DNA from: a bacterium | Lineage (GTDB): Bacteria; Patescibacteriota; Minisyncoccia; Minisyncoccales; DAOVPY01 | Length of the DNA stretch: 14,362 bases | Reading direction: 5' to 3' | Assembly: GCA_030596105.1 (NCBI GenBank) | Contig: JAUVKU010000019.1 | Location: 1 to 14,362, forward strand | Shown here: positions 1 to 14,362 of the stretch, piece after piece | How the letters are laid out: each line of letters begins with the position of its first letter | Numbering within the stretch: the first letter of the stretch is position 1 | Notes under the pieces: model-generated | Seen by the model: only the letters and a program-made list of their open reading frames with translations | What the model was told of the DNA's origin: nothing | Database searches by the model: none | Program-made: the position numbers and the translations under genes

Positions 1-3
1 AAC

Positions 4-32
4 TTGATTATTTTTACATAATATGATAAAAT
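4..32 (+). promoter_or_regulatory. Candidate promoter for ATPase gene 1: TTGATT (4-9), 17-nt spacer, TG-extended TAAAAT (27-32).
   Basis: Hexamers read directly from the sequence. The downstream leader ...atgtaaaaattATG resembles the leader of the paralogous ATPase gene at 3615. Confidence 0.3.
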
Positions 33-65
33 TATTAATAAGTATTATCAACTTATGTAAAAATT

Positions 66-1316
66 ATGCTTAAACCAAGAAAAATAGCTAAAATTATAAA
101 AAAATGGTTGCCTGAAAATGAATTTATTATTCTAAATGGCCCCAGACAAGTTGGCAAAACATCATTATTAAAAATATTAATGCAGGAATTAAAAAATAAT
201 AATATTCCTGAAAATAGAATATTTTATTTAAATTTTGAAGAAATCCAGATTTTAGAAAAAATAAATCAAAATCCGGAAAATTTATTAGATTATATTATTG
301 ATAAAAACAAAAAAAACTACTTTTTTATTGACGAAATACAGTATCTGGATAATCCTTCTAATTTTTTAAAACATATATATGATAAATATTCTTCAATTAT
401 AAAAATAATCGCTACCGGCTCATCCAGCCTGGAATTAAAAGCAAAATTCCAGGATTCGCTTGTGGGCAGAAAAGTTTCTTTTAATATTTTACCTCTTGAT
501 TATGAAGAATTTTTAATCTTTAAAAATTATAATGATCTTAATCATTTGGATAAAAATAATATTCCTTTGGAAATTAAATTAAAATACGATAAATTATTAA
601 AAGAATATTTAATTTATGGCGGAATGCCGGCAGTCGCGCTTCAGGATGATGCTATAAAAAAAGAAAAACTTCTTAGTGAATACGTTGATACCTACATTAA
701 TAAGGATATTAGGTCAATCGGCAGGATAGAAAATATTTCCAAATTTAATTCAATCTTAAAAATACTATGTTCACAAATTGGAAACCTGCTTAATATTAAT
801 GAACTATCAAACACAACTAACATCCCCAGAAGAAAAATTGAAAAATATTTAGATTTATTAAAACATACCTTTGTGCTTGATATAATTGATCCGTATAAAA
901 ATAATATCCGATCGCAGGTTTCTAAAATGCCCAAGACTTTCTTTTTTGACCTGGGCATTAGAAATGCTATTTTAAATAATTTTTTAGATCTGTCCGGCCG
1001 TCAGGATGATGCCGGACGCTTATTTGAAAATTTTGTTTTTTTGGAATTAAAAAATTTATATCAAAAAAATATTTATTTTTACCGCACGGTAAATAAATCC
1101 GAGATTGACTTTATTATTGAAAAAAATAATAAATTGTCATTAATTGAAGTAAAATATAAATCACTTAATAAACGAATTAATACGCGCGTTATTGCTAATT
1201 TTATTGATCATTCAAAGATCAGCGCCAAAGCAAGCCTTATTAATCTAAGTTTAATTGGCGAATTTAATAATGTTAGCTATATTGATTACAGAAAATTAGC
1301 AAAAAAAATAAAGTAG
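66..1316 (+). CDS. AAA+ ATPase of the DUF4143/COG1373 family, with an N-terminal P-loop ATPase and a C-terminal PD-(D/E)xK-like putative nuclease domain.
   Basis: 416-aa ORF with Walker A GPRQVGKTS and Walker B-like FFIDEIQ. C-terminal EIDFII...IEVKYK matches the D...ExK motif typical of the DUF4143 restriction-endonuclease-like fold. It is paralogous to the ORF at 2458-3615. Confidence 0.85.
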   Translation: MLKPRKIAKIIKKWLPENEFIILNGPRQVGKTSLLKILMQELKNNNIPENRIFYLNFEEIQILEKINQNPENLLDYIIDKNKKNYFFIDEIQYLDNPSNFLKHIYDKYSSIIKIIATGSSSLELKAKFQDSLVGRKVSFNILPLDYEEFLIFKNYNDLNHLDKNNIPLEIKLKYDKLLKEYLIYGGMPAVALQDDAIKKEKLLSEYVDTYINKDIRSIGRIENISKFNSILKILCSQIGNLLNINELSNTTNIPRRKIEKYLDLLKHTFVLDIIDPYKNNIRSQVSKMPKTFFFDLGIRNAILNNFLDLSGRQDDAGRLFENFVFLELKNLYQKNIYFYRTVNKSEIDFIIEKNNKLSLIEVKYKSLNKRINTRVIANFIDHSKISAKASLINLSLIGEFNNVSYIDYRKLAKKIK

Positions 1317-1378
1317 CATACTTTTTTATTTGTTAGGTTTAGAGCTAGCTCTATACATAAAATATAGCTAGAAAAAAA

Positions 1379-1425
1379 GCTGACCCTGCGTAAGCGGTCA
1401 GCTATTTTGTTTTGGCTTTATTTAA
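1379..1425. repeat. Copy 1 of the hairpin repeat (GCTGACC-N10-GGTCAGC + TATTTTGTTTTGGCTTTATTTAA). It is a bidirectional terminator-like element, with an A-run 5' and a T-rich tract 3'.
   Basis: Perfect 7-bp GC-rich inverted repeat with a 10-nt loop. Preceded by A7 (1372-1378) and followed by a T-rich tract. The same element recurs at 2418, 3722 and 5957. Confidence 0.8.
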
Positions 1426-1541
1426 CCAGGCTGTTCTTTGTCTTTTTCTTTATACTCTTTTTTCGCTCTCCACCGAACAAACAGCATCATAGCAAGTGCT
1501 AATAAAGCTATAACTACTAAGACTGGCAAATCAGCGTGCAT
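1422..1541 (-). CDS. Small hydrophobic peptide of 39 aa, MHADLPVLVVIALLALAMMLFVRWRAKKEYKEKDKEQPG, with a single predicted TM helix and a charged C-terminus. Possibly a type I toxin-like or small membrane protein.
   Basis: ATG at 1541-1539 is preceded by a strong SD, GGAGGAgaattATG (revcomp of 1546-1551). The ORF is open for 39 codons and its stop TAA (1424-1422) lies inside the repeat tail. GC content is much higher than the flanks. It is absent from the ORF track, probably because of a length cutoff. Confidence 0.45.
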   Translation of the reverse strand: MHADLPVLVVIALLALAMMLFVRWRAKKEYKEKDKEQPG

Positions 1542-1655
1542 AATTCTCCTCCTTTTTATAAAGAAATTTATTAGATTGTTAATATCCGACTGTTATATTT
1601 TACTATAAAATACAACCTTATACCTTAGATTACATCCTAGCCTTAAAAACATGCC

Positions 1656-1685
1656 TTGTCAAACAATAAATACAGCTATTATAAT
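1656..1685 (+). promoter_or_regulatory. Promoter: TTGTCA (1656-1661), 18-nt spacer, TATAAT (1680-1685). Upstream promoter for the brnTA operon.
   Basis: Near-consensus -35 and perfect -10 hexamers with an 18-nt spacer. Confidence 0.5.
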
Positions 1686-1702
1686 AGTAGCATTTTAAGT
1701 AT

Positions 1703-1730
1703 TGACAAATAATATCATTTGTCATAAACT
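1703..1730 (+). promoter_or_regulatory. Second promoter: TTGACA (1703-1708), 16-nt spacer, TAAACT (1725-1730). It overlaps a perfect 8-bp inverted repeat, TGACAAAT-6-ATTTGTCA (1704-1725), which is a likely BrnA/BrnT autoregulatory operator. The predicted TSS falls at about the ATG (1737), implying a leaderless mRNA.
   Basis: Consensus -35. A perfect palindrome spans the -35 through to the -10. No SD precedes the ATG at 1737. Confidence 0.5.
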
Positions 1731-1736
1731 ATAAAT

Positions 1737-2015
1737 ATGAAATATTACGATTGGGATAATAAAAAAAATGAAAAATTAAAATTAGAACGAGATATTTGCT
1801 TTGAAGATATTATAGTTGCTATTGACGATAATGGCCTTTTAGATATAATTCAGCACGCAAACATAAAAAAATATCCAAATCAAAAAATATTCATAATAAA
1901 TATAAATAATTACGCGTATTTAATCCCTTTTATAGAAAATAAAGACAAAATATTTTTAAAAACAATTATTCCAAGCCGTAAGGCAACTAAAAAATATATA
2001 TTAAATGTAAAATAA
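1737..2015 (+). CDS. brnT: BrnT-family toxin (DUF497 ribonuclease toxin of the BrnT/BrnA type II TA system).
   Basis: 92-aa ORF. The C-terminal motif IIPSRKATKKY matches the conserved BrnT IISARKA(T/S)KKE(R) signature. It is immediately followed by the antitoxin gene with a 1-nt gap, the toxin-first order typical of BrnTA. Confidence 0.75.
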   Translation: MKYYDWDNKKNEKLKLERDICFEDIIVAIDDNGLLDIIQHANIKKYPNQKIFIININNYAYLIPFIENKDKIFLKTIIPSRKATKKYILNVK

Positions 2016-2016
2016 T

Positions 2017-2289
2017 ATGAAATATTATACTTTGGACAAAGAAGAAAAAAATATTACTAAAGACTTTGATTCTGATAAATTTGTTAGCATACAAAAATTA
2101 AAATCAGCTAAAGCAAAATATAAGCAATACGCTAAAACGACTTTAAGTAAGACGAAAAATATAAATATTAGATTATCTGAAAAAGATTTGCAAAAAATTA
2201 AAGCAAAGGCAATTGAAAAAGGCATCCCTTATCAAACTTTGTTAACCTCTCTTATTCATCAATGCGCAAGCAATAAAATTAAAGTCTAA
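2017..2289 (+). CDS. brnA: BrnA-family antitoxin (CopG/RHH-like, COG3514).
   Basis: 90-aa ORF. The C-terminal motif KAIEKGIPYQTLLTSLIHQ matches the BrnA G(I/Y)QT(L/R)IN..LR consensus. It is tightly coupled to brnT. Confidence 0.7.
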   Translation: MKYYTLDKEEKNITKDFDSDKFVSIQKLKSAKAKYKQYAKTTLSKTKNINIRLSEKDLQKIKAKAIEKGIPYQTLLTSLIHQCASNKIKV

Positions 2290-2325
2290 AACACTTTAAT
2301 TTAAAATCTTTGTTTAATACTGATT

Positions 2326-2357
2326 AAAAAAATCGTCCTGCCTTTGACGTTTTTTTT
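2326..2357. terminator. Weak hairpin, CGTC-N8-GACG, flanked by an A-run and T8. Possible terminator after brnA.
   Basis: 4-bp GC stem at 2334-2337 and 2346-2349, followed by tttttttt. A stronger terminator, repeat copy 2, follows at 2418. Confidence 0.25.
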
Positions 2358-2417
2358 ATTTAATAAATCAATATTTTTATGACCTAAAAACCCTCATAAT
2401 ACTTGCCAATAAAAACA

Positions 2418-2460
2418 GCTGACCATATAGCGGTCAGCTATTTTGTTTTGGCTTTGTTTA
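2418..2460. repeat. Copy 2 of the hairpin repeat (GCTGACC-atatagc-GGTCAGC + TATTTTGTTTTGGCTTTGTTTA). Its tail supplies the stop codon of the minus-strand ATPase gene.
   Basis: Same stem and tail as copies 1, 3 and 4. The ATPase2 stop (TAA on the minus strand, 2460-2458) lies in the element tail. Confidence 0.8.
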
Positions 2461-3615
2461 GGAGATAAAATCTAAATAATTTTTTGGGGTAATGACTTTA
2501 AATTCGGCATTGTCATATGTGTCAAACCATAACTTGAGCGGTTTAACTTTTTTCTTAACATTCCATTTGAATTCATAACCATACAATTTACCATCTCTCT
2601 CTTCTATTAGGTCAATTTCTTTTTTGTCCCATGTTCGCCAGAAATATTGATTGGCATAAATTCGTTTATATGTCCGTGTTTTCATTCTTTCCAAAAAAAT
2701 AAAATTCTCCCACAATTGGCCGATATCATTGCGTAAATTAATAGCGTTAAAATTTTCTATAATCGCGTTTCTAATACCAATATCCAAGAAAAAATATTTA
2801 TCTTTTTTGGATATTTCTTTGCGTAAATTTCGACTAAACCCGCTCACACTCACAATAACAAAAGCCTTTTCCAATAAATCCAAATATCTGGCAACTGTCT
2901 TGTAGTCAATGTTTAAACTGTTGCTTAATTCTGTCAAAGATACTTCATTGCCGATTTGCCAGGCCAAAAGCTGTAATAAATCCCGTAAAATCTTTGGGCT
3001 TTTCGTCTTTTCCAAGGCTAAAACATCCTTTAATAAATATGAATCTGTGATTTCCATAAGTGCTTCCCTCTTTTTTCTATCTGTTTCGGCTGTAAGAACC
3101 TCCGGATAACAGCCAAAAAGCAATAATTGCTCTAACAGTTCATTTTGTAATTGATGCGGCGTGTAATATTTAGACAACTCTAAAACAGACAAAGGAAATA
3201 ATGTGTATGTGCGCTTTCTGCCTACTAATGGCTCTCCGATCTGACCGGCCAGCTCAAATGACGCTGAGCCGGTAACAATAATTTTAATATTTTCAACATG
3301 ATCAACAATGATCTTAAGGCCAAGGCCTATGTTGGGAATATTTTGCGCTTCATCAATAATCAATAATTCATAATCTTTGGCAAAACTAATTAAGCCATCA
3401 AAATCCGGCTCACTAAATATTGTCTTTAATTTCATATCATCTCCGGTGCTTTGAAAAGTTTTTAAAGTATTTTTTTCAGTAAAAATCTTTAGCAAGCTTG
3501 TTTTGCCTGCTTGCCTGGGGCCATATATTACCAAAACTTTTTGCGGCTGAAGCAATGAATTTAGATTATGCGCGCGATCAAAATATTGAATTTGCTTTTG
3601 AATTTGTAAAGACAT
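2458..3615 (-). CDS. AAA+ ATPase of the DUF4143/COG1373 family (P-loop ATPase plus PD-(D/E)xK-like C-terminal domain). Paralog of the gene at 66-1316.
   Basis: 385-aa ORF with Walker A GPRQAGKTS, Walker B LLIIDEAQ and C-terminal EIDLIEE...YEFKW (D...ExK). Collinear similarity to ORF 66-1316 across the full length. Confidence 0.85.
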   Translation of the reverse strand: MSLQIQKQIQYFDRAHNLNSLLQPQKVLVIYGPRQAGKTSLLKIFTEKNTLKTFQSTGDDMKLKTIFSEPDFDGLISFAKDYELLIIDEAQNIPNIGLGLKIIVDHVENIKIIVTGSASFELAGQIGEPLVGRKRTYTLFPLSVLELSKYYTPHQLQNELLEQLLLFGCYPEVLTAETDRKKREALMEITDSYLLKDVLALEKTKSPKILRDLLQLLAWQIGNEVSLTELSNSLNIDYKTVARYLDLLEKAFVIVSVSGFSRNLRKEISKKDKYFFLDIGIRNAIIENFNAINLRNDIGQLWENFIFLERMKTRTYKRIYANQYFWRTWDKKEIDLIEERDGKLYGYEFKWNVKKKVKPLKLWFDTYDNAEFKVITPKNYLDFIS

Positions 3616-3645
3616 ATTTTTACATTAAGAATATTTACTAATTCC

Positions 3646-3700
3646 ATGATAGCACACTCCTTGAAATAAGTCAATTTCAAGGAGTCATACTCCTTGAAAT
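3646..3700 (-). promoter_or_regulatory. Minus-strand promoter for ATPase gene 2: -35 TTGACT (plus 3669-3674), 17-nt spacer, -10 TATCAT (plus 3646-3651). It overlaps a perfect 12-bp inverted repeat, ACTCCTTGAAAT-6-ATTTCAAGGAGT (3656-3685), with a third direct copy of the arm at 3689-3700. Candidate operator.
   Basis: Hexamers and palindrome read from the sequence. The right palindrome arm overlaps the -35, which is typical repressor-operator geometry. Confidence 0.5.
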
Positions 3701-3721
3701 AGTAATATTTACACGATTTAA

Positions 3722-3768
3722 GCTGACCCTGTATAAGCGGTCAGCTATTTTGTTTTGGCTTTATTAAG
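3722..3768. repeat. Copy 3 of the hairpin repeat (GCTGACC-ctgtataagc-GGTCAGC + TATTTTGTTTTGGCTTTATTAAG).
   Basis: Same stem and tail as the other copies. It lies between the ATPase2 promoter and the 3' end of the Nudix gene. Confidence 0.8.
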
Positions 3769-3853
3769 TCTGTTTTTCATCAGGTAATAACGATTAGCTT
3801 TAAAAAATGATCTTACCTGATAATATATTCTTTTTTATATATAAAATCGTTAT

Positions 3854-4435
3854 CTATTTGTTAAAATAATTTTTTTCTACAAAATCAATTCCTGCTAAAG
3901 TGTTTTTTTCTTTTACAATTTCTCTTGCTCTTTTTGGGCTTAACCAATTTATCTCATAAAATTCTTCCAACACTTTATCAGCATCAGGCTTAAAGCTGTC
4001 TTTATCAACCTTAATAAAATACCAAATATCATAATGACGCTTACATGTTTGTTTGGATGGATTGTTAATTTTAGTAATAGTAAGTAAAGCCGGGTTTTTA
4101 ATCTCAAACATACTTATATCTAGCCCCCACTCCTCGTTAATTTCTCTCCGCAAGGCCTTACTCATTGTTTCTCCTTTATCAATATGTCCGCCATTAAACA
4201 GCCATAACCCGGATTTTTTATGGTGTCCAATAAAAACCTGTTTAGACTTTGGGTCATAAGCGGCAAAATAAACACAAAAATGACTCTCAGAATTTTCCTG
4301 AATTGTGAGCTTGTTTTTCTCAATTCTTTTTAAAAAACTTGCTACAATTGGGCTGTGGTTAAAACCGGCCAATAACTCTTCTAGCTCCTTAGATAAATTT
4401 TTATTAGCATTTGTCATTTTTTTATCTTTAACCAT
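3854..4435 (-). CDS. Nudix-family hydrolase.
   Basis: 193-aa ORF with a clear Nudix box, GGHIDKGETMSKALRREINEEWG (GX5EX7REUXEEXGU). Confidence 0.8.
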   Translation of the reverse strand: MVKDKKMTNANKNLSKELEELLAGFNHSPIVASFLKRIEKNKLTIQENSESHFCVYFAAYDPKSKQVFIGHHKKSGLWLFNGGHIDKGETMSKALRREINEEWGLDISMFEIKNPALLTITKINNPSKQTCKRHYDIWYFIKVDKDSFKPDADKVLEEFYEINWLSPKRAREIVKEKNTLAGIDFVEKNYFNK

Positions 4436-4493
4436 TTAAAATTATTTTATAACTTAATTCAAATATAGCAAAAGAAAGAGCTTGGAGCAAATA

Positions 4494-5468
4494 ATGACAA
4501 AAATTCTTATTTTTGATAAAATCAAATTAATACTAAAATCATTTTTTATGAAAAATTATCTATTACGAATTGAAAAAATAAAAAAGCAATGCGCTATTTC
4601 CGAGAAAGAGCGCTTTACAGCCGCTCCCAGCGGCACTAATTATAAAGTTTTTCTTTCAAATAGTTATGTTATCCGTTTTCGGGATGACAACACTGAGCTT
4701 TTATTAGAAGAAGTTAATTTTTTAAAACAACTTAAACATAAACTAATACCAAAAATTTTGTGGTCAGGAAAAATTGATCAATCATTCTTTATAGTTGAAA
4801 ATAGACTCCTGGGACAAACAATAGATTCAGTTTGGAAAAATCTTTCAATAAATAATAAAAATAATATAATTGAGCAGGTTGTTAAATTTTTACAGTATCA
4901 GAGAACTCAAACAAAAAATTATGTTTACTCAGTAAAAACAGGCAAAAAATATAAAAATTTTTTAGATTATCTCACAGACGGTATAAAGCAAAAAAATATT
5001 GATATCAAAAAATTTAAGCAAGCAAATAAATTATTAAATGATTTATTTTTAATTATTAATGACCCTAAAATAAAACAATTATTTTCCACTAAGACAAAGG
5101 CGGCCTTAGTTCACGGCGATCTTATTATTCATAACTTGCTTACAGATGGTAAAAATCTAACCGGAGTCCTTGATTGGGAGCTGGCACTATGGGGCGATCC
5201 TGAACATGACCTTTTTCGGCTTTTTTATTATCAAGAATGCGCTAAAGCCTACCAGGAACAAGGCACTGATGAAACATTTGAGGCTGATTATATGGACAAG
5301 CTAACCACAGCGATTTTGAAATCAAATCTGATAGAAGATAAAAAAATATTCCAGAAAAAATATCAATTTGTACGCGCTATTTTTTATCTCAACGCGCTTC
5401 ATTGGGCAGTAAATTCAGATAATCCAAAAAGAAATATCAATGAGCTTACAGGGCGGTGGGATAAATAA
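4494..5468 (+). CDS. Kinase of the aminoglycoside/choline/MTR-kinase (APH, PF01636-like) phosphotransferase family. Substrate unknown.
   Basis: Catalytic-loop motif HGDLIIHNLL and the DWE motif (VLDWELALWGD) are present. The ATG at 4494 is preceded by GGAG (4484-4487). The track ORF starts 4 codons earlier at TTG 4482. Confidence 0.7.
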   Translation: MTKILIFDKIKLILKSFFMKNYLLRIEKIKKQCAISEKERFTAAPSGTNYKVFLSNSYVIRFRDDNTELLLEEVNFLKQLKHKLIPKILWSGKIDQSFFIVENRLLGQTIDSVWKNLSINNKNNIIEQVVKFLQYQRTQTKNYVYSVKTGKKYKNFLDYLTDGIKQKNIDIKKFKQANKLLNDLFLIINDPKIKQLFSTKTKAALVHGDLIIHNLLTDGKNLTGVLDWELALWGDPEHDLFRLFYYQECAKAYQEQGTDETFEADYMDKLTTAILKSNLIEDKKIFQKKYQFVRAIFYLNALHWAVNSDNPKRNINELTGRWDK

Positions 5469-5487
5469 TAGACAAATTAAAAAAATT

Positions 5488-5916
5488 ATGAAAACAAATA
5501 ATCAAATTGAAGTAATAATCTTCAAGAAAAATCAGGAAACAGGCCTTAAATATTTAATGCTAAAACGCAACCTTCAAAAAGGTGGCTTTTGGCAACCAAT
5601 CACCGGGAATGTAGAGGTTGGTGAAACGTTTAAGCAAGCTGCGACACGTGAACTTAGAGAAGAAACCGGCATTACAAAATTTATAAAAATTTTTGACACT
5701 GGTTATTCATTTGATTTTTTTGATGACAATCGTAATCAACATGAAAAAATTTTTGCTGTTGAAGTTTCCCATAATACAAAAATAAATCTATCAGCTGAAC
5801 ACACCGAGTTTCAATGGGCCACGGAAAATGAATGTCTCACAAAATATTTAAAATATCCAGGCAATATAGCCGGACTAAAAACTTTAGCAAAAATATTGGA
5901 GGCTGAAAATAAATAA
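5488..5916 (+). CDS. Nudix-family hydrolase (second copy in the window).
   Basis: Nudix box GNVEVGETFKQAATRELREETGI. The ATG at 5488 avoids overlap with the upstream kinase. The alternative ATG at 5440 would overlap it by 29 nt, and neither has a good SD. Confidence 0.7.
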   Translation: MKTNNQIEVIIFKKNQETGLKYLMLKRNLQKGGFWQPITGNVEVGETFKQAATRELREETGITKFIKIFDTGYSFDFFDDNRNQHEKIFAVEVSHNTKINLSAEHTEFQWATENECLTKYLKYPGNIAGLKTLAKILEAENK

Positions 5917-5956
5917 CAACCACAAACCACAAACACAACATTATCAATAAAAAAAA

Positions 5957-6003
5957 GCTGACCTTGTATAGACGGTCAGCTGTTTTGTTTTGGCTTTATT
6001 TAA
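5957..6003. repeat. Copy 4 of the hairpin repeat (GCTGACC-ttgtatagac-GGTCAGC + TGTTTTGTTTTGGCTTTATTTAA). Its tail supplies the stop codon of the minus-strand ORF 6000-6188.
   Basis: Same stem and tail as the other copies. Preceded by A8. Confidence 0.8.
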
Positions 6004-6188
6004 TTCAATTTCAAATAATCATCTTCAAGCCCTAAGTATGCCTTTGTTATTCTTTCTCCGTTTTCAAAACCAAACTTTTTAAAAATTTCTTCCAATATTC
6101 CCTTTGATATTTTTACCTTTTTTTTATTGCAATAAGTATAAAAATAAAACAAAAAAACTATACTTTGCATATAGTTTATTAATACCAT
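6000..6188 (-). pseudogene. Short minus-strand ORF or gene remnant. Its C-terminal 37 aa (KISKGILEEIFKKFGFENGERITKAYLGLEDDYLKLN) look protein-like and its N-terminal half is low-complexity. It contains an A8 tract. Possible truncated or degraded gene.
   Basis: 62-aa ORF ending exactly in the repeat tail. It has no SD. The upstream half overlaps the promoter region of the plus-strand operon. An 8-A homopolymer sits inside the ORF. Confidence 0.2.
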
Positions 6189-6255
6189 AAATTTGTATTT
6201 GGTGAGGCGCTAACAATAAATACGCAAAATATTCACAAATAAACTTACGAGTGGC

Positions 6256-6353
6256 TTTACAAAAAGCTAAACAAATGCTATAGTATTTCGAACCACAAGG
6301 TAGTCTTAAAAAAGTGAAAAGATCTTATACAATTTTAAAAAAAGGAGGATAAA
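6256..6353 (+). promoter_or_regulatory. Promoter and leader L1: TTTACA (6256-6261), 17-nt spacer, TGcTATAGT (-10 at 6279-6284), a ~60-nt leader, then SD AAGGAGG (6341-6347). About 85% identical to the promoter and leader of the convergent SerRS operon (L2).
   Basis: Direct comparison with the reverse complement of 10968-11075. The -35, spacer, -10, leader core (...CCAAG.TAGTCTT...AAAAGATCTT.TACAATTT.AAAAAAGGAGG) and SD are all conserved. Confidence 0.7.
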
Positions 6354-7577
6354 ATGGGATATAAACAAAAGTATTCTGAAATTGTTAATTTAGAAGCCGT
6401 AAATGAATTTATGACTGAAAGAGGATGGCAAAGGCGCTCGTGTGATACATGTGGTAGGACTTTTTTCTCTAAACCATCTACCAAAATTGATGTATCGATA
6501 TGTGGCTGGCATAAGTGCAATAAAGGACATTATCAATTCTGTACTTACTCCAAGCGTAAAAAGATGCTAGAACCTGTGCAAATTAGCTCAAAGATGAGTA
6601 AATATTTCCGCTCAGTCGGTTTCGAGCTAATAACACCTCGGAACATCGCTAATTTCAAAGGTCAGACTGACTTGGTCATCGCTGGTGTACAAATATTCGA
6701 TGATGTCATCCATCATAACCAAAAAATCTGCAAAGACAAAATGTTCGTGGTGCAACCATGTGTACGTATGCAATTCCAACCGCATGTCGAGTCACAAGAA
6801 GGGACATCGACATCTTTCGTAAACGTATGTACTGAAAATATGGAAGTAAATTTTAGAGAACATCTACAATTAGTAGATCACTGGTGTACGATTCTCTCAA
6901 AACTCGGACTTCACATGAACGATTTCATTATTACTATAAGAACATCAGTCAAAGACTGGGGGACCGGAAAATTCTCAGCACTTGAGCTCTTTTTCTCCTA
7001 CGGAGGACTCGAGCTTGGAGATGCCACCTATCTACTTATTCCCCAAGCGAGCCGGTCGGCTATCTCGATTAGTGATATTGGATTCGGACTCGAAAGAATT
7101 GTTTGGGCTATCAACAAAACCGATTCCTACTTCGATACGCTAATTCCTTGGACAGCGAATGGCACGCGTGAAATGTTCGACTCATGTCGAACGCTTGCGC
7201 TTCTGATTCTTTGTGGAGTACAGGCAACAAACAAGGGTCCAGGCCTCCAGTTTAGACGATTTGCAAAAGTGATTAGTGGAAAATACTACGGTGCGAATAT
7301 ATATGGCATTTTAAGGTATTATTTCGATTACTGGGCTCAATTCATTGAGCCGTCTATCAGCCGAGAATCCGCCATTCATCTCGCTCGTTTGGAGATCGAA
7401 AGATTCGTCAATCTGAAAATCTATAAAACTTTAAAACTCCCATCGCCTCGTGATGAAACGACAGAAACCTATTTCAATCGTTTGGTGTATACTTACAATA
7501 TCAACATTTATAAATTGCGTAAAGCAATGCAGGACGTGTTACCAAATGCCGAAAATCAGTACATTTCCAATTCTTAG
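6354..7577 (+). CDS. Paralog of the alanyl-tRNA synthetase catalytic (aminoacylation) domain. Truncated at 407 aa, with no tRNA-recognition, editing or C-Ala domains. It has a Cys/His-rich N-terminal extension (CDTCGR...ICGWHKCNKGH...C).
   Basis: Collinear matches to AlaRS N-terminal motifs. FRSVGFELITP..DLVIAGVQIFDDV resembles FL.FF.SKGH..V.SSSLVP.NDPTLLFTNAGMNQFKDVF. QPCVR matches the motif-2 region QRCVR. DIGFGLERIVWAINKTDSYFDT matches DTGMGLERIAAVLQ..NYD.DLF. LLILCGVQATNKGPGLQFRRFAKV matches FLIADGV.PSNEGRGYVLRRIIRR. The strong SD AAGGAGGataaaATG supports the start. Confidence 0.75.
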   Translation: MGYKQKYSEIVNLEAVNEFMTERGWQRRSCDTCGRTFFSKPSTKIDVSICGWHKCNKGHYQFCTYSKRKKMLEPVQISSKMSKYFRSVGFELITPRNIANFKGQTDLVIAGVQIFDDVIHHNQKICKDKMFVVQPCVRMQFQPHVESQEGTSTSFVNVCTENMEVNFREHLQLVDHWCTILSKLGLHMNDFIITIRTSVKDWGTGKFSALELFFSYGGLELGDATYLLIPQASRSAISISDIGFGLERIVWAINKTDSYFDTLIPWTANGTREMFDSCRTLALLILCGVQATNKGPGLQFRRFAKVISGKYYGANIYGILRYYFDYWAQFIEPSISRESAIHLARLEIERFVNLKIYKTLKLPSPRDETTETYFNRLVYTYNINIYKLRKAMQDVLPNAENQYISNS

Positions 7578-7644
7578 CGGCTTAAATAAGCTAAAAAATG
7601 GAAAACAATCAAAAATAGTCGTTTAGCAACAGTCCCCTATAAAC

Positions 7645-8340
7645 ATGCAAAACATAAAGGAGCACAATCGAATATATTTGTCGGGGGGTGGTAATGAGAA
7701 ACAATCATTTCCCCTCGACAAATTTTTTTTTCGTACATTGCCTAAAAATGGACGCTTTTTATATATACCTATAGCACTCCGTGGCCATAAGCTTTATGCC
7801 ACAACACGTTTTTGGATGAAGGGTATCACAAAATTTCACAAAAGAATAGATGTTCAGTTTGAAACAATGGATAATCCGTCAAAATATCAACTTAAAGATT
7901 TAAAAAAGTTTGATGGAATATATATAGGTGGTGGCAATACATGGAGCTTAATTCAAGAATTTAAAAACTCTGGATTAGCTAATATTTTGATTCAGTACAT
8001 TAAAGCCGGGGGTCATATATATGGAGGAAGTGCGGGAGCAATTATTATGGGGAAAAGAATTGACACTCACGATGATGAAAATAAAATGAATATAAAAGAT
8101 GTGTCTGGCTTTAATATCCTTAATAATTTTTCGATAACCTGTCATTTTACAGATGAACAAAGTAATAGATTTAAAGCATGGGCTATAAATAATAACTTAC
8201 CAATTATTTGCTTATCAAAAGAAACCGGCCTAATTATAGAAAAAAACGTCGCTTTATGCGTTGGCACTAAACCTTGCATTATTTATTTTGCCGATGGCAC
8301 AAAACTGAAAGTTACTCCTAAAAAATCTTTTAATCTATAA
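7645..8340 (+). CDS. Peptidase family S51 (PepE alpha-aspartyl dipeptidase / cyanophycinase-like).
   Basis: GIYIGGGNTWSLI matches PepE IIVGGGNTFQLL. GHIYGGSAGAII matches the catalytic Ser motif YIGWSAGANL. TCHF matches the catalytic His region NPHF. Confidence 0.75.
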   Translation: MQNIKEHNRIYLSGGGNEKQSFPLDKFFFRTLPKNGRFLYIPIALRGHKLYATTRFWMKGITKFHKRIDVQFETMDNPSKYQLKDLKKFDGIYIGGGNTWSLIQEFKNSGLANILIQYIKAGGHIYGGSAGAIIMGKRIDTHDDENKMNIKDVSGFNILNNFSITCHFTDEQSNRFKAWAINNNLPIICLSKETGLIIEKNVALCVGTKPCIIYFADGTKLKVTPKKSFNL

Positions 8341-8343
8341 AAA

Positions 8344-8372
8344 AGTACCCATATCTTAACGACATGGGTACT
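8344..8372. terminator. Bidirectional rho-independent-like terminator between the convergent operons: AGTACCCAT-N11-ATGGGTACT, with an A-run 5' and an AT-rich tract 3'.
   Basis: Perfect 9-bp inverted repeat (8344-8352 and 8364-8372). It sits in the 43-bp gap between the convergent stops at 8340 and 8384. Confidence 0.6.
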
Positions 8373-8383
8373 GAAATAATTAT

Positions 8384-9643
8384 TTAAAACAAATTTAATT
8401 CTCCTTTCACAATCTTCTGAGTAGTCTTGTTAATGTCGGCCAAATTGCGTTCGACAATCGCTTCGATCATCTGACGCTGATTAGACATTACTTTTTCACC
8501 ACAGACTTCAACACATGCAAACCATGGATTTGACAGACTTCTGCCCATCTGGGATGTCAGATATACATATGTTTCAAGTCCAATGAAACGATAAATCTCA
8601 TCAGAAATCAAAGAACAGATGGCGGTGTAAAGCTTGCCCACATGATAGACAGGATTCTTACCACAACAAGCCTCCATGCTCATATGCCGGGTAAATGGAA
8701 TAACGCCATTATGCCGATTACCTCGACCAACGACACCTTCGTCGCCACTCTCAATAGCGCTTCCCGTCAATGTGAGATAATAATCCGATTTGTTCAAGTT
8801 GTCTCTCGTGTTAAGCGAAACAGTGACATCGAACTGCCCAAACTTAGATACTACCAATTGCTTAATAAAATCTTCAAGGAATTGGAGCTTCTTAAAATAG
8901 AACTCCTTATCTGGGGTATAGACTGCAATAAACGGAATACAAACAGTGATACCTAAACGCTTTTTCATACGTTTGACCATTACCTTAATATCTGTGCCAA
9001 CATAGGGATAAAGCTTTTTGAACTCCTTCTCATTCAACGTGGTCTCAATGAACATCACGATTTTCTCGGTGGTGCTAAGAGGGCTATAAGCCACAGCCGT
9101 CGAGGTATCGTTGGAGCGCAGGTTGTTATCATGAAAAATCGCAAACTCCTTCTGTGGAATCTCAAAAAAGAACTGGCGTTCATTCTGTGTCGATCCATCA
9201 GCTTCGTATACAACACCGGGACCAGGCGCGCAATGAGTATTATCAACGATTGTGAGCCATTGATCCAGATCAAGAAGCGGCAGGACATTAACAAAATGCT
9301 TATAGACCGTCTCTTTGACAATCTTAAGATAAGGAATGTCTTCTTGCTGATAAGTTCTAGTAAACCGGCAGTTGAGATAAAGCCTAATCGGTTTTTGCAT
9401 CTCACCGCCACCGAACTTGACCTTTGTGGCACCACCCGACAATGCAATCTTGTCAACCATGTGCCGCAAGATGATACCATAGCGTTTTAAACAGTATTGT
9501 GAATACGCTTGAGACACTTTTTCTGCAATTGTGTCACAGAGAGTGTCAGGATGACCGATGCCTTTGCGTTCGACGATCTCAAATTCTGTGTTGTTGATGC
9601 TAGGCGTTCCTGACGAATAAACGAGTAAATTTTCTTTGTCCAT
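8384..9643 (-). CDS. S-adenosylmethionine synthetase, archaeal type (MAT; PF01941 family).
   Basis: GIGHPDTLCD matches the archaeal MAT GxGHPDSxCD. LTGSAIESGDEGVVGRGNRHNGVIPFTRHMSMEACCGKNPVYHVGKLY matches the archaeal MAT signature LTG(T)SAE.GDDG.VGRGNR.NGLI.P.R.MSMEAA.GKNPV.HVGKIY. Strong SD (AAAGGAGGtaataaATG) 34 nt downstream of the serS stop, so the two are co-transcribed. Confidence 0.85.
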   Translation of the reverse strand: MDKENLLVYSSGTPSINNTEFEIVERKGIGHPDTLCDTIAEKVSQAYSQYCLKRYGIILRHMVDKIALSGGATKVKFGGGEMQKPIRLYLNCRFTRTYQQEDIPYLKIVKETVYKHFVNVLPLLDLDQWLTIVDNTHCAPGPGVVYEADGSTQNERQFFFEIPQKEFAIFHDNNLRSNDTSTAVAYSPLSTTEKIVMFIETTLNEKEFKKLYPYVGTDIKVMVKRMKKRLGITVCIPFIAVYTPDKEFYFKKLQFLEDFIKQLVVSKFGQFDVTVSLNTRDNLNKSDYYLTLTGSAIESGDEGVVGRGNRHNGVIPFTRHMSMEACCGKNPVYHVGKLYTAICSLISDEIYRFIGLETYVYLTSQMGRSLSNPWFACVEVCGEKVMSNQRQMIEAIVERNLADINKTTQKIVKGELNLF

Positions 9644-9677
9644 TTATTACCTCCTTTATAGGAATGTTAACCCAAAA

Positions 9678-10967
9678 TTAAAATTTTCTAGCTTTCGGTT
9701 TGATATATTGCAATCCTGTGTAATCTTGTAAAATTTCAGGAATTAACACTGTTCCGTCGGCCTGCTGGTTATTCTCGAGGATGGCGAGTATCGTTCGAGT
9801 AACAGCCACAGCTGTGCCATTGAGAGTATGAACGAAGTCGATCTTGCCAGTCACCCTATTCTTAAATTTAGTGTTCAATCGGCGTGCCTGGAAATCCGTA
9901 CAATTAGATGCAGAGGTTACTTCGCCGTATCCGCCACCTTCGCCGATAAAAGGCATCCATGCCTCAATATCATACTTTCGGTAAGCAGGCGTTCCGAGAT
10001 CGCCCTTGCACATAAGTAAAACTCGGTAAGGAAGCTCCAGTGCTTGGTAAAATTCTTCTTCAATCGCAAGCATCTCTTCGTGAACGATTGCACTTTTGTC
10101 TGGATGAACAAACTGATAAAGCTCAACTTTACTAAACTGGTGCACACGGTAGAGACCCTTACTTTCTCGACCACCACTTCCTGCTTCTGTCCTGAAACAG
10201 TGGCTGACACCCGAAATCTTGATTGGAAGATTTTTTTCCGGAATCACAGCATTAGCCATATAACCACCAAGAGTAATTTCAGAGGTGCCTATAAGGCTTA
10301 ATGCCCCTTTGGTCAGAGAATAAATTTGACTTTCAGGACCTCGCGGAGAGAATCCGGAAGCAGTGATGATCTTGTCACGAGCAATCTCCGGTGTCGTCAC
10401 CGGAGTAAACCCATGCTTAATTGCCAATTCTAACGCATAGCGAATAAGACCGAGCTCCAGAAGAACAGCTTCGTTCTTTAAAAAATAAAATTTGGAGCCA
10501 GTGACTTTTGCTGCTGCCTCGAAATCCAGGATATCCAATTTTTTGCCTAACTCGACGTGATCAAGTGGCTTGAAACCAAACTTAGTGGGCTCTCCGATGT
10601 ATTTAATAGGAACATTTCCGTATTCATCCTTGCCCTGTGGTACGTCCGATGCAACAAGATTAGGTATCTTAAGCATCTCCTCAGTGTACTCGTTTTCCAC
10701 AAACACAATCTCATCCTTAATGACCGCTATAGTTTGTTTGAGACCAACTACCTCTGCCTTGAGTTGTTTGCGAGTTGTCTTATCAGCACTCTTGAACCGT
10801 CCAGCAATCTGATTGGAACGACGCTGAATTTCTTCAAGACTCTGTCGCTTTTGTTTCAGTTGTCCATAAAGAGTAACTACTTTATCGACATCCACATTAG
10901 CATAGCGTTCACGCGTGTTCTGTTTAATTAAATCAACGTTTTTAAGAATAAATCTAATATCCAACAT
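9678..10967 (-). CDS. serS: Seryl-tRNA synthetase. Full length, with an N-terminal coiled-coil plus class II catalytic core.
   Basis: 429 aa. The motif-2/3 regions SHCFRTEAGSGGRESKGLYRVHQF, LELPYRV, GDLG and HTLNGTAVAVTRTILAILENNQ are typical of SerRS. SD AAGGAGG is upstream. Confidence 0.9.
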   Translation of the reverse strand: MLDIRFILKNVDLIKQNTRERYANVDVDKVVTLYGQLKQKRQSLEEIQRRSNQIAGRFKSADKTTRKQLKAEVVGLKQTIAVIKDEIVFVENEYTEEMLKIPNLVASDVPQGKDEYGNVPIKYIGEPTKFGFKPLDHVELGKKLDILDFEAAAKVTGSKFYFLKNEAVLLELGLIRYALELAIKHGFTPVTTPEIARDKIITASGFSPRGPESQIYSLTKGALSLIGTSEITLGGYMANAVIPEKNLPIKISGVSHCFRTEAGSGGRESKGLYRVHQFSKVELYQFVHPDKSAIVHEEMLAIEEEFYQALELPYRVLLMCKGDLGTPAYRKYDIEAWMPFIGEGGGYGEVTSASNCTDFQARRLNTKFKNRVTGKIDFVHTLNGTAVAVTRTILAILENNQQADGTVLIPEILQDYTGLQYIKPKARKF

Positions 10968-11075
10968 AACATATTCCTCCTTTTTTGAAATTGTAAAAGA
11001 TCTTTTTATCTCTCCAAGACTATCTTGGAATTCAAAATACTATAGCATTTGTTTGGTTTTTTGTAAAGTCAAATT
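10968..11075 (-). promoter_or_regulatory. Promoter and leader L2 for the serS-MAT operon: -35 TTTACA (plus 11062-11067), 17-nt spacer, -10 TGcTATAGT (plus 11039-11044), and a leader with a CCAAGA-TAGT-TCTTGG hairpin and SD AAGGAGG. Duplicate of L1.
   Basis: The reverse complement aligns base-for-base with 6256-6350 at roughly 85% identity. Confidence 0.7.
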
Positions 11076-11183
11076 TTTAATCAAATCCCCACAAACAACC
11101 AAATAACCCCTAAAACAACCCATTAACAAGATAACACATAAATTTAAAACTTATCTGATTTAAGTATTTTCTAACACTTTTTA

Positions 11184-11195
11184 GCTAATATTAGC
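11184..11195. promoter_or_regulatory. Perfect 12-bp palindrome, GCTAATATTAGC, in the long intergenic region. A half-site-like direct repeat TTTTTAGCTAAAATTAG lies at 11269-11285.
   Basis: Read from the sequence. Candidate regulator binding site. Function unknown. Confidence 0.2.
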
Positions 11196-11243
11196 ATTCA
11201 AACCTAAATAATAGGCTTTTTTATTTCATAAACCAACATTAAT

Positions 11244-11266
11244 AGGCTATTCCAGCCTATTTTTTA
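11244..11266 (+). terminator. Hairpin TAGGCT-N4-AGCCTA followed by T7. Terminator-like.
   Basis: 6-bp stem (11244-11249 and 11254-11259) followed by a T-run at 11260-11266. Confidence 0.3.
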
Positions 11267-11372
11267 ATTTTTTAGCTAAAATTAGATATTTTACAATTAA
11301 AATGCTAACATAAACTCAAGATGCTGTGTTTAGGTGAATAAAAATAGCACTAATTCGTAAATTCGTAAAAGC

Positions 11373-11401
11373 TTGACGTATTTTTTATTTTATGCTATAG
11401 T
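11373..11401 (+). promoter_or_regulatory. Promoter: TTGACG (11373-11378), 17-nt spacer, TGcTATAGT (-10 at 11396-11401). It drives the ~300-nt leader upstream of the SPFH gene.
   Basis: Near-consensus hexamers with an extended -10 TGc motif, the same motif as in L1 and L2. Confidence 0.6.
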
Positions 11402-11407
11402 AATTTA

Positions 11408-11704
11408 TCAAACAAATAAATATATTCCCCCTAAAAATTGTTCGGCATCAAAATGGTGCTGGGCTATATCTTATTCTTTAGGCTCATCGGGTAGTGCGGG
11501 TCTGATATTGATAGTAAACATAAGTAAAAACCGCGTTAATTATCAGTATCAGACCCGAACAAGCATGGGGATGCATAGGTAATATATTGAACTCAAAAAA
11601 ATATTTACCGCTACTACCCGATAAGCGTGGAGAATAAAAAAACTGGAGGGAGTGATTCACCGCGAATCGCCCTTTGACAACTAAATAAAAAATGGAAGGA
11701 AAAG
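11408..11704 (+). ncRNA. Long structured 5' leader or candidate cis-regulatory RNA of unassigned family. An outer helix ATCGGGTAGTGCGG (11485-11498) / CCGCtACTACCCGAT (11609-11623) encloses a 16-bp hairpin GGGTCTGATATTGATA (11497-11512) / TATCAGTATCAGACCC (11539-11554). A possible long-range TCCCC (11426-11430) / GGGGA (11567-11571) pairing is also present.
   Basis: Complementarities were found by eye. The segment is roughly 300 nt with no convincing ORF (track ORF 11373-11582 begins at the promoter -35). The GC-rich pairing segments stand out against the AT-rich background. Confidence 0.35.
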
Positions 11705-13159
11705 GTGATAAAAATGAGTGACACTGTAAAAAAAGAAATCGGAAAATACAAGAGAGAAGGGGAAAAGGAAATGGAGTGCCATCTTAAAGTCATGGACATT
11801 TTAACTGACGAAAAGAACAAAGCTATATCAGCTTTTAAAAGCAAGGGAATTTGGAAACTCTGGACAAAAAAATATGTCAATAATATCATCAAGGCAGCAA
11901 AAAAATACAATAAACGACTGCATGATAGAGACATATTTGACGAGTCAATCAAGCCATCTAATGATAGCTCTTACAAATTTAATGAAGATGAAATGTACGA
12001 ATTGCCAGCTATCATTAAAGCCGATAGAAAAGAAAAAATAGATTTGGAAAAAAAACTTAATGAAGCTAAAGAGCCAGAAAAAGATGCCATTGAGAAATCA
12101 ATCAAGCTCTTGGAAAACAGGATTAAAGATTTTGATGAAAAGCTGAAACTGCACCGCAAAGACTTCAGCGAAGGACAAGTTAAATCTATTGAGCTGGCTG
12201 AGCTTGAATCAATTCTGATGAAAAAAATCAGGCAAAAGACTGGTTGTGAAAGAATTAATAATTTTTGGATTGCTATTGTTTTATCTCTCCAGTACTTATC
12301 CCTGTTATCAATCTATCTCCTTAATATTTTTACCGATTTTGGAGTAAATTCTCTCTGGTCATTACCAGCCACTTTGGCTTTATTCGCGCTTATTCTTATT
12401 GGTAGTTTTAGAATTGTTAACCAAAACCGAGAATGGAGCATGAGCTTGTTGGGTAAATATGTAACCACTTGGGAAGCTGGTCTTCACTTTAAAATTCCAC
12501 TTCTTATGAAAGTGGACAGTAAAATCTATCTTGGCACTCTGGTTAAAACCCTGTATATGGACGAAAGAAAACGCGGTGATGGCAACGAAAAAATTAGCGC
12601 CAAAGTTGATTTTGCTAACGGCTCTGCCGAAGTAATTACTGAGCTGTTTATTAGAATCTTTGATACCTATAATTCTACTTATCTAATTGATAACGTAGTT
12701 GAATCAGTTAAGGAAAAGATGGAAGCCGGAATCCGTGCTTACTACGGACCGATCTCAATTGATCAAGCAATTGAAACCCGAGCGGAAGTTTATCTTCGGA
12801 AGATAATTTCTCAGGGCGCGACTGAAGCTGATAGATTTAAAGCATGGGGAACAATTATTGAAAGCTTAGCGGTTACCGACATTAAATTGCCGCCTGATCT
12901 GGAGAAAAAAAGAAACGAAGTTTTGATGGCGGATAAAGATTATGAAATATCCAAAATCAACAAAGAGAAAGAGGTAGTAATTGCTAAAACTGTAAAAATT
13001 CGTGGCAAAGGACGCGGTAATGAAATTAAATCCTTGTCAAAATCATCTGGGATATCCGTGCCTGAAGCTGTCCAATATGACTTAACTGAACGACGTTACG
13101 CTGCTTGGGCTAAGGCCGGCGTTTTAATCGCTAGCGACTCTGAAAAAACAACCGAATAG
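11705..13159 (+). CDS. SPFH/band-7 (stomatin/prohibitin/HflKC-like) membrane protein with an unusual ~190-aa N-terminal charged coiled-coil domain and two predicted TM helices. It probably extends to 13295 through a frame change; see findings.
   Basis: SPFH core: RIVNQNREWSMSLLGKYVTTWEAGLHFKIPLLMKVDSKIYLGTLVKTLYMD...ITELFIRIFD...DIKLPPDLEKK. SD aaGGtGA lies 7 nt upstream of the ATG. Confidence 0.8.
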   Translation: MIKMSDTVKKEIGKYKREGEKEMECHLKVMDILTDEKNKAISAFKSKGIWKLWTKKYVNNIIKAAKKYNKRLHDRDIFDESIKPSNDSSYKFNEDEMYELPAIIKADRKEKIDLEKKLNEAKEPEKDAIEKSIKLLENRIKDFDEKLKLHRKDFSEGQVKSIELAELESILMKKIRQKTGCERINNFWIAIVLSLQYLSLLSIYLLNIFTDFGVNSLWSLPATLALFALILIGSFRIVNQNREWSMSLLGKYVTTWEAGLHFKIPLLMKVDSKIYLGTLVKTLYMDERKRGDGNEKISAKVDFANGSAEVITELFIRIFDTYNSTYLIDNVVESVKEKMEAGIRAYYGPISIDQAIETRAEVYLRKIISQGATEADRFKAWGTIIESLAVTDIKLPPDLEKKRNEVLMADKDYEISKINKEKEVVIAKTVKIRGKGRGNEIKSLSKSSGISVPEAVQYDLTERRYAAWAKAGVLIASDSEKTTE

Positions 13160-13294
13160 CGCTATTGCCGGAGCCGTAGCCGGAGCTGCCGCTCGTGTCA
13201 GCGCCGACTCAATTAAAGACGTAAAAACCACTACCGAAGACGTAGAAACCGCAACCAGCGCCAGTAGTCCAGACGAGGGTGAAGGAGGTGAATA

Positions 13295-14014
13295 ATGACA
13301 ATAGAAATTGAAGTAAAAAAAGACACAAACCAGGATGCGCCCAGTACGCCAAGTACTGATTCTGCAAATCCAATTATCCAAAAACTAAAAGATGAATGGC
13401 TTAAAATGGTTCACACCCTAATTATCGCGATATTTTTCAGCTTTTTCATTAAAGAAATGATTGAGCTTGGTGCGCCAACTAATGAAATTAAAAATATCGC
13501 CTACCTTGCGCTCGCCACTGTTTTACTTATGTTAGGAAAACTTGGAAGAGCCAATTGGGGAAGGTATATACCTTGGATGGCAATACCGATAATAATCGTA
13601 ATCGCATTAGGCTGGATTTTTTACTTAGAAAACAAACGACCTGGAACCGAAAATACAAATCCTATTCAAATTCTTTATAACAGGACAATAGGAGACGGTT
13701 CCCGAGCCAATAACAATACAGCCAACAAAGAAAAAGAATGTACTGACTGTGAACTACTTAATTCCGGCCAATACAAAGTCGTGGTGGTGGAAGCTGGAGA
13801 AAAACCTGAAAATTACCTGCGCCTACCAAAAGCTGGACATCCTTTTCATGTTGGTTATAATAATGAACAAACTCACTTCTATCTTAAAACAAGAAGTGGG
13901 AAAATTATTACATTTGCTCAAATAAAAAGTGGGCATTTCTATATTAACGAACGGGATTTCATGGTTGTACCAACCAAAAACAAAAAACTTAAAGTAGGTA
14001 TTGAAGTAACCTAA
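13295..14014 (+). CDS. Membrane protein with 3 predicted TM helices and a ~125-aa C-terminal beta-rich soluble domain. Possible NfeD-like partner of the SPFH protein.
   Basis: 239-aa ORF. Hydrophobic segments: LIIAIFFSFFI, IAYLALATVLLML and IPWMAIPIIIVIALGWIF. The ATG overlaps the TAA of the upstream open frame (TAATG). SD GAAGGAGGTG. The SPFH-adjacent genomic position is typical of NfeD. Confidence 0.6.
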   Translation: MTIEIEVKKDTNQDAPSTPSTDSANPIIQKLKDEWLKMVHTLIIAIFFSFFIKEMIELGAPTNEIKNIAYLALATVLLMLGKLGRANWGRYIPWMAIPIIIVIALGWIFYLENKRPGTENTNPIQILYNRTIGDGSRANNNTANKEKECTDCELLNSGQYKVVVVEAGEKPENYLRLPKAGHPFHVGYNNEQTHFYLKTRSGKIITFAQIKSGHFYINERDFMVVPTKNKKLKVGIEVT

Positions 14015-14044
14015 AAAGAAACTTCAAGATATGATCTTTAAAAA

Positions 14045-14078
14045 AGGACCATTTGCAAATATGCTATGGTCCTTTTTC
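14045..14078 (+). terminator. Rho-independent terminator: AGGACCAT-N13-ATGGTCCT followed by TTTTT, then a TTGGCTTTA tail.
   Basis: 8-bp perfect stem (14045-14052 and 14066-14073) followed by a T-run at 14074-14078. Confidence 0.7.
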
Positions 14079-14234
14079 CTTTGGCTTTAATATGTTAATA
14101 TAAAACAAATTTATGCTAATATTAAACAACTATACCTTGACAAACACTAAATTACAGTATATAATAGCAATACAAAATAAAATAAGCCAATATAACCCAT
14201 ATAACAAAAACAAACAAAAACAAGGAGGTGTACC

Positions 14235-14362
14235 ATGAAAAATGGTAAAATAGTTATTTATGCAGTATTGGTTTTGTTCATTTCATCAATAAATTGTTTT
14301 TCTTCGGACCTAATCAAAGAGGCAAATCGTTATCTATCGGAAAACAACCCTGTAATGACAGT
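14235..14362 (+). CDS. 5' end of a secreted or membrane protein with a signal-peptide-like N-terminus. Partial; runs off the window.
   Basis: SD GGAGGTG lies 4 nt before ATG 14235. The N-terminus MKNGKIVIYAVLVLFISSINCFSS is a typical signal or lipoprotein-like leader. Confidence 0.5.
   Translation, partial: MKNGKIVIYAVLVLFISSINCFSSDLIKEANRYLSENNPVMT

What the first reader, a model, noticed from the sequence alone, without database searches (positions are those of the whole stretch)
6256..11075. Two convergent operons carry a duplicated ~95-nt promoter and leader cassette
6256-6350 (plus strand) and the reverse complement of 10968-11067 are about 85% identical across -35 TTTACA, the 17-nt spacer, -10 TGCTATAGT, a ~55-nt leader and SD AAGGAGG. 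Elements ending at an SD are not usually duplicated by chance in an AT-rich genome. The duplication implies that the AlaRS-like/S51-peptidase operon and the serS/archaeal-MAT operon are co-regulated as one regulon. In L2 the leader contains the hairpin CCAAGA-TAGT-TCTTGG, whereas L1 has CACAAGgTAGTCTTaa at the same place, which is imperfect, so the regulatory signal is not obviously a conserved helix. It could instead be a protein-binding site.
Basis: seen in the sequence. Interest (0 to 1): 0.75.

Follow-up and report, generated by a model that had tools for sequence, protein, structure and literature searches.

The report
Duplicated promoter-leader cassette of a CPR gene module
Two convergent operons in this Patescibacteria contig really do start with near-identical copies of one promoter plus 5' leader, and dozens of related metagenome contigs carry a short conserved leader "box" in front of the same genes, which points to one shared and so far undescribed control element.

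Summary
Window 6252-6351 (+) and 10972-11071 (-) are a 98-100-nt inverted repeat, 82/98 identical (local score 62; shuffled null 10.7±2.0). It runs exactly from the -35 to the SD; the flanks and coding sequences are unrelated.

It is not a generic promoter. The TGCTATAGT -10 recurs elsewhere in the window, but the leader does not.

The four genes (AlaRS-fragment-like, S51 peptidase, archaeal-type MAT, SerRS) form a module found on more than 70 Patescibacteria contigs in several gene orders. A ~13-nt box (GWWCNTTYACAAY; window AGATCTT[T/A]TACAAT) lies 18-28 nt before the start codon of ALA-like, serS and MAT. Of 36 box+SD+ORF hits in 593 kb, 34 are these three genes; shuffles give 0-5.

Many relatives also have a 5' hairpin (P1) with compensatory changes. 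The window keeps it in L2 (7 bp) and only weakly in L1 (4 bp).

In the four two-copy genomes where this could be judged (of six compared), the two copies resemble each other more than any orthologue. That fits recent duplication or gene conversion between the inverted copies.

Best reading: a module-specific cis-regulatory leader acting on the mRNA near the ribosome-binding site. The factor is unknown. There is no Rfam match and no literature. This is a new member of a known kind; interest is moderate.

The parts
6252..6353 (+). Cassette copy L1: promoter plus 5' leader of the ALA-like/S51 operon
   Evidence: Inverted repeat with 10972-11071. The covariance model of relatives' leaders matches 6309-6348 at 15.4 bits, E 0.01-0.04.
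6256..6284 (+). L1 promoter: -35 TTTACA (6256-6261), 17-nt spacer, extended -10 TG-C-TATAGT (6276-6284)
   Evidence: Consensus scan. 28/30 identical to L2.
6297..6307 (+). L1 weak hairpin AAGG-TAG-TCTT, the degenerate counterpart of P1
   Evidence: Read from the sequence. The single-sequence fold is no better than shuffles, z +0.67.
6320..6333 (+). L1 leader box AGATCTTATACAAT, ending 20 nt before the ATG
   Evidence: Aligns to the box columns of the relatives' model. Same position as in the 31 box hits upstream of ALA/SER/MAT.
6344..6348 (+). L1 Shine-Dalgarno GGAGG, preceded by an A7 run; ATG at 6354
   Evidence: Sequence.
6354..7577 (+). AlaRS-catalytic-fragment-like protein (407 aa), first gene behind L1
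   Evidence: No Pfam hit. TIGR03683 E 1e-11, far below its cutoff. PDB 2ztg E 7e-7. AF2 model pLDDT 85.6; best fold hits are archaeal AlaRS, E 1e-15, TMq 0.64. About 180 homologues, mostly from Patescibacteria.
7645..8340 (+). Peptidase S51 (PepE/cyanophycinase-like), second gene behind L1
   Evidence: Pfam PF03575 E 2.7e-24. In relatives its ATG lies 3 nt after the ALA-like stop; in the window there is a 67-nt gap and no SD.
8344..8372 (.). Terminator hairpin between the convergent operons
   Evidence: 12-bp stem followed by a T run on the - strand; sequence.
8384..9643 (-). Archaeal-type methionine adenosyltransferase, second gene behind L2
   Evidence: PF01941 E 1e-107; NF003364 E 1e-96.
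9678..10967 (-). Seryl-tRNA synthetase, first gene behind L2
   Evidence: TIGR00414 E 2.5e-140, above its cutoff.
10968..11071 (-). Cassette copy L2: promoter plus 5' leader of the serS/MAT operon
   Evidence: Inverted repeat with L1. The covariance model matches 10976-11027 at 30.7 bits, E 5e-8 to 2e-7.
11039..11067 (-). L2 promoter: TTTACA (11067-11062), 17 nt, TG-C-TATAGT (11047-11039)
11013..11029 (-). L2 hairpin TCCAAGA-TAG-TCTTGGA (7 bp), at the position of P1 in relatives
   Evidence: MFE fold. The equivalent P1 helix in relatives covaries. The model does not align the window hairpin to P1 by sequence.
10990..11003 (-). L2 leader box AGATCTTTTACAAT, ending 23 nt before the ATG
   Evidence: Strict box regex hit. 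L028 has nearly the same form, AGATCTTTCACAAT.
10976..10980 (-). L2 Shine-Dalgarno GGAGG; ATG at 10967-10965
   Evidence: Sequence.

Best explanation
L1 and L2 are paralogous copies of a lineage-specific promoter plus 5'-leader cassette. The cassette heads the transcription units of a conserved Patescibacteria gene module: AlaRS-fragment-like protein + S51 peptidase, and SerRS + archaeal-type SAM synthetase.

Shown:
- The copies are homologous from the -35 to the SD.
- A ~13-nt box (GWWCNTTYACAAY, with a GWACCTTGAAAC variant) lies at a nearly fixed distance (18-28 nt) upstream of the start codon of ALA-like, serS and MAT. This holds across gene orders, including inside the serS-MAT operon. It is always on the sense strand and is almost absent from other genes.
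- Many relatives add a 5'-proximal hairpin (P1) that covaries and tolerates G.U pairs.

Inferred:
- The box works on the mRNA next to the ribosome-binding site. It would act as an operator or enhancer for an unidentified trans-acting factor, most simply a protein that blocks or helps 30S binding. ALA-like, SerRS and MAT would then be translated in step.
- P1 is an accessory 5' stem, for stability or presentation, that the window genome has shortened in L2 and nearly lost in L1.
- The high L1/L2 identity outside the box comes from recent duplication or gene conversion between the two inverted copies 4.6 kb apart, not from selection on every base.
For: Repeat and its limits.

Module conservation and layouts: the tblastn map of 70+ loci and the gene tables.

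Box specificity:
- The strict regex gives 34 hits in 593 kb on both strands. 31 of them lie 18-28 nt (one at 63 nt) upstream of ALA/SER/MAT on the gene's strand.
- Box+SD+start+ORF gives 36 hits: ALA 15, SER 10, MAT 9, HAD-first-gene 1, GreA-like 1. Shuffles give 0-5.

Evidence for action at the mRNA level:
- Box-like elements sit before the MAT SD inside serS-MAT operons.
- The translationally coupled S51 gene has none.
- The distance from the box to the -10 varies from about 17 to 50 nt, while the distance to the ATG is narrow.

P1 helix:
- Hand-built alignment of 14 leaders, window excluded: 98.2% of cells paired, 3 pairs and 10 cells with double changes, 0/500 shuffles, slid controls 27-67%.
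- Model-made alignment of 30 distinct rows: 89.9% paired, 4 pairs and 16 cells with double changes, 0/500 shuffles on cells paired, cells with a double change and covariation score (20/500 on pairs with a double change, 2/500 on further pair types).
- U.G and G.U cells occur on the sense strand.

Concerted evolution:
- Within-genome identity is 100 (L027), 96 (L013), 83 (window), 81 (L015), 78 (L036) and 72 (L009), against a between-genome median of 71.
- The in-genome partner is the best match in L027, L013, L036 and the window.
- The closest relatives' leaders score at null level against the window cassette, yet they keep the box.

No third copy exists in the window.
Against: - No transcription start, RNA or binding data exist, so the TSS and the mRNA-level action are inferred.
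- Single-sequence folds of L1 and L2 are no better than shuffles.
- The window hairpins are not aligned to P1 by the model, and L1 has lost most of the stem. The only helix with covariation is therefore dispensable here.
- Type B leaders lack P1 altogether.
- The box is invariant in its ACAA core, so it offers no covariation test.
- Predicted accessibility of the box is only slightly above the rest of the leader (0.57 vs 0.49, p 0.008), and those segments include untranscribed DNA.
- Exceptions exist. In L006 the serS box sits about 85 nt from the ATG. In L050, L063 and L006 the layout is convergent but the two leaders are unlike.
- Several 100% repeats in relatives sit at contig ends and may be assembly artefacts.
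- Only ±10 kb around the module was sampled, so the specificity of the box genome-wide is unknown.
- The P1 alignment was hand-fitted, and many sequences are related.
Confidence: 0.6

Rival explanations
1. DNA-level operator. The box is the binding site of a transcription factor that sits downstream of the start site of each module promoter and represses it by roadblock, or activates it. The leader RNA itself has no role.
For: - The box is a short, sequence-conserved and largely unpaired element, as expected for a protein site.
- Some versions show a weak dyad, TTGT-N6-ACAA (L011, L015, L010).
- The cassette always carries its own promoter.
Against: - The dyad is not maintained: TAGT, TAGC, CCGT and CAGT occur as left halves.
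- The box is always on the coding strand (all 34 module hits).
- Its distance to the start codon is tight while its distance to the -10 varies about three-fold.
- It recurs in the 35-45-nt serS-MAT intergenic spacer, where no promoter is evident.
- The neighbouring P1 helix shows RNA-type G.U tolerance.
Confidence: 0.2
2. Small riboswitch. P1, the A-rich linker, the box and possibly a loop-box pseudoknot form a ~55-nt aptamer. It would sense a metabolite tied to the module, for example SAM, serine, or an aminoacyl or nucleotide compound, and would control SD access.
For: - The architecture is a covarying stem, then conserved unpaired nucleotides, next to the SD.
- It is associated with a SAM synthetase gene in every layout.
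- P1 loops often read YUGUN, which could pair with the invariant ACAA of the box. By my own reading of the loop and box sequences, not a computed test, 6 of 13 give the full three-pair match.
Against: - No Rfam family matches, including all SAM classes and preQ1, even at E<=1 in the window or in six relatives.
- Type B leaders, and window L1, lack a solid P1 yet keep the box.
- Loop-box pairing is absent in about half of the sequences and cannot covary, because ACAA is invariant.
- No SD-sequestering helix covaries. The CCAG/CUGG pairing was checked by eye and rejected.
Confidence: 0.1
3. No dedicated regulation. The similarity is a by-product of DNA rearrangement. A strong promoter/RBS block was copied when the module was reshuffled, and homologous recombination between the inverted copies keeps it alike. 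The box would simply be part of an efficient translation-initiation region.
For: - Identity within genomes exceeds identity between genomes.
- In relatives the repeats extend well beyond any functional element: L013 378 nt at 91%, L027 220 nt at 89%.
- The module occurs in at least three gene orders among close relatives.
- The -10 form TGCTATAGT is generic in this genome.
- The same flank is found next to ALA in L025 and next to serS in L057, which may mean the module flips.
Against: - The box persists where the rest of the leader has diverged to null similarity.
- It persists before three different genes, in layouts without any repeat (Type B), and down to ALA-like proteins of 44-55% identity.
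- It is nearly absent from roughly 400 neighbouring genes that also need efficient initiation.
Confidence: 0.12

Closest known systems
E. coli thrS translational operator (ThrRS autoregulation)
   Same: A short leader element placed directly upstream of the SD of an aminoacyl-tRNA synthetase gene. It is a hairpin plus single-stranded segments within the 30S footprint, so a bound protein would compete with the ribosome. This is the working model preferred here.
   Different: - No anticodon-arm mimicry. P1 loops are variable, and the box is not closed by a stem.
- SerRS does not read the anticodon (established knowledge).
- The element also precedes non-synthetase genes: MAT, a HAD-like gene and a GreA-like gene.
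- The binding factor is unknown.
T-box riboswitch leaders of aminoacyl-tRNA synthetase genes
   Same: Leader-based control of aaRS genes, often including serS in Firmicutes, and shared by several operons of one amino-acid pathway.
   Different: The leader here is about 60 nt rather than 200-300 nt. It has no Stem I/specifier, no T-box sequence and no terminator/antiterminator. Rfam finds nothing at E<=1.
Short SAM riboswitches on metK (SAM-III/SMK box, SAM-II/V, SAM-VI, SAM/SAH)
   Same: Compact elements (about 50 nt) next to the SD of a SAM synthetase gene that act on translation.
   Different: There is no match to any of these models and no ASD-SD helix. The element also heads serS and the ALA-like operon, and the MAT here is the archaeal type.
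Concerted evolution of inverted duplicates (e.g. tufA/tufB, rRNA operons, chloroplast inverted repeats)
   Same: Two copies in inverted orientation within one genome stay more alike than orthologues in other genomes do. The accepted cause is gene conversion or recombination.
   Different: The unit here is only about 100-380 nt of non-coding promoter/leader flanking a 4.6-kb gene module, not the genes themselves. Conversion is inferred from identities only.
5'-terminal stem-loop mRNA stabilisers (ompA, aprE, ermC leaders)
   Same: P1 lies within about 5-10 nt of the predicted start site and has no U-tract. This fits a protective 5' stem.
   Different: The P1 lower stem is conserved in sequence (AGAAA/UUUCU), which is more than a generic stabiliser needs. 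The function is untested.

Membership tests
T-box riboswitch | Match to the T-box covariance model (Stem I with specifier loop, conserved T-box sequence, antiterminator) | tested here: not met
   cmscan against Rfam 15 at E<=1 found no T-box in the window or in six related loci.
T-box riboswitch | Leader of about 200-300 nt ending in a terminator or SD-sequestering helix | tested here: not met
   The leader is about 63 nt from the predicted start to the ATG. No terminator-like site was found in it.
SAM riboswitches (SAM-I to VI, SAM/SAH, SMK box) | Match to any Rfam SAM-class model | tested here: not met
   No hits at E<=1.
SAM riboswitches (SAM-I to VI, SAM/SAH, SMK box) | Ligand-dependent structure change | not testable with these tools
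   Needs in-line probing or ITC.
thrS-type synthetase autoregulatory operator | Hairpin loop that mimics the anticodon loop (or another identity element) of the cognate tRNA | tested here: not met
   P1 loops vary: UUGUU, UAAC, UGU, UGG, UAUC and others. The box resembles anticodon-loop strings only without a closing stem.
thrS-type synthetase autoregulatory operator | Element lies inside the ribosome-binding region upstream of the SD | tested here: met
   The box ends 18-28 nt before the ATG in 31 of 34 strict hits.
thrS-type synthetase autoregulatory operator | The synthetase binds its own leader and represses translation | not testable with these tools
   Needs binding and toeprint assays.
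Structured cis-regulatory RNA leader (generic) | Helix supported by compensatory changes across species | tested here: met
   P1 in relatives: 98.2% and 89.9% of cells paired, 3-4 pairs with double changes, 0/500 shuffles on cells paired, cells with a double change and covariation score (20-30/500 on the count of pairs with a double change). Caveats: the alignment was fitted to the structure and the sequences are related.
Structured cis-regulatory RNA leader (generic) | The same helix is present in both window copies | tested here: inconclusive
   L2 has a 7-bp hairpin at the same place and L1 only 4 bp. Folds are not better than shuffles. The model does not align either copy to P1.
sigma-70-type promoter with extended -10 | -35-like hexamer, 17-nt spacer, TGn + TATAAT-like hexamer | tested here: met
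   TTTACA-17-TG-C-TATAGT in both copies, 10/12 matches plus TG. Activity was not tested.
Invertible DNA segment / transposon bounded by inverted repeats | Both orientations of the segment are present, or a recombinase/transposase and target duplications exist | tested here: inconclusive
   The same flank lies beside ALA in L025 and beside serS in L057, in strains whose modules are 99.4% identical, but short-read mis-joining cannot be excluded. No flip was seen in L011/L013/L014. The module contains no recombinase.

The most novel reading that the evidence does not exclude
The box, with P1 where present, may be the operator of a previously unrecognised regulon in Patescibacteria. It would tie a truncated AlaRS paralogue, an S51 peptidase, SerRS and an archaeal-type SAM synthetase into one functional pathway, occasionally with a HAD nucleotidase, an NDK-like kinase and a GreA-like factor. 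Control would be either by one of the module's own synthetase-like proteins binding its mRNAs, or by a new small ligand-sensing RNA. In addition, the inverted cassette copies would let the 4.6-kb module flip and be reshuffled between gene orders.
Probability: 0.3. Interest if true: 0.7.

Novelty: new member of a known kind. Interest (0 to 1): 0.5.

Why it matters
Patescibacteria (CPR) have tiny genomes, are mostly uncultured, and almost nothing is known about how they regulate genes. A conserved leader element restricted to one gene module gives a concrete, testable handle on their regulation.

It also flags the module itself as a probable functional unit whose purpose is unknown. The module is SerRS, an archaeal-type SAM synthetase, an S51 peptidase, and an AlaRS catalytic-fragment paralogue with no Pfam family.

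The repeat also explains why short-read assemblies of these organisms often break into contigs of about 4.6-5.2 kb at this locus. It shows how non-coding promoter/leader blocks can evolve in concert. If the box proved to be only a good ribosome-binding context, the finding would reduce to an ordinary duplicated promoter.

Tried and rejected
1. Scan of 185,579 species genomes for the shared 20-mer AAACAAATGCTATAGTATTT. There were two hits (Lachnospiraceae, Legionellales) whose similarity stops at the 20-25-mer, so they are chance. The source genome is not in that collection.
2. Rfam at E<=1 on the window and on six related loci. Nothing overlaps any leader.
3. Single-sequence folding of L1 and L2. 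Not better than shuffles.
4. RNAalifold on a raw MAFFT alignment. No structure was found because stem and loop lengths shift the register. This was solved with an N-padded hand alignment and a covariance model.
5. A tRNA gene consistently next to the module, or tRNA mimicry. tRNA genes of many types occur nearby without pattern. CUUGAAA equals the tRNA-Ser(UGA) anticodon loop of L048 and UUYACAA looks like a Val loop, but no closing stem exists, so this was set aside as numerology.
6. The box as the -35 of a second promoter. -10-like hexamers follow only in the AT-rich window and not in relatives.
7. An SD-sequestering helix between the 5' CCAG and CUGG of the SD. It does not covary.
8. A mini-hairpin within the box (UUGU-N6-ACAA). 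The left half varies without compensation.
9. A loop-box pseudoknot. It is possible in about half of the leaders and cannot be tested because ACAA is invariant.
10. Inversion polymorphism. None in L011/L013/L014; ambiguous in L025 vs L057.
11. Fetching the nearest relatives to find window-type cassettes. They have the divergent gene order and unrelated leaders apart from the box.
No description of the motif, the module or the AlaRS-like family was found.

Full report
**1. The observation**

Window 6252-6351 (+) and 10972-11071 (-) form a 100-nt inverted repeat, 80% complementary without gaps. With one gap, 82 of 98 positions are identical. The local score is 62, against 10.7±2.0 (maximum 19) for 1000 first-order Markov resamplings of the two upstream regions, a looser null than an exact dinucleotide-preserving shuffle.

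The similarity begins 3-4 nt before the -35 and ends at the SD. The promoter is 28/30 identical and the leader 44/57. The 60 nt upstream of the -35 (21/60) and the coding starts are unrelated.

Both copies read TTTACA-17-TG-C-TATAGT, followed by a leader of about 63 nt, an A-run, GGAGG and ATG. An independent Logan contig is 100% identical over 6006-11156.

L1 drives an AlaRS-like ORF and an S51 peptidase. L2 drives serS and an archaeal-type SAM synthetase. A hairpin terminator lies between them.

**2. Not a generic promoter**

The extended -10 TGCTATAGT also occurs at 11393-11401, before an unrelated leader. One-mismatch forms occur at other places: 10 matches against 3.1±1.7 expected. That part of the cassette is therefore ordinary for this genome.

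The leader is not ordinary. A covariance model built from relatives finds only L2 (30.7 bits) and L1 (15.4 bits) in the window. The next window hits are A-rich SD regions.

**3. Organism and module**

Homologues of both first genes come almost only from Patescibacteria/CPR metagenome contigs, and they share contigs. A metagenome scan with an alignment of the AlaRS-like protein gave 72 loci. Together with the loci fetched by exact protein look-up, a tblastn map covers 76 loci plus the window; three more loci fetched later have their gene order from the look-up tables. These show that the ALA-like gene, S51, MAT and usually serS stay together in several orders:
- Type A, as in the window: ALA> S51> <MAT <SER.
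- Type B: <SER ALA> S51> <MAT, with a divergent intergenic region of about 190 nt.
- Type C: MAT and SER divergent.
- A distant clade at about 30% identity: MAT> ALA> S51>.

The ALA-like protein has no Pfam family. Its predicted fold (pLDDT 85.6) best matches the catalytic plus tRNA-recognition part of archaeal AlaRS (E 1e-15, TMq 0.64, 14-17% identity).

**4. The conserved core: a leader box**

I aligned the upstream regions of all loci. They reveal a ~13-nt box: GTTCATTYACAAY or GTACATTCACAAC in Type A leaders and in stand-alone MAT leaders, and GWACCTTGAAAC or GTTCATTGAAAC in Type B ALA and SER leaders. In the window the box is AGATCTTTTACAAT (11003-10990) and AGATCTTATACAAT (6320-6333).

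A strict regex finds 34 boxes in 593 kb on both strands. Of these, 31 lie 18-28 nt (one at 63 nt) upstream of the ALA, SER or MAT start, on the gene's strand.

Requiring box + SD + start + ORF of at least 50 aa gives 36 hits: ALA 15, SER 10, MAT 9, one HAD-like first gene of an ALA operon, and one GreA-like gene. Shuffled sequence gives 0-5.

Further points:
- Box-like strings also precede the MAT SD inside serS-MAT operons.
- S51 is translationally coupled in relatives and has no box.
- The box extends to relatives with ALA-like proteins of 44-55% identity, but not to the 30% clade.
- The distance from the box to the -10 ranges from about 17 to 50 nt, whereas the distance to the ATG is narrow.

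These features favour a function on the mRNA at translation initiation. Exceptions exist: the L006 serS box is about 85 nt from the ATG, and L050, L063 and L006 have the convergent layout with unlike leaders.

**5. The hairpin**

Most Type A leaders start with a hairpin (P1): AGAAA-upper stem-loop-upper stem'-UUUCU.
- On a hand-registered alignment of 14 leaders, without the window, 98.2% of cells pair. Three pairs and 10 cells show changes on both sides, no shuffle of 500 reaches these values, and slid controls give 27-67%.
- On a model-made alignment of 30 distinct rows the values are 89.9%, 4 pairs and 16 cells; no shuffle of 500 reaches the observed cells paired, cells with a double change or covariation score, while 20/500 reach the count of pairs with a double change and 2/500 the count of further pair types.
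- G.U cells on the sense strand indicate an RNA helix.

Caveats: both alignments are fitted to the structure and many sequences are related.

In the window, L2 has a 7-bp hairpin at the same place and L1 only 4 bp. Neither is aligned to P1 by the model, and neither folds better than shuffles. Type B leaders lack P1. P1 is therefore real in relatives but accessory.

**6. Why the two copies are so alike**

In two-copy genomes the cassette copies are 100% (L027), 96% (L013), 83% (window), 81% (L015), 78% (L036, ALA vs MAT) and 72% (L009) identical. The between-genome median is 71%. Each copy's best match is its in-genome partner in L027, L013, L036 and the window.

In relatives the repeats can extend far beyond the promoter: 378 nt at 91% in L013 and 220 nt at 89% in L027. 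The window's nearest relatives by ALA-like protein (78-79%) have the Type B order (L085 has no serS beside the module), and their leaders score at the null level against the window cassette except for the box.

The 84% identity therefore reflects recent duplication or gene conversion between inverted copies. Only the box reflects deep constraint.

Several 100% repeats at contig ends (L011, L020, L024, L025, L026) are probably collapsed or hairpin assemblies and were not used as evidence.

In one species pair, L025 and L057 (module 99.4% identical), the same flank lies next to ALA in one contig and next to serS in the other. This is either an IR-mediated flip or a mis-join. L011/L013/L014 show no flip.

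**7. Mechanism**

Best-supported: a module-specific leader in which the box, next to the ribosome-binding site, is recognised on the mRNA by an unidentified factor. This would couple translation of ALA-like, SerRS and MAT. P1 would be a 5' stem for stability or presentation. The promoter is copied along with the leader.

Rivals, with evidence given in the structured fields:
- a DNA operator for a transcription factor;
- a small riboswitch, with no Rfam match;
- a purely recombinational by-product.

Ideas tested and dropped were tRNA mimicry, a second promoter, SD sequestration and a mini-hairpin in the box.

**8. Comparison and novelty**

In layout the element works most like the thrS operator, but it fails that family's defining mimicry feature. 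It is not a T-box or a SAM riboswitch by model search.

I rate it a new member of a known kind, namely cis-regulatory 5' leaders, embedded in a case of concerted evolution of inverted non-coding repeats.

Interest is moderate at 0.5. However, the mechanism is inferred, and the genome-wide extent of the box could not be examined.

Noticed in passing
window 11405-11704 (+), after promoter 11373-11401, before ORF 11705-13159: A 300-nt stretch folds at -104.4 kcal/mol against -58.6±4.7 for shuffles (z -9.75, 0/200). Long nested helices are 11471-11495/11613-11637 and 11494-11519/11535-11560. No Rfam family matches at E<=1. This is a candidate unannotated structured RNA or long leader upstream of an SPFH/Band-7 gene.
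   Followed up: partly
window 1372-1425, 2408-2461, 3715-3768, 5950-6003: A four-copy direct repeat family, 72-89% identical. It is a terminator-like hairpin AGCTGACC-loop-GGTCAGCT followed by TTTTGTTTTGGCTTTATTTAA, found after four different genes. The Logan contig of this locus ends at 6006, right at one copy.
   Followed up: no
window 6354-7577: A 407-aa protein with no Pfam family. Its fold matches the catalytic plus tRNA-recognition part of archaeal AlaRS (E 1e-15, 14-17% identity). It lacks the editing and C-terminal domains. About 180 homologues exist, almost all on Patescibacteria contigs, and always next to an S51 peptidase and MAT. Function unknown.
   Followed up: partly
window 7533-7644: In relatives the S51 start codon lies 3 nt after the ALA-like stop. 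The window has about 110 extra nt: a 14-aa C-terminal extension of the ALA-like ORF plus a 67-nt gap. There is no SD before the S51 ATG at 7645, so translational coupling seems lost.
   Followed up: no
L015 7673-7808 (+) and ORF 7837-8817: A third, partial copy of that genome's ALA-type cassette, with a degenerate box GCACATTTATAACC. It points away from serS toward a 326-aa ORF that, from its sequence motifs alone (no family search was run), looks like a nucleoside-diphosphate-kinase-like domain fused to a P-loop kinase-like domain.
   Followed up: partly
L025 4571-4680 (-): A gene that looks GreA-like from its N-terminal sequence (163 aa; no family search was run), 2.4 kb from the module, has its own promoter, a hairpin, the box GCACATTCACAATC, an A-rich spacer and an SD. 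This is the only clear box outside the module in 593 kb.
   Followed up: partly
L030 969-1559; L031, L045, L054 equivalents: In four loci a HAD-like protein of about 196 aa (DxDxV motif, nucleotidase-like) is inserted as the first gene of the ALA-like operon. The full cassette (P1 + box) sits in front of it.
   Followed up: partly
L057 4148-4246 / 7615-7712; L025 6564-6717: L057 carries a 3.5-kb insert bounded by 99-nt inverted repeats (98%), relative to the matching flank in L025. That flank lies beside ALA in L025 and beside serS in L057. This is either module inversion or an assembly mis-join.
   Followed up: partly
contig lengths listed; L020, L026: About 20 of the 120 best ALA-like hits lie on contigs of 4.5-5.4 kb. 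L020 (4630 nt) and L026 (4610 nt) end on both sides in a 60-nt exact inverted repeat inside the cassette. Short-read assemblies seem to break at exact cassette copies.
   Followed up: no
L082 vs L083 (same ALA-like protein): Two contigs of one species differ in the module. L083 has MAT at 3956-5215, while L082 has an unrelated 245-aa ORF there and no MAT.
   Followed up: no

What the first reader, a model, noticed from the sequence alone, without database searches (positions are those of the whole stretch)
6256..11075. Candidate four-gene module: AlaRS-like enzyme, S51 Asp-dipeptidase-like peptidase, SerRS and archaeal-type SAM synthetase
The convergent pair of co-regulated operons groups two amino-acid-adenylating enzymes (SerRS and the AlaRS-like paralog) with a SAM-forming enzyme and an S51 peptidase. 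The S51 family (PepE, cyanophycinase) cleaves alpha/beta-aspartyl peptide-like bonds. Gene sets like this, with an extra or paralogous aaRS, an adenosyl donor and an aminoacyl-bond hydrolase, recur in pathways that make or resist aminoacyl-nucleoside antimetabolites. Examples are albomycin and a second SerRS, microcin C and aminoacyl-adenylate-cleaving peptidases, and ascamycin. They also recur in tRNA-dependent small-molecule biosynthesis, where VlmL-type SerRS paralogs are used. The function here is unknown. The grouping may instead be a streamlined-genome housekeeping cluster.
Basis: inference. Interest (0 to 1): 0.75.

Follow-up and report, generated by a model that had tools for sequence, protein, structure and literature searches.

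The report
Conserved AlaRS-like four-gene cassette
Four neighbouring genes form a cassette that is kept together in about a hundred genomes of ultra-small bacteria and archaea: an undescribed cut-down relative of alanyl-tRNA synthetase, a serine hydrolase, a SAM synthetase and seryl-tRNA synthetase. The cassette most likely attaches a small amino acid to something other than a protein chain.

Summary

I compared 86 non-identical AlaL loci from Patescibacteria and DPANN archaea with unrelated flanks. In window-type loci, S51 is adjacent in 35/35, archaeal-type MetK in 20/21 and SerRS in 12/16. Three different SerRS lineages sit beside AlaL.

Fusion proteins link the parts: AlaL::S51, AlaL::SAM-methyltransferase and S51::GT4. 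Deep relatives add GT4, PIG-L deacetylase, inositol-phosphate synthase, phosphatases and radical-SAM genes, which is the gene logic of mycothiol synthesis. In the window, a 100-nt inverted repeat puts the same promoter and leader in front of both operons.

My best reading is a non-ribosomal aminoacyl-transfer module. The closest precedent is ascamycin: AcmF is a truncated AlaRS-like transferase, AcmD a dedicated aaRS and AcmE a hydrolase. The donor, acceptor and product are inferred, not shown. I could not test whether these genomes carry a second serS, a second metK or a canonical alaS.

The antimetabolite and resistance part is neither shown nor excluded.

The parts
6252..6351 (+). Left arm of the 100-nt inverted repeat. 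It holds a promoter-like TTTACA-17-TGnTATAGT (6256-6284), a short 5' leader and the GGAGG ribosome-binding site of the AlaL-S51 operon.
   Evidence: 80% complementary to 10972-11071. The leader is not detectably structured.
6354..7577 (+). AlaL: a stand-alone AlaRS-like protein. It has an N-terminal Cys zinc-finger-like motif (C30, C33, C50, C55), a class II catalytic core and a basic helical domain. It has no editing domain and no C-Ala domain.
7645..8340 (+). S51-family serine hydrolase. It is the partner of AlaL.
   Evidence: Conserved motifs: nucleophile GGSAGA, CH[FY] His and PE[ET][ST]G Glu. In 45 relatives its start overlaps the AlaL stop by 13 nt. It is fused to AlaL in P0432.
8344..8372 (.). 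Hairpin (12 pairs) with a T-run, between the convergent ends of S51 and MetK. Terminator-like; the scan called it on the minus strand.
   Evidence: spacer sequence.
8384..9643 (-). Archaeal-type methionine adenosyltransferase (MetK). It belongs to a cassette-specific sub-lineage with an insertion of about 18 aa.
9678..10967 (-). Full-length seryl-tRNA synthetase with the N-terminal tRNA-binding arm. It belongs to a cassette-specific sub-lineage.
10972..11071 (-). Right arm of the inverted repeat. It holds the same promoter-like site (11067-11039), leader and ribosome-binding site, here in front of the SerRS-MetK operon.

Best explanation
The four genes form one functional cassette for non-ribosomal aminoacyl transfer.

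Shown:
- AlaL descends from archaeal-type AlaRS. It keeps only the catalytic core and part of the acceptor-binding helical region.
- AlaL keeps the class II motif 2 Arg, the motif 3 GLER and the Asp that holds the amino-acid amine. The pocket position that is Asn212 in bacterial AlaRS is an invariant Asp in AlaL.
- AlaL is translationally coupled to, and in some relatives fused with, an S51 hydrolase whose Ser-His-Glu motifs are intact.
- AlaL, S51, an archaeal-type MetK and, usually, a SerRS stay together across about 100 loci.
- In the window, both operons carry the same promoter and leader.

Inferred:
- AlaL, together with S51, loads a small amino acid (Ser, Ala or Gly in size) onto a non-tRNA acceptor.
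- The donor is one of two things. It may be Ser-tRNA(Ser) made by the neighbouring SerRS, as AcmD feeds AcmF in ascamycin synthesis. Or it may be an adenylate that AlaL makes itself, as MshC does.
- S51 either passes the aminoacyl group on through an acyl-enzyme intermediate or hydrolyses it (an AcmE-like role).
- MetK supplies SAM for tailoring, or SAM (an adenosyl compound) is itself the acceptor.
- In deep relatives the acceptor is probably a GlcN-inositol-type glycoside built by GT4, PIG-L, Ino1 and phosphatases. In the window-type cassette the acceptor genes are not adjacent and the acceptor is unknown.
For: - Catalytic residues are invariant across sequences only 26-40% identical.
- Synteny, counting only loci with enough DNA on both sides: S51 35/35, MetK 20/21 and SerRS 12/16 in window-type loci; S51 12/13, MetK 8/8 and GT4 7/8 in deep relatives.
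- Fusions: AlaL::S51 (P0432), AlaL::class I SAM methyltransferase (P0454), and S51::GT4 (L039, L040).
- Three SerRS lineages, 28-41% identical to each other, sit beside AlaL, some with overlapping stop and start codons.
- L110 joins a window-lineage SerRS with MetK, two S51 genes, GT4 and PIG-L.
- MetK and SerRS sub-lineages are found only in cassettes in every context sampled.
- Shared promoter/leader inverted repeat in the window, and longer ones in L087, L058, L024 and L081.
- Precedents: AcmF/AcmD/AcmE (PMC12945691) and MshA-D (PMC7278568).
- The N-terminal and helical domains of AlaL are basic, pI about 9.5.
Against: - No acceptor-building gene (GT4, PIG-L, Ino1) lies within 10 kb of any window-type cassette: 0/21 and 0/16.
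- AlaL keeps the adenylation residues that AcmF has partly lost, so it need not depend on tRNA, and the SerRS link may have another cause.
- No dedicated tRNA gene recurs near the cassette.
- MetK and SerRS look fully functional and are better conserved than AlaL and S51, as expected for sole essential copies.
- No chemistry has been demonstrated. Amino acid, acceptor and product are all inferred.
Confidence: 0.5

Rival explanations
1. Xenologous housekeeping set. AlaL is a minimal true AlaRS that charges tRNA(Ala). S51 replaces the missing editing domain as a trans-acting hydrolase of mischarged Ser- or Gly-tRNA(Ala). MetK and SerRS are the only copies in these genomes. The block persists because one small clade inherited it after an archaeal transfer.
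For: - AlaL keeps all core catalytic motifs and a basic helical domain that aligns with the AlaRS tRNA-recognition region.
- AlaRS fragments without editing and C-Ala domains are known, for example the 'small-AlaRS' preprint.
- MetK and SerRS look canonical and are very well conserved.
- RuvB 65% against SerRS 71% between two cassette genomes is compatible with vertical descent.
Against: - AlaL scores 43.8 bits against a 744.7-bit AlaRS cutoff and has no Pfam tRNA-synt_2c hit.
- The family is rare: 32 of 185,579 species genomes matched its two motif patterns.
- S51 is fused to a GT4 glycosyltransferase, and AlaL to a SAM methyltransferase, in relatives. Deep relatives sit among GT4, PIG-L, Ino1, radical-SAM and carbamoyltransferase genes. 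None of this fits a translation factor.
- The pocket position that is Asn in bacterial AlaRS and Thr in archaeal AlaRS is an invariant Asp in AlaL.
Confidence: 0.15
2. The cassette makes or resists an aminoacyl-nucleoside antimetabolite. AlaL loads Ser or Ala onto an adenosyl compound derived from the MetK product. The cassette SerRS is a self-resistant second copy. S51 is the immunity or activation hydrolase.
For: - The ascamycin precedent pairs a truncated AlaRS-like transferase acting on an adenosine 5'-sulfamate held in the adenylate pocket with a dedicated aaRS and a hydrolase.
- MetK is a universal core partner, whereas methyltransferase and radical-SAM genes are only occasional.
- The adenine-stacking Phe and the motif 2 and 3 Arg residues are retained.
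- The SerRS sub-lineage is confined to cassettes.
- The cassette often sits among accessory or defence-type genes and has higher GC than its left flank.
Against: - No gene for building a stable adenylate mimic is present.
- There are no hits in the defence or immunity libraries.
- S51 has no signal peptide.
- The recurrent extra partners are sugar and inositol genes.
- A second serS or metK has not been shown.
Confidence: 0.15
3. AlaL is a non-catalytic regulatory aaRS paralogue, in the way HisZ regulates HisG. It senses a small amino acid and controls MetK or S51.
For: - AlaL is tightly coupled to S51 and MetK.
Against: - Full conservation of ATP- and amino-acid-binding residues over deep divergence argues for catalysis.
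- Fusions are to enzymes (methyltransferase, S51), not to MetK.
Confidence: 0.05
4. Coincidental housekeeping neighbourhood in a streamlined genome.
For: SerRS and MetK are ordinary essential enzymes.
Against: - The same four genes are linked in several different arrangements, with unrelated flanks, from Patescibacteria to DPANN archaea.
- For a genome of roughly 1,000 genes, the chance that a given gene lies within four genes of another is below 1% per locus (my estimate).
Confidence: 0.02

Closest known systems
Ascamycin AcmF / AcmD / AcmE (Streptomyces sp. 80H647; PMC12945691)
   Same: - AcmF is a truncated AlaRS-like protein with only the aminoacylation and tRNA-recognition domains.
- The motif 2 Arg is kept and the pocket Asn is replaced.
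- It is encoded with a dedicated aaRS that supplies aminoacyl-tRNA and with a hydrolase that removes the aminoacyl group.
- AcmF also accepts Ser- and Gly-tRNA.
   Different: - AlaL keeps the amine-binding Asp, which is Glu in AcmF, and keeps motif 3.
- The neighbouring aaRS is SerRS, not AlaRS.
- The hydrolase is an S51 enzyme, not an alpha/beta-hydrolase.
- There are no sulfamoyl-adenosine genes.
- AlaL carries the archaeal-AlaRS N-terminal Cys motif, so it probably arose independently.
- I could not compare the sequence with AcmF because no AcmF sequence was available.
MshC / BshC amino acid:glucosaminide ligases of mycothiol and bacillithiol synthesis (PMC7278568)
   Same: - An aaRS-derived, ATP-dependent ligase.
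- It acts after a GT4 GlcNAc-transferase and a PIG-L/LmbE deacetylase, with inositol-phosphate synthase and a phosphatase. Exactly these genes accompany AlaL in the deep relatives and in L110.
   Different: - MshC is a class I CysRS paralogue, whereas AlaL is a class II AlaRS paralogue.
- No Cys-selecting zinc site is evident in AlaL.
- The window-type cassette has no GT4, PIG-L or Ino1 nearby.
- MetK, S51 and SerRS have no counterpart in mycothiol synthesis.
Archaeal AlaRS catalytic fragment, and naturally shortened AlaRS ('small-AlaRS', bioRxiv 10.1101/2023.05.29.542759; split AlaRS of Nanoarchaeum, from my own knowledge)
   Same: - Same N-terminal Cys-rich motif.
- Same motifs 2 and 3.
   Different: - About 17-19% identity.
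- It fails the AlaRS family thresholds.
- It lacks the editing domain that small-AlaRS retains.
- Its distribution is rare and patchy.
- Its partners and fusions belong to small-molecule metabolism.
VlmL/VlmA (valanimycin) and other aa-tRNA-dependent natural-product steps
   Same: A SerRS encoded inside a biosynthetic cluster supplies Ser-tRNA to a transferase (from my own knowledge; the class is reviewed in PMC12945691).
   Different: The transferase there is not aaRS-like, and no such cluster is known from Patescibacteria or DPANN archaea.
S51 peptidases PepE, Lmo0363 and cyanophycinase
   Same: Pfam S51 membership and conserved Ser-His-Glu motifs.
   Different: - Far below the PepE equivalog threshold (59.8 against 156 bits).
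- Always paired with, or fused to, AlaL or GT4.
- The substrate is unknown.

Membership tests
Canonical alanyl-tRNA synthetase (class IIc) | Catalytic core with the AlaRS fold and class II motifs 2 and 3 | tested here: met
   [not shown]
Canonical alanyl-tRNA synthetase (class IIc) | Reaches the curated family score (Pfam tRNA-synt_2c; TIGR03683) | tested here: not met
   No Pfam hit. TIGR03683 gives 43.8 bits against a cutoff of 744.7.
Canonical alanyl-tRNA synthetase (class IIc) | Editing domain and C-Ala domain | tested here: not met
   The protein is 407 aa and ends after the helical domain. Homologues are 390-400 aa.
Canonical alanyl-tRNA synthetase (class IIc) | Charges tRNA(Ala) through recognition of the G3:U70 pair | not testable with these tools
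   This needs an enzyme assay or a complex model. Only part of the recognition region is present (338 of 407 residues align to 3wqy).
AcmF-type aa-tRNA-dependent AlaRS-like transferases | Truncated architecture: aminoacylation plus tRNA-recognition domains only | tested here: met
   compared with the description in PMC12945691.
AcmF-type aa-tRNA-dependent AlaRS-like transferases | Active-site substitutions that disable adenylate formation (N219Q, D232E) | tested here: inconclusive
   The Asn-equivalent position is an invariant Asp. The Asp-equivalent position and motif 3 are retained.
AcmF-type aa-tRNA-dependent AlaRS-like transferases | Encoded with a dedicated aaRS and an aminoacyl-cleaving hydrolase | tested here: met
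   SerRS in 12/16 and S51 in 35/35 window-type loci. The aaRS is SerRS, not AlaRS.
AcmF-type aa-tRNA-dependent AlaRS-like transferases | Sequence homology to AcmF itself | not tested
MshC/BshC-type amino acid:GlcN-R ligase pathway | Clustered with a GT4 GlcNAc-transferase, a PIG-L deacetylase and inositol-phosphate synthase | tested here: inconclusive
   Met in deep relatives and in L110 (GT4 7/8). Not met in the window or any window-type locus (0/21).
MshC/BshC-type amino acid:GlcN-R ligase pathway | The ligase is a CysRS (MshC) or BshC homologue | tested here: not met
   AlaL is a class II AlaRS-like protein.
Peptidase family S51 | Pfam score above threshold and Ser-His-Glu triad motifs | tested here: met
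   PF03575 gives 86.5 bits against 23.9. The GGSAGA, CH[FY] and PE[ET][ST]G motifs are conserved in 30 sequences.
Peptidase family S51 | PepE or cyanophycinase equivalog | tested here: not met
   PepE 59.8 bits against 156. Cyanophycinase 32.3 bits against 126.6.
Archaeal-type methionine adenosyltransferase | Pfam PF01941 and conserved catalytic motifs | tested here: met
   360.9 bits. Full-length alignment to P. furiosus MAT 6s81 with the GHPD, NDTS, GDxGxVGRGNR and GKNPVxHVGK motifs.
Archaeal-type methionine adenosyltransferase | NCBIfam equivalog score | tested here: not met
   324 bits against cutoffs of 435-577. The sub-lineage has its own insertion.
Seryl-tRNA synthetase | Equivalog score and N-terminal tRNA-binding arm | tested here: met
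   TIGR00414 gives 468 bits against 302. PF02403 and PF00587 both hit.
Resistance or second-copy aaRS of an antibiotic cluster (albomycin type) | A second serS elsewhere in the same genome | not testable with these tools
   Only up to 10 kb either side of each match could be read.

The most novel reading that the evidence does not exclude
AlaL, S51, MetK and SerRS make a metabolite class not yet known from Patescibacteria and DPANN episymbionts. The product would be a seryl (or alanyl) amide or ester on an adenosyl/SAM-derived or GlcN-inositol scaffold. AlaL would act as an archaeal-derived, tRNA-dependent aminoacyl transferase, and the cassette SerRS would be a dedicated donor supplier or a self-resistant copy. 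The product could be an aminoacyl-adenylate mimic, or a mycothiol-like cofactor, used in the interaction with the host cell.
Probability: 0.2. Interest if true: 0.9.

Novelty: new variant of a known kind. Interest (0 to 1): 0.72.

Why it matters
Few aaRS paralogues are known to have been recruited for non-translational chemistry (MshC, AcmF, SbzA, GluQRS, PoxA, AsnA), and each one revealed new biochemistry. AlaL is a sizeable, unannotated family with the following properties.

- It gives 478 hits at E ≤ 1e-3 and 238 at E ≤ 1e-30 among 50%-identity representatives.
- It has no Pfam model.
- It is labelled "hypothetical" wherever a name is given.
- It is confined largely to Patescibacteria and DPANN archaea, organisms with almost no known secondary or cofactor metabolism.

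Its fixed partners are an S51 hydrolase, an archaeal MAT sub-lineage and SerRS. They give a four-protein system that can be reconstituted in vitro. This would test whether these ultra-small symbionts make an aminoacylated small molecule. It would also test whether tRNA-dependent aminoacyl transfer by an AlaRS-like enzyme arose a second time, independently.

The cassette also records probable gene flow from archaea to bacteria. An archaeal-type MetK and an archaeal-AlaRS-derived gene sit beside a bacterial-type SerRS.

Tried and rejected
- **tRNA and Rfam scans of the window.** No tRNA gene was found. No RNA family passed the gathering threshold, and only two weak, unrelated hits appeared at E < 1. 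So no T-box or SAM riboswitch was detected.
- **The shared leaders as a riboswitch.** The fold energy is no better than for shuffled sequence. I rejected this idea.
- **Leader conservation.** A profile of the two leaders found no copy in the 43 loci held when it was run.
- **Defence-system reading.** None of the four proteins hits PADLOC. Only the flanking DUF4143 ATPase does.
- **A dedicated tRNA next to the cassette.** None recurs.
- **afdb50 fold library.** Unavailable.
- **Literature searches.** I searched for AlaRS-like paralogues in CPR/DPANN and for archaeal MetK in CPR. They found no description of this family. One of them was badly framed and wasted.
- **HGT versus vertical descent.** RuvB is 65% identical against SerRS 71% and MetK 73% between two cassette genomes. 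This is not decisive.
- **An error I corrected.** My first type-B count scored GT4-only genes as S51::GT4 fusions. One search gives the corrected numbers.

Full report
**1. What is in the window**

The window is AT-rich: GC is 0.25-0.33 on the left flank and 0.40-0.43 for AlaL, MetK and SerRS (S51 0.32). At the reported coordinates there are two convergent gene pairs.

- 6354-7577 (+) encodes a 407-aa protein that I call AlaL.
- 7645-8340 (+) encodes a 231-aa S51-family hydrolase (PF03575, 86.5 bits).
- 8384-9643 (-) encodes a 419-aa archaeal-type methionine adenosyltransferase (PF01941, E 1e-107).
- 9678-10967 (-) encodes a full-length SerRS (TIGR00414, 468 bits against a cutoff of 302).

AlaL has no Pfam family. 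Its only sequence links are weak ones to the N-terminal third of archaeal AlaRS:

- TIGR03683: 43.8 bits against a cutoff of 744.7.
- PDB 2ztg residues 11-268: E 7e-7.

The window holds no tRNA gene and no Rfam family.

**2. The two operons share one control region**

Reading the sequence shows that these sites are part of a 100-nt inverted repeat, 6252-6351 / 10972-11071, 80% complementary. The repeat runs from the -35 element to the GGAGG ribosome-binding site in front of AlaL and in front of SerRS.

The same layout (AlaL> S51> <MetK <SerRS bracketed by inverted repeats) recurs elsewhere:

| Locus | Repeat length | Complementarity |
|---|---|---|
| L087 | 183 nt | 90% |
| L058 | 294 nt | 100% |
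| L024 | 80 nt and 159 nt | 100% and 94% |
| L081 | 99 nt | 100% |

L080, L109, L025 and L008 have the same gene order but no such repeat. The leaders do not fold better than shuffled sequence. I therefore read them as duplicated promoters and 5' UTRs, not as riboswitches. A terminator-like hairpin with a T-run (8344-8372) separates the convergent ends.

**3. What AlaL is**

A search of 5.8 billion proteins found 180 homologues. Nearly all are 390-400 aa, the best 120 listed are 52-80% identical, none has a Pfam domain, and all that carry a name are called 'hypothetical'. The names come from Patescibacteria bins. A profile search of 1.84 billion 50%-identity representatives found 478 hits at E ≤ 1e-3 and 238 at E ≤ 1e-30.

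The AlphaFold model is confident (pLDDT 84.5, pTM 0.84). Its structural matches are as follows.

- Foldseek's best match is A. fulgidus AlaRS (E 1e-16).
- It gives 23.4 to a bacterial AlaRS catalytic fragment.
- Every other class II enzyme scores 14.9 or less.

AlaL is therefore the AlaRS catalytic core plus part of the helical acceptor-binding region. It has no editing domain and no C-Ala domain.

These features are invariant across the family, including members only 26-40% identical to the window protein:

- motif 2, QPxxR138;
- SFxN;
- E220-x-G-D223-A;
- S-D241-x-G-F-G-L-E-R248, which is motif 3 together with the Asp that holds the amino-acid amine in AlaRS.

The position that is Asn212 in bacterial AlaRS and Thr in A. 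fulgidus AlaRS is always Asp in AlaL. Window-type members also keep the CxxC...C motif found at the N-terminus of archaeal AlaRS. The N-terminal and helical parts are basic, with pI about 9.5.

**4. Synteny**

I collected loci in three ways:

- exact look-ups of homologues;
- a scan of one genome per GTDB species, which gave 32 loci among 185,579 genomes;
- a scan of JGI metagenomes, which gave 66 loci.

After removing identical AlaL sequences, 86 loci remain. Of these, 62 are 'type A' (AlaL at least 37% identical to the window and closer to it than to L035), all from Patescibacteria bins. The other 24 are 'type B' (26-42% identical), from DPANN archaea (Nanoarchaeota, Woesearchaeota and unclassified archaea) and some bacteria.

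Counting only loci with enough DNA on both sides:

| Partner within 4 genes | Type A | Type B |
|---|---|---|
| S51 | 35/35 | 12/13 |
| MetK | 20/21 | 8/8 |
| SerRS | 12/16 | 1/5 (4/24 of all type-B loci within four genes; L038 has one six genes away) |
| GT4 | 0/21 | 7/8 |
| Ino1, PIG-L | 0/16 | see section 7 |

SerRS appears in several arrangements: upstream and divergent 14 times, behind MetK 13 times, and others. The flanking genes are unrelated between loci. Some flanks are core genes, such as rplKA-nusG-secE or dnaA-dnaN. Others are accessory genes, such as CBASS, R-M, type IV secretion, toxin-antitoxin and reverse transcriptase genes.

In 45 type-A loci the S51 start overlaps the AlaL stop by 13 nt. 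The window is an exception, with a 67-nt spacer and a C-terminal extension on AlaL. Chance adjacency within four genes in a genome of about 1,000 genes would be below 1% per locus (my estimate). The 'coincidental neighbourhood' reading is refuted.

**5. The partners are cassette-specific lineages**

*MetK.* The MetK search gave about 120 clusters running smoothly from 85% to 61% identity, all about 419 aa. Their contig-length fingerprints match the AlaL list. Both contexts I looked up held the cassette. The cassette MetK has every MAT catalytic motif and aligns over its full length with P. furiosus MAT. Type A and type B MetKs share an insertion of about 18 aa (PG...RxF[WF]FExP) that the solved archaeal MAT lacks.

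*SerRS.* The SerRS search gave about 88 clusters from 87% down to 58% identity. The 59% member (L110) is still in a cassette. The next relatives, at 53-54%, are not (L111, L112), and named hits at 50-55% are Proteobacteria and Spirochaetes. Three different SerRS lineages, 28-41% identical to one another, lie next to AlaL. Some have overlapping stop and start codons (L051 SerRS-MetK; L097 and L099 AlaL-SerRS). The SerRS link is therefore recurrent and is not a by-product of one transfer event.

**6. Fusion proteins tie the parts together**

- P0432 is AlaL::S51 (568 aa).
- P0454 is AlaL fused to a class I SAM-dependent methyltransferase (MTS 32.7 bits, TRM5/TYW2 30.3 bits). P0456 looks similar.
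- P0449 is AlaL with an unassigned C-terminal domain of about 290 aa.
- S51 is fused to a GT4 glycosyltransferase in L039 and L040 (570 aa).

S51 is thus physically linked both to the amino-acid-handling enzyme and to a sugar transferase, and AlaL is linked to SAM chemistry. The S51 motifs for the nucleophile (GGSAGA), the His (CH[FY]) and the Glu (PE[ET][ST]G) are conserved in all 30 sequences aligned. I therefore treat S51 as an active hydrolase or acyl-transferase.

**7. What the deep relatives add**

Type-B loci, and the bridging locus L110, carry the following next to MetK-AlaL-S51:

- GT4 glycosyltransferases;
- a PIG-L deacetylase, whose best NCBIfam hits are MshB and Mca;
- inositol-3-phosphate synthase;
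- inositol monophosphatase or histidine phosphatase;
- radical-SAM enzymes;
- SAM methyltransferases;
- a NodU/CmcH-type carbamoyltransferase;
- small-molecule kinases.

The series Ino1, then GT4, then a phosphatase, then a deacetylase, then an aaRS-derived ligase is the logic of mycothiol synthesis (PMC7278568). The difference is that the ligase here is AlaRS-derived rather than CysRS-derived. None of these sugar or inositol genes lies within 10 kb of any type-A cassette, and that includes the window.

**8. Closest published precedent**

In ascamycin biosynthesis, AcmF is a truncated AlaRS-like protein with only the aminoacylation and tRNA-recognition domains. It keeps the motif 2 Arg and carries the N219Q and D232E substitutions. 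AcmF transfers alanine from Ala-tRNA onto an adenosine 5'-sulfamate bound in the adenylate pocket. The Ala-tRNA is made by AcmD, a dedicated AlaRS in the cluster. A hydrolase, AcmE, removes the alanyl group. AcmF also accepts Ser- and Gly-tRNA (PMC12945691).

AlaL + SerRS + S51 has the same three-part shape. This is the only reading I found that explains why SerRS keeps turning up. However, AlaL retains the amine-binding Asp and motif 3, so it may still form an adenylate itself.

**9. Best explanation and rivals**

*Shown:*
- an AlaRS-derived stand-alone enzyme with an intact active-site framework;
- tight coupling to, and fusion with, an S51 hydrolase;
- near-obligate linkage to an archaeal-type MAT sub-lineage;
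- frequent linkage to SerRS;
- a shared promoter in the window.

*Inferred:* the unit transfers a small amino acid to a non-tRNA acceptor.
- The donor is Ser-tRNA(Ser), or an adenylate that AlaL makes itself.
- S51 relays or trims the aminoacyl group.
- SAM is used for tailoring, or SAM is the acceptor.
- In deep relatives the acceptor is a GlcN-inositol-type glycoside.

I give this general statement 0.5.

*Rivals:*
- a minimal housekeeping AlaRS with S51 as a trans-editing factor (0.15). The fusions to GT4 and to a methyltransferase, the failed AlaRS thresholds and the rarity of the family argue against it;
It is compatible with the AcmF analogy and with MetK being core, but no nucleoside-modifying genes are present and no second serS has been shown;
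- a HisZ-like regulatory paralogue (0.05);
- coincidence (0.02).

**10. What could not be settled**

No tool let me read whole genomes. Whether cassette genomes have a canonical alaS, a second serS or a bacterial-type metK therefore remains untested.

Between two cassette genomes, RuvB is 65% identical, against SerRS 71%, MetK 73%, AlaL 58% and S51 52%. This is compatible with vertical descent inside one clade. The higher GC of the cassette and its accessory-type flanks in the window are compatible with transfer. Neither point is decisive.

I found no paper describing this family. The 'small-AlaRS' of CPR and DPANN in a 2023 preprint retains an editing domain and is a different protein.

**11. 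Verdict**

It is an undescribed AlaRS-paralogue family with fixed partners, shared between Patescibacteria and DPANN archaea.

It is a new variant of a known kind, namely aaRS paralogues recruited for non-ribosomal aminoacyl transfer. The specific antimetabolite and resistance interpretation remains a hypothesis.

Interest: 0.72.

Noticed in passing
window 11465-11645: A 181-nt nested palindrome lies in the 737-bp spacer between the SerRS promoter and the SPFH gene. It folds to -72.9 kcal/mol (z -10.6 against shuffles). It has no Rfam hit and no copy in any fetched locus. It could be a structured RNA or a MITE-like element.
   Followed up: partly
window 6252-6351 / 10972-11071; also L087 1706-1888 / 6382-6564, L058 1-294 / 4822-5115, L024 823-902 / 5430-5509: The whole four-gene cassette is bracketed by inverted repeats of 100-294 nt, up to 100% identical. 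This could reflect gene conversion, an invertible segment or a mobile unit, as well as shared regulation.
   Followed up: partly
window 66-1316 and 2458-3615: Two paralogous AAA_14 + DUF4143 ATPases. The first matches the candidate defence family PDC-S01 in PADLOC (307 bits).
   Followed up: partly
window 1737-2289: A BrnT-like toxin and a CopG-like antitoxin form a pair between the two ATPases. The region has very low GC (0.21-0.25).
   Followed up: no
window 4482-5468 and 5440-5916; L047 4327-5301: An APH-family kinase overlaps a NUDIX hydrolase just upstream of AlaL, and a second NUDIX gene lies at 3854-4435. A weak APH-like kinase (E 0.001) also follows S51 in the distant locus L047, so the kinase might belong to the pathway.
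   Followed up: no
window 7540-7644: The window's AlaL has a C-terminal extension and a 67-nt gap before S51. In 45 relatives the two genes overlap by 13 nt, which suggests a recent change at the junction.
   Followed up: no
window 8790-8960 (MetK residues about 135-175); L035, L037 and other loci: Cassette MetKs of both types share an insertion of about 18 aa (PG...RxF[WF]FExP) that is absent from P. furiosus MAT. It may correspond to the active-site gating loop (my recollection, not checked). It may alter substrate access or mediate binding to partners.
   Followed up: partly
L111 3593-12629: In an unrelated bacterium, a SerRS (53% identical to the window's) sits inside an operon-like run of genes: UDP-sugar dehydrogenase, epimerase, oxidoreductases, ATP-grasp ligase, M20 peptidase and formyltransferase. 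This is another SerRS in a cluster that looks biosynthetic.
   Followed up: no
L042 14829-15040; L091 7847-8058: Two tRNA-Ser genes (GCU and UGA) lie directly beside the cassette SerRS, in this one lineage only.
   Followed up: no
L110 144-797 and 5262-5897: The bridging locus has two S51 genes, one next to AlaL and one between MetK and GT4. This hints at two distinct S51 roles.
   Followed up: no

Follow-up and report, generated by a model that had tools for sequence, protein, structure and literature searches.

The gene at positions 6354–7577 (forward strand) of the window, by which we mean the whole 14,362-nucleotide stretch of DNA analyzed here, encodes a truncated relative of alanyl-tRNA synthetase (AlaRS) and raises the question of what such a protein does in its bacterial host. 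A preliminary description of this DNA had offered two readings, one half of a split AlaRS or an enzyme that arose from AlaRS and acquired a new function. We designated the product, a stand-alone archaeal-type AlaRS-like protein identified by profile, phmmer, HHalign and structure searches, AlaL.

Organization of the locus

The predicted open reading frame of 407 amino acids was borne out. It is preceded by a GGAGG site (6344–6348) five nucleotides 5' of the ATG codon, and an identical 407-residue product was found in an independent assembly of sequencing run SRR18936874. A promoter-like site (TTTACA and TATAGT with a 17-nucleotide spacer and a TG element; 6256–6284, forward strand) is a candidate recognized by consensus scan only. 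AlaL is followed on the same strand by its putative operon partner (7645–8340), which codes for a serine hydrolase of the Peptidase S51 family (231 residues, hereafter S51; PF03575, E value 2.7e-24, 86.5 bits against a cut-off of 23.9). In relatives, the two genes overlap by 13–16 nucleotides. Alignment of the DNA with four relatives revealed a lineage-specific insertion of 110 nucleotides (7532–7641, forward strand), which replaced the conserved C-terminus of AlaL (a sequence ending in AIQTCK and a stop codon) and set the S51 start codon apart from AlaL.

On the reverse strand, we found an archaeal-type S-adenosylmethionine (SAM) synthetase of 419 residues (MAT, 8384–9643) and, 5' of it, a bacterial-type seryl-tRNA synthetase (SerRS, 9678–10967; TIGR00414, 468 bits, above the cut-off). 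A terminator-like hairpin (8344–8372, reverse strand) is located where S51 and MAT converge, and a promoter-like site 5' of SerRS-MAT (11039–11067, reverse strand) is a consensus match only. AlaL had been thought to be co-regulated with SerRS; in the window, however, SerRS is located behind MAT on the opposite strand and is convergent with AlaL, and the two are therefore not co-transcribed here. Searches of the window with Rfam (E value ≤0.1) and ARAGORN detected no riboswitch, T-box or tRNA. A PADLOC scan of AlaL, S51 and MAT gave no match, and thus these proteins do not correspond to a known defense system.

AlaL is a homolog of the N-terminal half of archaeal AlaRS

AlaL is a collinear homolog of the N-terminal half of archaeal-type AlaRS. 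PF01411, the Pfam family proposed for checking this assignment, had no match to AlaL at an E value ≤0.01, although the homology is real, and gave sub-threshold matches in some AlaL relatives. Because the Pfam scan was empty, homology was established by NCBIfam profiles, phmmer against PDB sequences, HHalign and Foldseek. The NCBIfam profile of archaeal AlaRS (TIGR03683) matched AlaL with an E value of 1.1e-11 and 43.8 bits, short of its cut-off of 744.7, and TIGR00344 gave 16.1 bits against a cut-off of 457. The best sequence and fold matches were archaeal AlaRSs (Archaeoglobus fulgidus 3WQY and 2ZTG, Pyrococcus horikoshii 2ZZE-G): phmmer aligned AlaL with the A. fulgidus enzyme at an E value of about 1e-6, profile-profile comparison with AlaRS by HHalign reached a probability of 99.85% (E value 9.3e-31, 325 aligned columns), and an AlphaFold2 model of AlaL (pLDDT 89) matched 3WQY in Foldseek with an E value of 2.7e-16 and a query TM-score of 0.68.

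The match is far beyond chance and collinear, as had been suggested, but it is not confined to the aminoacylation domain: the N-terminal Cys pattern, motifs 2 and 3 and a helical domain of the DHxR...PSN type align in the same order. Compared with archaeal AlaRSs, which have about 900 residues, AlaL proteins have about 395 and lack the beta-barrel Mid2, editing and C-Ala regions. The claimed absence of the last two was confirmed, since AlaL ends at residue 407 (the family norm is about 394) and contains neither the editing domain (PF07973) nor the C-Ala/DHHA1 domain (PF02272); the true AlaRSs among the matches (P0323 and P0324) carry both. AlaL is predicted to consist of a Cys4 knuckle, a class II catalytic domain and a helical latch domain.

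Domains and conserved residues of AlaL

All motifs quoted in the preliminary description were present: QPCVR at residues 134–138, FVNVCTENMEVNF at 155–167, GFGLER at 243–248 and GPGLQFRRF at 295–303, together with the Cys/His pattern C30-x2-C33...C50-x2-H53-x-C55. The latter had been taken for a zinc-ribbon-like N-terminal extension, which it is not: residues 18–64 align with residues 11–49 of archaeal AlaRS, and a Cys-x2-Cys...Cys-x4-Cys pattern is common to both N-termini in phmmer and HHalign alignments. Judging from these alignments, the supposed extension is an inherited archaeal AlaRS feature. The putative Cys4 knuckle (C30, C33, C50 and C55; 6441–6518, forward strand) is aligned to RKRCPKCGKHFW...ICGDPPC of A. 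fulgidus AlaRS, and each of its Cys residues is kept in 89–99 of 148 AlaL representatives. These representatives, selected at ≤50% identity, were used for all conservation counts.

In the crystal structure of AlaRS with ATP and Ala, the motif-2 Arg contacts the alpha-phosphate, a Phe and an Arg sandwich the adenine, and an Asp binds the alpha-amino group (PMC12143591). The motif 2 region of AlaL (Q134-P-C-V-R138...E-G-T-S-T-S-F155-V-N157; 6753–6824, forward strand) was assigned by alignment, and its key residues are highly conserved (R138 in 147, F155 in 146 and N157 in 139 of the 148 representatives). The same applies to the motif 3 region (I-S-D241-I-G-F-G-L-E247-R248; 7068–7097, forward strand), in which D241, the equivalent of Escherichia coli D235, is present in 146 representatives, E247 in 147 and R248, the motif-3 Arg, in all 148. 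Thus, the four predicted ATP/Ala anchors (R138, F155, R248 and D241) are essentially invariant. Scoring of the active site, which had been called for, gave a mixed result, because the motif-2 loop Arg/His and the N212 equivalent were lost. The AlaRS loop residues (E. coli R85-H86-H87) and FFEM are replaced by G150-T-S-T-S-F-V-N, and the divergence previously noted in the FFEM segment proved to be an invariant family signature, EGxSTSFVN, that stands for RHxTFFEM. The loop has the same length in AlaL and archaeal AlaRS (17 residues, Arg to Phe). The equivalent of E. coli N212 is D223, an Asp in 97 of the 148 representatives.

AlaL had also been described as devoid of a tRNA-recognition region. 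On the contrary, residues from about 266 to 347 align with the AlaRS helical domain (DHxR...PSN.G.GY.LRR...EE), and HHalign and hmmsearch alignments place the equivalent of the tRNA-recognition (latch) domain at 7149–7535 (forward strand). The rest of the protein, to about residue 394, consists of predicted helices matched to AlaRS by eye only. D276, R279, L283, W327 and E347 are nearly invariant in this domain among the representatives. N293, the equivalent of E. coli N303, is kept in the window's clade and in 68 of the 148. For D400, which in E. coli reads G3:U70 jointly with N303, no AlaL equivalent could be placed confidently; by eye, RLVYT corresponds to E. coli RLYDT.

Size and distribution of the AlaL family

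The AlaL family is large, strongly conserved and wholly unannotated. Searches retrieved 473 proteins with E values below 1e-3, including 242 below 1e-30, nearly all of 320–440 residues. Clustering at 50% identity gave no fewer than 242 groups, mostly with proteins of 360–420 residues, and all are annotated as "hypothetical". Its hosts are mainly CPR bacteria and DPANN archaea, according to taxon labels taken from metagenome-assembled genome bins. Several members are fused with other domains, such as methyltransferases (P0213 and P0216) and glycosyltransferases. A fusion of AlaL with S51 was found in P0195 only, a single sequence in which an indel may have artificially joined two overlapping genes. 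In the literature, combinations of AlaRS with CPR, Peptidase S51, SAM synthetase, inositol and glycosyltransferase yielded no description of this family.

Gene neighborhoods

The gene most closely tied to AlaL is S51 rather than MAT. S51 adjoins AlaL in 48 of 60 AlaL loci, and the divergence of AlaL is correlated with that of S51 (Spearman 0.70), compared with 0.22 for AlaL and MAT, both among distant loci. Across 30 cassette members, conservation of the S51 Ser-His-Glu triad (S129, H167 and E192) is 90% or higher. Because its nucleophile is Ser rather than Cys, we set aside the idea that S51 acts as a glutamine amidotransferase.

AlaL and a distinct MAT clade show a reciprocal, near-obligate linkage. 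MAT occurs within a few kb of AlaL in 36 of the 45 loci found through AlaL, and seven of the nine others are contigs ending beside the gene. Conversely, AlaL was present at 15 of 18 cassette-type MAT loci and at 0 of 59 ordinary archaeal MAT loci, as divided by a 400-bit threshold picked post hoc for an HMM built from cassette MATs. The MAT of the window belongs to this cassette-specific clade. It passed PF01941 (E value 1e-107; 360.9 bits, cut-off 27) and was matched over its full length by archaeal MATs in PDB (E value about 1e-70; 6s81, 1e-70), but missed the NCBIfam equivalog cut-offs (324 against 553). Cassette MATs have a clade-specific conserved insertion at residues of about 137–169, just before the NDTS motif, with R156, F160 and P163; their 59 conserved core columns are identical in ordinary archaeal MATs.

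SerRS is a non-random neighbor as well. It adjoins AlaL in 29 of the 60 loci, and at least five different gene orders occur, among them the co-directional order MAT, AlaL, S51 and SerRS in L053 and L055. Other branches have a different context, in which the AlaRS paralog is clustered with inositol-1-phosphate synthase (Ino1 or MIPS), GT4 glycosyltransferase and PIG-L/LmbE genes, fully in L054, L036 and L049 and partially in L031, L033, L034 and L035. For example, the order is Ino1, MAT, AlaL, S51, GT4 and PIG-L in L054, and MIPS, MAT, AlaL, an S51-GT4 fusion, GT4 and PIG-L in L036. L035 has an S51-GT4 fusion together with inositol monophosphatase (IMPase) and an FkbM methyltransferase, and L031 contains IMPase, MAT, AlaL, S51, GT4, radical SAM, HAD and methyltransferase genes in this order. 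The best match of the MIPS protein was mycothiol_INO1, and the best curated matches of the PIG-L protein were MshB, Mca and BshB2. About 25 loci belong to the window's own clade, and none of them has a GT4, MIPS or PIG-L gene within 10 kb.

Proposed function

Aminoacyl-tRNA synthetase cores have been reused repeatedly. HisZ, a HisRS paralog, is a regulator of HisG; AsnA, from AspRS, is an amide synthetase; and EpmA/PoxA, from LysRS, is a protein aminoacylase. These class II proteins are usually encoded next to their partner, and none is known to be linked to MAT or an S51 hydrolase. MshC, a CysRS paralog, joins Cys to GlcN-inositol in mycothiol synthesis. The AlaL operons of L054, L036 and L049 follow the logic of mycothiol and bacillithiol synthesis, in which such a paralog is accompanied by inositol-1-phosphate synthase, GT4 and a PIG-L/LmbE-type deacetylase. 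The chemistry that we propose for AlaL, transfer from an aminoacyl-AMP to the amine of an amino sugar, would also be that of MshC. However, MshC is a class I protein and the likeness is an analogy, not homology; in addition, unlike the mycothiol pathway, the AlaL cassette includes S51 and MAT and has no MshD-type acetyltransferase.

AlaL probably no longer serves translation. The serine hydrolase and the special SAM synthetase encoded beside it suggest a pathway, not described so far, for a small molecule or a glycoconjugate. We tentatively favor, with somewhat less than even confidence, the reading in which AlaL is a catalytically intact, non-translational AlaRS descendant that would act as the ligase or transferase of a module with S51 and the dedicated MAT. 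Of the two earlier readings, a new function is the one that agrees with the evidence: the EGxSTSFVN signature, the translational coupling to or fusion with S51, the methyltransferase fusions and the operons that also contain genes for SAM synthetase, inositol-phosphate synthase, GT4 and PIG-L are all consistent with it.

Based on the retained anchors, we infer that AlaL may bind ATP and a small amino acid (of the size of Ala, Ser, Gly or Cys), form the aminoacyl-adenylate and move the aminoacyl group to the amine of a non-tRNA acceptor. AlaRS itself transfers acyl groups from the adenylate to amines in its lactyltransferase activity (PMC12143591). In branches with inositol-1-phosphate synthase, IMPase, GT4 and a PIG-L/MshB-like protein, the acceptor could be an amino-sugar-inositol glycoside, and AlaL would be the counterpart of MshC. 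S51 might serve as the matching amidase, which exposes or recycles the amine or takes the aminoacyl group off, and the cassette MAT may supply SAM to a coupled or later step. The motif-2 loop Arg/His touches ATP phosphates in class II synthetases; its loss, together with the Asp at the N212 position, could disfavor adenylate formation. Moreover, a simple MshC-like scheme leaves the obligatory MAT neighbor unexplained, and the recurrent SerRS hints at the use of aminoacyl-tRNA.

Alternative explanations

Other roles for the same fold have to be weighed against this scheme. Stand-alone AlaRS catalytic paralogs had been regarded as an undescribed family, a view now out of date because AcmF of ascamycin biosynthesis (Streptomyces sp. 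80H647) is one. This non-translational, truncated AlaRS-like protein has aminoacylation and tRNA-recognition domains only, is encoded with the hydrolase AcmE and the synthetase AcmD, and uses tRNA-bound Ala, Gly or Ser to aminoacylate a derivative of adenosine (PMC12945691). By analogy, AlaL would not activate an amino acid; instead, it would transfer the aminoacyl group of Ser-tRNA, made by the neighboring SerRS, or of Ala-tRNA to an acceptor that occupies the former adenylate pocket. This acceptor might be the SAM supplied by the cassette MAT or an adenosine compound derived from it, and S51, as the counterpart of AcmE, would remove the aminoacyl group. This model alone assigns roles to all four conserved neighbors and accommodates the lost loop Arg, the retained latch domain, the N303 equivalent of the window's clade and the SerRS linkage, including the co-directional loci. 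We nevertheless consider it unlikely. In the comparison, which was made with AcmF as published, AcmF has lost most ATP/Ala activation residues (N219Q and D232E), whereas AlaL keeps every main ATP anchor and the Asp for the alpha-amino group; AlaL also differs in its archaeal type, Cys4 N-terminus, S51 and MAT partners and location in core-like regions of CPR/DPANN genomes rather than an actinomycete antibiotic cluster. No counterpart could be identified in AlaL for the Asp that reads G3:U70 together with an Asn, and at the position of the sulfamoyl nitrogen of the AcmF substrate, SAM offers no obvious nucleophile. The glycosyltransferase fusions of AlaL and S51 suggest sugar acceptors, and about half of the loci lack SerRS. 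Direct binding by AlaL of SAM, whose shape is similar to that of an aminoacyl-adenylate, appears more doubtful still. In this reading, AlaL would either use SAM as a substrate, for instance by moving its methyl or aminocarboxypropyl group onto a small amino acid or an amine that it has bound, or serve the cassette MAT as a regulatory or sensing subunit in the manner of HisZ. The MAT linkage, the MAT insertion beside an otherwise unchanged core, the acidic residues that AlaL has acquired in the motif-2 loop and at the position of N212, and the methyltransferase fusions would all fit. However, the invariant R138 occupies the place that a sulfonium would take, S51 is the closer partner, a pure regulator would leave the S51/glycosyltransferase fusions and inositol/GT4 operons unexplained, and we know of no class II synthetase fold that uses SAM. 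A SAM lyase, a homoserine-lactone or azetidine-carboxylate route and a modification system for EF-P/aIF5A were set aside, as no gene or residue supported them.

The least probable of these explanations, and in our view a very improbable one, is a minimal or split translational AlaRS that charges tRNA-Ala, with S51 in place of the editing domain or a separate beta half as in Nanoarchaeum equitans. The N. equitans alpha half is likewise an N-terminal AlaRS fragment encoded by its own gene in an ultra-small symbiont; the two N. equitans halves have ordinary AlaRS sequences and reassemble into the enzyme. The four main catalytic anchors and, in the window's clade, the N303 equivalent would suit such a role, as would the reduced genomes of the CPR/DPANN hosts, the neighboring SerRS and, in L001, ribosomal protein genes. 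In addition, AlaL is about as conserved as its housekeeping neighbors (57–80% identity, compared with 75–87% for SerRS). However, AlaL is shorter than the N. equitans alpha half, its active-site loop has diverged and its partners are dedicated and non-translational. Neither gene context nor the motif-2 loop supported the split housekeeping reading: the loop and the N212 position are changed throughout the family, the profile scores are far below those of AlaRS, and fusions with methyltransferases and glycosyltransferases as well as MIPS/GT4/PIG-L operons are unexpected for a housekeeping synthetase. In the 1.25 Mb of flanks fetched (up to 10 kb per locus), we found no canonical AlaRS or C-terminal (beta) half; the sole exception, an AlaX-like gene at L124, adjoins an ordinary archaeal MAT in a region where AlaL is absent. 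One AlaL member shares a contig with OprB and DsbA, suggesting a Gram-negative host in which a normal alaS would be expected. CPR and DPANN lineages have also been reported to possess their own "small-AlaRS", which includes an editing domain (bioRxiv 10.1101/2023.05.29.542759).

Significance

Paralogs of tRNA synthetases repeatedly mark unexpected chemistry, as illustrated by MshC, AsnA, EpmA, HisZ and AcmF, and AlaL occurs chiefly in groups of poorly understood metabolism, the CPR bacteria and DPANN archaea. Its partnership with S51 and MAT and, in other branches, the inositol/GT4/deacetylase operons define a testable gene cassette. A broader proposal, which we regard as possible but rather doubtful, is that MAT, AlaL and S51, with SerRS, form a so far undescribed core pathway in ultra-small symbionts, which would include CPR and DPANN members and some further reduced bacteria. 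Its outcome might be an aminoacylated amino-sugar-inositol compound, such as a metabolite akin to mycothiol or the aminoacylated head group of a GPI-like glycolipid; alternatively, a class II synthetase fold may act directly on SAM from the modified MAT, which, if true, would be the first aminoacyl-tRNA synthetase-fold protein that uses or senses SAM. The product of the cassette could reveal a new low-molecular-weight metabolite, a new modification of the symbiont cell envelope, a further role, new to science, for the class II synthetase fold, or why some bacteria carry an archaeal-type MAT.

Archaeal-type AlaRS ancestry of AlaL

The AlaL gene (window 6354–7577, + strand; GGAGG site 5 nt 5' of the ATG) codes for a 407-aa AlaRS-like protein in which we found every motif quoted in the preliminary description. 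No Pfam family matched it at E ≤ 0.01, including the proposed PF01411. Despite this, its kinship with AlaRS is firm. The NCBIfam archaeal AlaRS model TIGR03683 matched residues 18–265 (E 1.1e-11, far under the family cut-off), phmmer aligned Archaeoglobus fulgidus AlaRS with residues 18–267 (E ~1e-6), and the AlaL family profile aligned with the AlaRS N-terminal profile over 325 columns (99.85% probability, E 9.3e-31). The fold predicted by AlphaFold2 (pLDDT 89, pTM 0.89) was most similar in Foldseek to archaeal AlaRS structures (E 2.7e-16, TMq 0.68), followed by bacterial and human AlaRS catalytic fragments and then the bacterial GlyRS alpha subunit.

The Cys/His region, previously regarded as an N-terminal extension, aligns residue for residue with the archaeal AlaRS N-terminus and shares its C-x2-C...C-x4-C pattern. 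Nor is AlaL confined to the catalytic domain, as had been proposed: residues ~266–347 can be aligned with the helical domain that serves tRNA recognition in AlaRS, its DHxR and PSN.G.GY.LRR helices and EE motif included, and further helices are predicted up to residue ~394. Its motif-2 loop of 17 residues and its top database hits mark AlaL as a descendant of archaeal-type AlaRS.

Conserved residues and distribution

In 148 AlaL representatives, Q134, P135, R138, F155, D241, E247, R248, L283 and W327 (numbered as in the 407-aa protein) are essentially invariant, and N157, W177, W202, G222, D276, R279 and E347 nearly so. In the crystal structure of AlaRS with ATP and alanine, adenine is stacked between a motif-2 Phe and a motif-3 Arg, the alpha-phosphate is contacted by the motif-2 Arg, and the alpha-amino group is held by a conserved Asp (PMC12143591). 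The equivalents of all four are retained in AlaL. Other positions differ throughout the family. AlaL proteins have G-x-S-T-S where AlaRS has the motif-2 loop Arg/His pair (E. coli R85-H86), and F-V-N where it has FFEM. The equivalent of E. coli N212 is Asp in 97 of the 148 representatives, and the window's clade has the Asn that reads G3:U70 of tRNA-Ala (N303), as do only 46% of the family. The E. coli AlaRS sequence used for numbering agreed with the literature at the nine positions compared, and deviated from it by one residue at N303 and D400.

A protein database search yielded 180 relatives. The 120 listed comprised, besides an identical entry, proteins of 52–80% identity and mostly ~394 aa, labeled Patescibacteria/CPR and, where named by the source, always "hypothetical protein". 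Among 1.84 billion cluster representatives, the AlaL profile matched 473 proteins with E<1e-3, including 242 with E<1e-30; of the 150 matches listed, nearly all were 320–440 aa long. Scans of genome collections were pattern-limited and recovered part of the family, with at least 32 loci in species-representative genomes, most in Paceibacteria-type CPR bacteria; Nanoarchaeota, Woesearchaeota and other DPANN archaea also carried AlaL, at 30–35% identity (taxon labels are those of metagenome bins). One AlaL contig (L040, 26.5% GC) also carries OprB and DsbA; the cassette therefore occurs outside CPR and DPANN as well.

Neither the family nor its cassette is described in the literature searched, and AlaL has no model in Pfam, NCBIfam or PADLOC. 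Repurposed aaRS paralogs as such are already known, and the earlier statement that stand-alone AlaRS catalytic-domain paralogs are undescribed does not hold, given the truncated AlaRS-like enzyme AcmF of ascamycin biosynthesis (PMC12945691).

Gene neighborhood in the window

AlaL is paired with a Peptidase_S51 hydrolase gene (S51, 7645–8340, +), and an archaeal-type SAM synthetase gene (MAT, 8384–9643, −) with SerRS (9678–10967, −). The two pairs are convergent and separated by a terminator-like hairpin. Because of this orientation SerRS is not transcribed together with AlaL here, and their suggested co-regulation does not hold for the window. A 110-nt insertion (7532–7641), without counterpart in four close relatives, replaces the conserved C-terminus ..AIQTCK*, including a nearly invariant Cys, with DVLPNAENQYISNS* and abolishes the start-stop overlap that AlaL and S51 usually have; an independent assembly of run SRR18936874 gave the identical 407-aa product.

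Promoter-like TTTACA-17-TATAGT sequences with a preceding TG lie before AlaL-S51 (6256–6284, +) and SerRS-MAT (11039–11067, −); the total of such matches in the region was not above shuffled expectation. Upstream of AlaL (3854–5916) are a NUDIX hydrolase (−), an APH-family small-molecule kinase (+) and a second NUDIX (+). L003, L035 and L041 likewise have NUDIX genes close to AlaL, but overall these are not conserved neighbors. Farther away, adjoining small genes (1737–2015 and 2017–2289) resemble a BrnT-type toxin (under the Pfam cut-off) and a CopG/BrnA-type antitoxin (over it), flanked by paralogous AAA_14/DUF4143 ATPase genes (66–1316, +; 2458–3615, −).

Cassette partners across loci

We compared 60 AlaL loci: the window, 44 found via AlaL and 15 found via MAT. 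S51 adjoined AlaL in 48, its start usually overlapping the AlaL end by 13–16 nt. Its Ser129-His167-Glu192 triad is conserved, and AlaL and S51 divergence was correlated among distant loci (Spearman 0.70). A single sequence, P0195, is an AlaL-S51 fusion; S51 is fused to a GT4 glycosyltransferase in L035 and L036, and AlaL to methyltransferases in P0213 and P0216. SerRS adjoined AlaL in 29/60 loci in several arrangements, such as SerRS-MAT-AlaL (L050) and MAT-AlaL-S51-SerRS (L053, L055).

Of the 45 loci found via AlaL, 36 have MAT at a distance of no more than a few kb, and seven of the nine exceptions are contigs that end beside AlaL. In a reverse test, the 80 top-ranking relatives of MAT from JGI metagenomes included 18 cassette-type MATs with usable flanks; AlaL was near 15 of these, and two more had S51 only. 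Neither AlaL nor S51 was near any of 59 ordinary archaeal MATs. The two types were split at 400 bits, a threshold set post hoc for an HMM that was itself derived from cassette MATs. The cassette clade has an insertion at residues ~137–169 (window 9137–9235, −), directly before the NDTS motif, with conserved R156, F160 and P163; ordinary archaeal MATs have neither this insertion nor an AlaL neighbor. At 59 conserved columns the cassette protein is identical to ordinary archaeal MATs, and its entire length can be aligned with archaeal MATs of solved structure (E ~1e-70); it is therefore still a MAT. At L124 (7312–7992), an AlaX-like editing-domain gene directly follows an ordinary archaeal MAT, probably by coincidence.

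Additional genes were found in other branches. In L054 (443–6436), six co-directional genes encode inositol-1-phosphate synthase (Ino1, MIPS), MAT, AlaL, S51, GT4 and a PIG-L deacetylase; among curated models the synthase matched mycothiol_INO1 best and the deacetylase MshB, Mca and BshB2, in each case under cut-off. It is a complete operon and the most obvious choice for heterologous expression. Variants with IMPase, HAD phosphatase, FkbM or other methyltransferases, or a radical SAM enzyme occur in L036, L049, L035, L031, L033 and L034. An Amidohydro_2 gene is added in L038, L043, L044 and L061, and a BshA/MshA-like GT4 lies just upstream in L038. L040 (10001–21110) lacks S51 and has AlaL followed by a zeta-toxin/AAA_33-like kinase, MAT and seven glycosyltransferases. 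The window's own clade had no such accessory genes within 10 kb of AlaL.

Possible functions of AlaL

We argue that AlaL is a repurposed paralog and not a translational AlaRS, on the grounds of its fusions, its operon contexts and the altered active-site loop seen throughout the family. From the loci and flanking DNA covered, it is unlikely that AlaL is a housekeeping AlaRS in split or minimal form; according to a preprint, CPR and DPANN organisms possess a "small-AlaRS" of their own that includes an editing domain (10.1101/2023.05.29.542759). The best-supported mechanism would make AlaL an aminoacyl ligase or transferase whose acceptor is not a tRNA. AlaL would form a small aminoacyl-adenylate, favored because the ATP/alanine anchors are retained, and would then pass the aminoacyl group to this acceptor. 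Mycothiol is made by Ino1, MshA, MshB and the cysteine ligase MshC, a class I aaRS paralog. The inositol/GT4/deacetylase operons around AlaL seem to reproduce this logic, except that AlaL instead of MshC would fill the ligase slot; S51 may be the accompanying amidase.

The chief alternative is modeled on AcmF, which moves the aminoacyl group of a tRNA onto an adenosine derivative and whose gene lies together with those of an aaRS and a hydrolase (PMC12945691). By analogy, AlaL could act similarly, which would give roles to both SerRS and MAT; however, the intact activation residues and the glycosyltransferase links of AlaL fit this less well. The obligatory MAT partner has also suggested that AlaL binds SAM, as a substrate or in a HisZ-like sensor role, but invariant R138 at the phosphate position speaks against it. 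No model accounts for the joint company of a dedicated MAT clade, S51 and SerRS with AlaL. The importance of AlaL lies in the breadth and conservation of the family and in its unexplained link to SAM synthesis.

What the first reader, a model, noticed from the sequence alone, without database searches (positions are those of the whole stretch)
13128..13297. Stop-free GC-rich 56-codon stretch after the SPFH stop, ending in TAATG: probable frameshift or indel at an A6 tract
The SPFH ORF stops at TAG 13157-13159. In the +1 frame the sequence from 13128 to 13295 is completely open. It is strongly GC-rich and Ala/Gly/Thr-rich (..AIAGAVAGAAARVSADSIKDVKTTTEDVETATSASSPDEGEGGE*), and it ends in TAATG overlapping the ATG of the next gene, which is classic translational coupling. 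Fifty-six stop-free codons are improbable by chance in a ~30% GC genome. The only place the two frames can be joined is 13128-13156, which contains the homopolymer AAAAAA (13143-13148). Either the assembly carries a 1-nt homopolymer error and the SPFH protein is really ~529 aa with an Ala-rich C-terminal tail, or there is a programmed +1 frameshift or transcriptional slippage at A6.
Basis: seen in the sequence. Interest (0 to 1): 0.55.

Follow-up and report, generated by a model that had tools for sequence, protein, structure and literature searches.

The report
One-base homopolymer frameshift splitting SPFH gene
The GC-rich open stretch is the true, conserved C-terminal end of a membrane-scaffold (SPFH/stomatin-like) gene that one extra A in a run of six A's has knocked out of frame; it is an ordinary unprogrammed indel (assembly error or very recent mutation), not a recoding signal.

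Summary
The SPFH ORF stops at TAG 13157-13159. The +1 frame is open from 13128 to TAA 13293-13295, which overlaps the ATG of the next gene.

Openness alone is weak evidence (P about 0.015 with window composition, about 0.11 with local composition). Homology decides it:
- All 33 homologues examined carry a contiguous Gly/Ala-rich tail that aligns with the +1-frame product.
- Eleven homologous DNA loci read through this junction in one frame.
- The closest relative for this region (P0021) reads ...DSEGQPNSALTGAVAGAAA, against DSEK|QPNSAIAGAVAGAAA in the window.
- This leaves four A's (13145-13148) for one codon, so the extra base lies inside the A6 run (A5 expected).

Orthologues have no A-run there. 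There is no flanking RNA structure and no rare A-site codon. Rescue at the mRNA level would need a deletion, so programmed frameshifting or slippage is not supported.

The tail shows coding signatures: pN well below pS, host-like codon usage, and GC concentrated at codon positions 1 and 2.

Reads were not available, so whether the extra A is an assembly or consensus error, a minority allele, or a fixed recent mutation cannot be settled. This is an ordinary finding of low interest. The practical result is a corrected gene model of 526 aa (529 aa from GTG 11705).

The parts
11714..13148 (+). Body of the SPFH (Band 7, stomatin/QmcA-like) gene: N-terminal coiled-coil extension, hydrophobic membrane segment, SPFH domain, coiled coil, and the conserved strand ...KAGVLIASDSEK. 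An alternative GTG start lies at 11705.
   Evidence: ORF list. Pfam Band_7 scores 31.7 bits against a cutoff of 23.6. Best PDB match is QmcA 8z5g, E=3.2e-15. Alignment A1.
13143..13148 (+). A6 homopolymer holding the one extra base. A5 would restore a single 526-aa ORF reading GAA AAA CAA CCG AAT AGC.
   Evidence: 'DSE' (SPFH frame) ends at 13144. 'QPNSA' (tail frame, shared with P0021) starts at 13149. That leaves 4 A's for one codon. MAFFT places a one-column gap in all three orthologues inside this run.
13157..13159 (+). Premature TAG stop created by the frame error. It follows the out-of-frame residues T-T-E.
   Evidence: None of the 33 homologues ends here.
13149..13295 (+). True 3' end of the SPFH gene in the +1 frame: 48 codons (QPNSAIAGAVAGAAARVSADS...EGEGGE) plus TAA. 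It encodes the family-wide Gly/Ala-rich C-terminal segment.
   Evidence: Alignments A1 and A4. 31 of 33 homologues carry the G[AST]x1-3[GA] motif. pN is 0.34-0.47 against pS 0.69-0.76. The codon-usage index is 0.71 in this frame, against 0.51 and 0.54 in the other two frames and 0.72 +/- 0.07 for the window's genes.
13284..13288 (+). GGAGG Shine-Dalgarno of the downstream gene, embedded in the last codons of the tail (E-G-G) and 6 nt before the ATG.
   Evidence: Sequence. The same GGAGG sits near the stop in L001, L002 and L011.
13295..14014 (+). Downstream 239-aa membrane protein gene whose ATG overlaps the tail's TAA (TAATG). A membrane-protein partner occupies this position in orthologous loci.
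   Evidence: Every orthologous locus with sequence downstream of the SPFH gene has a small membrane protein gene directly after it; the window protein is 31% identical to the L011 one. Three N-terminal helices are predicted. No Pfam or NCBIfam match.

Best explanation
There is one gene here, not a gene plus an odd ORF.

Shown:
- Positions 13149-13295 are the real 3' end of the SPFH gene and encode its conserved Gly/Ala-rich C-terminal segment.
- The true stop (TAA 13293-13295) overlaps the start of the conserved downstream membrane-protein gene, whose Shine-Dalgarno lies inside the last codons.
- In this contig the run 13143-13148 has six A's where the reading frame needs five. The ORF therefore leaves frame after ...SDSEK and ends at TAG 13157.
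- The extra A is an unprogrammed homopolymer indel.

Inferred, and my commitment: the six-A state is not the organism's fixed, functional state. It is either a consensus or assembly error, or a minority slip allele that the assembler picked up. The functional product would then be the 526-aa protein (529 aa from the GTG).

By analogy with solved stomatin, QmcA and other SPFH cages, the tail lies beyond the cap-forming strand (here GVLIASD) and helps close or stabilise the oligomeric cap. That functional role is inference, not tested here.

My estimate is about 0.9 that this is an unprogrammed indel of any kind, and about 0.55 that it is an artefact or unfixed allele.
For: Homologues:
- All 9 first-round and 24 further homologues continue 16-52 residues past the junction, and 31 of 33 carry the small-residue motif.
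- Eleven homologous DNA loci read through in a single frame: ten by tblastn and L011.
- P0021 shares DSE-x-QPNSA across the junction. The DNA alignment shows exactly one extra base in the window, placed in the A-run.

Coding signatures of the tail:
- pN is below pS against three orthologues.
- 16 of the first 21 tail residues are identical to P0021.
- Codon usage is typical of the window's genes in that frame only.
- GC by codon position is 0.67/0.60/0.42, so the high GC is driven by amino-acid composition.

Operon context:
- L001 has the same TAATG junction between the full-length gene and the downstream gene.

An intact, conserved tail means the shift is either not real or very young.

The functional role of SPFH C-termini comes from the literature (PMC12624060; bioRxiv 10.1101/2025.08.30.673307).
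Against: - No reads or independent assembly across the A-run could be obtained. The fused 526-, 527- and 529-aa proteins are absent from the 15-billion-protein collection, and the Logan assembly of the same population lacks this gene.
- The contig otherwise looks accurate. An independent Logan contig is 100% identical over 5151 nt.
- 74 other homopolymer runs (A/T of at least 6, or G/C of at least 5) in the window's genes break no gene.
- Both of these points raise the chance that A6 is truly present in the DNA.
Confidence: 0.55

Rival explanations
1. This is a genuine, fixed and recent frameshift mutation caused by replication slippage (A5 to A6). The organism would then make a 481-aa SPFH protein that keeps the GVLIASD strand but lacks the 48-residue C-terminal segment. 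Ribosomes would stop 136 nt before the downstream gene, which would rely on its own Shine-Dalgarno. This would be a gene on its way to decay, or a tolerated truncation.
For: - Assembly accuracy elsewhere is high: 5151 nt are identical to an independent Logan contig.
- Only 1 of 75 counted homopolymer runs in genes is associated with a frame break, and the other genes give full-length domain matches.
- AT-rich reduced genomes are prone to slips at A-runs (established knowledge).
- The downstream gene has a strong GGAGG of its own.
Against: - The tail is universal in the family, 33 of 33.
- Distal C-terminal residues matter for oligomerisation in stomatin, so loss should be selected against.
- The tail shows no decay at all: no stops, conserved residues, 55-58% GC in a 34% GC genome. 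Any real mutation must therefore be very young.
Confidence: 0.33
2. This is programmed or compensatory recoding. Full-length protein would be made from the A6 template in one of two ways. In the first, tRNA-Lys slips +1 on A_AAA_A (AAA 13145-13147 to AAA 13146-13148). In the second, RNA polymerase slips on the A-run. Either would give two isoforms, with and without the cap segment.
For: - Perfect re-pairing of tRNA-Lys is possible in the +1 frame, and it would give exactly ...SEKQPNSA.
- The tail and the TAATG coupling are intact.
- Compensatory frameshifting on indels is documented, mainly in organelles and endosymbionts (PMC5009743).
Against: - Not conserved. The three closest orthologues have GAAGGC, GAAAAT or GAAGGT there and a single frame, and all eleven homologous loci are in one frame.
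- The A-site codon ACA is the commonest Thr codon, 19.9 per 1000. There is no stop or hungry codon and no SD-like element upstream.
- There is no significant RNA structure 3' (z = -0.07) or 5' (z = +0.99) of the run.
- Transcriptional slippage rises exponentially with run length and mostly inserts bases. Rescue here needs a 1-nt deletion or a 2-nt insertion, and that study saw no frame-restoring events (PMC5574713).
Confidence: 0.06
3. The stretch is an independent small gene (about 45-55 aa, Ala/Gly-rich peptide) translated on its own and coupled to the downstream gene.
For: It is open, has host-like codon usage, and ends in TAATG.
Against: - There is no ATG, GTG or TTG start in the frame: the stretch is absent from the ORF list at a minimum of 40 aa, and reading the codons from 13128 shows no start codon in the frame.
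- There is no Shine-Dalgarno upstream.
- In every relative the same residues are fused to the SPFH protein.
Confidence: 0.02
4. This is a chance open frame in a GC-rich non-coding element such as an RNA or a repeat.
For: Openness alone is not rare: 0.11 given local composition, and 8 of 719 off-frame runs reach 56 codons.
Against: - Protein-level conservation across 33 homologues, and pN below pS.
- No Rfam hit.
- The fold is no better than shuffles.
Confidence: 0.01

Closest known systems
QmcA (YbbK) with YbbJ of E. coli, the stomatin-type SPFH/NfeD pair (PDB 8z5g)
   Same: - It is the best solved-structure match to the family profile (E=3.2e-15).
- Both have a membrane anchor, an SPFH domain and a coiled coil followed by a C-terminal cap region.
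- In both, the SPFH gene is followed directly by a small multi-pass membrane protein gene.
   Different: - This family has an N-terminal coiled-coil extension of about 180 aa before the membrane segment.
- The HMM match does not cover the C-terminal tail.
- The downstream protein has no detectable NfeD domain.
- The gene in this contig is out of frame.
C-terminal domain of human stomatin (beta-barrel residues 264-273 plus the distal segment)
   Same: After the coiled coil comes a short hydrophobic strand (STIVFPLP in stomatin, from my own knowledge of the sequence; GVLIASD here). A small-residue or hydrophobic segment follows. In stomatin the distal part is needed for oligomerisation and may occlude the cap pore.
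   Different: - There is no sequence homology in this segment. The resemblance is positional only.
- The role of the tail here was not tested, and the AF2 monomer model gives pLDDT of about 30 for it.
Homopolymer-associated frameshifts in AT-rich reduced genomes (Buchnera, Blochmannia) and their proposed rescue by transcriptional slippage
   Same: A single-base indel in an A-run, in an AT-rich small genome, with the downstream frame intact.
   Different: - The cases considered rescued involve long runs (about 9-11 nt, from my own knowledge).
- Slippage frequency rises exponentially with run length.
- Here the run is only 6, and rescue would need a deletion.
prfB-type programmed +1 ribosomal frameshift
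   Same: A +1 frame change is needed, and P-site re-pairing is possible.
   Different: - No in-frame stop or rare codon in the A site.
- No upstream SD-like stimulator.
- No conservation among orthologues.

Membership tests
SPFH / Band 7 superfamily (stomatin/QmcA-like) | SPFH (Band_7) domain detectable above the curated threshold | tested here: met
   PF01145 scores 31.7 bits against a cutoff of 23.6, residues 234-419. The profile hits QmcA 8z5g at E=3.2e-15 and archaeal and human stomatins.
SPFH / Band 7 superfamily (stomatin/QmcA-like) | Membrane anchor N-terminal to the SPFH domain | tested here: met
   A hydrophobic stretch at about residues 183-232 precedes the domain. The orthologue model has long helices 151-199 and 207-224 immediately before the first strand. 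No dedicated TM predictor was run.
SPFH / Band 7 superfamily (stomatin/QmcA-like) | Coiled-coil helices after the domain, followed by a C-terminal cap segment | tested here: met
   Helices 388-424, 428-439 and 443-461 in the P0002 model. The C-terminal strand plus Gly/Ala tail is conserved in 33 of 33 homologues. In the window this is met only after removing one A.
SPFH / Band 7 superfamily (stomatin/QmcA-like) | Assembly into a large ring or cage oligomer | not testable with these tools
   Only a monomer model was made. This needs multimer modelling or experiment.
SPFH-NfeD operon | Partner gene encodes an NfeD-domain protein | tested here: not met
   No NfeD or any other significant Pfam or NCBIfam hit for the downstream proteins of 8 loci, even at E up to 10. 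The architecture (3 helices plus a C-terminal region) is similar, but the single-sequence model is unusable (pLDDT about 30).
Programmed +1 ribosomal frameshift | Shift site and two-frame arrangement conserved among orthologues | tested here: not met
   All eleven homologous loci are in a single frame, and there is no A-run at the site in L001, L002 or L011.
Programmed +1 ribosomal frameshift | Slow A-site codon (stop or rare) and/or stimulatory element | tested here: not met
   The A-site codon ACA is the most used Thr codon. There is no SD-like sequence upstream. Flanking folds have z = -0.07 and +0.99.
Programmed transcriptional slippage | Long A/T run (typically at least 8-9, from my own knowledge) or hairpin-assisted short run, conserved | tested here: not met
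   The run is 6 nt, there is no upstream hairpin, and it is not conserved. Slippage frequency rises exponentially with run length and favours insertions.
Programmed recoding (either kind) | Full-length product actually made from the out-of-frame template | not testable with these tools
   Needs proteomics or RNA-seq.

The most novel reading that the evidence does not exclude
A6 is the true, fixed genomic state, and a low level of +1 slippage of tRNA-Lys on A_AAA_A (or RNA polymerase slippage) still yields some full-length protein. The cell would then make a mixture of capped (526-aa) and cap-less (481-aa) SPFH subunits. This would be a lineage-specific 'compensated indel' that could tune cage closure and expression of the downstream partner.
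Probability: 0.04. Interest if true: 0.45.

Novelty: already known. Interest (0 to 1): 0.12.

Why it matters
The main value is annotation hygiene. The deposited 481-aa protein model is truncated, and the correct product is 526 aa (529 aa from the GTG) with a family-defining C-terminal segment. The apparent 136-nt 'intergenic' gap before the next gene is in fact coding sequence.

The case also shows that the Gly/Ala-rich tail is a universal feature of this family of long-N-terminus SPFH proteins, in which the named relatives are Patescibacteria. It always sits next to a fast-evolving small membrane partner. That may interest people working on SPFH cage caps.

Nothing here bears on recoding biology unless reads prove A6 and the tail peptide is detected.

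Tried and rejected
Independent sequence across the A-run. All attempts failed.
- Exact look-ups of the corrected 526-, 527- and 529-aa proteins and of the 484-aa variant found nothing.
- P0001 and the downstream protein are not on record in the contig index.
- A homology search with the downstream protein found only itself.
- A Logan contig from SRR18936874 matches window 6006-11156 perfectly but stops about 560 nt before the gene start at 11714.

Relatives.
- Genome and metagenome collection scans gave only relatives of at most 39% identity. No same-species copy was found.

RNA explanations.
- No Rfam hit at gathering score.
- The folds around the A-run are no better than shuffles.

Read-through of TAG in the SPFH frame was rejected. 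It gives RYCRSRSRSCRSCQRRLN*, which is not conserved (read).

A -1 shift was rejected. It leads to the wrong frame, with a stop after about 12 codons (read).

Structure.
- The monomer AF2 model of orthologue P0002 leaves the tail at pLDDT of about 30.
- The single-sequence AF2 model of the downstream protein is unusable beyond three helices.
- No fold search was run for either.

NfeD identity of the partner gene was not supported.
Full report
**1. The observation**

The window was read at 11400-14362 and ORFs were listed.
- An ORF with a Band_7/SPFH domain (Pfam PF01145, 31.7 bits against a cutoff of 23.6) runs from GTG 11705 or ATG 11714 to TAG 13157-13159.
- In the next frame there is a TAA at 13125-13127, followed by 55 sense codons from 13128. 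They read SLATLKKQPNSAIAGAVAGAAARVSADSIKDVKTTTEDVETATSASSPDEGEGGE and end at TAA 13293-13295.
- The last A of that TAA is the first base of ATG 13295, the start of a 239-aa ORF (13295..14014).
- The run of six A's is at 13143-13148.
- GC reaches 0.56-0.58 here, against 0.34 for the whole window.

**2. Is it more than chance?**

Length alone says little.
- The probability of 55 open codons is about 0.015 with the window's base composition.
- It is about 0.11 if the region's own bases are shuffled.
- 8 of 719 off-frame stop-free runs inside the window's genes reach 56 codons.

Other signals show that the stretch is coding.
- GC by codon position in that frame is 0.67/0.60/0.42. The high GC therefore sits at positions 1 and 2 and reflects Ala, Gly, Thr, Asp and Glu codons.
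- A codon-usage index built from the window's own genes gives 0.71 in this frame. The other two frames give 0.51 and 0.54. Real 48-codon gene windows give 0.72 +/- 0.07, with a minimum of 0.58.

**3. Homology**

I searched 5.8 billion proteins with a conceptual protein in which one A was removed.
- Besides the window's own 481-aa product (P0001, a single contig of 14362 nt, which means the window is the whole contig), nine homologues were found.
- P0002 is 513 aa, 56% identical, and covers 98% of the corrected query.
- In alignment A1 all nine continue past ...K(A/S)G(V/M/I)LI(A/V)xD... into ...SA(I/L/V)xGA(A/V)xGxxx. This aligns with the +1-frame product of the window, whereas P0001 stops after three out-of-frame residues.

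A profile search of 1.84 billion representatives gave 1469 hits at E<=1e-3 and 90 at E<=1e-30.
- I fetched 24 more.
- Across all 33 homologues, the protein continues 16-52 residues beyond the junction.
- 31 of 33 carry a G[AST]x1-3[GA] motif within 30 residues.
- None ends where the window's ORF ends.

At the DNA level, tblastn of the corrected protein against ten homologous loci gave one HSP per locus, each in a single frame. Eight of these are orthologues at 36-56% identity and two are distant relatives at 23-24%. In-frame extension of each HSP runs on to a stop beyond the junction. L011 adds an eleventh single-frame locus.

**4. Where the extra base is**

P0021, a closer relative for this region, reads ...KAGILIAGDSEGQPNSALTGAVAGAAAHIAADS. 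The window reads ...KAGVLIASDSEK in the SPFH frame and QPNSAIAGAVAGAAARVSADS in the tail frame.
- 'DSE' ends at 13144.
- 'QPNSA' begins at 13149.
- The four bases between them (13145-13148, all A) must supply one codon.

The DNA of L011 (P0021), L001 (P0002) and L002 (P0003) was fetched and aligned. MAFFT places a single one-column gap in all three orthologues, inside the window's A-run.
- Window: TCT GAA AAA [A] CAA CCG AAT AGC GCT
- L011: TCC GAA GGC CAG CCA AAC AGC GCG

The frame error is therefore one extra A in the homopolymer (A6 where A5 is needed).

**5. Selection on the tail**

Codon-aligned comparison of the corrected window gene with the three orthologues gives tail pN of 0.34-0.47 and pS of 0.69-0.76.
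- The first 21 tail residues are 16/21 identical to P0021.
- There are no stops, and there is no drift towards the AT-rich background.
- The tail has been under purifying selection until very recently at the least.

**6. Operon context**

In L001 the full-length gene ends ...GAAGGAGGAAAATAATGACA. This is the same TAATG overlap with the downstream gene, with GGAGG inside the last codons.
- L002 has TAATCATG.
- L011 has a 12-nt spacer.
- Every orthologous locus with sequence downstream of the SPFH gene carries a small membrane-protein gene directly after it. These proteins evolve fast: the window protein is 31% identical to the L011 one, and the others are not detectable by BLAST.
- They have no Pfam or NCBIfam match, NfeD included.

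As the contig stands, ribosomes would stop 136 nt upstream, and the partner would depend on its own GGAGG (13284-13288).

**7. What the tail probably does (inference)**

The family profile matches E. coli QmcA (8z5g, E=3.2e-15) and stomatins.
- In solved SPFH cages the C-terminal domains form the cap (PMC12624060).
- In human stomatin the beta-strand barrel (264-273) and the next residues (274-276) are needed for oligomerisation. The distal C-terminus may occlude the hydrophobic pore (bioRxiv 10.1101/2025.08.30.673307).
- By position, GVLIASD corresponds to the cap strand and the Gly/Ala segment to the distal part.
- A monomer AF2 model of P0002 predicts a short helix over SALTGAVAGVAA, but at pLDDT of about 30. 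This remains an analogy.

**8. Programmed recoding?**

The evidence is against it.
- The three closest orthologues have GAAGGC, GAAAAT or GAAGGT at the site and a single frame. Neither the slippery run nor the two-frame layout is conserved.
- The A-site codon after the possible P-site AAA is ACA, the commonest Thr codon in the window at 19.9 per 1000.
- No SD-like stimulator precedes the site.
- RNA folds 3' and 5' of the run are no better than shuffles (z = -0.07; z = +0.99).
- Transcriptional slippage frequency grows exponentially with run length and mainly inserts bases. Rescue here needs a 1-nt deletion or a 2-nt insertion, and that genome-wide study saw no frame-restoring events (PMC5574713).
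- Compensatory frameshifting on indels does exist, mostly in organelles and endosymbionts (PMC5009743). I therefore leave a few per cent for this reading.

**9. Artefact or real mutation?**

This could not be settled. Three points make an artefact less likely:
- A Logan contig from run SRR18936874 is 100% identical to window 6006-11156, with no gaps. The same population was sequenced with accurate reads, and the MAG is faithful there.
- The window's 13 genes hold 75 homopolymer runs (A/T of at least 6, or G/C of at least 5), and only this one breaks a gene.
- The other genes give full-length domain matches.

Two points make a fixed mutation less likely:
- The tail is universal in the family.
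- The tail is perfectly preserved here.

No independent assembly covers the A-run.
- The corrected proteins are absent from the 15-billion-protein collection.
- The SPFH gene and its partner are not in the Logan assembly.

My split:
- Assembly or consensus error, or unfixed minority allele: about 0.55.
- Fixed recent mutation: about 0.33.
- Recoding: about 0.06.
- Independent small ORF or chance: about 0.03.

**10. Comparison with what is known, and verdict**

This is a stomatin/QmcA-like SPFH gene from a bacterium that is probably a member of the Patescibacteria (the named relatives are Patescibacteria and Parcubacteria MAGs). It carries an ordinary one-base homopolymer indel.
- The phenomenon is of a known kind and of low interest.
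- The useful outcome is the corrected gene model, plus the note that the Gly/Ala C-terminal segment and the adjacent membrane partner are conserved features of this SPFH subfamily.

Noticed in passing
window 11471-11637 (+), between serS (9678..10967, -) and the SPFH gene: Nested long inverted repeats: an outer pair at 11471-11495/11613-11637 and an inner pair at 11494-11519/11535-11560. As plus-strand RNA, 11440-11650 folds at -86.7 kcal/mol (z = -10.3); the minus strand gives z = -7.5. There is no Rfam match at gathering score or at E<=1, and no similar sequence in the orthologous loci. It could be an unknown structured RNA or 5' leader, or a DNA-level element.
   Followed up: partly
L011:1-230 (ENA ERZ23498389 scaffold_374260): Three to four direct repeats of about 36-40 nt (GTCGTAACCCCGCCGAATCGGCGGCCATTTTCAAC), spaced 72-74 nt apart like a CRISPR array, abut a 5'-truncated copy of the SPFH gene. 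Homology to the window protein starts at residue 256. This is either an array replacing the 5' half of the gene or a chimeric contig.
   Followed up: partly
window 13280-13297; L001:2000-2024; L002:2030-2052; L011:925-948: The Shine-Dalgarno GGAGG of the downstream gene lies at or just before the stop of the SPFH gene. In the window, L001 and L002 it sits inside the last codons, which explains the recurrent ...GG(E/K)* C-terminus. In L011 it follows the stop codon directly.
   Followed up: yes
window 13295-14014 and the genes after the SPFH gene in L001-L003 and L006-L011: Every orthologous locus with sequence downstream has a small membrane protein directly after the SPFH gene: a charged N-terminus, 1-3 hydrophobic helices and a C-terminal soluble part. 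The position is conserved but the sequence diverges very fast, and there is no NfeD or other family match. It may be a functional analogue of NfeD partners.
   Followed up: partly
window 11714-12260 (SPFH residues 1-180): This SPFH subfamily has a long N-terminal coiled-coil extension of about 180 residues before the membrane segment. It is predicted as long helices in the orthologue model. QmcA matches only from profile position 188 onward.
   Followed up: no
window 8384-9643 (-): The S-adenosylmethionine synthetase matches Pfam family PF01941 (AdoMet_Synthase, E=1e-107). From my own knowledge this is the archaeal-type family, although the contig looks like a Patescibacteria-like bacterial one.
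   Followed up: no
window 66-1316 (+), 2458-3615 (-), 1737-2289 (+): Two paralogous AAA_14/DUF4143 ATPase genes flank a BrnT-like toxin / CopG-type antitoxin pair with adjacent ORFs (1737-2015 and 2017-2289). GC here is 0.21-0.34, lower than in the housekeeping genes.
   Followed up: no
window 6006-11156: An independent Logan contig (SRR18936874_95592, 5151 nt) is 100% identical to this part of the window. This identifies a public run that holds the same population. Most window genes are also present in Logan, but not 66-1316, 2458-3615, the SPFH gene or its partner.
   Followed up: yes
window 13124-13381 (-): An 85-aa minus-strand ORF overlaps the tail. It is a shadow of the GC-rich coding region and not a gene.
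   Followed up: partly
window 6354-7577 (+): A 407-aa ORF, Cys- and His-rich near its N-terminus, has no Pfam match at E<=0.01. It is also present in the Logan assembly.
   Followed up: no
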